NCBI GenBank assembly: GCA_937960625.1
Contig: CALGPD010000272.1
Span: forward strand, 1 to 42,869
Origin: an uncultured Spirochaetia bacterium
GTDB taxonomy: Bacteria > Spirochaetota > CALGPD01
Reading direction: 5' to 3'
Length of the DNA: 42,869 bases
Part shown: one piece after another, positions 1 to 42,869 of the stretch
Numbering within the stretch: the first letter of the stretch is position 1
Layout of the letters: each line of letters begins with the position of its first letter
The notes under the pieces: generated by a model
The model's input: the letters and a program-made list of their open reading frames with translations, nothing else
Databases searched by the model: none
What the model was told of the DNA's origin: nothing
Made by a program: the position numbers and the translations under genes

Positions 1-1185
1 ACCATTGCCCTATTAAATAAAAATAAAGACGTTTTAATTAACTATAAATATTTAATCAAACAAGGTTTATTGTCTGAAGAAGTTATCGAAGAACTTATTA
101 ATATTGAATTGGAAATTAATTCTCCAGACGGTGGAGTCGCGGCATACATATTTCACACGAATGAACATGTATATGCGGAAAAAATTCAACCTGAAATGAT
201 TGTAACGCCAATAACTAAAAGGATTTATGAATTAACTAAAATTAAATCTAATTTGTTAATACCCTTAGAGGTTTCCGGACAGACTATAGGATTAATAGGA
301 TTTCCTTCATATACTGACTTTCTTAAGCTCACTGAGGAAGATATTCAAGAGATTAAAAACATGGTTAAATATGTTTCGATAGCTGTTTCCAGCAGTTTTT
401 TTTCTCATGAGTTAAAGGAGAAAAATATAGTACTGGAACATCAAGCTGAAATAATTAGAAGGGATCTAGCTCTTGCAAGAAAAATTCAGACAAACTTACT
501 TCCAAAAAATAATCCTGAAATTGATAATTTTACCTTATCAACTTATTATCAGCCTATGTATGATATTGGCGGCGACTATTATGATTTTTTTGTATCGCGT
601 TATAATGCAAAGCAGTTTGGAGTTATTCTTACTGATGCATCCGGTCATGGTGTTGCAGCGGCTTTTATAACGAGTATAGTAAAAATGGCTTTTGAATCAA
701 AAGAAGTCCGTCAAATTGCAAATCAACCCGATCTTGTATTAAAATATATTAATAATAAAATTCTTGATAAAACGGCGGGAAACTTTGTTACTGTTTTATA
801 TTGTTATTTTGATCAAGAGAACAAGAAAGTAAAACTAGCATGCGGCGGACATCATCCTTTAATTTTAATAAGAAACAAAGAGCTTATACAAATTCGCCCG
901 AAGGGTCAAATAATGGGTGTCTTTCAAAAAGTTGATTATGAAGTTCAAGAAATCCAACTTCAACCTAAAGACAGGTTTTTTCTATATACTGACGGCCTAA
1001 CTGAAGCGTTCAATAAAAATTTCGAGGATTTTGAAGAAAAAGCTTTTTCAGTTCTTAAAAACTACACAGATTTAAGCACAAAATTATTACTTGATAAAAT
1101 GCTAAAATCTTTGAATGATCACGTTGGAAATGTAGAAACTTATGAAGATGATATTGCTATAATAATAATTGATTATAAAAAATAA
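1..1185 (+). CDS. SpoIIE/PP2C-family serine phosphatase (RsbU-like), probably 5'-truncated by the window edge
   Basis: Frame 1 has no stop from base 1 to the TTG at 70, so the gene probably begins left of the window. The C-terminal half carries PP2C/SpoIIE hallmarks: GGDYYDF, TDASGHGVAAA, LYTDGLTEA, DDIAII. Confidence 0.85.
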   Translation, partial: TIALLNKNKDVLINYKYLIKQGLLSEEVIEELINIELEINSPDGGVAAYIFHTNEHVYAEKIQPEMIVTPITKRIYELTKIKSNLLIPLEVSGQTIGLIGFPSYTDFLKLTEEDIQEIKNMVKYVSIAVSSSFFSHELKEKNIVLEHQAEIIRRDLALARKIQTNLLPKNNPEIDNFTLSTYYQPMYDIGGDYYDFFVSRYNAKQFGVILTDASGHGVAAAFITSIVKMAFESKEVRQIANQPDLVLKYINNKILDKTAGNFVTVLYCYFDQENKKVKLACGGHHPLILIRNKELIQIRPKGQIMGVFQKVDYEVQEIQLQPKDRFFLYTDGLTEAFNKNFEDFEEKAFSVLKNYTDLSTKLLLDKMLKSLNDHVGNVETYEDDIAIIIIDYKK

Positions 1186-1280
1186 CAGCCGTTCAAATTT
1201 TGGATGAGAGACTATTATAATGGTTTGAAAAATTTATATAAACATACATCTCTTTATCAAGTTTTTTTCAATAATAAAAA

Positions 1281-1310
1281 GGGGCTGTCCCGCAATTCCG
1301 GTACAGCCCC
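1281..1310 (-). terminator. Rho-independent terminator downstream of the leuB-like gene (may also stop the convergent phosphatase gene)
   Basis: The 8-bp GC stem GGGGCTGT(1281-1288)/ACAGCCCC(1303-1310) is followed on the minus strand by TTTTTATTATT. Confidence 0.7.
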
Positions 1311-1329
1311 TGAATATGTGTATTTATAT

Positions 1330-2382
1330 TTAAACAACGGTTTTAGCAACTAAATCGCCAATTTCCGTTGTTGAATAACCCATTTTACCCGCGCTCATGG
1401 AAGCCATTTTCTGCATAACTTCAACCATGGCTTTTTCAACTTTATTTGCTGCATCAGATTCTCCAAGAAAATCAAGCATCATTGCTCCCGCACCAATTGC
1501 GGCCAAGGGATTAATAACGTTTTTTCCTGTATATTTAGGAGCAGAACCTCCAATAGGTTCAAACATGGAAACTGAATCAGGGTTGATATTTCCCCCGGCA
1601 GCTATTCCCATGCCTCCCTGAATCATAGCTCCAAGATCGGTAATAATATCACCGAACATGTTGTCCGTCACAATAACATCAAACCACTCGGGATTTTTAA
1701 CAAACCACATACACGCTGCATCTATATGAACGTAATCTCTTTTAATATCCGGATAATCTTTTTTTCCTATTTCATGAAAAGCTCTTTCCCATAAATCAAA
1801 CGCATAAGTTAATACATTTGTTTTACCGCAAAGAGTGAGTGTTTTTTCTTTATTCCGTTTTTTAGTATATTCGAACGCGTACCTTAAGCAGCGCTCAACA
1901 CCTTTTCTGGTATTTACCGAAGACTGTATAGCCACTTCATCAGGAGTGTCTTTTTTCATAACTCCTCCCGTCCCTGTATAAATACCTTCAGTATTTTCTC
2001 TAACTACAACGAAATCTATATGTTCCGGGCCTTTATTTTTCAACGGGCAATCCACATTTGGGTATAATTTTATAGGCCTCAAATTGATATATAAATCAAG
2101 CGCAAATCTTAAATGTAATAAAATACCTTTTTCCAAAATTCCGGGTTTAACATCCGGATGGCCGATTGCGCCTAAATATATAGCATCAAATTTTTTTAAA
2201 TCTTCAACTGCTGTTTCAGGAAGAACTTCTCCTGTTTTTAAATAGTTTTCTCCACCAAAATTAAAATGTGTAAACTCAAGTTTAATATTATTTGCTTTAG
2301 AAACAGCATCCAGAACTTTCATGCCTTCAGCAATAACTTCAGGCCCTGTACCGTCTCCACCAATAACTGCGATTTTATGCAT
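1330..2382 (-). CDS. leuB: 3-isopropylmalate dehydrogenase / tartrate-D-malate dehydrogenase family oxidative decarboxylase
   Basis: [14 protein letters not shown]-terminus, [19 protein letters not shown] and [21 protein letters not shown] motifs. The start is moved to the ATG at 2382 (MHKIAV), which has GGGAGA 7 nt upstream. The longer ORF-track start has no SD. Substrate assignment is uncertain (leuB versus tartrate/D-malate type). Confidence 0.8.
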
Positions 2383-2410
2383 AATTCTTCTCCCGACAAA
2401 AAGTAAAAAA

Positions 2411-2439
2411 ATGTTAGTTAAATAAATCATGTGAGTCAA
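2411..2439 (-). promoter_or_regulatory. Candidate sigma70-type promoter of the leuB-like gene (TTGACT-17-TAACAT)
   Basis: On the minus strand, TTGACT (2439-2434), a 17-nt spacer and TAACAT (2416-2411) lie about 30 nt upstream of the ATG at 2382. Confidence 0.4.
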
Positions 2440-2747
2440 ATTTATTCGCCGCTTTAATATATTTTTCTTGGTTGTTGTTTTGGTTTTATTAATTTTGGAA
2501 ATGCAAATTATAATTATTTAACTATTCACCTAACCTACTTTTGTATTTATTAATTAAATTTTTAAGTTTCCGGGCGAACTTAGTTTCATGCATTTTTAAT
2601 GCTTCTTGATAATATTTTTTTAAAGTAAAAAAGTATCTATAATTATTAATTTTATTCATATTTAGTGCTTTTTTCATAGTATTGATATTAACTGCAAATA
2701 ATGTACCAATAAAATTTAATTTTATTAAAAAAATATACAATTAATGA

Positions 2748-2775
2748 TTGACAAAAATAAATATATTAATATAAT
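2748..2775 (+). promoter_or_regulatory. Orphan perfect-consensus promoter TTGACA-16-TATAAT
   Basis: TTGACA at 2748-2753, a 16-nt spacer and TATAAT at 2770-2775. No ORF with an SD follows for about 465 nt; the next gene starts at 3242. Confidence 0.35.
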
Positions 2776-3241
2776 TACACACAAGCATGGACACTTTGAA
2801 TTATGTAATATCTAATTATTTATTGACATTTAAAATTTATTTACTGTTACTGTGTTCTAATACCAAACAGGGAATAATCATAAAGTTTTTATACATAAAA
2901 AAATAATGGGTAAATTTTACTGCATTTATGTAGTAGATTTCAAATAATAAAATTATAGTAAATATTTTAAATATATTACTATTTTTTTATGCATAAACTT
3001 GTTATTTTTTAAATAATTATTATTTTTTGTTTGTTAGAAATCAAGGAAGTTTACAAGAGTTTTTTGTAATTTTTATAAAATTGTGAACATTGAAGAAAAA
3101 AAATAGAAATTAATATTATTTTAAGAAAAAAAAAACGTATAATTATTGCATAATTGTAACATCTTTTGTAAATTATCTTTGACTGAAACATAGCAAAATG
3201 AGCAAATTTATTTAAATTAGTTTAACTAGCAGGATTGTAAA

Positions 3242-3547
3242 ATGAGTAAAGAAAAAATAAAAAAATTCTGGGAAAATGATGAGTTCTTCATCAAACACAT
3301 TAAGTATTTGACAAACATTATTGTTCAAGTCAGAAACGATGCTGATCTTACACAAAGCACTTTAGCTGAAATAACGGGATTAAAGCAGCAGCAAATTTCA
3401 AAGTTTGAAAACGGTTTATCAAACTGGAGTCTTAAAACTTTCTTTAAAGTATTAAAAGCTCTTAACCTAACTTTGAAACTAGAAAGAATAAGCGATGGGC
3501 AGGAAAACCCCGCTTTAAATGAAACGGGGTTCTACTCTATTGATTAA
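3242..3547 (+). CDS. XRE-family helix-turn-helix transcriptional regulator
   Basis: Typical HTH_3 core LTQSTLAEITGLKQQQISKFENG in a 101-aa protein. Confidence 0.7.
   Translation: MSKEKIKKFWENDEFFIKHIKYLTNIIVQVRNDADLTQSTLAEITGLKQQQISKFENGLSNWSLKTFFKVLKALNLTLKLERISDGQENPALNETGFYSID
3502..3531 (-). terminator. Probable ilvC terminator embedded in the 3' coding end of the convergent XRE gene
   Basis: On the minus strand, the stem AACCCCG/CGGGGTT (3531-3506) is followed by TTTTCC. It begins about 20 nt after the ilvC stop at 3551. Confidence 0.5.
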
Positions 3548-3550
3548 AGA

Positions 3551-4582
<1,032 letters not shown>

Positions 4583-4837
4583 CTATATGTATTGTGAATT
4601 ATTGATTAATATATTAATCACCACACAAAAATCAAATTTTTTTTTATTTAATAGTCATTAGTTTCACAAAACATGAACAAATTTATTTATATCATAAAAT
4701 ATTACATATTTATCAAAATATTTTAGATGAATATATATACTCCAACAATGGCAAAATTTTTTATTTTCCTTAATCTTCACCCAAAACATGATAATTTTTC
4801 TAATTTCTATAACTTTTTTTAAATTAACCAAATTATG

Positions 4838-4865
4838 CTAAGGTAAAATTTAATCTCCCCGATAT
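4838..4865 (+). promoter_or_regulatory. Candidate sigma28 (FliA)-type promoter of flaB
   Basis: CTAA-N16-CCCGATAT resembles the TAAA-N15-GCCGATAA consensus. It lies about 90 nt upstream of the flaB ATG. Confidence 0.4.
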
Positions 4866-4897
4866 AGTTTATAGTAAATTTTACTCTAAAATTTGAT

Positions 4898-4911
4898 GCA
4901 CACGGAAGTGC
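4898..4911 (+). promoter_or_regulatory. GGA-in-loop hairpin in the flaB leader (candidate CsrA site)
   Basis: GCAC-ACGGAA-GTGC places GGA in a hexaloop. Further GGA motifs occur at 4921-4926 (AAGGAA) and in the SD at 4942-4945 (GGAG). Confidence 0.3.
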
Positions 4912-4953
4912 TTAATAATCAAGGAAGTAGTAAATTATTTCGGAGAATGTAAA

Positions 4954-5829
4954 ATGATTATTAATCACAACCTTAGTGCAATCTATGCCAACAGAATATT
5001 AAAATTCAATACATGGGAACTCGATGACTCTATGGAAAAACTGTCATCCGGTATGCGTATTAACAGAGCCGGTGATGATGCTTCGGGTTTAGCTGTATCT
5101 GAAAAGATGAGAGCGCAAATACGCGGGCTTAGACAGGCAGAGCGTAATGTAGAAGACGGAATTTCTTTAATTCAAACTGCTGAAGGTTATCTTGATGAAA
5201 TTAACCAGTTACTGCAAAGGCTAAGAGAATTAAGTATACAATCTGCAAACGGTATATATTCAACCGAAGATAGAATGCAAATTCAGGTTGAGGTTTCAGC
5301 ATTAATTGATGAAATTGACAGGGTTGCAAGCCATGCTCAATTCAACGGTTTTAATATATTAACCGGACGTTTTGCAAGGGGAACCGAAACACAGCTTCCT
5401 GTTTCTTCAATGTGGTTTCACCTTGGCGCTAATATGGACCAAAGAGAACGAATATATATAGGAACTATGAACTCTCAAGGGCTTAAACTTAAAAATCCCG
5501 TTGGGCCGCCGCACGCTGCAACGTTTATATCCATATCGACTCAGGATAAAGCCAATAAAGCAATTGGTAGAATTGACAGGGCGTTAACAATTGTAAATAA
5601 ACAAAGAGCCGACCTTGGAGCTTATCAAAACAGGCTTGAATACGCTGCTAAAGGCTTATTAATCGGATATGAAAACTTACAGTCTGCTGAATCACGTATC
5701 AGGGATACTGATATGGCTGAGACAATGGTTGAATACACTAAGAATAATATTCTTATTCAGGCAGGTACTTCCATGCTGTCTCAAGCTAACCAGAAATCCC
5801 AGGTGGTATTGCAGTTATTAAGGCAGTAA
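4954..5829 (+). CDS. flaB: Flagellar filament core protein, FlaB-type flagellin
   Basis: [19 protein letters not shown] and [21 protein letters not shown] at the N-terminus, [23 protein letters not shown] at the C-terminus. It is about 290 aa with no large variable domain, as in spirochaete FlaB. SD GGAG lies 8 nt upstream. Confidence 0.93.
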
Positions 5830-6082
5830 TTTGAATATATTCTCATTTTATATCCACTTATTGAAACCTTAAAAGTTCACTAAAACATAATTCAATTAGC
5901 TTATCTCTTCAAAACGAATTTATACCTATTTTTTATAAATTTACTTTTTATTTACATCTTAATATAAACTTAATGATATGGGTTTGACCCTATATTTGTT
6001 TGCTTATATTTTTAATACACCGGAAAACGTGATTTTATCACTGCACCGGATATTTTAATTAATAATTTTTAGGAGACTAAAC

Positions 6083-6508
6083 ATGGCAGAAACTAAAAAA
6101 GCGCCGGAAACTCAGAAAACAACTTCTACGGCATCAAAAACCACAACCGGTTCAAAAACAAATACCGGCTGGAAAGATCTTGTTGAAAAAACCAGAACAA
6201 ATTACTTAAAAGTAGTTGATTCTCTAACAAAAATTCAACAGGAAACAGAGAAAGTTATTAACTCTGTTATTAAAAAAGGCGCTGACATTAGGGAAGAAAG
6301 CACTAAGCTTATTAAGGAATGGATGGAAAAAGCAAACAAATCCAGAGAAGAATTTCAAAAATCAATTGAAGAGAATTTAAAAAAATCTCTTAACTTAATT
6401 CCAAACATTAAGTCTATTGATTTTCCTTTTAAAAAAGAATTCGAAGAGCTTTCTCAAAACGTTCAGGAGCAAATAAAAAAGGCTTTTGCAATGTTTAAAA
6501 TTAAGTAG
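6083..6508 (+). CDS. Hypothetical coiled-coil protein with a T/K-rich N-terminus (phasin-like, unverified)
   Basis: AGGAG lies 7 nt upstream of the ATG, the sequence is charged and helical, and a strong terminator follows. No catalytic motif was recognised. Confidence 0.6.
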   Translation: MAETKKAPETQKTTSTASKTTTGSKTNTGWKDLVEKTRTNYLKVVDSLTKIQQETEKVINSVIKKGADIREESTKLIKEWMEKANKSREEFQKSIEENLKKSLNLIPNIKSIDFPFKKEFEELSQNVQEQIKKAFAMFKIK

Positions 6509-6525
6509 TCTTATTTTCTTTTAAC

Positions 6526-6557
6526 AAGCTGCCTCAAAATCATGTGGCAGCTTTTTT
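6526..6557 (+). terminator. Rho-independent terminator
   Basis: The stem AAGCTGCC(6526-6533)/GGCAGCTT(6546-6553) is followed by a T run. Confidence 0.8.
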
Positions 6558-6565
6558 ATTTTTCA

Positions 6566-6594
6566 TTGAAATTGCATATCTAGCTGTGTATAAT
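6566..6594 (+). promoter_or_regulatory. Candidate promoter TTGAAA-17-TATAAT for the small ORF at 6627
   Basis: TTGAAA at 6566-6571, a 17-nt spacer and TATAAT at 6589-6594. Confidence 0.45.
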
Positions 6595-6626
6595 GCTTGT
6601 TAAAGAAAATAAATTGAAGAATTTAT

Positions 6627-6776
6627 ATGAAAAAATTGGCTGTTTTAGCTTTTACTTTTCTTTTATCCATTTCTATGTTTAATTACTTTACGGGTAATGA
6701 TGATGATGGTTATGTACGGAAGAGAAAACATCACCGGAGACACCATAGACGGCACCATGATGAAAGGCCGGAATAA
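6627..6776 (+). CDS. Small exported peptide (49 aa) with a His/Arg-rich tail; not in the ORF track
   Basis: MKKLAVLAFTFLLSISMFNYFTGNDDDGYVRKRKHHRRHHRRHHDERPE has a signal-like N-terminus. It has its own promoter candidate, and the hairpin CCGGAA-TAA-TTCCGG overlaps the stop. The SD is weak. Confidence 0.35.
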   Translation: MKKLAVLAFTFLLSISMFNYFTGNDDDGYVRKRKHHRRHHRRHHDERPE

Positions 6777-7031
6777 TTCCGGTTGTCCCATAGATATTAT
6801 AAAACTTCTATTAAGGTATAAAAACAGAATATATAGCCTATGTTAAAATTCTATGTATAATAATTGTTTTAGGAGTTATTGCATTAACATTAGCAACGTT
6901 TTCGCAAGTAAGCAAAAAAAACATAAAATAACTCAACATTGATTTTGCTTTTAATAAAATCCGACTTTTACTTATTTTCTTTGAATTAAATCCGCTCACT
7001 CGTTATTTTATAAAAAACGAAAGCTAAAATT

Positions 7032-9077
7032 ATGAGTTATACATTAGATATATTTAACCCTGATAGAGAAACTGCTGAGAAAATTGCCGGTAAACACGGT
7101 GTCGGTATTCTGGCTGCATTAGCCTTGTTGCGTATAGGCATAAAAGACGCGAGAGAAATTGAAAACTATATTTATCCTGACCCTGAACTTAGAATTTCTC
7201 CTTTTGCGTTTAAGCAAATGCCTTTAGCGGTTGGTTTGATAAAAAAGTGTATTGATGAAAAATTGCCCGTTTTTGTATTCGGGGATAAAGACGTTGACGG
7301 GGTAACATCACTTGCCACGGTTGTTAATTTTTTAAACAAACTCGGTTTGAATGTTAAATATTCCATGCCTGTTAACGGAGAGCCTTACGGAATATCCGGC
7401 CGCGCAATAAAAGATATTATTGATTCAAAAGCAAGGTTACTGATTACAGTTGATGTTGGAATTAAAGAAAACGAAAATGTGGAAATATTAAAGCAAAAAG
7501 GTATTCACGTTATTATTACCGACCATCATGAATCCGGAGAAACATTGCCGGAAGCTGATTGTATAATTAATGTAAAATGTGAAAAAAATTTTCCCGTTCA
7601 AATTAAAAATTTATCGGGATGCGCAACGGCTTTTAAACTATGCGAAGGCGTTTTATTATCCTATTGGGATGAAATTGACAAAACTTTTGCCTGCATCACC
7701 AAGCAAGGGGATGTGATAACGTCTACTGAAATAAAAGCAATGCACGTTGAAAAGCATGTAAGCGGAAACGCTTCTGATTATGATTTTAATAAACTTGATT
7801 ATATTATATGCCATCAGGCTCAAAAAGAATATTTTACCGGTGTTCATAACAACGTATCTACTCTAAAAGAATATTTTCTTTTAAAAAATGATAGTGCAAA
7901 CGGGAAATTAGAGCAAATCCTTAATAAAGCCGAAGCATTATCTTTGGACGGCCATGAATATCTAGTAAACGGTTTAATAAAAATACAGAGAAACCTTTTG
8001 CCTTCAATTGAAAGATTTTTCAATGATTTTGTGGATTTAACCGGAATGTCTACAATTTGTGATGTTATGCCTTTAATAGGAGAAAACCGGCTTTTTGTTA
8101 AGCAAATGGAAAAAAAATTGCTTTCCAACGGTAATTCTCCGATAAAAGCCTTAAATTTAGGATTAAATTTTTACCGTTACAACGAACCGGTTACATCAAA
8201 ACGCGTTGCAAATTACATAGGCCCATGTATAAATTCAGCAGGTAGAATGGGAAAAGCTGATATATCATTAAACTTATTACTGGATTCTATGAAAACGGGT
8301 ATTCAGGAAAACGTAAAGTCGTTAATCAACATAAACAATGAACGCAAAAAAATCGGTAAACAGGCTTTTGCTGTGGGAGTTGAAGAAATTGGAGATAACC
8401 CTGAAGGCAGCGTAATCATTCACCGCTCAGAGCATATTGTACCTGGCATTACCGGAGTATTTGCGCAGAAACTTGCTTATCATTATGAACGTCCTGTTTT
8501 CGTTTTCACTACAGACACAGCAACGGGATTATTAAGCGGTTCAGGAAGAGCGCCTGACGGAACGAATATTTTATCAATCATTGAACAATCCGAAGAGTAT
8601 ATATTAAATTACGGCGGGCATTTATCCGCTTGTGGATTATCAACAAATGAAGAAAAATATTCCGCTTTGGTTGAACGCATTGGGGAACTTTCCCAAACGG
8701 ATGAGTTTAAAAAATTACCTGAAACGGTTATACACGTTATTGCGGAAGTATCACCGGAAGAAATAACCGTAGACAACGTACAAAAGCTGCATAAAACCGG
8801 CCCGTTTGGCGAGGGGACAATCGAACCGTATTTTATTATTAAAAACGCTGTTTTAGGCCCTATAAAACGTTTCGGCAGCCCTGATATAAATGCGAGGTTT
8901 AAGATTCATAACAATCCGTTAGCCGAATGTCTTGGCTGGGGCATGGCAGAGCAGGCTGAAGAATTATTTAATGCCGGGGCTGAAGTCAACATCGTGTTTG
9001 AGCCTGAAATTAATTACTTTAACGGCAAGCAGACAGTTCAAATGAACGTTGTTAAACTTATTAAAGCAGGAATATAA
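7032..9077 (+). CDS. recJ: Single-stranded-DNA-specific exonuclease RecJ (DHH/DHHA1 family)
   Basis: VFGDKDVDGVTS, ITVDVG, ITDHHE and GGHLSACG motifs appear in the canonical order. The protein is 681 aa. Confidence 0.85.
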   Translation: MSYTLDIFNPDRETAEKIAGKHGVGILAALALLRIGIKDAREIENYIYPDPELRISPFAFKQMPLAVGLIKKCIDEKLPVFVFGDKDVDGVTSLATVVNFLNKLGLNVKYSMPVNGEPYGISGRAIKDIIDSKARLLITVDVGIKENENVEILKQKGIHVIITDHHESGETLPEADCIINVKCEKNFPVQIKNLSGCATAFKLCEGVLLSYWDEIDKTFACITKQGDVITSTEIKAMHVEKHVSGNASDYDFNKLDYIICHQAQKEYFTGVHNNVSTLKEYFLLKNDSANGKLEQILNKAEALSLDGHEYLVNGLIKIQRNLLPSIERFFNDFVDLTGMSTICDVMPLIGENRLFVKQMEKKLLSNGNSPIKALNLGLNFYRYNEPVTSKRVANYIGPCINSAGRMGKADISLNLLLDSMKTGIQENVKSLININNERKKIGKQAFAVGVEEIGDNPEGSVIIHRSEHIVPGITGVFAQKLAYHYERPVFVFTTDTATGLLSGSGRAPDGTNILSIIEQSEEYILNYGGHLSACGLSTNEEKYSALVERIGELSQTDEFKKLPETVIHVIAEVSPEEITVDNVQKLHKTGPFGEGTIEPYFIIKNAVLGPIKRFGSPDINARFKIHNNPLAECLGWGMAEQAEELFNAGAEVNIVFEPEINYFNGKQTVQMNVVKLIKAGI

Positions 9078-9133
9078 TTTATTCCTCTTTTGATTTCTTT
9101 GTAAGAGTGCAAAAGTAAATAATATGCAAAGCC

Positions 9134-9895
9134 TTATTTTTCAGGCCGGCTTAAGATTTTAATTATTTTAGGTACAATTTTTTTAGCAAGCTTTATTATC
9201 CCTTGTTTATAATTTTCAATATTGAAAGTTACTTTAATTTTTTGAAAACCCTGAGAGGGTTTTTCACCTTTTTTTAGTGTAGTTTCCTGATAAAAAGATT
9301 TGTCTAAACTGCTTTCTTCATCAACGGATTTTCTAAACACAATTTTATTTTGTTTTACATCAAAAATTATTATATCTGCCTTAATTTTGAGTTCCTTTGA
9401 CTTTCGCTCTTCATTATAAATTATCTTCGTTGGCCTTACTTCAATAATCAAATTACTTTTAAGCCGGCTTCTAATCTTTTTTAGGCTTCTGTCAATTCCA
9501 TTTTCCTGAATATCAACTAAATAAGGCACATCCTTGAATGAAACATCATCAATCATGTAAAAATTAAATATCTTGTTTTTTTCATTCAGCTTTTGATATT
9601 GATTGTAAAATTCTTTTGCGATTATTGTTGATTCCGCGAATAACAGCTTTAACTCGTTTACCCTTTCAATCACACGTTTTTTGTGTTTTTGATATTCAGT
9701 TGTTGTAAACAATTCTTTCAATGCTTTAAAATTGCCCTGTGAAAATTTTCCAGCCAATGAACAGCGTTCAACACCGAGAAGTAACGCGGAAACCTTTTTA
9801 GGATATTTTTCATTAAGAACGTGTTTTTCCGAACACCCTGAAGTGAGTATGGTTATAAATGTAATTACTAATAATATTGCAAACTTTTTTTTCAT
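9134..9895 (-). CDS. Hypothetical lipoprotein
   Basis: MKKKFAILLVITFITILTSGC signal peptide plus lipobox. The start is moved to the ATG at 9895, which has GGAG 7 nt upstream. The ORF-track TTG at 9907 overlaps that SD. Confidence 0.6.
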   Translation of the reverse strand: MKKKFAILLVITFITILTSGCSEKHVLNEKYPKKVSALLLGVERCSLAGKFSQGNFKALKELFTTTEYQKHKKRVIERVNELKLLFAESTIIAKEFYNQYQKLNEKNKIFNFYMIDDVSFKDVPYLVDIQENGIDRSLKKIRSRLKSNLIIEVRPTKIIYNEERKSKELKIKADIIIFDVKQNKIVFRKSVDEESSLDKSFYQETTLKKGEKPSQGFQKIKVTFNIENYKQGIIKLAKKIVPKIIKILSRPEK

Positions 9896-9983
9896 ATTTT
9901 TCTCCAACCCGTTATTAACGTAAATTATTTCTTTATTAAAAAGATGTCAATTTTTTATTTTAAAACCCTGTACCTATGTTATT

Positions 9984-10108
9984 GAGAGCGACAACGATGC
10001 AATCAATTTTGGTTTCTTATTTAACGAGACTGCTTCGTCACTCTCGTTCCTCGCAGTAACATAAAACTTTAAATTTTCCGACAATTTCTCTAAATCGAAA
10101 CTCACGTT
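9984..10108 (-). repeat. MITE-like element family, half copy A (left arm, inverted orientation)
   Basis: Its reverse complement AACGTGAGTTTCGATTTAGAG...GTTACTGCGAGGAACGAGAGTGACGAAGCAGTCTCG...GATTGCATCG aligns with the left arms of copies B-D. Boundaries are good to about +/-10 bp. Confidence 0.7.
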
Positions 10109-10238
10109 ATTAGCTATATTATAACAGGAATATAATTTTTATTTCTACAAAATTGCTAAAAATATAAAATTTTGTTTAAATTTTTATCCGTTGGTTTTAT
10201 TATATATTTTTCCAAAATAAAAACTCCAAGGAGCGGAT

Positions 10239-11093
10239 ATGAGGCCGGATAAAGTAAACTTAGAAAAATGTACTATTTGCGGGTTGTGTACCGAACTATG
10301 CGATTACGGTGTATTATTAATAAACGAGAACAAAAAGCGGCTTGAAATCTATGATAAAAACTGCCTAGAATGCTCACACTGTATTGCAATTTGCCCGGTT
10401 AGCGCGTTAAGCGCTAAAGGCCAATACCCTGATAAAATTGAGGACTTACCCGTTCCTAATAAAACCCTTGCTATGTTAAACAAAAGAAGAAGTATCCGTA
10501 AGTATCTTGATAAGCCCGTTGAAACGGAAAAACTCGATAAACTTGCTGATTTTGCCCGGTACGCTCCAACGGGGTCAAACCGTCAGGGTACACGTGTTTT
10601 ATTCGTTGTTGATAAAGAAAAACGAAAACAAGTAACTGACGCGTTAATGAAGTTTTATAAAAAAATGAAAAAAATTATTTCTATCTGGCCTTTCAGCCTA
10701 CTCATGTATTTTTTCGTTCCGCGCAAAATGGTTAAGTCGTATAAAGCCGGGTTAAAACACATGGTAAAAAAATTTGAAGACGGCAAAGACGTACTTTTTT
10801 TTAACTCTCCGGTGATAGTTTTCGTGTATTCTCTAAAACATGAATCTTCCACACCCAAAGACGATGCGTGTTACGCTCTTTATAACATGGTTATCGGAGC
10901 CGAAAGCATGGGTATGGGAACGTGTATAAACCAGCTGTCCGTTATCGCTTATAACAAAATGAAGAAAAAAATATTAAAACTTTTAGGCCTGCCCAAAACA
11001 GCGCGTATACAGGCAAGCTCGTCTTTAGGCTATCCGCATTACAAATTTAAATCCGCGGCAATAAGACAACCGGCTAAGTTTGAGATTTTGTAG
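10239..11093 (+). CDS. Nitroreductase-family protein with an N-terminal 2x[4Fe-4S] ferredoxin domain
   Basis: CTICGLCTELC and CLECSHCIAICP cluster motifs are followed by RRSIRKY...APTGSNRQ nitroreductase motifs. GGAG lies upstream of the ATG. Confidence 0.8.
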   Translation: MRPDKVNLEKCTICGLCTELCDYGVLLINENKKRLEIYDKNCLECSHCIAICPVSALSAKGQYPDKIEDLPVPNKTLAMLNKRRSIRKYLDKPVETEKLDKLADFARYAPTGSNRQGTRVLFVVDKEKRKQVTDALMKFYKKMKKIISIWPFSLLMYFFVPRKMVKSYKAGLKHMVKKFEDGKDVLFFNSPVIVFVYSLKHESSTPKDDACYALYNMVIGAESMGMGTCINQLSVIAYNKMKKKILKLLGLPKTARIQASSSLGYPHYKFKSAAIRQPAKFEIL

Positions 11094-11115
11094 GGTAGTT
11101 GGTTATGATGTTAAC

Positions 11116-11400
11116 TTAATCATATTTAACCCATTTTATGGTTTTTATATCATATTGCAATGATGTACTATTTAAAGCTTCATGAATTGAATCATACAAT
11201 GTATCATTTACAACTTCCCAATTTTTATTACAGGAAAACTTATAAACTTTATCCCCTGAATCATATTTACATATTGTCAGGCCATGAATTTTTATTTTAT
11301 TTTTATTTTCACTATCCGGCATTTCAAAAATTGGTTCATGCTCTGAATAAAACCAATACATTACATTTGCGTTGTCTATTTTTTTTTGTGGTTTTTTCAT
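11116..11400 (-). CDS. Hypothetical small protein (about 94 aa)
   Basis: The ORF is intact and I chose the MKKPQKK start, but there is no clear SD and I recognised no family. Confidence 0.4.
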   Translation of the reverse strand: MKKPQKKIDNANVMYWFYSEHEPIFEMPDSENKNKIKIHGLTICKYDSGDKVYKFSCNKNWEVVNDTLYDSIHEALNSTSLQYDIKTIKWVKYD

Positions 11401-11509
11401 TTTTACAAAAGTAACAAAATACGCGGTATAACACAAATGTATTTTAATGAGCATCCAAAAACGTGTTATAGTTTATTTATAGATAAGGAGGGATGTTCAA
11501 GGGAGTAAA

Positions 11510-12559
11510 GTGAAGAAAAATGAAAAAATATTCTTAATTATAACGTTTTTAATAATTCTTACTTTTTTTATCAAAAAAAAGGTTTGCGCGGAAACTCAAC
11601 TGGAATTCGGTACAAATATATCCGGGGAGTTTCCAAATATAGCGAAATATAACGGTTTTGTTTCGGATTTAAAGCAGGCATTTGACAGGGCATTTAAATA
11701 CGAGGTTGATATAGTTTGCTCTGCTGTTATTTCTCAAAGCAGTGTTATGATAAGCAACGCAAGAAAATTCACCTTTGGTTTTGATTTGAAATACATTGAA
11801 GGATTTAGTTCAGTATCTGATCTTGAAGAGACTAAAATATTAGAGCAAAGTCAGGCTATGTCCGGTTTTTTCGCTTTATACATAGGTTTTCCTATTACTA
11901 AAAATTTATCACTTTTTGCTCATCTGGGATTTGCTTTATTATCTAAACTATCAACCGGAATAAGTTTGCTATGGAAATTTACTGAAAAGCAACATCGCCT
12001 GGTTAAAGAATATGATGAGTATGGGGATTTAAAAACCGTCAAACACGTATCAAGTTTTTTTCTTTCATTTTCAGGTTTTTATACTTTCAGGAAACTTAAT
12101 GAAAATACACGTACTGATTTTCTTCCCGGTGCTGAATTTAATAATGCTTCTTCATTTATAGTATACGGCAATGGTTCAAACAACATCACCAAGTTCGATT
12201 TGTCAATTATTTCGTTTATTCTTAATTTCAAATATCTATTGCGGTATAAGAGATTTATATTAAATACCGGAGTAGGAATTTCCGTAAATATTATAAATAA
12301 AGCTGAAATTTACTATTCATTTGAAAACGTAAATGTTAATTATCAGGGAAGCGGAGCTGTGGACGGTGCAGATACATCATTAACAATAAGAATGAATATT
12401 GACAGCTATGTATCGTTTATGCCTTTTATATTCGTTGGCGCGGGTTATAGAATAAGTGACTGGTTTAAAATTCAAGCCCCAAAATTCAGCTTGATATATT
12501 TATCTACTGTAAAATCCATTTCGCTCGAAGTTAACTGTTCTTTTCATTTTCTTTTTTAA
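11510..12559 (+). CDS. Hypothetical exported protein, possibly an outer-membrane beta-barrel
   Basis: It has a signal-like N-terminus, alternating aromatic/hydrophobic segments and a C-terminal F. The start is GTG 4 nt after GGGAG. The function call is weak. Confidence 0.5.
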   Translation: MKKNEKIFLIITFLIILTFFIKKKVCAETQLEFGTNISGEFPNIAKYNGFVSDLKQAFDRAFKYEVDIVCSAVISQSSVMISNARKFTFGFDLKYIEGFSSVSDLEETKILEQSQAMSGFFALYIGFPITKNLSLFAHLGFALLSKLSTGISLLWKFTEKQHRLVKEYDEYGDLKTVKHVSSFFLSFSGFYTFRKLNENTRTDFLPGAEFNNASSFIVYGNGSNNITKFDLSIISFILNFKYLLRYKRFILNTGVGISVNIINKAEIYYSFENVNVNYQGSGAVDGADTSLTIRMNIDSYVSFMPFIFVGAGYRISDWFKIQAPKFSLIYLSTVKSISLEVNCSFHFLF

Positions 12560-12588
12560 ATCAAAAAGAAAACATTTCTATTTTCCTA

Positions 12589-12616
12589 TTGACACGGAGC
12601 AAAAATAGCGTATAAT
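12589..12616 (+). promoter_or_regulatory. Perfect-consensus promoter TTGACA-16-TATAAT, 6 nt upstream of the ATG at 12623 (leaderless mRNA candidate)
   Basis: TTGACA at 12589-12594 and TATAAT at 12611-12616, then TGCTGT followed directly by the ATG. No SD is possible. Confidence 0.55.
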
Positions 12617-12622
12617 TGCTGT

Positions 12623-13417
12623 ATGAAAAAAGTATTCGTTATCATTACGTTGTCATTAACAATTTTATCGTGTTCTGTTTCGAGCATGGTAAAAAAATAC
12701 ATTCCAAAGATTTCTTTTAAATCCCTGAAATTTAAAAGCATTGATCTAAAGGGTTTTACCCTTGAAATGACTATGAATATTAACAACGATAAAGTTGATA
12801 AACCCATTGTAATTGTTAAAAACGAATATTTAGTTGCTGTAGAAAAAAAGCATTTGATGAAAGTTAAAAACAATAAAGCCGTTACATTCCCCCCAAAGAA
12901 AAACGTTGATTATAAACAGGATATATATATAACGTATAAACGCGCTAGAAGCTTGCTTAAATTAATTTTTAACAAGGATAAAATGCTCGTCGAGCTTAAA
13001 GGCGTTTTCTACGTTAATGTTGCATCGAGAAAACTTGAAGTGCCTATACAACAATCTTTTAAAGTTAAAGTTCCGAAATTTCCTAAAATATCATTATCAG
13101 GAATAAGTTTTGCCGGGTTTAATAAAGTTATACTTAATTTAAAAATCCAGAACCGGACACCGGTATTTTTCTCAATTTCCTCAAGCCGGTTTAAAGTATT
13201 GGTTTCGGGTAAAAAATTATTAAACGCGAAAACGGGTAGAATCACATTAAAAATTAATAAAGCAGTTAATATCCGCGTTCCTGTTTCATTTAACATAGTA
13301 AATGCATTGTCAATTGTTTCAAAACTCAAAAACTGGAAAAAATTAAAGATTAAACTTATAGGGTATTTTGAAATCCGCACCTTATTCGGGAAAATCAGAA
13401 TTCCGTTTAAATTGTAA
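12623..13417 (+). CDS. Hypothetical lipoprotein (possible LEA-2/WHy-like repeats, unverified)
   Basis: MKKVFVIITLSLTILSC signal peptide plus lipobox. The sequence is beta-rich and repetitive. Confidence 0.55.
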   Translation: MKKVFVIITLSLTILSCSVSSMVKKYIPKISFKSLKFKSIDLKGFTLEMTMNINNDKVDKPIVIVKNEYLVAVEKKHLMKVKNNKAVTFPPKKNVDYKQDIYITYKRARSLLKLIFNKDKMLVELKGVFYVNVASRKLEVPIQQSFKVKVPKFPKISLSGISFAGFNKVILNLKIQNRTPVFFSISSSRFKVLVSGKKLLNAKTGRITLKINKAVNIRVPVSFNIVNALSIVSKLKNWKKLKIKLIGYFEIRTLFGKIRIPFKL

Positions 13418-13491
13418 TTATTAAACAGTATAAAATTAAGCATACAAGTGTTTTAGTTGCCGATTTTTGTAATAAAGTTTATTTTAAGAGT

Positions 13492-14838
13492 ATGGAAAAA
13501 ATAACGAAAAAATTACCCGTTGTGGCTATTATTGGAAGGCCGAATGTGGGAAAATCTACTTTATTTAATAAACTCGTTAAGCGAAAAAAAGCTATTGTAA
13601 GCCCAGTTGCAGGAGTTACAAGGGATAGAAATTCGCATGTGATAACGTATAATAACAAAGAGTTTGAAATAATAGACACGGGCGGATTTACAACGGATAA
13701 AGACGACAGTTTTAAAGAATATATAAGTAAACAAGCAAAAGTTGCAATAGATGAGGCTGATTTTATCGTTTTCTTAACTGAATACGATGATGTAACCCGT
13801 GATGATGAAATGCTTGCTAAAATAATATTGGAATCAGGTAAAAACTACATTTTAGCCATTAATAAAGTTGATAATAACCAAAGGGAAAATTATACATACC
13901 AGCATTATGAGCTTAATTTGGGCGAACCGTTACCAATTTCCGTTTTGCAGGGAAAAAACATTGATTTATTATTAAATATCATAGATAATAACCTGCCGGA
14001 AGCTGAACAAAAAATATCAGCCGAACTGGAAAATACAATTGATGTTAGTATTGTGGGAAAGCCGAATACAGGTAAATCTACTTTATTGAACTATATTCTA
14101 GGCGAAGAAAGAAGCATTGTTTCCGATATACCCGGTACAACGCGGGATTCAATAGAAGAAGTTATTACTTATAAAGAAAGAAATATAAAGTTTGTTGATA
14201 CCGCCGGCATCCGTAGAAAGAATAAAGTAACAGAGGATATTGAATTTTACAGTGTGCGCAGGGCAATAGGAAGTGTTGAACACAGCGAAGTTATTGTTCT
14301 GATGATAGACGCAGTTGAAAACTTAACCGAACAGGATAAAAAAATAGCGGGTATTGCTATGCAGAGGGGAAAAGCATTAATAATTGTAGTGAATAAATGG
14401 GATCTTGTTAAAGACGAATATAAATCTTTTGCAAGTTATGAAGACTTTCTAAGGTTTAAGTTTTCTGTTGCACATTTTATTCCCGTTGTAAATATTTCAG
14501 CCATTTACGGAAAAAACGTAAAAAAACTGCTTAATAAAATTATTGCAGTTCACGCGCAATATCATATGCGTGTTGATACAGGAGAGTTTAACAGGTTTTT
14601 GCAGGAAATAATTCAGGCTAATCCCCCTAAACTAAAAAGAGGCAGTTTTAAAATATATTACGGAACTCAGCCTACCGCGGCTCCTGTGAGTTTTGTTTTA
14701 TTTTGTAATAATCCGGATAATTGTCCGGCTCAATATAAGAATTATATTATTAACAGAATTAGGGATAAATATGGATTTACCGGTATTCCTGTTAATATCA
14801 AATTAAAGGGAAAGGAACGGAAAAAAGCAGCGAATTGA
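13492..14838 (+). CDS. der: Ribosome-associated GTPase Der/EngA
   Basis: Two tandem GTPase domains (GRPNVGKST...DTGG...NKVD and GKPNTGKST...DTAG...NKWD) are followed by a KH-like C-terminus. Confidence 0.95.
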   Translation: MEKITKKLPVVAIIGRPNVGKSTLFNKLVKRKKAIVSPVAGVTRDRNSHVITYNNKEFEIIDTGGFTTDKDDSFKEYISKQAKVAIDEADFIVFLTEYDDVTRDDEMLAKIILESGKNYILAINKVDNNQRENYTYQHYELNLGEPLPISVLQGKNIDLLLNIIDNNLPEAEQKISAELENTIDVSIVGKPNTGKSTLLNYILGEERSIVSDIPGTTRDSIEEVITYKERNIKFVDTAGIRRKNKVTEDIEFYSVRRAIGSVEHSEVIVLMIDAVENLTEQDKKIAGIAMQRGKALIIVVNKWDLVKDEYKSFASYEDFLRFKFSVAHFIPVVNISAIYGKNVKKLLNKIIAVHAQYHMRVDTGEFNRFLQEIIQANPPKLKRGSFKIYYGTQPTAAPVSFVLFCNNPDNCPAQYKNYIINRIRDKYGFTGIPVNIKLKGKERKKAAN

Positions 14839-15869
14839 TGAATGTTTTTAGAACGCGGTCGAATAATAAAATTGCTGTACTCGGTGGAGGAAGTTGGGGT
14901 TCTGCGCTTGCTCTTGTTGCGTCTGTGAAAAATTACGTTAAAGTCTGGGAATATGATGAACGTGTTGTTAAAGAAGTAAATTCTAAACACACTAATAAAA
15001 GGTATTTACCTGATATTCAAATTCCTCAAGATATTTTATATACAACGGATTTATCTGAAGTTTTAGAAGATAAACCGGATATAATTATTTTTGCAGTTCC
15101 TTCTCAAGCAACGAGATGCGTTGCCGAACAAGCTTCTAAGCATATAAAACGTAAAGCCGTTATTATTAGCGCATCAAAAGGCATGGAACAGGGTACACAT
15201 AAAAGAATGAGCCAGGTTTTGGAAGCCTGTTTTCCCAAAAGTTATCCCGTTATTCCTTTACTAGGCCCTACGCACGCTGAAGAAGTTGCAAAAATGCTGC
15301 CATCTGCTATCGTAGCAGGTTCAAGAAAGAAAAAAGCAACAGCGTTTATTCAAAACGTTTTATCTACTCCGACTTTTCGTATATATTCTAATACAGATAC
15401 TATTGGTGTTGAAATTGCTTCTACGCTTAAAAATATAATTGCTATCGCTGCCGGATTAGCAGACGGTCTTGGCTTTGGCGATAATACCAAATCAGCTCTT
15501 ATAACGAGAGGAATCGCGGAAATGGTCAGGTTTGGGAAAAAGTTTAATGCTAAAGAAAGAACTTTCTACGGTCTGGCAGGGGTCGGTGATTTAATGACAA
15601 CTTGTTTCAGTAACCACGGAAGAAATTTGCGGCTAGGCAGAATGCTTGCGCAGGGCTCAAGTTTAAAACAAGCTCAGGAAAAATTAGGCCAGGTTACAGA
15701 GGGTGTTAAAGCGTGCACAATTGTGCGGGAAATTGCATTGAAGAAAAAAATTGATATGCCCATTACAATGCAGGTCTATAATGTTTTATTTGAAGGGTTA
15801 AGCGCAAAAGAAGCAACAATTGCATTAATGGAACGGAAAATTAAGCGCGAAGATTGGGGGCACGCTTGA
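14835..15869 (+). CDS. gpsA: NAD(P)H-dependent glycerol-3-phosphate dehydrogenase
   Basis: GGGSWGSALA dinucleotide fold and the LKNIIAIAAGLADGLGFGDNTKSALITRG motif. A 4-nt ATGA overlap with der matches the conserved der-gpsA synteny. Confidence 0.95.
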   Translation: MMNVFRTRSNNKIAVLGGGSWGSALALVASVKNYVKVWEYDERVVKEVNSKHTNKRYLPDIQIPQDILYTTDLSEVLEDKPDIIIFAVPSQATRCVAEQASKHIKRKAVIISASKGMEQGTHKRMSQVLEACFPKSYPVIPLLGPTHAEEVAKMLPSAIVAGSRKKKATAFIQNVLSTPTFRIYSNTDTIGVEIASTLKNIIAIAAGLADGLGFGDNTKSALITRGIAEMVRFGKKFNAKERTFYGLAGVGDLMTTCFSNHGRNLRLGRMLAQGSSLKQAQEKLGQVTEGVKACTIVREIALKKKIDMPITMQVYNVLFEGLSAKEATIALMERKIKREDWGHA

Positions 15870-16465
15870 ATTCAGGTAAAAAGTATTATTACATAGGCGA
15901 AGTTGCTGATGAAGTTGGATTAAAAGAACACGTTTTAAGGTTTTGGGAAAAGGAATTTGAATTTTTAAGGCCTGTAACCAATAACGCGAATCACCGTAAA
16001 TATACTATACGTGATATTAATCTTATAAAGAAAATTAAATATCTGGTTTATGATGAAAAATACACAATTCCCGGAGCTCGGCAGAAAATACTGGAACTTA
16101 AAAAAAGAAATATAAGTATTTTTGATGAATTCGACCCTGATGTTTTTAATTCAGGCATACCTGCACAGCAAAAAGTACAAACAACGGAAAAACAAAGCAC
16201 AACGGTCAGCGGAGATAATTTGTCCAAAGCAATACAGAATATTGCAAATACAATTGATAATTCATTAATAAAGGAAGAAACCAGACAGCAAACGATTCAA
16301 CCTCAAAATCAATTTCAGAACACAAAAATATCAGGGCAAACAAATCAAGTTTATAGTCGTAAGAAAGAAGTTGTTCAAAACCAAATAAACCCTGACAATG
16401 TTTTTCCTATTTCAAAATCTGAACTTATAAGAACTCTTCAGGATATTCTATCCCTGCTGAATTAA
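15854..16465 (+). CDS. MerR-family HTH transcriptional regulator with a Q/N/T-rich C-terminal tail
   Basis: YYIGEVADEVGLKEHVLRFWEKEF is a MerR-type HTH. The start is uncertain (TTG at 15854 or 15866) and overlaps the gpsA 3' end. Confidence 0.8.
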   Translation: MGARLNSGKKYYYIGEVADEVGLKEHVLRFWEKEFEFLRPVTNNANHRKYTIRDINLIKKIKYLVYDEKYTIPGARQKILELKKRNISIFDEFDPDVFNSGIPAQQKVQTTEKQSTTVSGDNLSKAIQNIANTIDNSLIKEETRQQTIQPQNQFQNTKISGQTNQVYSRKKEVVQNQINPDNVFPISKSELIRTLQDILSLLN

Positions 16466-17409
16466 TTTTCATCCTGTTTAAATTTTATTAAAGACGTGAT
16501 TATTTCATTCACTTTCACGTTGACATTAAACTCTTTACCATATTCAACTATTTTACCGTTTAAAGCATCAATCTCTGTGCGTCTTCCGTTACTAATATCC
16601 TGATACATTGACGAATGGTGTTTTCTCGTTGGTGGAACAAGTTTTTCGTAAAAAACTTCACAATAAGTTTTTGCATCCGGAATAACCATTTCTATTTTCA
16701 TTTTGTCAGCAACGCTATATATTTCTTCTATTATGTTATTCATTAAGTCAACAGTGTTTTTATTATCTGCCAACTCACCATAAGATACTTGCAGTATGGC
16801 ACCAAGAGGATTCAAAGCGCAGTTATATAATGCCTTTGCCCAGATATACCCCATAATATTATTAGAAATTTCAGTTGGGATTTTGGCAGAATTTAAATCA
16901 GCGCTTACCTGTTCCAGAATTTTTTGGTTTTTTCTACTAAAAGGCAAGCCTAATAATACTTTATCTGCATAAACCGTTACTAATGCTGTTCCCGGTGTAT
17001 TGATTTCAACACCGAAAATAACCCTTGCTCCGGCTGCCCTGTCATTACCTGTAATAGATTTGATTTTTTCAACATTGCCCAGCCCGTTTTGGATAGATAT
17101 ACAAATACCGCCGGGTTTTAATAAATGTATAACGGGTTTTAACGCAGTTTCCGTATCATTACTTTTAACGCAGAGAAGTATTACATCAAACCTGCCGGTG
17201 CTGTTTTCTATATCGTTAGGATAATAGGCATTGATTTTATCAACTGAATGATTTCCCCAGATGCCTTCAATTTTTATCCCATTTTGCTTTATTTCATCAA
17301 AGTGCTGTCCAAGGCCGGTATAAGTAACGAGTTTACCGGATAACTCAAGCATTCCTCCGAAAACCGTGCCTAACGCCCCAGCTCCAACAACAAGGTAATT
17401 CATATCCAT
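16462..17409 (-). CDS. panE: 2-dehydropantoate 2-reductase (ApbA/PanE family)
   Basis: VVGAGALGTVFGG Rossmann N-terminus and a PanE-like C-terminal domain (SSMYQDISNGRRTEIDALNG). Confidence 0.85.
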   Translation of the reverse strand: MDMNYLVVGAGALGTVFGGMLELSGKLVTYTGLGQHFDEIKQNGIKIEGIWGNHSVDKINAYYPNDIENSTGRFDVILLCVKSNDTETALKPVIHLLKPGGICISIQNGLGNVEKIKSITGNDRAAGARVIFGVEINTPGTALVTVYADKVLLGLPFSRKNQKILEQVSADLNSAKIPTEISNNIMGYIWAKALYNCALNPLGAILQVSYGELADNKNTVDLMNNIIEEIYSVADKMKIEMVIPDAKTYCEVFYEKLVPPTRKHHSSMYQDISNGRRTEIDALNGKIVEYGKEFNVNVKVNEIITSLIKFKQDEN

Positions 17410-17712
17410 ATAGTTCTCCGTTAGAAAAATATCGTGAATAACTTAATAAAAAATTGAGGGGTTATAAATGAAAAAGATTATTTTTAATAAATAGCTTTTT
17501 CTTTTTTTGTTTTGTCGAAATTTATTCTCTTATGTAGTAAATTTGTTTCATACATGGTGTAAAAAAACTACATACTAATTAATAGTCGAAATATTTTATG
17601 AAAATTATGTTGAAATTCCTGAAATAATACCGAAAATTCATTTGTATAATAATATATAAGTGGCATGATAATTGCACTTATATTGTTATATGCTCATTAA
17701 GGAGAATTTAAA

Positions 17713-17832
17713 ATGATTGTATCTTTCAAAAAACTAACCAAAAAAAGCGTTAAACACGGTGTAAATGTTTTATGTTTTAGTGCAGAAAACAAAGCGGAAA
17801 ATTTTATTATTAAAAGGCCGGAAAATATTTAG
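17713..17832 (+). CDS. Possible small ORF (39 aa); not in the ORF track
   Basis: AAGGAGA lies 7 nt upstream of the ATG. The product is MIVSFKKLTKKSVKHGVNVLCFSAENKAENFIIKRPENI. No homology could be judged. Confidence 0.25.
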   Translation: MIVSFKKLTKKSVKHGVNVLCFSAENKAENFIIKRPENI

Positions 17833-17859
17833 AAGGCAAACAAGGAAACAGATAACAAT

Positions 17860-18312
17860 TTAACTTAAACGCAGAATCATTGCAATTTCATCACAATCAG
17901 GGAATTTCGGACAATTAACACAATCCGCCCAAACTTTATGAGGCAGTTCGCTTTTTTCAATTTCTTTAAATCCAAGTTTGTTAAAAAAACCGGGTTTGTA
18001 GGTTAGAGAAAAGACCTTTTTAATTTCAAGCATTTTTGCTTCATCAATACACGCTAAAACTAGTTCCCTGCCAATTCCTGTAGATTGCTCGCTCTCTTCA
18101 ACAGCTAATGACCTGACTTCGGCTAAATCTTCCCATGTAATATGAAGAGCGCAAGCGCCGATAACTTCGCCCTGCTTTTCATATACAAAGTAATCCCTAA
18201 TGCATTCGTAAATCTGAGCAAAAGAACGCGCAAGCATTTCACCTCTCTTGGCGAATTCCATTGCAAGTTTGTGTATCTGTTTAGCATCCGTAAGTCTAGC
18301 TTTTCTAACCAT
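17860..18312 (-). CDS. GNAT-family N-acetyltransferase (amino-acid acetyltransferase-like)
   Basis: The RSLAVEESEQSTGIGRELV acetyl-CoA motif. The start is moved to the ATG at 18312 (MVRKARL), which has GGAG 6 nt upstream. Confidence 0.8.
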   Translation of the reverse strand: MVRKARLTDAKQIHKLAMEFAKRGEMLARSFAQIYECIRDYFVYEKQGEVIGACALHITWEDLAEVRSLAVEESEQSTGIGRELVLACIDEAKMLEIKKVFSLTYKPGFFNKLGFKEIEKSELPHKVWADCVNCPKFPDCDEIAMILRLS

Positions 18313-18515
18313 AATATTCTCCAGTATTATCAATGAATAATATTATATTAAAATAGAAGATAACTGAAAAGTATTTTCAACGTATTTATTCATAAACTTA
18401 TAAATGTAGATTTCTAATTTTTATATGGATGTATTTAATAAAGAAGAAAATTGAAATAAACTATAGTAATATTTTTTTTTGCTATTTTATAAAGATTTTA
18501 AAGTTAATATGATAT

Positions 18516-19655
18516 TTAAATGCCAATTTCTTTTATCAATAATTGTATTTTAGGCACTATGTCATCCAAAGGCAGGATTATATCAATACCGCCCTGCTCA
18601 ACTGCAACTTTAGGCATACCGTATACAACGCATGTATTAGCGCTTTGAGCTATTGTTATTGCACCTACAGCGGATAATTCGTTGATTTCCTTTGCCCCGT
18701 CTTTACCCATTCCTGTCATAATAATTGAAATACATTCTTCTCCTAGAACATCTTTAGATGATAAAAATAAAACTCCCGCGGATGGGCGGTGGCCGTTACA
18801 ATGAGGTTCCTGATTAATACCCATATAAATTTCTTTTGAACTTCCTTTTAAAACAAGATGGCGGTTGCCCTGAGCAATGTAAATATTACCGGGTTTGGCA
18901 ATCAACCCGTCTCTCGCTTCTTGAGCAGTCATTTTACATATTTCGTCTAAACCGGATGCAAACTCTTTGGTAAATCCCTCGGGCATATGCTGAACTATAA
19001 ATATGGGCAGAGGGAAATTTTTTGGAAAAAGCGGCAAAATTTTTCTTAAAGCGTTTGGCCCGCCGGTGGAAATTCCAATACAAATTGCTTTTATTTTTTT
19101 TATTTTGGAGATTTTTTCTTCAAGAGATTTTTTCGGTATAACCGGCGTAGATTGAGATTTAACACTTTGTAAATGATATTCCTGTAGAATTGCTTCAGAA
19201 TGCTTTAATTCTTCTTGCTCTATCTTTTTCTTTTGCTCAACAGTGAGTATATTGCTGCGGTGGTAATAATGGATTTTACTTCTAATTTCCTCAGCCAGCG
19301 TTTCAATATCCATTGAAATAGCGCCTGATGGTTTAATTATAAAATCGCTTGCGCCCATGGACATGGTTTTAAAAATTATTTCCGGTTGGCTTTTTCCTAA
19401 AGAGGAAACTACTATAACCGGAGTTTGAATTCCCAGTTCTTTTCTCATTTTAAGAAATTCTATACCGTTCATGCCCGGCATCTCAAGATCGCACAATACA
19501 ACATCCGGGCCGAATTTCTTTATTTTTTTCAAAGCAAACAACCCGTTCATAGCAGTATCAACAACCTCAAGTTCAGGGTCTTCAGATACAATTTTGGAGA
19601 TTAATTTGCGCATTATGGATGAATCATCAACAACAAGAACTTTTACTTTAGCCAC
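18516..19655 (-). CDS. cheB: Chemotaxis response regulator protein-glutamate methylesterase
   Basis: The receiver domain (VLVVDDSSIMRK...LCDLEMPGMNG...KP) is followed by the methylesterase domain (GISTGGPNAL, HMPEGFT, GMGKDGA). Confidence 0.93.
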   Translation of the reverse strand: MAKVKVLVVDDSSIMRKLISKIVSEDPELEVVDTAMNGLFALKKIKKFGPDVVLCDLEMPGMNGIEFLKMRKELGIQTPVIVVSSLGKSQPEIIFKTMSMGASDFIIKPSGAISMDIETLAEEIRSKIHYYHRSNILTVEQKKKIEQEELKHSEAILQEYHLQSVKSQSTPVIPKKSLEEKISKIKKIKAICIGISTGGPNALRKILPLFPKNFPLPIFIVQHMPEGFTKEFASGLDEICKMTAQEARDGLIAKPGNIYIAQGNRHLVLKGSSKEIYMGINQEPHCNGHRPSAGVLFLSSKDVLGEECISIIMTGMGKDGAKEINELSAVGAITIAQSANTCVVYGMPKVAVEQGGIDIILPLDDIVPKIQLLIKEIGI

Positions 19656-19665
19656 AACTTAATAA

Positions 19666-20478
19666 CTATCCTTTAACTTTTCTATATATAATAGCGTCTT
19701 CAATTTTTGAAAATTTAAAATCAGTATCCATTCCATAGAGGCTTTCGGAATGGCCTAAGAATAAATATCCATCTTTGTGTAGAGCTTTTGAAAACTTACC
19801 AACAACTTCTTCCTGAGCTTTTTTATCAAAATATATAATTACATTTCTGCAAAGAATTATATCAAAATCTCTTTCACCGTTGTCATATTTAAGATTATGA
19901 TAATCGAATCTTATTAATTTTCTAAAGAAATCTTTAATCTTATAGCCTTTGTCTATTTTATCAAAATATTTTGCAAGATAAGCTTCAGGAATGGCATCAC
20001 ATCTTTCTTTAGTGTAATATCCTTCTTTAGCAACGAGCAGAGATTTTAAACTAATATCCGATGCAATAATATTAATATTCCATGTGTCGGGGTCAGGCAG
20101 ATTTTCATATAAATATATTAAAATAGAATACGGCTCTTCCCCTGTTGAACATCCAGCGCTCCATATTTTTATATGCCGGTCCAGTTTTCTTTTAACAATT
20201 TCAGGTATTATACCGTGTTTAAGAGCTTTAAAATGTGCATCATTTCTAAAAAATTTAGTCAAGTTTGTAGTAACACTATCTAGCAAAATTTTTAATTCTT
20301 CATGGTCTGCTGATACTATTTTATAATACTCTTCAGGAATTTCTATTTGTTTTTTTCTGCATCTTTCTTTAATCCGGGATTCCAATATAGGCCTGTTGAT
20401 ATCTGAAAACGAAATACCGCTTTCTTTATAGATTAAATCCTTAATTAATGTGAATTCTTGGTCAGTTAAAAATCGCAA
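19666..20478 (-). CDS. cheR: Chemotaxis protein methyltransferase
   Basis: CheR N-terminal helical domain (TKFFRNDAHF) and SAM-binding fold (IWSAGCSTGEEPYS, CRNVIIYFD). The start is TTG with no clear SD. Confidence 0.9.
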   Translation of the reverse strand: MRFLTDQEFTLIKDLIYKESGISFSDINRPILESRIKERCRKKQIEIPEEYYKIVSADHEELKILLDSVTTNLTKFFRNDAHFKALKHGIIPEIVKRKLDRHIKIWSAGCSTGEEPYSILIYLYENLPDPDTWNINIIASDISLKSLLVAKEGYYTKERCDAIPEAYLAKYFDKIDKGYKIKDFFRKLIRFDYHNLKYDNGERDFDIILCRNVIIYFDKKAQEEVVGKFSKALHKDGYLFLGHSESLYGMDTDFKFSKIEDAIIYRKVKG

Positions 20479-20777
20479 AATTTTTACCCATTTATTGTAT
20501 TTTATTTTATATTATCGGCTTTAATAATCATTAAAAATAAAAAAACAAAATAATGATTATGAAAAAATATTAACATTATTGTACAATAAAATTCAACAAT
20601 TTATTTTTAAAATTATTTCACATATTATCGAAATAATCATTAATTAATTTTTATCATAATAAAATTTATTCGGAATATATTTTAAAGAATGGCCAATAAA
20701 TTATAACTGTTATTTATATTATTTATTTACGGAAAAATTTTATTTAGCAAAGAGGCTTATAAGTGAACGCCAAGCAT

Positions 20778-20812
20778 AAAAAAAACCACATCCAAAATAG
20801 AATGTGGTTTAT
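20778..20812 (-). terminator. Rho-independent terminator of the 20838-21947 gene
   Basis: The stem AACCACAT(20784-20791)/ATGTGGTT(20802-20809) is followed by a run of 8 T on the minus strand. Confidence 0.8.
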
Positions 20813-20837
20813 AAAATTTATTTAAGTTTTATTGTTT

Positions 20838-21947
20838 TTAATTTCCCGTTCCGCTGTTTCCAGAATTATCTTCTGGTTTTAAACCACTTGTTCCTGATTT
20901 GTTTTCGTTTTCAGTTTCAGCAGGTGGGGTTCCCTCACCTTTTTTAATTAATATTTCACTGATTGTTGTATCCGGGTCTTTTCCCTTATATACATCTTCA
21001 ATGGTTAATTTTGCAAAAGAGCCTTCAAATGTACCTAAATATTGAAAAGACAAATTGTTGTCTTTAAGTTCAACTGTTTTAGTCTGGGTATCTGTTTCAA
21101 TTTTTATTTTTCTAACTCTTGAATTTATTTTATAAAGTTTTTTGTTTGCGGCATAGCCATTGATAATTGATAAATTAAACTTCTGCATTCCGCTTTTAAA
21201 TTCAATTTTAATCCATTCTCCTCTTCCTTGTCCCTTTACTCCTTCAATCCATGCTGTGGATTTTTTCCCATCAAAAGCCATATCTGCAGTATGCCTTCTT
21301 TCCGAACCAATAGCTCCAATATAGGTTGATGAAGAAGTTAAACTAATTTTACCTAAATCTTCAATATATTTTACCATTTCAATTTTTACATTAGCTGTGC
21401 TTTCAGGTGAAAGATGGGCATTTTGCATCCACATATTCTTATCTCTTAAGCCTGATTCGGAAACAAGTATATTCACTTTTGACCAATTACGCTTTTCTTC
21501 AATAATAAAAACCTTAATACCGCCCTTAATATCATATTGTTTTGAATTAGTGTCTGGGAGTGAATAGTAATATGCTTCTTTTTTGTTTACAACAGCGATT
21601 TTTAATTTCCTTGCATACACATGTGATCTTTTGTATCCGCCTTTAAACTCATATTTACTTCTTACCCAATAAACATCATCCTCGCCAGGAAGTTTGCACT
21701 TTGTAAAATAGTGCTTTACTCCGTCTTTTTCAAGTACTCGTGTTTCATCCGATAATTCAATTTTTTGTCCCCGTTTAACAGTACCTTTATAATTTCCCGC
21801 GCTCTTTAAACTCGGTTGTTTATAATAATAGGTTTTTAAAGAAACAAATCCGTTTTTAAATTTGTCTTCTTTGGGTTCAGGGCCTTTTTTTCCCTTACCA
21901 CAAGAAAATAGAGATAAAATTAATAAAAATACTACCATTTTTTTCAT
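20838..21947 (-). CDS. Lipoprotein with a C-terminal discoidin-like (F5/8 type C-like) domain and a G/S/N-rich tail
   Basis: MKKMVVFLLILSLFSC lipobox. AFDGKKSTAWIEG...GEWIKIEF resembles discoidin-type glycan-binding domains. The domain call is from memory only. Confidence 0.6.
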   Translation of the reverse strand: MKKMVVFLLILSLFSCGKGKKGPEPKEDKFKNGFVSLKTYYYKQPSLKSAGNYKGTVKRGQKIELSDETRVLEKDGVKHYFTKCKLPGEDDVYWVRSKYEFKGGYKRSHVYARKLKIAVVNKKEAYYYSLPDTNSKQYDIKGGIKVFIIEEKRNWSKVNILVSESGLRDKNMWMQNAHLSPESTANVKIEMVKYIEDLGKISLTSSSTYIGAIGSERRHTADMAFDGKKSTAWIEGVKGQGRGEWIKIEFKSGMQKFNLSIINGYAANKKLYKINSRVRKIKIETDTQTKTVELKDNNLSFQYLGTFEGSFAKLTIEDVYKGKDPDTTISEILIKKGEGTPPAETENENKSGTSGLKPEDNSGNSGTGN

Positions 21948-22027
21948 TACTTACTCCTGAATGTTGTTTTTGACTTTAGTAAAATGTATTTAAATATCTG
22001 TTTATATTCAAATATGATAATAAATTA

Positions 22028-22870
22028 CTAAATATTTTTTATAAAAATTGCCTCATAATCATACTCTCGGTTTTTATTAATTGTATAAAAACCGGGATTT
22101 ATATCATGAACAAAATACATCCACGCATCTTCATTAATACACCGTTCTAAAAGGTTGATTTTATTTTCTTCGCTTTTTAAAGGGTAATAATCATAAGCCG
22201 TATTCCACAAAGGATGCACCATCTCCTTTTGGCCGATTAAATCTCCTGGATAATATACATTGCGGGAACCGGTTTCAACCTTGATAATATTCATTGCATT
22301 AACATGTCCGTCAACCGGATAAACAGTTATAAAATCTGTGATGCTTTTCATTCCGTTAACTAATTCCAATTGGCCGGTTTCATAGAGAGGCTCATAGTTT
22401 TCTATTAAATACGTTGCCCTTGTTCTTGATGTAGGGCTTATTGCATCATCGTATTCGCGTTCCTGAATATAATAATTCGCGTTTGGCAGTGACGCTTTTA
22501 TCTTTCCATTGTCTAAAATTGTGCAGCCTCCGGAATGGTCAACGTGTAAATGTGTTAATATACAATGTGTAATATCAGAGGGATAAAAACCGTGTTCTCC
22601 CAGGGCATCGGCAATTGAAATACTTTGTTCAACTCCATAAGCCCTTAAAGTTTTATCGCTAAGCTTATGGCCGAAGCCAAGATCAAATACAGCCTTAACG
22701 TTATCCTTTATAACGAGCAATGAATTTATGGACAACATGATTCTGTTTTCGCTGTCAGTTTCAACTTTTCTGCTCCATATTTTTTTTGGAATTATTCCGA
22801 AAACAGGGCCTGCGTCAACCTTATACGTTCCAAGAAATAAAGGATAAAACTCAACTCCGCCAATTTCCAT
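22028..22870 (-). CDS. MBL-fold metallo-hydrolase
   Basis: HLHVDHSGG (the HxHxDH motif) plus downstream His/Asp ligands. Confidence 0.8.
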   Translation of the reverse strand: MEIGGVEFYPLFLGTYKVDAGPVFGIIPKKIWSRKVETDSENRIMLSINSLLVIKDNVKAVFDLGFGHKLSDKTLRAYGVEQSISIADALGEHGFYPSDITHCILTHLHVDHSGGCTILDNGKIKASLPNANYYIQEREYDDAISPTSRTRATYLIENYEPLYETGQLELVNGMKSITDFITVYPVDGHVNAMNIIKVETGSRNVYYPGDLIGQKEMVHPLWNTAYDYYPLKSEENKINLLERCINEDAWMYFVHDINPGFYTINKNREYDYEAIFIKNI

Positions 22871-22937
22871 AAATTATGCCTTTCGAAAGTGAAGTAAAAA
22901 TAGTATATTTAATAATAGTACTTTTTGGATTTTTATC

Positions 22938-23579
22938 ATGAAAAAAACTATACTATTATGCTTTCTTTTTATTCTTCCAATTAATTTTGCAAATACTTTG
23001 AATATCAACAATGTACATAAAATCCCGCAATCCCAATTACAAAACCCGGGAATACAAAACGTCCCTCCAGTGAAAATTGAAGGTTTTGTTCTGGGTATGT
23101 TGAAAAAAGACTTTAATAAATTACTATACTTTAAATACAAAAAGGATAAAGTAAATATTATTGAATTACAGAAAAAAAATCCAAATATACAAGTATATAA
23201 GGTAAAAACCGGGACAACATTGAATTTCGCGTTTTACATATACGGCAATATGCTTGCTAAAATATATATCATAATTTTACGGCCTTACGGCTCTATGAAT
23301 ACACTGCTTCAAAAACACATGAACAGGTACGGCAGGGTTTCTCATGTATGGCAGGGAAAAACTGGTAGGTTTTATGCTCAAGGGTTTTACTGGAAAAAAT
23401 ATTTCTGGCAATCCAATTATAATTATAAACCCGGATTTGATACGAAATGGCTTGATATACCCGTTGTAATTACTCTTGATTTTTCTATGAGATACCGGTT
23501 TGTGCGACGGGCTGTTTACGGCTATTGTTATTCAGGAAAATTTCTAAATCAATATTTTGGAACCTATATTGAACATTAA
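22938..23579 (+). CDS. Hypothetical exported protein, rich in aromatic residues
   Basis: MKKTILLCFLFILPINFA signal peptide. No family was recognised. Confidence 0.5.
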   Translation: MKKTILLCFLFILPINFANTLNINNVHKIPQSQLQNPGIQNVPPVKIEGFVLGMLKKDFNKLLYFKYKKDKVNIIELQKKNPNIQVYKVKTGTTLNFAFYIYGNMLAKIYIIILRPYGSMNTLLQKHMNRYGRVSHVWQGKTGRFYAQGFYWKKYFWQSNYNYKPGFDTKWLDIPVVITLDFSMRYRFVRRAVYGYCYSGKFLNQYFGTYIEH

Positions 23580-24765
23580 ATCAAATTTCCGTCAAGCACA
23601 ACGATTTGTTTATTCTCTAATTTTAATTTTTTTGTTCACAAAATATAATGTTTATTCGGAAAAATCTATTGTATACACTAAAAAAACTAACGTAAAAGTA
23701 AATCATAAAGCGATGTATGCAATAAAATATTTAATTGAGAAGAATAATTTTACGGCATTCAGGCATTTCATGAAAAAAGGCATGTATATCAACATAGTTG
23801 ATTATAAGCGCATGACACCGTTAATGTATGCTTGCATATATTCCCGACTCAGAATGATAAAATTTTTGTTAAAATACGGCGCGATTGTTAATCTACAGGA
23901 CAAATATTCAAAAACAGCTTTATTATATGCATGTTCAGGTATAAATCAGGCATTAATCAAGCTCCTTGTTGCTAGGGGAGCCGACGTCAATCACAACGAT
24001 ATCCGGCATAATACCGCATTGATATACGCAGTTAATAACGGTTTATACGCCTCGGTGAAATTCCTCGTTATGCACCGGGCACGTATTAACCATAAAAACA
24101 GGGCAGGGTATAGTGCTTTGATGATTGCGGCAAAAAAAGGATTCTACAACATACTGAAATATTTAATTCAAAGGGGCGCTGATAAAAACGCAAAAAACAA
24201 AAAGAGACAAACCGCTTTAATACTGTCGGTTATACACGGCAATAATGGAATTTCAAGACTGCTTGTAAACTTTAATGCCAACGTGAATATTTACGATGCG
24301 CGTAAGAACACGGCTTTGACTTATGCGTGCATTAATGGTGATGTAAATACTGTGCTCTTACTCATCCGGTCCGGAGCTGAAATTAACACGCAGAACAATA
24401 CAGGTAAAACACCGTTGATTTATGCAGGCATGGCGGGGCATATTAACGTTGTCAGGTATTTGATTCGTAATAGATGCAACGTGAATATTAAAGACCGTAG
24501 GGGAAATACAGCACTTATTTACAGCTTAAAAAACAGCAAACACGGTGTTAGTAAGTTTTTAATCAAATCCGGAGCTAATATAAATACGCAGAATTTATAT
24601 AAACGCAGCGCGTTATACTATGCGGTTATTGCCGGGGAGGTTGAGATCGTAAAATTGCTCATTAAAAAGGGGATTGATTTATCTAAATTCGGTAAAAAGT
24701 GTTACTATGCTGCTAAAAAATATTTTCGTAATGAAATTGCTGAGATTTTAAAGAATAATATGTAG
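23557..24765 (+). CDS. Ankyrin-repeat protein (about 9-10 repeats) with a hydrophobic N-terminal segment
   Basis: Repeated TPLMYA / TALLYA / TALIYA ... GADVN / GANIN ankyrin signatures. The TTG start at 23557 is uncertain and overlaps the upstream gene by 23 nt. Confidence 0.8.
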   Translation: MEPILNIKSNFRQAQRFVYSLILIFLFTKYNVYSEKSIVYTKKTNVKVNHKAMYAIKYLIEKNNFTAFRHFMKKGMYINIVDYKRMTPLMYACIYSRLRMIKFLLKYGAIVNLQDKYSKTALLYACSGINQALIKLLVARGADVNHNDIRHNTALIYAVNNGLYASVKFLVMHRARINHKNRAGYSALMIAAKKGFYNILKYLIQRGADKNAKNKKRQTALILSVIHGNNGISRLLVNFNANVNIYDARKNTALTYACINGDVNTVLLLIRSGAEINTQNNTGKTPLIYAGMAGHINVVRYLIRNRCNVNIKDRRGNTALIYSLKNSKHGVSKFLIKSGANINTQNLYKRSALYYAVIAGEVEIVKLLIKKGIDLSKFGKKCYYAAKKYFRNEIAEILKNNM

Positions 24766-24983
24766 GGTTTGATTATAGGTTTTGATATGGGTTAAGGTGA
24801 GATAAACTCTTTGGGTTTAGTAATTACGGTTTCCCGCCAAGCAATTTCGTTCGGCTGCTTAATAACGATAATTCTTTGCCATAGATTCCTGGTAGAGGCA
24901 TTGACTTTTGGCTTTAGCGAAGCACGCCCACGGGCTTAATCATTGGCAACGAGAGAACGATGAATTTAGCAGAGGCATCTAAG

Positions 24984-25256
24984 AACGTGAATTTCGATTT
25001 AAAAAAATTACTACAATTTTTTAAAGTTTTATGTCACTGCGAGGAACGTAAGTGACGAAGCAGTCTCATTAAAAAAACCTTATGGGATTGCTTCGCTGCC
25101 GCTCGCAAAGACTAGACACTACGAGATAAATGCTAAAGCAAGCTTGCGTTTGCGTCAAAACCCATGTCACTTGCGAGGAACGAAAGTGACGAAGCAATTT
25201 TTTTGATTTAGTAATTCGAAAGAAATAAATTTATAATTTAAATCTAATTTCACGTT
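24984..25256 (+). mobile_element. MITE-like element, full copy B (273 bp)
   Basis: Termini AACGTGAATTTCGATTTAAA ... TTTAAATCTAATTTCACGTT. Two internal direct modules GTCACTGCGAGGAACGTAAGTGACGAAGCA / GTCACTTGCGAGGAACGAAAGTGACGAAGCA. No ORF. Confidence 0.8.
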
Positions 25257-25503
25257 AAAATGTGGGGGGAAAACATAAATTTAATTTCCCTGATTAAATA
25301 TTTACGTTTTTCTTAATGTTATGGTTTGGATTTCAATTTGATGCCTCAACATGCCCCGTCGGCCTCTGCGTTAAAAGAATCATGCTTTTACTTGAAGTAA
25401 AATTTCTTACTTTAAACCATTCACATGGAGCCGGCACTGCATTAAGCTGAATTTATCTGTGGATAAAAAATCCTAGCTTATTGATATTCATCAGTTCTTT
25501 TGT

Positions 25504-25519
25504 TGTTTCACGTGAAACT
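25504..25519. promoter_or_regulatory. parS (ParB/Spo0J-binding centromere-like site), 15/16 match
   Basis: TGTTTCACGTGAAACT compared with the canonical palindrome TGTTTCACGTGAAACA. Confidence 0.8.
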
Positions 25520-25536
25520 ATTATAAACTAAACTAG

Positions 25537-25552
25537 TGTTTCACGTGAAACA
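25537..25552. promoter_or_regulatory. parS (ParB/Spo0J-binding centromere-like site), perfect 16-bp palindrome
   Basis: TGTTTCACGTGAAACA, 33 bp centre-to-centre from the first site. Confidence 0.85.
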
Positions 25553-25806
25553 TAAGGGAGAATACTGCCTTGCGCTTTAGTTTGAGTTTCATTCCTCAAA
25601 GCGCTCTAAAACGGGTAAAATTTTATAACGGCTCTGTGAGACTCTTTTTTGCCCATGGCAATGAAACAATGCCACCCCTTCTCCAAAAAAGCCGTACAGG
25701 CATTATATGAGTCTTAGGGTATTATGCTATGTTTGGCGGTATAGAGTAAAGGAAAATCCGTGGTTAACCGATTTTCTGCGTTTTTGTTTTGTCCCGCAAA
25801 TTTACT

Positions 25807-25836
25807 TTGACTATTTGGTTCAAAGCAAAGTATAAT
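25807..25836 (+). promoter_or_regulatory. Promoter TTGACT-18-TATAAT, 6 nt upstream of the ATG at 25843 (leaderless mRNA candidate)
   Basis: TTGACT at 25807-25812 and TATAAT at 25831-25836, then TTAAGC followed by the ATG. Confidence 0.45.
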
Positions 25837-25842
25837 TTAAGC

Positions 25843-26094
25843 ATGGACATGGAAAACGTTATTGACATTTTATCCGGCTATGCGGCTGGGGCGAATAGGG
25901 AAAACATCGAGAGTGTTATGCAAAACATTCAATCGCTTTTGGACAGAATTCCGGAGAAAGATTTTTTTCCCGTTGCTGAAACAATCAATGAAATTGTTAA
26001 GCCCTTGAACGAGATTTATCTTGAAAAGATGAAAGAAACGGGCAGGGTTAGGACGCTTTACATCGAGGATTTGTTCGGCCCTTGTATGAATTAA
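25843..26094 (+). CDS. Hypothetical small helical protein (83 aa)
   Basis: I chose the MDMENV start because the promoter geometry fits it. The ORF-track TTG start at 25789 would lie upstream of that promoter. Confidence 0.45.
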   Translation: MDMENVIDILSGYAAGANRENIESVMQNIQSLLDRIPEKDFFPVAETINEIVKPLNEIYLEKMKETGRVRTLYIEDLFGPCMN

Positions 26095-26201
26095 AACGCG
26101 TTGTTTTTTTTTTCAAAAAATCATCCTGCTTATTTTAAATAGTTTAAATTTATTATACGTTTTGCCGATTACTTTTTTACACACCGCCTAAGGACGTTCT
26201 T

Positions 26202-27221
26202 ATGAAAAAAATCATTGTCTTATTTTTGCTTATAACGTGTTCCGCCTATTCAAGGTTTATTCCGTGGAAAAGCCCAAAAATAAAAGTTCCAGGCCATTTT
26301 CCCTATGTTAAAGACGTTTATGCCTGGTTGAATAGTGTAAAAAGGCAATATAGCAAATTCGTTGATATTGAAAGTTATGGGTACAGCTATCGGGGTAAAA
26401 ACCGCGGAGTTAAAAACCTTAAAGCAATTATAATCCGGGATAAACGGTTTAAGCAAAAACGCGTTGCTTTTTTTAATGGCGGCATTCACGCAAGGGAATT
26501 TATGAGTGTTTTAGTGCCCATTTTGTGGGTAAACGAAACGCTTTATAAAATTAAAAACGGCCATGCTTTTTGGTCTGAATACATTAAACGTGTTAAACTC
26601 GTTGTAATTCCCTTGATCAACCCGGACGGTTACGCCATGGCAAGGTCAGGGTGGAACTGGAGAAAAAACGCAAGACCGGTTAAATACCGTTCTCCTATGA
26701 AATGCCCCAACAGTTACGGGGTTGATTTAAACCGCAATTTCGATGCTTTTTTTTATCCGGTTAAATTTTCCTGGCATTATACATGGGGCGGGGCAAAACC
26801 TTTTTCTGAGCCTGAAACCAGATATTTGCGTGATTATTTAATAAATAAAAATATCAGAGTTTCCCTGTCTCTGCATTCCTACGGCAGATACCTTGCTTTT
26901 CCATGGTGGGGTAGAAAAAGGCGTAGGATTAGGCATTACCGTCTTCACCGCCGGATTGCAAAACGCGCTGTGCGCTATATGAGGGGCTATATATTCCGTC
27001 AGGGCTGCCCATATGCTGTTAGAGGGAATTATGGTGACTGGATATATAAAATTCACAAATGTATAACATATACGATTGAGATAGGGGATAAATTTAACCC
27101 GGATTATAAAACGAGTATCAAGTGGTATAATGAAATCCGCAGAGGCATTGATGTCATTCTTTCCTATGGCACTAAGTCAAGGAGTTTACGTAAAAAATTG
27201 TTCGCACCTGTAGCCGAGTAG
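26202..27221 (+). CDS. Exported M14-family zinc carboxypeptidase
   Basis: Signal peptide; the GGIHAREF zinc motif (HxxE), NPDGY, GVDLNRNF, and LSLHSYG carrying the third zinc ligand. Confidence 0.8.
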   Translation: MKKIIVLFLLITCSAYSRFIPWKSPKIKVPGHFPYVKDVYAWLNSVKRQYSKFVDIESYGYSYRGKNRGVKNLKAIIIRDKRFKQKRVAFFNGGIHAREFMSVLVPILWVNETLYKIKNGHAFWSEYIKRVKLVVIPLINPDGYAMARSGWNWRKNARPVKYRSPMKCPNSYGVDLNRNFDAFFYPVKFSWHYTWGGAKPFSEPETRYLRDYLINKNIRVSLSLHSYGRYLAFPWWGRKRRRIRHYRLHRRIAKRAVRYMRGYIFRQGCPYAVRGNYGDWIYKIHKCITYTIEIGDKFNPDYKTSIKWYNEIRRGIDVILSYGTKSRSLRKKLFAPVAE

Positions 27222-27293
27222 TTTTAATTAATAACGCGGAATTAAATTTATAGATTTCAGTCAAATAGGGTTGGCATTTTTTTTATATTTATT

Positions 27294-27569
27294 AACGTGA
27301 ATTTCGATTTAAAAAAATTACCGCAATTTTTAAAGTTTTTCGTCACTGCGATGAACGTACGTGACGATGCTGTCTCGTTGCAAATAAACCTGATGGGATT
27401 GCTTGGCTAATGCTCGCAGGAGACTTTGCCCAAAGATATTGTTTCCTCACATGGTATAAGCCAACGTCAACTAGGAGGAGCGAATGCGACGAAACAATCT
27501 CTTTGATTTACTAAAAAATCATATATTTCGAAAAAAATAAATTTTATATTCTAAATCGAAATTCAAGTT
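27294..27569 (+). mobile_element. MITE-like element, full copy C (276 bp)
   Basis: AACGTGAATTTCGATTTAAAAAAATTACCGC ... CTAAATCGAAATTCAAGTT. The interior is nearly collinear with copy D. Confidence 0.8.
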
Positions 27570-27599
27570 AATAATAAATTAGTTTCAAAATTTAACATG

Positions 27600-27618
27600 G
27601 ATAAATCTAATTTCACGT
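27600..27618 (+). repeat. Solo right-end TIR remnant of the MITE-like family
   Basis: GATAAATCTAATTTCACGT matches the right end of copy B and lies 30 nt beyond copy C. Confidence 0.5.
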
Positions 27619-27843
27619 CCTTATTTGTTAAATTGAAAATTTTACTTGAAAAGTGATTTCTAGCTTTTCGCCAATTTATTCTGCGTTCTTGTTGTATTCG
27701 TCTTGTGGTTTGAATTTTAACGAACTTGCCTTTAAAAACAAATTTAGTTTTAGAATCCGCTTTTAATGCGTTCTGTGAGGCTGATAGCTTATCCGTGAGG
27801 GATTTTACAACGATAATAAGAAAAACATAAGGCAAAAGGCCTG

Positions 27844-28986
27844 CTAGCCCGTTATGCGTTCATATAACGCTTCATACTTGGAAACAATACTTTCCCAGCT
27901 GAATTGTTCCCTGACAACCATAAATGCTTTTTCACCCATTTGGTTTCTAAGCTTTCCGTTTTCTGTAAAAGTCAGCAGATGTTCTGATAAAGACACTTCG
28001 TCTTCCGGTTCTGCAAGCAAGCCCGTTACTTCGTGATTTACAACCTCAGGAACTCCTGCCGCTTTAGCGCCGATACAAGGCAGCCCGCAAGCCATTGCTT
28101 CAAGAAAAACAATGCCGAAAGAATCATGCACCGACGGCAGTACAAAGGCATGATGCCGGTTAATAAGTTCCGGCAGTGTTTCATGTGAAACATATCCGGC
28201 AAAATTTACGCTGTTATTTAAGCCGAGTTTACTGGAAAGGCTTTTTAGTTCCTGCTCCATATAGCCTGTGCCTGCGATTGTAAGAGAGACTTTTTTATCC
28301 GTTTTTTTTGTTAAAAGTTTAAAAGCTTTTAGTAACACATCAATACGCTTGAACTTTACAAGCCGGGCAATGCAAATAAAATCAACCGATGAATTGTTTT
28401 TAGAAACACCGAGTTTTTTAAATTTGTCAATATCAACACCGTGGTAAATAACTTCAATGCCTTTGTTTTTAAAAGTTTCTTTGGCCTTGGCTTTTAGGTT
28501 TTCAGATACAGCAACAACAGCGCTTGCCTTGTTGATAATTTTTTTGTTAAAGGGTTTTGTTACTTTTTGGAAAAGAGGGAACTCATCAGCGTGAAATCCG
28601 GGAGTATCAATGCCGTGAAGCGTTGTTATATACGGTGTTTTTTTATCATGGAAAAACGTTAACAATCCTGTAGGAACGGAAAAATGGTAATGAATAACAT
28701 CATACTTTTTCTTTGACGCAAACTTTTTAATTTTAAACATACCTCTGAAAATGAAGGAAACTAAGCCCATAGCGCCAACTTCGTGTTCGCTTTTTCTGTT
28801 TGATTTTATACGGCAAATTGTGAGATTTTGGTTTACTTTTTCCAATGCCGGAAAGCCTTTATACCCTGCAGTGAACACATCCACTTTATGGCCTCGTTCC
28901 GCAAGGCGCTCTGCAATTTCTTTACAGCTTGACCCGCCTCCACCACCGATTGGAGGGTATTCATAATTTACAACTAATATTTTCAT
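27844..28986 (-). CDS. Glycosyltransferase family 4 (GT-B fold)
   Basis: MKILVVNYEYPPIGGGGG N-terminus and C-terminal FVLPSVHDSFGIVFLEAMACGLP (EX7E region). Confidence 0.88.
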   Translation of the reverse strand: MKILVVNYEYPPIGGGGGSSCKEIAERLAERGHKVDVFTAGYKGFPALEKVNQNLTICRIKSNRKSEHEVGAMGLVSFIFRGMFKIKKFASKKKYDVIHYHFSVPTGLLTFFHDKKTPYITTLHGIDTPGFHADEFPLFQKVTKPFNKKIINKASAVVAVSENLKAKAKETFKNKGIEVIYHGVDIDKFKKLGVSKNNSSVDFICIARLVKFKRIDVLLKAFKLLTKKTDKKVSLTIAGTGYMEQELKSLSSKLGLNNSVNFAGYVSHETLPELINRHHAFVLPSVHDSFGIVFLEAMACGLPCIGAKAAGVPEVVNHEVTGLLAEPEDEVSLSEHLLTFTENGKLRNQMGEKAFMVVREQFSWESIVSKYEALYERITG

Positions 28987-29067
28987 GCACTGCCTTTTCT
29001 TCCTGATTAGAGTAACCGGTTAATTAGAAATTTTGTATTGGTTACAAATTGGTTTTCATTATTTAAA

Positions 29068-29383
29068 AACGTGAATTTCGATTTAAAAAAATTACCGCTA
29101 TTTTTCAAAGTTTTACGTCACTGCGAGGAACGTACTTGACGAAGCAGTCTCGTTGCAAAAGCTGCGCCTAATGAGATTGCTTAGCTTCGCTCGCATTGAC
29201 TATGCCCTGGAGATTGCTGCGCAAACATTCTCAGGAGACTTTGCCCAAAGGTATTTTTTCCTCACATGGCATAAGCCAACGTCACTTATGAGGAACGAAT
29301 ATAAAAAAGCAATCTCCTTGATATACTAAAAAATCATATATTTCGAAAAAAATAAATTTATAATTTAAATCGAATTTCACGTT
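29068..29383 (+). mobile_element. MITE-like element, full copy D (316 bp)
   Basis: AACGTGAATTTCGATTTAAAAAAATTACCGC ... AATTTAAATCGAATTTCACGTT. The terminal 20 nt are inverted repeats matching at 19/20. Confidence 0.8.
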
Positions 29384-29503
29384 TAAATAATGTGTTCCGT
29401 TTCCGCTTTTGAATCTAGTTAAGAATTCCGGTTTTTCAAATTTCTTTATTCGAGTTTAAATAAATTTTATAGAGTTGGTTTACCATGAAATAATTTTGGA
29501 TGA

Positions 29504-30199
29504 TTAACGTTTTTTTAGTTTTTCAATTTCTTTTTTCAACCGCCCTGATTTGAAAACATAATACCCTGAGTTGTGGGAAATCCAAACCGTATCATCTTTG
29601 CAGAATAACTGAATGTCTGCTTCCCGTTTTTCAATTCGGATTATTAAATCCGGAGTTAATTTGAAATCGTTTTTACTAACAAATTTATCCCGTGACTTAT
29701 GAAGAGTGCCTAGCAATCTAATAATTTTAACTATATCTATTTTCGCGTCGCGCCTTATTTTCTGGTCAAACAGCCTGACTTCAATAATATTTAAGGGCTC
29801 AAATGAAGGGTGCTTATCAAGGTCTTTTAACTTATATAAAAAATTAGGAATATAAAACTTTTGTTTTTTACCTTCAATTATCATAATAAAGTTAGATGCA
29901 TCCATGAACCTGAGAGTATAAAAAACGCCGAGATAATTAATCCGCAAAAAAAATCTGCCTTCGGAATTTCCCCTATCTTCATTATAATTATGAAAATCCC
30001 TAAGCCTTGTGTTAAGCAGTTTGGCTATGATTTTAATGCCGTTGTAATAAAAAAACTCAACTGTATTTCTTCCTGTGTCTTCCATTGTGACCATGTACGC
30101 CTGATGAATGCCCAAAGGAGAGATAACGATTTTTTCTTTTTTACAAGATACTGAAATTATTGATATGATTATTAAAATTATTATTGCTGTCTTTTTCAT
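29504..30199 (-). CDS. Hypothetical lipoprotein
   Basis: MKKTAIIILIIISIISVSC lipobox. No family was recognised. Confidence 0.55.
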   Translation of the reverse strand: MKKTAIIILIIISIISVSCKKEKIVISPLGIHQAYMVTMEDTGRNTVEFFYYNGIKIIAKLLNTRLRDFHNYNEDRGNSEGRFFLRINYLGVFYTLRFMDASNFIMIIEGKKQKFYIPNFLYKLKDLDKHPSFEPLNIIEVRLFDQKIRRDAKIDIVKIIRLLGTLHKSRDKFVSKNDFKLTPDLIIRIEKREADIQLFCKDDTVWISHNSGYYVFKSGRLKKEIEKLKKR

Positions 30200-30650
30200 G
30201 GGACAATAATATCACAGTCATATAATATTTGCAAGGTGTTCCTAGATAAAATTTATTTGTTTTTTTCTTTAGTTTACATATAAGTATTTTATGAGTTTAG
30301 TTAGTGTTTATTCTTTTGTCATTAATGATCGCCAATAAATACAGTAGGTTATAATTGTGGATAAATTGGCTTATTTATTACATAGTCCGTCGAGTCAATA
30401 TTTATATATGTATTATTTAGTGTTAAAGTGTTTCCAGTAAGAAGAAATGTTGCACAACATATATTGTTTTGAGTAAACAAAATTAAGTTTGAAAACTAAA
30501 ATTTTACGAATTATTTTTTGTTTCATGATTTATGTCATTTTTGATAAACATTATTTACTAATATCTTAAATAGTTATAAATTATATGTTGAAAAAATAGA
30601 ATATTTCTTAATTATTCATATATTGATAAACACAACCTAAAGGGAGAATT

Positions 30651-31322
30651 ATGAAAAAATTCGTTGCACTTATAATTATAATCTTAACGACTGTATCTTT
30701 ATATTTTTGTTCCGGCGGGCAAAGCGCAAAAGAACAAATACAAATCGAAACAAAATCATTAAGCAATCCGTTATATAGACAGGCATACAGATTGTACTAT
30801 ACAAAACAATACAAGCAGGGTTATGAACTTTTATCCAATTATGTTTTTAATCAAAAGGGCAAATCACTAGTTCTTCATTCTTTATTAGTTAAGTTTGCAA
30901 TTAAACTTAAAATGACCGGAGATTTATCAAAAAAATATCTCGATTTAAAAGAGCATAAATATTCAATTTTCGCAAACGGAGTTATGTCTGCTCTTGAAGG
31001 CCACGGTATAAATCACACTGTTATTACATTTCAGGATTTATTAAAAAAACGGTTCCCCGGAAACCCTGTTATATTAATGTATATGGGATATTTGTACATT
31101 TTAAGAAACAACCCGCACTTTGCCGTTGTAACTCTTGAAAAATCCGTTAGCGCGTTATCCGCGTTTCCATTTAACCGGTACTACCTAGCTATGGCGCATT
31201 ATCACACAAAAAATATAAGCGCGGCTGTTTCTTCACTTGACAGCGCGATTGCTCTTTTTCCATCATTCATGCAAAGGGAAATTGAGGCCGCGCAGAGAAT
31301 GAAAAAAAGGATTTCAAGATAA
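30651..31322 (+). CDS. TPR-like repeat lipoprotein
   Basis: Lipobox LYFCSG. Helical repeats with A/Y/L spacing typical of TPR. GGGAG SD. Confidence 0.6.
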   Translation: MKKFVALIIIILTTVSLYFCSGGQSAKEQIQIETKSLSNPLYRQAYRLYYTKQYKQGYELLSNYVFNQKGKSLVLHSLLVKFAIKLKMTGDLSKKYLDLKEHKYSIFANGVMSALEGHGINHTVITFQDLLKKRFPGNPVILMYMGYLYILRNNPHFAVVTLEKSVSALSAFPFNRYYLAMAHYHTKNISAAVSSLDSAIALFPSFMQREIEAAQRMKKRISR

Positions 31323-31417
31323 CCCCTTTTCCGGAATATAAACTTACACAAAAATCTTACGCGGAAATCAGGAATTTAAGGGAAAACTATCTTGGTAATT
31401 TATATGAACCTCAGGAC

Positions 31418-32107
31418 ATGTTTCTGGAAATACAAATCCCGGAAAGCTCGTTTTATATAATTTCATGTACTAAGATATTGGGCTATGTTATAATATCCAA
31501 AGACAACGTATTAATCGAATTTCATTTATTACCCAAATATATTCCACAATGCCGTAGTATTTTTTCCTTTGTTCTGAAAAACCTGAAGATAAATAGTATC
31601 TACTGTAAATCTTTTGATGCTTTGTTACTTCGTTGTTGTATGAGTGAGGTGCTAAATTATAAAATTATTGGCCATCTTTTCCGCGATAGAATTAAACCGG
31701 CGGCTGTAGAAATCAACGTTTTATTAACTAAAAGCAAAGCTTCGCGCGAAGATTATCCGTTGCTTGTTGAATATTCAGACAACGTGTTTGAAAATGATAA
31801 CGAAATTTCAGACTACATTGACAAAGAGCTGATTCTAATTTATAGGAACGCGGGAGAATTCGTTGGTTATGGAATCTTTGCCGGGATTAACGAAAACAGG
31901 AATTATTATGATATAGGTATGTATGTTAATCCTGCTTTTAGAAAACAGGGATACGCGGCGTATATAATTAAAGATTTGGCTATGATGTGTGAAGAGAACA
32001 ACCACCGCCCTGTTCTTGGTTGTTCGGCAAACAACGTTGCCTCTAAAAGAGCCATTGAAAACGCGGGTTTTGTAAGCAAACACACTATGCTTGAGTTTTA
32101 TAATTAA
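31418..32107 (+). CDS. GNAT-family N-acetyltransferase
   Basis: C-terminal VNPAFRKQGYAAYIIKDL acetyl-CoA motif. The same frame is open for 132 nt upstream (from 31286) with no ATG/GTG/TTG, so the start is uncertain. Confidence 0.7.
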   Translation: MFLEIQIPESSFYIISCTKILGYVIISKDNVLIEFHLLPKYIPQCRSIFSFVLKNLKINSIYCKSFDALLLRCCMSEVLNYKIIGHLFRDRIKPAAVEINVLLTKSKASREDYPLLVEYSDNVFENDNEISDYIDKELILIYRNAGEFVGYGIFAGINENRNYYDIGMYVNPAFRKQGYAAYIIKDLAMMCEENNHRPVLGCSANNVASKRAIENAGFVSKHTMLEFYN

Positions 32108-32592
32108 ATAATATCCGTTTTCTTAATAAGCCAAAGCATGAACGCATATAAACACAGAATAGAGTAGGGCTAAAAGCGAGAATTAAAGCTTTAAGTAAAA
32201 TTATGATTTTTTTAAACGCGGAGATTGAAAAAATCATCCCTAGTCCTTCTTTAAAGGTACGAATTGGGACATAGTTTACATTTTAGACCGAGGACATGGT
32301 TTACACTTATTAGTAATAGTATGGGGTATTAAGAAAAACACCAACATTATAAAAAAACCATTTGCCTTCTTTATTAAAGGGGGCCGGGTAGAACCAACGG
32401 GATGTAAATTAAACTGGAGGATTTAAAACGGCTTAATCTTGCATATTAACAACGCGTTACACTTATGGTTTAAATACCTCCTAAACCACCGAGGTTCTCA
32501 TCTTCCCTCCGCGTTAATTTCTTCTTTTCCAATCCGTGGGTAGTTTTTTCTATCTTCTTAACGTATTGTAAAAAACAACGGGCTTTCTAAAT

Positions 32593-32736
32593 AACGTAAA
32601 TTGCAATTAAAAAATTACCGGTATTTTCTTAGGTTTTACTTAACTGCAAAGAACGGACGTGACTAAGCAATCTCGTTGCAGATAAACCAAATGGGATTGC
32701 TTCGCTATCGCTTGTGGGTGATATAAACCTGACCGG
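32593..32736 (+). repeat. MITE-like family, half copy E (left arm, degenerate terminus)
   Basis: AACGTAAATTGCAATT...GTGACTAAGCAATCTCGTTGCAGATAAACCAAATGGGATTGCTT...ATAAACCTGACCGG. A 44-nt core is identical to inverted copy F. Confidence 0.7.
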
Positions 32737-32773
32737 ATTAATAAAAAAAATATATAAACTGAGTTTCCAGTAA

Positions 32774-32807
32774 ATAAAAAAAAAGCCGCCTTAAAGAAGA
32801 CGGCTTT
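32774..32807 (-). terminator. Rho-independent terminator of ackA
   Basis: On the minus strand, AAAGCCG..CGGCTTT is followed by a run of 9 T, about 20 nt after the ackA stop. Confidence 0.7.
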
Positions 32808-32826
32808 ATAATTATTGCGCTATTAT

Positions 32827-34071
32827 CTATTTCTGGAAAGAATATGTATATTCTGTGTGTGTTTTATACGTTCCGTCTAGTATAGCAACAGTGTCTTCAG
32901 TAATAACGAGTTCTTCGTTTGTAGGAATTACAAAAGCTTTAACTTTTGAACCGTCTTTTGAAATCTCAGCTTCTTTACCGCGTGTTTTATTTTTCTCTTT
33001 ATCAAACTCAAGCCCCATGAACTCAAGGCCTTCAAGAGCTTTTTCTCTGATAATTTGTGAGTTTTCACCAACACCCGCAGTAAATACAACAGCGTCAACT
33101 CCGCCCATCGCCGCAGCATAAGCGCCAATATATTTTCTGATTTTGTAAGCTTCAACATCAGTAGCTAACTGGCAAAGTTTGTCGCCTTTTTCAGCGCCTT
33201 CCTGAATATCGCGTCTGTCAGTGTATTGCTTGGTTATACCTAATACACCGGATTTTTTATTTAAGATTTTATCAACTTCATCAGGGCTTAAACCTTTGTT
33301 TTTCTGTAAGAAAATAGGAATGTATGGATCGATATCACCGCAGCGTGTTCCCATTACAGCACCTTCAAGAGGTGTTAACCCCATTGATGTGTCAACACTA
33401 ACACCGTTTTTAACAGCGCTGTGAGATACACCGTTGCCGATGTGTAAAGTAATGATTTTGCAGTCTTTAGGGTCTTTGCCTAACATGACGGCCGCGCGTT
33501 TTGAAACATATAAATGACTTGTGCCATGGAAACCGTATCTACGTACACCGAGTTCCTCATAATATTCATAAGGTAAAGCGTAAATAAAAGCTTGCTCAGG
33601 CATTGTTTGGTGAAAAGCTGTGTCAAAAACAGCAACGTTAGGTACACCGGGTAATGCTTTCATCGCGGCTCTAATACCCGCAAGGTTAGCTGGGTTATGT
33701 AATGGAGCTAAGTGCGAACAGTCTTCTAAAGCTTTGATAACTTTATCATCAATTTTTACAGACTGAGAAAAACTTTCACCGCCGTGTACTGTTCTATGGC
33801 CCACAGCAACAATAGATGACATGTCTTTAATTACACCGACTTTTTCATCTGTTAAAGTATCAAGAATTAGTTTGATAGCTTCAGTGTGGTCAGGGCAATC
33901 GTGTTCGATTTTTACAGAATCTTTTCCATCCGCTTCGTGTTTAATAAATGACCCGCCAATAGTAACGCGTTCTACTAAGCCTTTTGCCAATACTTTTTGC
34001 TCTTCCCAATTCATTAGCTGGTATTTTGCTGAAGAACTTCCGCAGTTTAAAACTAAAATATCCTTACTCAT
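32827..34071 (-). CDS. ackA: Acetate kinase
   Basis: LVLNCGSSSAKYQL, VGHRTVHGG, YGFHGTSH and FTAGVGENS motifs in a 414-aa protein. Confidence 0.96.
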   Translation of the reverse strand: MSKDILVLNCGSSSAKYQLMNWEEQKVLAKGLVERVTIGGSFIKHEADGKDSVKIEHDCPDHTEAIKLILDTLTDEKVGVIKDMSSIVAVGHRTVHGGESFSQSVKIDDKVIKALEDCSHLAPLHNPANLAGIRAAMKALPGVPNVAVFDTAFHQTMPEQAFIYALPYEYYEELGVRRYGFHGTSHLYVSKRAAVMLGKDPKDCKIITLHIGNGVSHSAVKNGVSVDTSMGLTPLEGAVMGTRCGDIDPYIPIFLQKNKGLSPDEVDKILNKKSGVLGITKQYTDRRDIQEGAEKGDKLCQLATDVEAYKIRKYIGAYAAAMGGVDAVVFTAGVGENSQIIREKALEGLEFMGLEFDKEKNKTRGKEAEISKDGSKVKAFVIPTNEELVITEDTVAILDGTYKTHTEYTYSFQK

Positions 34072-34260
34072 TAAATCCTCCTTAGACTAAATATATTAAT
34101 ACAATAAAGTGTTTACTTCACTGAAAGGATACTGTGAAATTAAATCATTCCAAATTTAACTGATTTAATCAAGAAAATAAAATTATGATTTAAAAAAAAA
34201 TAAAACTTATACTTTATTGAAAAAATACATGCAGGTTTGCTATAATTATTGAGAAATAAG

Positions 34261-34289
34261 TTGACAAAATCATTTTATAATTTCATAAT
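34261..34289 (+). promoter_or_regulatory. Candidate promoter TTGACA-17-CATAAT of the hybrid kinase gene
   Basis: TTGACA at 34261-34266 and CATAAT at 34284-34289, 28 nt upstream of the ATG. Confidence 0.45.
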
Positions 34290-34316
34290 AAAATATATTA
34301 ACTGTAAAATGCCGTT

Positions 34317-37300
34317 ATGAAAAATAAATTAATAAAAATATTTACTTTTTGTATACTTACTTTTTTTTATATCTTTCCTGCCTATTGCAATAATTTTGTT
34401 ATTGTCTCAGAACAAACGTATAAAAAGGATATATTAAAAAAAATCGCTGTATTTGAGGATAAATCAGCAAAACTAGCTTTAAAAGAGATAATAAAACTTT
34501 CCAATCAGCATAAGTTTAAAGAAAATGAAAAGGGTAAATCAAATTTCGGAATAACATCGAGTGCAATCTGGTTAAAATTCAATATAACGAATAAAACTTC
34601 AAATTTCAAAAAATGGATTATAAACATCCGGAACAACAGAATAGCAACTGCGAGCCTGTTTTTAATTAACCGGGATAAAATTATTAAGCAATATCACACA
34701 GGATATTCGATTGATTATAAAGACAAACAGATTAAAGACAATGAAGCCACTTTTAAAATAAGCATTAATAAAAATGAGATATACACTGTTTTTATAAGAT
34801 TACATACACCATATACTTTATCTATTCCCATAACAGTTTATATGCCGGAAGAGTATGAGAAAAGAATAAACATTGATAGCGTCTTTCTTGGAATATTAAT
34901 CGGCATGCTTCTGGTTTTAATTTTATATTATGCTTTCGTGTATTTCAATTTAAAAGATAAATCGTATTTATATTTTATTTTACTCATTGTGTTCTGGCTG
35001 CTTTACCAATTTGATTTTTTTGGAATTTCTTCAAAATATTTTTTTCCGGCAAATAAATATTTAAAATCAAGGTTTCCATTAATTATTCTTGGAAATGTTA
35101 TAGTTTTTTTCTATTTATTTTCGATTCAGATAATGCGTATCAGAAAATATTTTAAACGAATTCTGCCATATTTATACGTTATTATTATTTTTTCTTTTTC
35201 TTACTCGTTGCTTGCTATAATACCCGGAACAAATATCCGTGTAATTTATAGATATGCATTGATTGTTAGTTTAATAGCAATTATTGTTTCATATTTAAGT
35301 ATTTTTGTTTATATCAAAACCAAGCAAAGAGTTGTTGTATATTATATAATAGCTTTTTCATTAGGTTTGGCAGGGCCTTTATTAAAAGCAATACTATCTA
35401 AAGGATTATTGCCTTTCAATTATATTGCATATTATGGTATGCCTATAACTAATACTCTGGCTTTTTTAATATTCGGATACGCATTAACTGATAAAATAAG
35501 GAATTCACTTTTAGAGAAACAAAGGTCAAATATATTAGTAAAAGAGAATGAAGAACTTGAAAAAGAAATTGATTTGAGAAAGCATGCGGAACATGATTTA
35601 CTAAAAAACAAGAAGGATCTTGAAAGATTGTTCGATGTTTCCCCTTTTCCTCTAGCAATATTAACCATTGAGGATATTATAGTTGTGAGGGCTAATAAAG
35701 CTTGTGAAGGTTTTTTTCAGGGCAAAGTGGAACAAACTTTAGGAAAAACCCCTGATATGTTTTTCAATCCCATTGAACAAAAATTCCGTTTACTTGATTT
35801 ACTAAAAGAAAGAGGCCTTGTTGAAAATTATGAAACAAGGTTTAAGACTTTTGAAAATGAAGAGCGTTTTGCTTTATTAAGTATTTATTCAACTGAATAT
35901 AACGACATTCCTTCATATATAGTAGGTATTGCAGATATAACAGCTCTAAAACAGGCGCAGTTGGAAATAAAGCAAAATGAAAAAATGTTCCGTGATATGT
36001 TTAATAAACACTCGGCAATTATGTTTATTACTGAGCAAAAAACATACAAAATCATAGAAGCAAATAATGCTGCAAGTAATTTTTATGGATATTCAAACAA
36101 AGAATTTAAGAAAATGATTGTGGATGACTTAAATATTTTACCATTTAATCAAGTTAAACATGAACTTAAATCAGGCTTTGCTAAGAATCAAAAGTATTTT
36201 GTTTTTAAGCATAAATTAAAAAACGGAGAAGTAAAAGATGTAGAACTTCACACTACTCCAATTTTACTGCAAAACCGAAAAGTATATTTTTCCATTATTC
36301 ACGATATAACGGAAAGGGTAATGTATCAAAAAGCGCTTAGGGAAAGCGAAGAGTTGCACAGGTTTATTGCTGAAAATACAAAAGACGTTTTATGGGTTAT
36401 GGATGAAAATCTTCAATTAACGTATATAAGTTCCAGTGTATTCGATGTTCATGGCTATACTCAGGATGAGATAAAAACAATGTCAATCAAGGAATTAATG
36501 ACGGGCAAGTCTTTTTTCAATGCAATGAGAGCTCTTGTAATGAAATTAAAAAAGCCGGATAATAATGATAAACCGCTTAAAATAGAAATCAGGTTTATTA
36601 AAAAGAACGGCGAATTCTTCTGGGCTGAAATTAATAGTAACACTCTTACAAATGAAAAAGGGGAGCTTGTCCGCGTTGTAGGCAGTACCAGAGATATTAC
36701 CGACCGTAAATTAATGGAAAAAGAAATCATTTTTACCAGAGATGAAGCGGAAAAAGCAAACAGGTTAAAAACAGAATTTATGGCTAACCTCAGCCATGAA
36801 ATAAGAACTCCGATGAATGCTATTTTAGGTTTTTCCCAAATTCTTGAAAAGAGAATAACCGATGAAAAACAAAAAGAATTTCTATCAATTATTTCAGCGA
36901 GCGGAAAAACTTTACTTAAACTCATTAATGATATATTGGATATTTCTAAAATTGAGGCAGGGAAGATTGATTTAAATTATTCTGTTGCGGATGTAAGGGA
37001 ATTAATAAATGAAATTAAAAATACCTTTGAATGGAAAATCAAGGAAAAAGGCCTGGATTTTATAATCCGTGTTTCTGAAAATGTACCTGATAATTTATTA
37101 ATAGATGAGTTAAAGATGCGGCAGGTATTATTTAATCTTGTGGGAAATTCTGTGAAATTTACTGAAAACGGATATATTAAAGTTTCAATGGATATTGAAA
37201 TACCGGAAACTGATGAAATAGAGATGAACTTAATTTTAAATGTGGAAGATACGGGAATCGGTATTCCATTTAACAGACAGGAGCAAATATTCCACGCTTT

Positions 37301-37904
37301 TATTCAGGCAGCTTCATCCCATTATTCGCAGAATGAAGGTGCCGGGCTTGGGCTGGCAATAACCAAACGCCTGGTTGAATTAATGAACGGGAAGATTAAC
37401 TTAAACAGTGAACCGGGAAGGGGAAGTTCTTTTAGTGTTGTAATACAAAATGTTAATACTTCTTTTATAGATTTTAATGATACTGAACAAGATGTAGAAT
37501 TACAGCAAAATATAGAAGAGTATAATTTTAAAGGCACTAAAGTATTAATTGCCGATGATTTAAAACATAATAGAGAGGTTGCAAAATACTTTTTAGAACT
37601 ATATGGAATTGAAGTTTATACAGCAGAACAGGGCAATGATGCTGTTAAGATGTGCATGAATATTTTACCGGATATTATATTTATAGACCTAATAATGCCG
37701 GAGTTAGACGGATTTAAGGCAATTGAAACTATAAAAAGCACCGGGCAATTTAATAATATTCCAATCTTAGCAGTTTCTCCGGCAGAAAATGGAGATAATA
37801 AACGCCGTGCCTTACAGGCAGGCGCAGACTTTGTATTGGTAAAACCCGTAACAAGAACGTATTTATTAAAAATTATTTCAGAGGCAATTAAAACTAGGCA
37901 GTGA
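34317..37904 (+). CDS. Hybrid sensor histidine kinase: 7TMR-DISM extracellular domain, 7 TM helices, PAS repeats, HisKA, HATPase, receiver
   Basis: Signal peptide plus an extracytoplasmic domain of about 170 aa, then 7 hydrophobic helices. PAS-like segments follow. H-box SHEIRTPMNAI, N-box FNLVGNSVKFT, G-boxes DTGIGIP and GAGLGLAI. C-terminal REC domain (VLIADD...FIDLIMPELDG...VKP). Confidence 0.92.
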   Translation: MKNKLIKIFTFCILTFFYIFPAYCNNFVIVSEQTYKKDILKKIAVFEDKSAKLALKEIIKLSNQHKFKENEKGKSNFGITSSAIWLKFNITNKTSNFKKWIINIRNNRIATASLFLINRDKIIKQYHTGYSIDYKDKQIKDNEATFKISINKNEIYTVFIRLHTPYTLSIPITVYMPEEYEKRINIDSVFLGILIGMLLVLILYYAFVYFNLKDKSYLYFILLIVFWLLYQFDFFGISSKYFFPANKYLKSRFPLIILGNVIVFFYLFSIQIMRIRKYFKRILPYLYVIIIFSFSYSLLAIIPGTNIRVIYRYALIVSLIAIIVSYLSIFVYIKTKQRVVVYYIIAFSLGLAGPLLKAILSKGLLPFNYIAYYGMPITNTLAFLIFGYALTDKIRNSLLEKQRSNILVKENEELEKEIDLRKHAEHDLLKNKKDLERLFDVSPFPLAILTIEDIIVVRANKACEGFFQGKVEQTLGKTPDMFFNPIEQKFRLLDLLKERGLVENYETRFKTFENEERFALLSIYSTEYNDIPSYIVGIADITALKQAQLEIKQNEKMFRDMFNKHSAIMFITEQKTYKIIEANNAASNFYGYSNKEFKKMIVDDLNILPFNQVKHELKSGFAKNQKYFVFKHKLKNGEVKDVELHTTPILLQNRKVYFSIIHDITERVMYQKALRESEELHRFIAENTKDVLWVMDENLQLTYISSSVFDVHGYTQDEIKTMSIKELMTGKSFFNAMRALVMKLKKPDNNDKPLKIEIRFIKKNGEFFWAEINSNTLTNEKGELVRVVGSTRDITDRKLMEKEIIFTRDEAEKANRLKTEFMANLSHEIRTPMNAILGFSQILEKRITDEKQKEFLSIISASGKTLLKLINDILDISKIEAGKIDLNYSVADVRELINEIKNTFEWKIKEKGLDFIIRVSENVPDNLLIDELKMRQVLFNLVGNSVKFTENGYIKVSMDIEIPETDEIEMNLILNVEDTGIGIPFNRQEQIFHAFIQAASSHYSQNEGAGLGLAITKRLVELMNGKINLNSEPGRGSSFSVVIQNVNTSFIDFNDTEQDVELQQNIEEYNFKGTKVLIADDLKHNREVAKYFLELYGIEVYTAEQGNDAVKMCMNILPDIIFIDLIMPELDGFKAIETIKSTGQFNNIPILAVSPAENGDNKRRALQAGADFVLVKPVTRTYLLKIISEAIKTRQ

Positions 37905-37933
37905 TACTTTTATAGTAGGCAGGCAAATAAAAA

Positions 37934-37961
37934 CCGGCTTGATAAAATTCATAAAAGCCGG
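37934..37961 (+). terminator. Weak candidate terminator after the kinase gene
   Basis: The stem CCGGCTT/AAGCCGG has a 14-nt loop, and the T tract (AATTATT) is poor. Confidence 0.35.
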
Positions 37962-38004
37962 AATTATTAACATGAGTTTTGATTTATTAAAATTTTTTAT
38001 TGAA

Positions 38005-38150
38005 CCGGTCAGGTTTATGTCACCCTTGATTGAAAGCAAAGCAATCCCATTTGGTTTATCTGCAACGAGATTGCTTAGTCACTTACGTTTCCTCCAACAA
38101 CATAATTTTTAGAAAAGTGTTGGAATTTTTTAAAAATCGAGTTTCACGTT
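38005..38150 (-). repeat. MITE-like family, half copy F (left arm, inverted orientation)
   Basis: Its reverse complement AACGTGAAACTCGATTTTTAAAAAATT...GTGACTAAGCAATCTCGTTGCAGATAAACCAAATGGGATTGCTT...ATAAACCTGACCGG matches copy E. It lies 20 nt downstream of the stop at 38170. Confidence 0.75.
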
Positions 38151-38169
38151 ATTAGATTATTTTTCAATA

Positions 38170-38805
38170 CTATTTTATACCTTCAAGGCTTTTTATAAAT
38201 CTACTAGAGCCGTCTTTAAGAACGTCTTTTACAACGCCGTCAAATGTGCCACTCATCATACCGAGATTCATGGCAGCAATTTCCACTTTACCATCTGTCT
38301 TTTCATAAACAGAAATTCCCATCGGCATCATAACAGACATTGGTTTATTTTCATCGTTTTTTATAATTGAATACCCGCCCTCAGGATTACAGAAATATAG
38401 AACTTTTAGCTTTGTCATGTCTTTAAGCCCGTGTTCGTGATATTCTTTTTGCAAATCTCTGGTGTCAGGTATCTCCCACTTATTGTTAATTGCGTTTTGC
38501 TCTAATTTTTTTACGGTTTCATCGAATGGGAGCTTGCTTGTATAAGTGCTGAACATCATTTTCTGCATTAAATTAGCGCTCTGTATTGCTTTTAAGATTT
38601 TCTTTAAAGTTTCTTTTTCTCCCACAGCCTGCTTAATAAATTCTATTAAACCTTCAGCGGTAATCTCTTTAAGCATTGCCGCCATCATTTCAGGAAAAAA
38701 TTCATGTAAATCAATACCCTCCATCATAAGAGGCATCATCTTCATCATCATTTTCTCCCGTTTCTTTTTACCTAACATTTTAACGAATAATTTCATCACA
38801 CCCAT
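38170..38805 (-). CDS. DUF302-domain protein with a Met-rich N-terminal extension of about 85 aa
   Basis: The C-terminal FDETVKKLE...YFCNPEGG...MPMGISVYEKTDGKVEIAAMN fits the DUF302 pattern. The N-terminus carries KMMMKMMPLMMEG...PEMMAAM...MQKMM. The ATG abuts the upstream stop, with AAGGAGG 8 nt upstream. Confidence 0.8.
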   Translation of the reverse strand: MGVMKLFVKMLGKKKREKMMMKMMPLMMEGIDLHEFFPEMMAAMLKEITAEGLIEFIKQAVGEKETLKKILKAIQSANLMQKMMFSTYTSKLPFDETVKKLEQNAINNKWEIPDTRDLQKEYHEHGLKDMTKLKVLYFCNPEGGYSIIKNDENKPMSVMMPMGISVYEKTDGKVEIAAMNLGMMSGTFDGVVKDVLKDGSSRFIKSLEGIK

Positions 38806-39366
38806 TTAGTTTTCCTCCTTATGAAGTGAGTTTTTTAAAATACTTGCCAGTTTTTTTATAAAACGATTTCTTTGTTCTTTTTCAATAAACGGTATCAAAT
38901 TTTGAGCACAGTGAGGGAAAACAGATTGCATCATGGTTAGAATATTATCCTTCATATCAGGATTTTTTTCAAACATGGGAATCATGGTTTTTGTCATTAC
39001 TTTTGGCATGTTCTCTGCCATCATCGGCATCATAGGTCCCATTTTTTTCATCATGGCAGGCATAAGCACTGACATAACCATTTCCATCATGGGCTGCATT
39101 TGTTCCATTTTTTCAGGCATTTTTTGCATCATGTTTTCGTGCATGTTCTCTAATTTGCTTTTTAATTCTTCATCTTTCAATAAGGTTGATAAAAAGTTGA
39201 AAACGTTGTATAAACTAATTTCACTACCCATTTTTTTTAGCATATTAGGTATCATTTTTAAAAGATCCACATCTTTCATCATGGTAGGCATCATCTTAAG
39301 CATTAATTGTTTCCGCTCTTCAGCAGGCAATGCCTTAACCATACCTTTCATCATCATACTCATCAT
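38806..39366 (-). CDS. Methionine-rich cytoplasmic protein (186 aa, about 21% Met), function unknown
   Basis: The start is moved to the ATG at 39366 (MMSMMMKG), which has AAGGAG 7 nt upstream. The ORF-track start at 39480 would overlap the upstream gene by 110 nt. My hand count is 39 Met in 186 residues. Motifs include KMMPTMMK, QPMMEMVMSVLMPAMMKKMGPMMPMM and FPHC. Confidence 0.75.
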   Translation of the reverse strand: MMSMMMKGMVKALPAEERKQLMLKMMPTMMKDVDLLKMIPNMLKKMGSEISLYNVFNFLSTLLKDEELKSKLENMHENMMQKMPEKMEQMQPMMEMVMSVLMPAMMKKMGPMMPMMAENMPKVMTKTMIPMFEKNPDMKDNILTMMQSVFPHCAQNLIPFIEKEQRNRFIKKLASILKNSLHKEEN

Positions 39367-39370
39367 AATT

Positions 39371-39754
39371 TTACTCCTTATCAGTAGAGATTCCGTCAAT
39401 GTATACTTTATTTTTTTGCGCGAGTTTACCGAGTACAAAAATAGCGCTTTGTTTAGATATTTTAAACTCGTTAGAAACATCTTCAGGAGTTATACTTTCC
39501 TTGTCCTTGGCTAGTTTAATAATTTCATCCTCAAGTTGAATTAACCAATCCTCAAATAGAGTTCTAAGTTCGGGAGTAGCATACTCGGCTATCTCATTTG
39601 TCTGTATTACTCTATCAGTATTATTGACTTTTGTTCTTCCGCAATTTTTTTGAATATGCTGTTTCATATTTTTCATCATATCTTTATCATTTTCTTTCAT
39701 ATGCTTTTTCATACGATCCATGCATTTTTCCATCATTTTAAAATTTTTTTTCAT
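39371..39754 (-). CDS. Small protein with a Met/Cys/His-rich N-terminus and a possible winged-helix C-terminal domain
   Basis: AGGAGG lies 7 nt upstream of the ATG. The N-terminus is MKKNFKMMEKCMDRMKKHMKENDKDMMKNMKQH. The C-terminal ITPEDVSNEFKISKQSAIFVLGKLAQKNKV looks like a wHTH, but this is a weak call. Confidence 0.65.
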   Translation of the reverse strand: MKKNFKMMEKCMDRMKKHMKENDKDMMKNMKQHIQKNCGRTKVNNTDRVIQTNEIAEYATPELRTLFEDWLIQLEDEIIKLAKDKESITPEDVSNEFKISKQSAIFVLGKLAQKNKVYIDGISTDKE

Positions 39755-39798
39755 TATATATCCTCCTATTACATTTATATAACTTTATTGTTGTAAAT

Positions 39799-40143
39799 TT
39801 ATTTTTTGTTCATTTTTCGCCACCAAGGCGGACATCTGAACATCGGTTCGTCACTTAACTGCTCTTCAATATTCTGTGCCATATCTGATAAAATGCCAAG
39901 TACATCGAGTAATTGCGGGTCAGTTACCCGGTAATATATAAAAGGCCCTTTTCTCGTTACTGATAACAAACTATTATCTTTCATTGCTTTTAGATGATGC
40001 GAAACTAGTGGCTGAGAAAGATTAACTTCAGCAACAATTTCCGATACAGCCAGTTCTTTATCTCCAATTAAATGGAGAATTTTAAGCCTGTTTGCGTCAC
40101 CCAAAATCTGCAGCAGTTTTTGTAATTTTTTCACATCCTTCAT
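39799..40143 (-). CDS. ArsR/SmtB-family transcriptional regulator
   Basis: LGDANRLKILHLI...AVSEIVAEVNLSQPLVSHHLKAMKDNSLL is an HTH_20/HTH_5 signature. The canonical CXC metal site is absent (ELAVSEI). There is a single Cys in the C-terminal tail. Confidence 0.88.
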   Translation of the reverse strand: MKDVKKLQKLLQILGDANRLKILHLIGDKELAVSEIVAEVNLSQPLVSHHLKAMKDNSLLSVTRKGPFIYYRVTDPQLLDVLGILSDMAQNIEEQLSDEPMFRCPPWWRKMNKK

Positions 40144-40154
40144 ATTAACACCTA

Positions 40155-40180
40155 TTTATATAAATGTCCGCTTATATAAG
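40155..40180. promoter_or_regulatory. Two 10-bp palindromes (TTTATATAAA, CTTATATAAG): candidate ArsR operator
   Basis: Boxes at 40155-40164 and 40171-40180 are 16 bp apart centre-to-centre. They lie between the -10 element and the arsR start codon. Confidence 0.4.
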
Positions 40181-40191
40181 CCTCTGTTTAT

Positions 40192-40220
40192 ATTCTATGT
40201 CATAAATTGAATTTTGTCAA
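40192..40220 (-). promoter_or_regulatory. Candidate promoter TTGACA-17-TAGAAT of the arsR operon
   Basis: On the minus strand, TTGACA (40220-40215), a 17-nt spacer and TAGAAT (40197-40192). Confidence 0.5.
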
Positions 40221-40429
40221 GGGAGCTCAATAATTTTATTGTGTTTTTTTATTTTTTAATAATGTTATGTAAAAATTAACATATACTAGTAATGTGATTT
40301 GGTTTTATTCAAAAATTTGGAGAACAACAATACAATATTTAATATATTTTAAAAAACTAGATATTCTGCTTGACAAAACGCAAAAAAATTTAAAAATAAA
40401 AGTTAATATTTTTTTAGGGAGAATTATTT

Positions 40430-41434
40430 ATGAAGAAAAACACAAGGTTAATTTCAATCACGATTATTTCAATTTTTTTGCTTTTGAGTTGCGGTGGACG
40501 AGATTTTAAATACAAAAAACAAAAGTTGACTTATCAGGATTTAGACTATGAACTCAATGTAAAATATTTAAACTTAGACAACTATGGAAAAATTGCTTAC
40601 GTTGATGAGGGAATGGGTAATACTACACTATTTCTTGTACACGGTGTAGGTACATATATTAAACATTGGCTGTATCAAATCAATGAACTCAAAAAGAAAT
40701 ACCGTGTTGTTGCTGTTGATATGCCGGGTTATGGTAAAACAGGTTATTCATCCGGTGTAAATTATACAACCATATATCATGGTAAAGCCATGGCTGCGGT
40801 AATAAAGAAACTTGGTTTAAAAAATGTAATTCTAATTGGACACTCTTATGGCGGAAATGTTGTAGTTGAAATGTCTGATTATTCAGGTCTTAATATTATA
40901 GGCATGATAATGATTGCTCCTCAAGGATTACAAAAACTAAATCGCCACGATATTCAATATTACGACAACAATTTAAGAGGAATGCTTAAATATGATTTCA
41001 GTATTAAGGCAAATATTAATACATGGTTTGATTATTTAATCAGTAAACAAACTAAAATAACTGATAATTATTTACGGGAGCTATTAGGCCTTATATATTC
41101 AGGCGCTTACAGAGATACCGTTAAGGTTAGAACTCAAGTATTAATGTTTCAACAACGGAAAAGATATAATAACGTATTGATTTCAAAATTTCAAAGATTT
41201 AATAAACCCAATATGTTAATTATCGGCAAAGATGATAGAATTGTACCCGGATTTGCTCCAAGTCAAATGCGTGCTCCCCGGCCTAGTGAATATTTTTCTC
41301 TTTTTTGTAATACGAACTCAAAATGTAAATTAAAACTCATTAGCGGTTGCGGGCATATGGTTCCTATAGAATTACCAAACACTGTTAACAGTTTAATTAA
41401 AAAATTCGCGAATGCTTTAGAAACAGTTAAATAA
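40430..41434 (+). CDS. Alpha/beta-fold hydrolase lipoprotein
   Basis: Lipobox LLLSCGG, HGVGT oxyanion region, GHSYGG nucleophile elbow and a C-terminal GCGHM catalytic His. Confidence 0.8.
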   Translation: MKKNTRLISITIISIFLLLSCGGRDFKYKKQKLTYQDLDYELNVKYLNLDNYGKIAYVDEGMGNTTLFLVHGVGTYIKHWLYQINELKKKYRVVAVDMPGYGKTGYSSGVNYTTIYHGKAMAAVIKKLGLKNVILIGHSYGGNVVVEMSDYSGLNIIGMIMIAPQGLQKLNRHDIQYYDNNLRGMLKYDFSIKANINTWFDYLISKQTKITDNYLRELLGLIYSGAYRDTVKVRTQVLMFQQRKRYNNVLISKFQRFNKPNMLIIGKDDRIVPGFAPSQMRAPRPSEYFSLFCNTNSKCKLKLISGCGHMVPIELPNTVNSLIKKFANALETVK

Positions 41435-41449
41435 ACATTAAAATATATG

Positions 41450-41495
41450 AGCTTAGCAACCTATGGTTTAAACCGTAGGTTACTAAGCTTTTTTA
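41450..41495 (+). terminator. Rho-independent terminator
   Basis: The long imperfect stem AGCTTAGCAACCTATGG/CCGTAGGTTACTAAGCT is followed by TTTTTT. Confidence 0.8.
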
Positions 41496-41662
41496 ATCTA
41501 GCCAAATTCAGCAAATAATTTTAATTTTATTAAGCAATAAGTATTATATACTGTGCTGAAATGGTTTTGTCAGGTAATATTTTTAATTAACTTTTTTTTC
41601 GTTTTATATTGTTCATAATTTATTTACATTTCCTTTTATAAACTAAACAGGCAGGAACATTC

Positions 41663-42646
41663 ATGTCAGAATTATTCAACCTAATTTTTAAAACCCTCGC
41701 GGGTAACATTTTCCTAGTTGTCGTGAGCTTTGCGTTACTTTATTATGGAGCTGATCTTCTGGTCCGGGGAAGTGTAACCATAGCGACGAATTTTGGGGTA
41801 CAAAAGTTAATCGTGGGCATGACTATTGTGGCATTCGGAACATCCATGCCTGAATTTACAGTAAGCCTTTTTGCTAAAATTAGAAATTCAACGGGTATTT
41901 CCGTAGGTAACGTTATCGGGTCAAACATTGCGAATATTGCATTAATTTTGGGAACAGCGGCGTTAATACGGCCCCTAGATGTTCATCTTGAAGTTATTAA
42001 GGTAGAGCTTCCTTTATTATTTGCTTTCACTGTTATTTTTAACATGCTGTGTTTAGACGGTATTGTATCGGTTATTGACGGCGTGATATTGCTTTCAATA
42101 TTCTCCGGATATATGTATTTCCGAATTGTCCGCGGCAAGAAGGGCAAAGAAGTTGAAGTTGAAGAAGTAGACGAAATAAAAGCAGGTACACCGAAAATAA
42201 TATTATTAATTATAATCGGTATCGTGTTACTCGTTGCGGGTTCCGATTTGTTAATCCGGGGCGCGGTTTTTATCGCTGTAAAATTTAATGTTAATAAAAT
42301 AGTTATCGGTTTAACCATGGTCGCGCTTGGAACGTCTCTGCCTGAGTTATTCACCAGTGTAATAGCGGCAATGAAAGGAGAATCCGATATTTCCATAGGC
42401 AACGTAATAGGATCAAACTTTTTTAACATCTTTATGATTTTAGGTTTTATCGCGCTTTTTGGTAATATTCAACTAACCAATGATGTTAGATATTTGCAAA
42501 ACTGGATTAACTTAGGTTTAACTTTAATATTGTTCCCGATAATGTTCACGGGGAAAAAAATCAACAGGGCAGAAGGTTTGTTTTTCCTTACTTTCTACGT
42601 TGTTTATATTTTAAACCTATATTTTAAATGGTTTTTCGTTAGTTAG
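41663..42646 (+). CDS. CaCA-family cation/Ca2+ exchanger (YrbG-like)
   Basis: Two alpha-repeats (GTSMPEF...GNVIGSNIANI and GTSLPEL...GNVIGSNFFNI) in a protein with about 10 TM helices. Confidence 0.88.
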   Translation: MSELFNLIFKTLAGNIFLVVVSFALLYYGADLLVRGSVTIATNFGVQKLIVGMTIVAFGTSMPEFTVSLFAKIRNSTGISVGNVIGSNIANIALILGTAALIRPLDVHLEVIKVELPLLFAFTVIFNMLCLDGIVSVIDGVILLSIFSGYMYFRIVRGKKGKEVEVEEVDEIKAGTPKIILLIIIGIVLLVAGSDLLIRGAVFIAVKFNVNKIVIGLTMVALGTSLPELFTSVIAAMKGESDISIGNVIGSNFFNIFMILGFIALFGNIQLTNDVRYLQNWINLGLTLILFPIMFTGKKINRAEGLFFLTFYVVYILNLYFKWFFVS

Positions 42647-42661
42647 CATTAACACAGAACC

Positions 42662-42859
42662 TTATTTACCATACCATTTAATAAAATCAAATATATTTGA
42701 TTCAATATCTTTTAATATTTTTATTGTAATGCCTTTTCCTAAATCTTCACCTTTATGACAAGGCAAAGTAGTAGTTCTGCCGTCCTTATGCCGAAAAAAT
42801 TTATGGCTTCCTTTTTGGCGGACTTCACTAAAACCTAAAGCCTTTAAATATTTTACCAT
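42662..42859 (-). CDS. hicA: HicA-family type II toxin (mRNA interferase)
   Basis: LKALGFSEVRQKGSHKFFRHKDGRTTTLPCHKGEDLGKGITIKILKDI matches the HicA signature. A 65-aa protein. Confidence 0.8.
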   Translation of the reverse strand: MVKYLKALGFSEVRQKGSHKFFRHKDGRTTTLPCHKGEDLGKGITIKILKDIESNIFDFIKWYGK

Positions 42860-42869
42860 AATTTTATAA

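Follow-up and report, generated by a model that had tools for sequence, protein, structure and literature searches.

An ArsR-headed operon pairing a methionine-rich protein with a methionine-extended DUF302 protein in an uncultured Spirochaetia bacterium, with a possible role in binding soft, sulfur-loving ligands

What might a regulator of the ArsR family control when the genes behind it encode proteins in which as much as one residue in five is methionine? The question is raised by four tightly packed minus-strand genes (38170-40143), all 3' of a single strong promoter, in a 42,869-nt stretch of DNA from an uncultured Spirochaetia bacterium (the whole of this stretch is referred to as the window). 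The features of the locus, in the direction of transcription, are the following.

40192-40220, minus strand: sigma-70-type promoter, TTGACA at 40220-40215, 17-nt spacer, TAGAAT at 40197-40192
40156-40179, minus strand: candidate operator TTATATAA-N8-TTATATAA, between the -10 box and the Shine-Dalgarno sequence of the ArsR gene
39799-40143, minus strand: ArsR gene, 114 aa
39371-39754, minus strand: gene for a TsoA-like small protein, 127 aa
38806-39366, minus strand: gene for the Met-rich protein, 186 aa
38170-38805, minus strand: gene for the Met-DUF302 fusion protein, 211 aa

The coordinates of the four genes, the intergenic gaps of 44 and 4 nt, the TAA stop of the third gene abutting the ATG of the fourth, and a Shine-Dalgarno sequence of the AGGAG/AGGTG type 5-9 nt upstream of each start were all reproduced when the first-pass annotation of this DNA was followed up. 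Each of the genes ends with TAA or TAG, and none contains an in-frame TGA. The single upstream promoter named in that annotation, TTGACA-17-TAGAAT, matches at 11 of 12 positions and is the best of the region. Since the promoter scan as a whole was not enriched (15 found versus 12.4 expected in shuffled sequence), this promoter is supported by where it lies, 5' of the first gene, and by the TTGACA boxes that four homologous loci (L011, L014, L001 and L017) have in the equivalent place. The operon is real, and co-transcription of its genes is plausible. To judge from the sequence, the locus is best explained as an autoregulated operon made of two portable modules, a regulator pair (ArsR and the TsoA-like protein) and a cargo pair (the Met-rich and Met-DUF302 proteins). 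The repeat element beside the operon (37964-38157) recurs in related form at about 10016, 24977, 27286, 29061 and 32584; the MITE-like neighbour described earlier is indeed a repeat, with copies dispersed between genes, but it does not accompany the operon in other loci.

The methionine counts reported earlier for the products of the last three genes were confirmed, with 39 of 186 residues in the Met-rich protein, 24 of 211 in the fusion protein and 9 of 127 in the TsoA-like protein, against a background of 2.4% (2.36%, from 23 long ORFs in the window). In the Met-rich protein (21.0% Met) they are accompanied by 3 His and a single Cys in a PHC motif (FPHC), and in the fusion protein 16 of the 24 fall within the first 85 residues. 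Methionine richness is conserved in orthologues, amounting to 17.7-25.9% in 46 homologues, and because it is kept on contigs of 32-57% GC it is no accident of composition; over 32-63% GC, the Met content does not depend on GC. Columns that hold Met in the Met-rich protein of the window are still Met in 64% of the family members, compared with 17-32% for L/I/V/F columns, and for the DUF302 fusion the corresponding values are 93% and 46-64%. These alignments indicate that Met itself is selected, position by position. An artefact of composition or annotation, i.e. spurious ORFs in AT-rich DNA, was also considered, the window having 33% G+C and long ORFs on the opposite strand too. This explanation is ruled out by the conservation data: 129 representative clusters of the Met-rich family (E<=1e-3) and at least 367 clusters homologous to the Met-DUF302 protein, synteny across phyla, and 18-26% Met at 32-57% GC. 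In addition, the structure of the Met-rich protein is modelled confidently and the DUF302 fold is recognised.

The Met-rich family matched no Pfam or NCBIfam model, the predicted structure of the Met-rich protein matched no fold in the PDB, and 31 family members gave no homology match to the CusF, PcoE/SilE or CopC/PcoC families. In the AF2 model (mean pLDDT 87, albeit with a pTM of only 0.53) the protein is built of helices throughout, one of them spanning residues 66-134. Pairs of Met occur more often than expected at spacings of i+3, i+4, i+7 and i+8 (14-21 observed versus about 7.8 expected), and the Met line one helix face. The protein belongs to an uncurated family, predicted to be all-helical and containing ~20% Met.

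The fusion protein matches DUF302 (PF03625) over residues 117-180 (1.5e-11, 44.4 bits, cut-off 23), and the model of its C-terminal 125 residues has the DUF302 fold, matching 1q9u, 7tj1 and 1j3m with TMt values of 0.77-0.84 (Foldseek probability 1.00 at TMt 0.84); the alignment with 1q9u has an E value of 7.2e-06. Its N-terminal Met domain (~70-85 aa), modelled at low confidence (pLDDT about 43), is paralogous to that of the Met-rich protein (hhalign 98.4%, E 4.7e-15), and HMM cross-matches likewise join the two families. The second Cys motif of DUF302 (LPC in 1q9u) is, as far as we know, conserved family-wide. Relative to the known DUF302/TT1751 structures, the fusion protein keeps the fold and the CNP Cys, but it differs from 1q9u in the added ~85-aa Met-rich domain, in having MMPMG where 1q9u has FLPCK, and in extra conserved Met within the DUF302 part (AMNLGMMSGMF). 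The second Cys motif is not present in the window protein. MMP is invariant across the Met-DUF302 subfamily, and 16 of the 46 invariant columns of the subfamily alignment are Met. Structures of DUF302 proteins have been available for more than 20 years, and to our knowledge no function has ever been assigned to them. Both cargo proteins lack a hydrophobic N-terminal stretch, and with Kyte-Doolittle means over 19 residues of at most 1.04 (maxima 0.85-1.04), this crude test gives neither a transmembrane helix nor a signal-peptide h-region; the proteins are predicted to be cytoplasmic.

The Met-rich gene directly adjoins a Met-DUF302 gene in every locus with enough flanking DNA (about 38 distinct contigs, with the gene order reversed in L032), and likewise in the window, where the N-terminal domains of the two products are paralogous. 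Sequence comparison identifies these two genes as the conserved core. Of the co-occurrence of Met-rich, DUF302 and ArsR genes envisaged earlier, the adjacency of the first two holds throughout, but ArsR is not constant. The pair spans at least seven bacterial phyla of uncultured lineages, with host MAGs from Desulfobacterales, Aminicenantes, Cytophagales/Cyclobacteriaceae, Anaerolineales, SAR202, Neomarinimicrobiota and Melioribacteraceae, and an Asgard (Sifarchaeia) archaeon MAG encodes the DUF302 partner alone, on a contig of 3.1 kb outside the fetched loci. The hosts are mostly strict anaerobes, largely of the sulfur cycle, and most of the lineages come from sulfidic anoxic sediments. In Anaerolineales (L027-30, L063) a single polypeptide combines DUF302 with a Cys-rich TM segment and a Met-rich/PPC module, and the DUF302 and Met-rich modules are thus functionally tied. 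A SHOCT-domain single-pass membrane protein often joins the pair (about 16 lineages); the 42,869-nt window itself gave no SHOCT ORF. In an Aminicenantes MAG the pair lies 3' of merB and of an AhpD-like gene, all on one strand, and in L004 it adjoins a PadR-TauE pair. Just as the operon had been noted to contain no transporter, oxidase or Msr gene, none of these recurs in the homologous neighbourhoods examined, and no copper ATPase, CopZ or CusF occurs in any of them. The homologues carry no assigned biochemical function, their sources calling them 'hypothetical protein' or 'DUF302 domain-containing protein'.

Part of this evidence would suit a 'methionine-bristle' surface, i.e. a pliable hydrophobic groove for a peptide, a lipid, a cofactor or an organometal such as methylmercury, with DUF302 as effector or oligomerisation domain. 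The Met stripe on amphipathic helices resembles the SRP54 M domain, calmodulin and chloroplast Hsp21, in which 'methionine bristles' occupy one amphipathic face, and the predicted all-helical structure with its very long helix is typical of oligomeric or client-binding scaffolds; merB in Aminicenantes, the frequent small SHOCT membrane protein and the TM-anchored fusion variant point the same way. Unlike those three proteins, however, to which it shows no homology, the Met-rich protein is found in a regulatory, stress-type context rather than among targeting or chaperone components. Genes for chaperones, secretion or lipid metabolism do not recur nearby, control by the ArsR family is unusual for chaperones, and the conserved Cys/His sites (PHC, CP) together with the Cys-bearing regulators suggest coordination chemistry instead. 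A groove of this kind is, in our estimation, quite unlikely.

The ArsR protein is a winged-HTH protein of the ArsR/SmtB type by its matches to Pfam HTH_5 (PF01022; 5.6e-13, 49 bits, cut-off 22) and to NCBIfam NF033788 (79.3 bits, cut-off 55). It also matches TsoR (NF045707) over nearly its full length with 94.7 bits, under the equivalog cut-off of 115, and on the same profile its orthologues reach 92.6 bits (L011) and 96.2 bits (L014). BigR, a sulfite/persulfide sensor, is among its nearest named relatives after TsoR (37-55 bits), and is second only to TsoR for the L011 and L014 orthologues. The canonical CxC metal site is lacking, as had been stated earlier: the alignment shows ELAVSEI in helix alpha-3 where the canonical sequence is ELCVCDL, and the sole Cys lies in a conserved C-terminal tail, M-F-x-C-P-P/S-W-W. 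Judged chiefly on the alpha-3 position, the window ArsR appears to have no characterised metal site.

All 9 Met, both Cys and both His of the 127-aa protein fall among its first 38 residues, and its Lys/Met-rich N-terminal tail has a conserved MMxxCM motif. The TsoA profile NF045695 (144 positions) is matched only from 75 to 143, by residues 46-114 (53.1 bits, below the cut-off of 170); the N-terminus reads KMMEKCMDRMKKH, and the LULAxC selenocysteine motif is absent. Sub-threshold matches to DnaD_N in 6 of 7 family members, and to Lrs14, MarR, FeoC and TrmB, suggest that the C-terminal ~70 residues are winged-helix-like. According to the alignment, the homologues share the TsoA-type C-terminal domain and an N-terminal MMxxCM...GC, and the truncated relative in L034 results from a frameshift, not from a TGA codon. 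The protein had been counted as a third Met-cluster protein, an assignment that has to be abandoned, as it is instead the partner of the regulator and its Met count is not its conserved feature.

TsoR and TsoA belong to what Haft & Tolstoy 2025 (cited in PMC13188914) named the 'three selenoprotein operon'. As in that operon, an ArsR/SmtB-type repressor is followed directly by a small protein, with the ArsR scoring 92-96 bits on TsoR and the C-terminal ~70 residues of the small protein shared with TsoA. The present pair differs in scoring under the equivalog cut-offs of 115 and 170 bits, in having no selenocysteine, MMxxCM replacing LULAxC, in the CPPWW tail added to ArsR, and in the Met-rich and DUF302 cargo in place of TsoB (rhodanese/DsbD-like) or TsoC, to whose profiles the downstream genes gave no match. 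The sequences suggest that the regulator pair are relatives of TsoR/TsoA used with a non-selenoprotein cargo as a portable cassette with its candidate operator. The earlier view of the whole set as uncharacterised applies to the Met-rich family, which is without a Pfam or NCBIfam model, but not wholly to the regulator pair, which has named relatives.

The candidate operator TTATATAA-N8-TTATATAA has one exact match in the 42.9-kb window versus 0.09 expected, a count reached by 0 of 100 shuffles, and a further half-site pair with one mismatch (40173-40194) overlaps the -10 box. Among the 70 fetched loci it was found only in L011-16, L033 and L034, every occurrence lying 14-35 nt upstream of the start of a TsoR-like ArsR; it is conserved in four independent lineages and absent elsewhere in the fetched DNA. 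We infer that the ArsR binds this element. ArsR is not, as first supposed, a defining part of the system: many cargo loci have no adjacent ArsR, and in six lineages (L001, L017, L024, L035, L039, L057) the cargo is headed by a different ArsR type with the canonical alpha-3 CxC. The CxC-type proteins that were aligned (L001, L017, L024) also have N-terminal Cys, as in CadC/ArsR-type sites. Taken together, the regulator sequences point to a thiophilic inducer.

Such an inducer could be a sulfur or selenium species. The regulator pair would then sense persulfide, polysulfide or selenium compounds by means of Cys, and the Met helices and DUF302 pocket of the cargo would bind or carry a hydrophobic chalcogen such as S8, polysulfide or Se(0). 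This would be in line with the closeness of the ArsR to TsoR, whose selenoprotein operon includes the rhodanese/DsbD-like TsoB, and with BigR among the next-best specific models. DUF302 genes also occur inside sox clusters and in a persulfide-dioxygenase/rhodanese/TauE module under a CsoR-type regulator, and in the literature DUF302 turns up in modules for sulfur oxidation and persulfide no less often than in metal islands; the PadR-TauE pair of L004 and the sulfur-cycle anaerobes among the hosts fit as well. In all neighbourhoods examined, however, rhodanese, persulfide dioxygenase, SQR, TusA and DsrE are absent. The sulfur carriers known to us use Cys persulfides, yet each cargo protein has one Cys; the ArsR-family persulfide sensors that we know of use two Cys per monomer, yet the window ArsR has one, and in six lineages its place is taken by a CxC metal-type ArsR. 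We therefore regard sulfur or selenium handling as an unlikely, albeit not far-fetched, role.

Alternatively, the cargo Met could be a sacrificial sink that scavenges H2O2, HOCl or chloramines and is recycled by an Msr encoded elsewhere. The extreme Met content and the window ArsR without a metal site would agree with this, and Met residues as antioxidants have precedent (PMC5526929). A scavenger needs abundance rather than fixed sites, yet Met columns are 93% conserved and the helix pattern is strictly one-faced; moreover, the canonical Cys-bearing DUF302 motif has been swapped for Met, msrA, msrB and msrPQ are absent from all neighbourhoods, the hosts are mostly strict anaerobes, and the alternative regulators are metal-type ArsRs. 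An oxidant sink seems quite improbable, and the evidence favours a specific ligand.

The cargo pair would most likely bind a soft metal or another sulfur-loving ligand. SmtB/SmtA of cyanobacteria consists of an ArsR-family repressor and a metallothionein, and MymT and Csp3 are other regulated cytosolic metal sinks. By analogy, we propose with a probability of about 0.4 that the cargo serves inducible thioether-based sequestration of a soft metal. The TsoR-like repressor would occupy TTATATAA-N8-TTATATAA just 3' of the -10 box and block transcription until a thiophilic inducer engaged the Cys/Met tails of ArsR and the TsoA-like protein, possibly bridging both, and caused release. The cargo proteins would associate via their shared N-terminal domain and act as an inducible cytoplasmic thioether binder or buffer, with Met replacing Cys as ligand. 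The putative sites are the Met stripe along one helix face, the single Cys/His site near the C-terminus of the Met-rich protein, and the several canonical DUF302 positions swapped for Met in its partner; in many lineages the SHOCT membrane protein would join the pair. Cu(I) or Ag(I) would be chemically most plausible, with Hg, organomercury or another soft metal possible.

The resemblance to SmtB/SmtA lies in the ArsR-family repressor, in small proteins of the cytosol with many sulfur ligands, and in a unit that lacks a transporter; the lack of transporters and enzymes nearby is as expected for a sequestration module. The differences are Met thioethers instead of Cys thiolates, the lack of sequence or fold kinship, two cargo proteins with DUF302, and one Cys per cargo protein rather than the many Cys ligands of SmtA or the Cys-lined bundle of Csp3. 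Met thioethers are ligands of Cu(I)/Ag(I) in CusF, PcoC/CopC, CopA and CusA (PMC10092412). Met clusters at helical or short spacings with an occasional His or Cys are shared with CusF, PcoC/CopC, PcoE/SilE, the CopA/CueO inserts and the Ctr1 Mets, whereas the cargo proteins, in contrast to the periplasmic Met-rich proteins, are predicted to be cytoplasmic, have a far higher Met density, and show neither homology nor an efflux pump or oxidase partner. Against a soft metal speak the lack of homology between the cargo proteins and any known metal-binding family, the window ArsR without a characterised metal site, the BigR-like relatives of ArsR, the occurrence of DUF302 in sulfur modules, and neighbourhoods devoid of copper ATPase, CopZ and CusF. 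The low pLDDT of the N-terminal Met domain and the modest pTM of the Met-rich model also count on this side. Free Cu and Ag are scarce in sulfidic anoxic sediments, which counts against these two metals.

A more specific version, which we put forward only tentatively, is that the cargo pair is a new class of cytoplasmic 'thioether metallothionein', in which the two proteins would assemble through their shared N-terminal domain into a hetero-oligomer whose Met stripes serve as a store or buffer for Cu(I)/Ag(I), some other soft metal or an organometal. If so, it would be a redox-inert store, usable under the sulfidic anoxic conditions where thiolates are compromised, DUF302 would gain its first biochemical role, and the TsoR-like and TsoA-like proteins would together make up a new Cys-based sensor of two proteins, shared with selenoprotein operons. 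As the proteins are small and soluble, these hypotheses can be checked cheaply in vitro. The locus provides a foothold on DUF302, in the form of a specialised subfamily with pocket residues converted to Met and an obligate partner, and its regulator pair would extend the newly named TsoR/TsoA to a portable regulatory cassette. If soft metals are bound, this would be the first system for cytoplasmic sequestration to rely on Met rather than Cys, and the SmtB/SmtA paradigm would reach inhabitants of anoxic sediments and the deep ocean, Asgard archaea among them.

Four genes on the minus strand were recovered with the layout that the first-pass annotation had assigned to an ArsR-headed operon, with spacings of 44 nt and 4 nt, a stop codon abutting the next start at the third junction, and an AGGAG/AGGTG-type Shine-Dalgarno (SD) sequence at each of the four starts. 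The single upstream promoter proposed there, TTGACA-17-TAGAAT, matches at 11/12 positions and is the best match in the region. Since the promoter scan overall showed no enrichment compared with shuffled sequences, support for this promoter comes from its location and from TTGACA boxes at the equivalent place in related loci.

Features of the operon and its surroundings (coordinates, strand, description)
34317-37904, plus strand, 7TMR-DISM/PAS hybrid histidine kinase (1195 aa)
37964-38157, copy of a dispersed intergenic repeat
38170-38805, minus strand, DUF302 protein (211 aa)
38806-39366, minus strand, Met-rich protein (186 aa)
39371-39754, minus strand, 127-aa protein
39799-40143, minus strand, ArsR (114 aa)
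40156-40179, candidate operator TTATATAA-N8-TTATATAA between the -10 and the SD (motif match)
40220-40192, minus strand, promoter TTGACA-17-TAGAAT
40430-41434, plus strand, alpha/beta-hydrolase with a lipoprotein-like N-terminus
41663-42646, plus strand, Na/Ca-exchanger family protein

Hydrophobicity of the operon proteins peaks at KD 1.04 over 19 residues, too low for a transmembrane (TM) helix or the core of a signal peptide. When the window and six loci lacking ArsR were searched with Rfam for riboswitches or other RNA elements upstream, only one tRNA came up, located elsewhere. At none of the other loci is the operon accompanied by the kinase, hydrolase and exchanger genes that flank it here. 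The MITE-like copy previously noticed beside the operon is indeed a repeat, lying just past the DUF302 stop. The repeat is approximately 100-170 nt long with an internal hairpin (GTCACT...AGTGAC core), and its copies, found in both orientations, are 62-91% identical; the others are at approximately 10013-10073 and at 24977-25076, 27286-27423, 29061-29160 and 32584-32777. A scan at the DUF302 stop found no canonical terminator 3' of the operon, and the adjacent repeat copy could act as its terminator.

The 186-aa protein contains 39 Met (21.0%), reproducing the earlier hand count. No relatives were found in Pfam, NCBIfam or PDB, Pfam and NCBIfam scans of 31 members of its family gave only scattered sub-threshold noise, and a Foldseek search with the predicted model found no match in PDB. 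A word-index homologue search returned only two relatives, probably because of low complexity, and the family became visible only through synteny analysis together with a complete HMM search of 1.84 billion representatives. This search gave 129 Met-rich clusters (E<=1e-3), of which about 40 are full length. These homologues are labelled 'hypothetical protein' in the source databases, and the protein lies outside every described family. In the AlphaFold2 prediction, made with 31 sequences, the protein is entirely helical (mean pLDDT 87, pTM 0.53) with one helix over residues 66-134, and the family has a C-terminal Cys/His site that reads FPHC, or CP in some members.

The DUF302 domain of the 211-aa protein (Pfam, 1.5e-11) is a true PF03625 member belonging to a derived, Met-substituted subfamily. 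Its predicted model matches the folds of 1q9u, 7tj1 and 1j3m (TMt 0.77-0.84), and the FLPC of 1q9u aligns to an MMPMG that is invariant in the DUF302 fusions. The Cys of a CNP motif is retained within the domain, and the fusion family also conserves a second Met cluster, AMNLGMMSGMF. Sixteen of the 24 Met fall in the first 85 residues. This extra N-terminal region of about 85 aa, modeled with low confidence, is homologous to the first 70 or so residues of the 186-aa protein (hhalign probability 98.4%, E 4.7e-15), in line with HMM cross-hits between the two families. A literature search for DUF302 combined with methionine-rich found nothing.

Met content averages 2.36% in the long ORFs of the window and ranges over 8-14% in 62 DUF302 fusions and 17.7-25.9% in 46 Met-rich homologues; Met richness, when checked across orthologues, was conserved. 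In both families it showed no meaningful correlation with contig GC (32-63%), and a compositional artefact was rejected. Met columns of the window proteins were kept as Met in 64% of the other Met-rich family members and in 93% of the other DUF302 fusions, whereas L/I/V/F columns were unchanged in only 17-32% and 46-64%, respectively. That the Met-rich proteins are an artefact is refuted by these conservation data and is hardly credible. Met-Met spacings of i+3, i+4, i+7 and i+8 were observed 15, 21, 14 and 14 times (approximately 7.8 expected) and spacings of i+2, i+5 and i+6 were depleted, a pattern placing the Met residues in a stripe on one helix face. Met richness is selected, and position-specific conservation together with the one-face stripe argues that the thioethers are structural or ligand-binding rather than accidental. 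Fixed positions would be unnecessary for a purely sacrificial role, and an oxidant sink, one of the functions considered earlier, is improbable also in view of the anaerobic hosts and the absence of Msr. Equally improbable, in our judgement, is a methionine bristle that binds hydrophobic clients or organometals.

The DUF302-fusion family comprises at least 367 clusters at 90% identity, with top matches 53-74% identical to the window protein, and annotated members include Aminicenantes and a Sifarchaeia (Asgard) archaeon. A pattern scan with one genome per species gave 16 loci, all in MAGs (Desulfobacterales, Aminicenantes, Cytophagales, Cyclobacteriaceae, Anaerolineales, SAR202, Neomarinimicrobiota and Melioribacteraceae), and a metagenome scan gave 36 further loci. 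The window is itself part of a metagenome assembly (ENA ERZ925706). Fetched loci (L numbers) were mapped with custom HMMs for five recurrent families. The Met-rich gene is directly beside the Met-DUF302 gene in all loci with enough flank (approximately 38 distinct contigs), with the order inverted in L032. In Anaerolineales a single polypeptide comprises, in this order, DUF302, a Cys-rich TM segment and a Met-rich segment with PPC at its end; this rosetta-stone fusion ties the DUF302 module to the Met module functionally. In approximately 16 lineages the gene immediately up- or downstream of the pair encodes a small membrane protein with one TM pass and a SHOCT domain (motif KKRYAKGEITKEEFEQMK) at its C-terminus; none is found in the window. 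A SHOCT membrane protein has been reported to be silver-induced in Haloferax alexandrinus (PMC10694973).

SHOCT proteins, fusions and a cargo-free locus among the fetched loci (locus and coordinates, description)
L014:7781-8059, SHOCT protein near the pair (others besides those listed here)
L022:6081-6344, SHOCT protein near the pair
L023:7647-7889, SHOCT protein near the pair
L024:7728-7982, SHOCT protein near the pair
L025:7722-7964, SHOCT protein near the pair
L032:8022-8309, SHOCT protein near the pair
L027:1964-2740, Anaerolineales fusion
L028:2620-3297, Anaerolineales fusion
L029:2521-3390, Anaerolineales fusion
L030:1805-2461, Anaerolineales fusion
L063:475-1158, Anaerolineales fusion
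L034:3580-4556, TsoR-like ArsR, TTATATAA-N8-TTATATAA site, TsoA-like gene, then only a SHOCT protein

The neighbourhoods of the pair have no recurrent transporter, oxidase, Msr, rhodanese or copper ATPase, extending what had been noted for the operon itself. A conserved transporter or enzyme partner was rejected after inspection of the 20 nearest neighbours, which are heterogeneous (MIP channel, Rce1-like protease, adenylate cyclases, methyltransferase, CsgG/LpoB-like lipoproteins, flavodoxin and others) with only SHOCT recurring. The protease gene is upstream of the fusion in L027 and L028, and the MIP (aquaglyceroporin-type) channel gene is directly downstream of it in L027. PadR-TauE is beside the pair in L004. 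Large adenylate/guanylate-cyclase-domain proteins adjoin it on three metagenome contigs (L059:702-2384, L047:2972-4672 and L068:770-2056) that may come from one lineage. In an Aminicenantes MAG (WVZL01000019.1, L009:3734-5122), genes for a five-Cys AhpD/CMD-like protein, an 88-aa protein and a homologue of the organomercurial lyase MerB are directly upstream of the pair and on its strand.

The genes heading the pair vary. A TsoR-like ArsR with a TsoA-like protein does so in the window, L011-13, L014-16 and L021, and another ArsR type, with a canonical alpha-3 CxC (EMCTC, EMCIC or ELCVC) and, where aligned, also N-terminal Cys residues, in L001, L017, L024, L035, L039 and L057. The idea that the Met-rich genes constantly accompany both ArsR and DUF302 therefore holds for DUF302 in all informative loci but not for ArsR, no adjacent gene for which was present in at least 12 lineages (for example L004, L005, L009, L022, L023 and L025). 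Conversely, L034 has the regulators without the Met-rich/DUF302 cargo. The regulators are a portable cassette, and the cargo is a conserved two-protein, Met-based unit with a shared domain.

The window ArsR scores above the cut-offs of HTH_5 and of a generic metalloregulator model, and among specific models NCBIfam NF045707 ('ArsR/SmtB-type metalloregulator TsoR') fits it best, at 94.7 bits, which falls short of the equivalog cut-off of 115. The canonical CXC site is lacking, as first described, with ELAVSEI aligned at the position of ELCVCDL. The sole Cys of each TsoR-like ArsR sits in a C-terminal tail common to them, M-F-x-C-P-P/S-W-W. The 127-aa protein belongs to no Pfam family, but over residues 46-114 it aligns with the final 69 positions of NF045695 ('LULAXC motif selenoprotein TsoA') with 53 bits (cut-off 170). 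The C-terminal domain gives sub-threshold winged-helix matches (DnaD_N in 6/7 members, also Lrs14, MarR, FeoC and TrmB), and one orthologue was named 'predicted HTH transcriptional regulator' by JGI. Its 9 Met, 2 Cys and 2 His are all in residues 1-38. The Met count stood. The conserved N-terminal trait of its orthologues is a Cys motif, MM-x-x-C-M...MK..GC, not Met number, and its listing as one of three Met-cluster proteins needs correction. With this motif in one protein and a Cys-bearing tail on the ArsR as its counterpart, the two genes look like a sensor/regulator unit and not like a regulator plus a first Met protein.

The name Tso is short for 'three selenoprotein operon', a system that a review (PMC13188914) credits to Haft & Tolstoy 2025. 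The regulators of the window are related to TsoR and TsoA and appear to work like them, but we do not file them as members since both equivalog cut-offs are missed and selenocysteine, the LULAxC motif and TsoB/TsoC partners are absent. A hidden selenocysteine, with a Sec-TGA truncating TsoA-like proteins of 78-80 aa, was rejected: the cause in L034 is not TGA but a frameshift that separates the N-terminus with its MMKNCM from the C-terminal domain.

The operator core pattern occurs once in the window (0.09 expected by chance), and an additional one-mismatch copy of the half-site pair at 40173-40194 overlaps the -10 hexamer, which suggests an array of three half-sites at 16-bp spacing. Among 70 fetched loci the pattern was found only in L011-16, L033 and L034, every time 14-35 nt ahead of the start of a TsoR-like ArsR gene and in otherwise unrelated sequence. 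It is a strong candidate operator and would support autoregulation of the operon.

The earlier observation is confirmed and its interpretation partly supported. Our preferred reading, to which we give a probability of roughly 40%, is that the operon, once induced, serves to sequester or buffer a soft, thiophilic ligand in the cytoplasm on the Met stripes. The Met-rich and Met-DUF302 proteins would assemble via their common N-terminal domain, and the C-terminal Cys/His site and the Met-converted DUF302 pocket would be the sites that bind with higher affinity or hand the ligand off. Thiophilic metals are suggested by the merB neighbour and by the CxC/CadC-like ArsRs of six lineages, and Cu(I)/Ag(I) are the best match to thioether chemistry (PMC10092412; also established knowledge). 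Handling of reactive sulfur or selenium species would suit the TsoR/BigR affinities of the ArsR and the occurrence of DUF302 in sox and persulfide modules, but a sulfurtransferase is absent nearby, and we consider it unlikely. Returning to sequestration, we tentatively entertain the possibility that the pair is a new class of thioether-based metal store and this the first function of DUF302.

In SmtB/SmtA, a cytosolic sink of sulfur ligands is under the control of an ArsR-family repressor, and a pump is absent. The operon follows similar logic, without an enzymatic or transport partner, and SmtB/SmtA and the periplasmic Met-rich copper proteins are its nearest functional analogues, having logic or chemistry in common with it, not ancestry. 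We rate it as a putative repressor-controlled ligand-sink operon made of new protein families. The module is entirely uncharacterised, yet conserved and phylogenetically widespread, and its sequence signature is striking and clearly selected.
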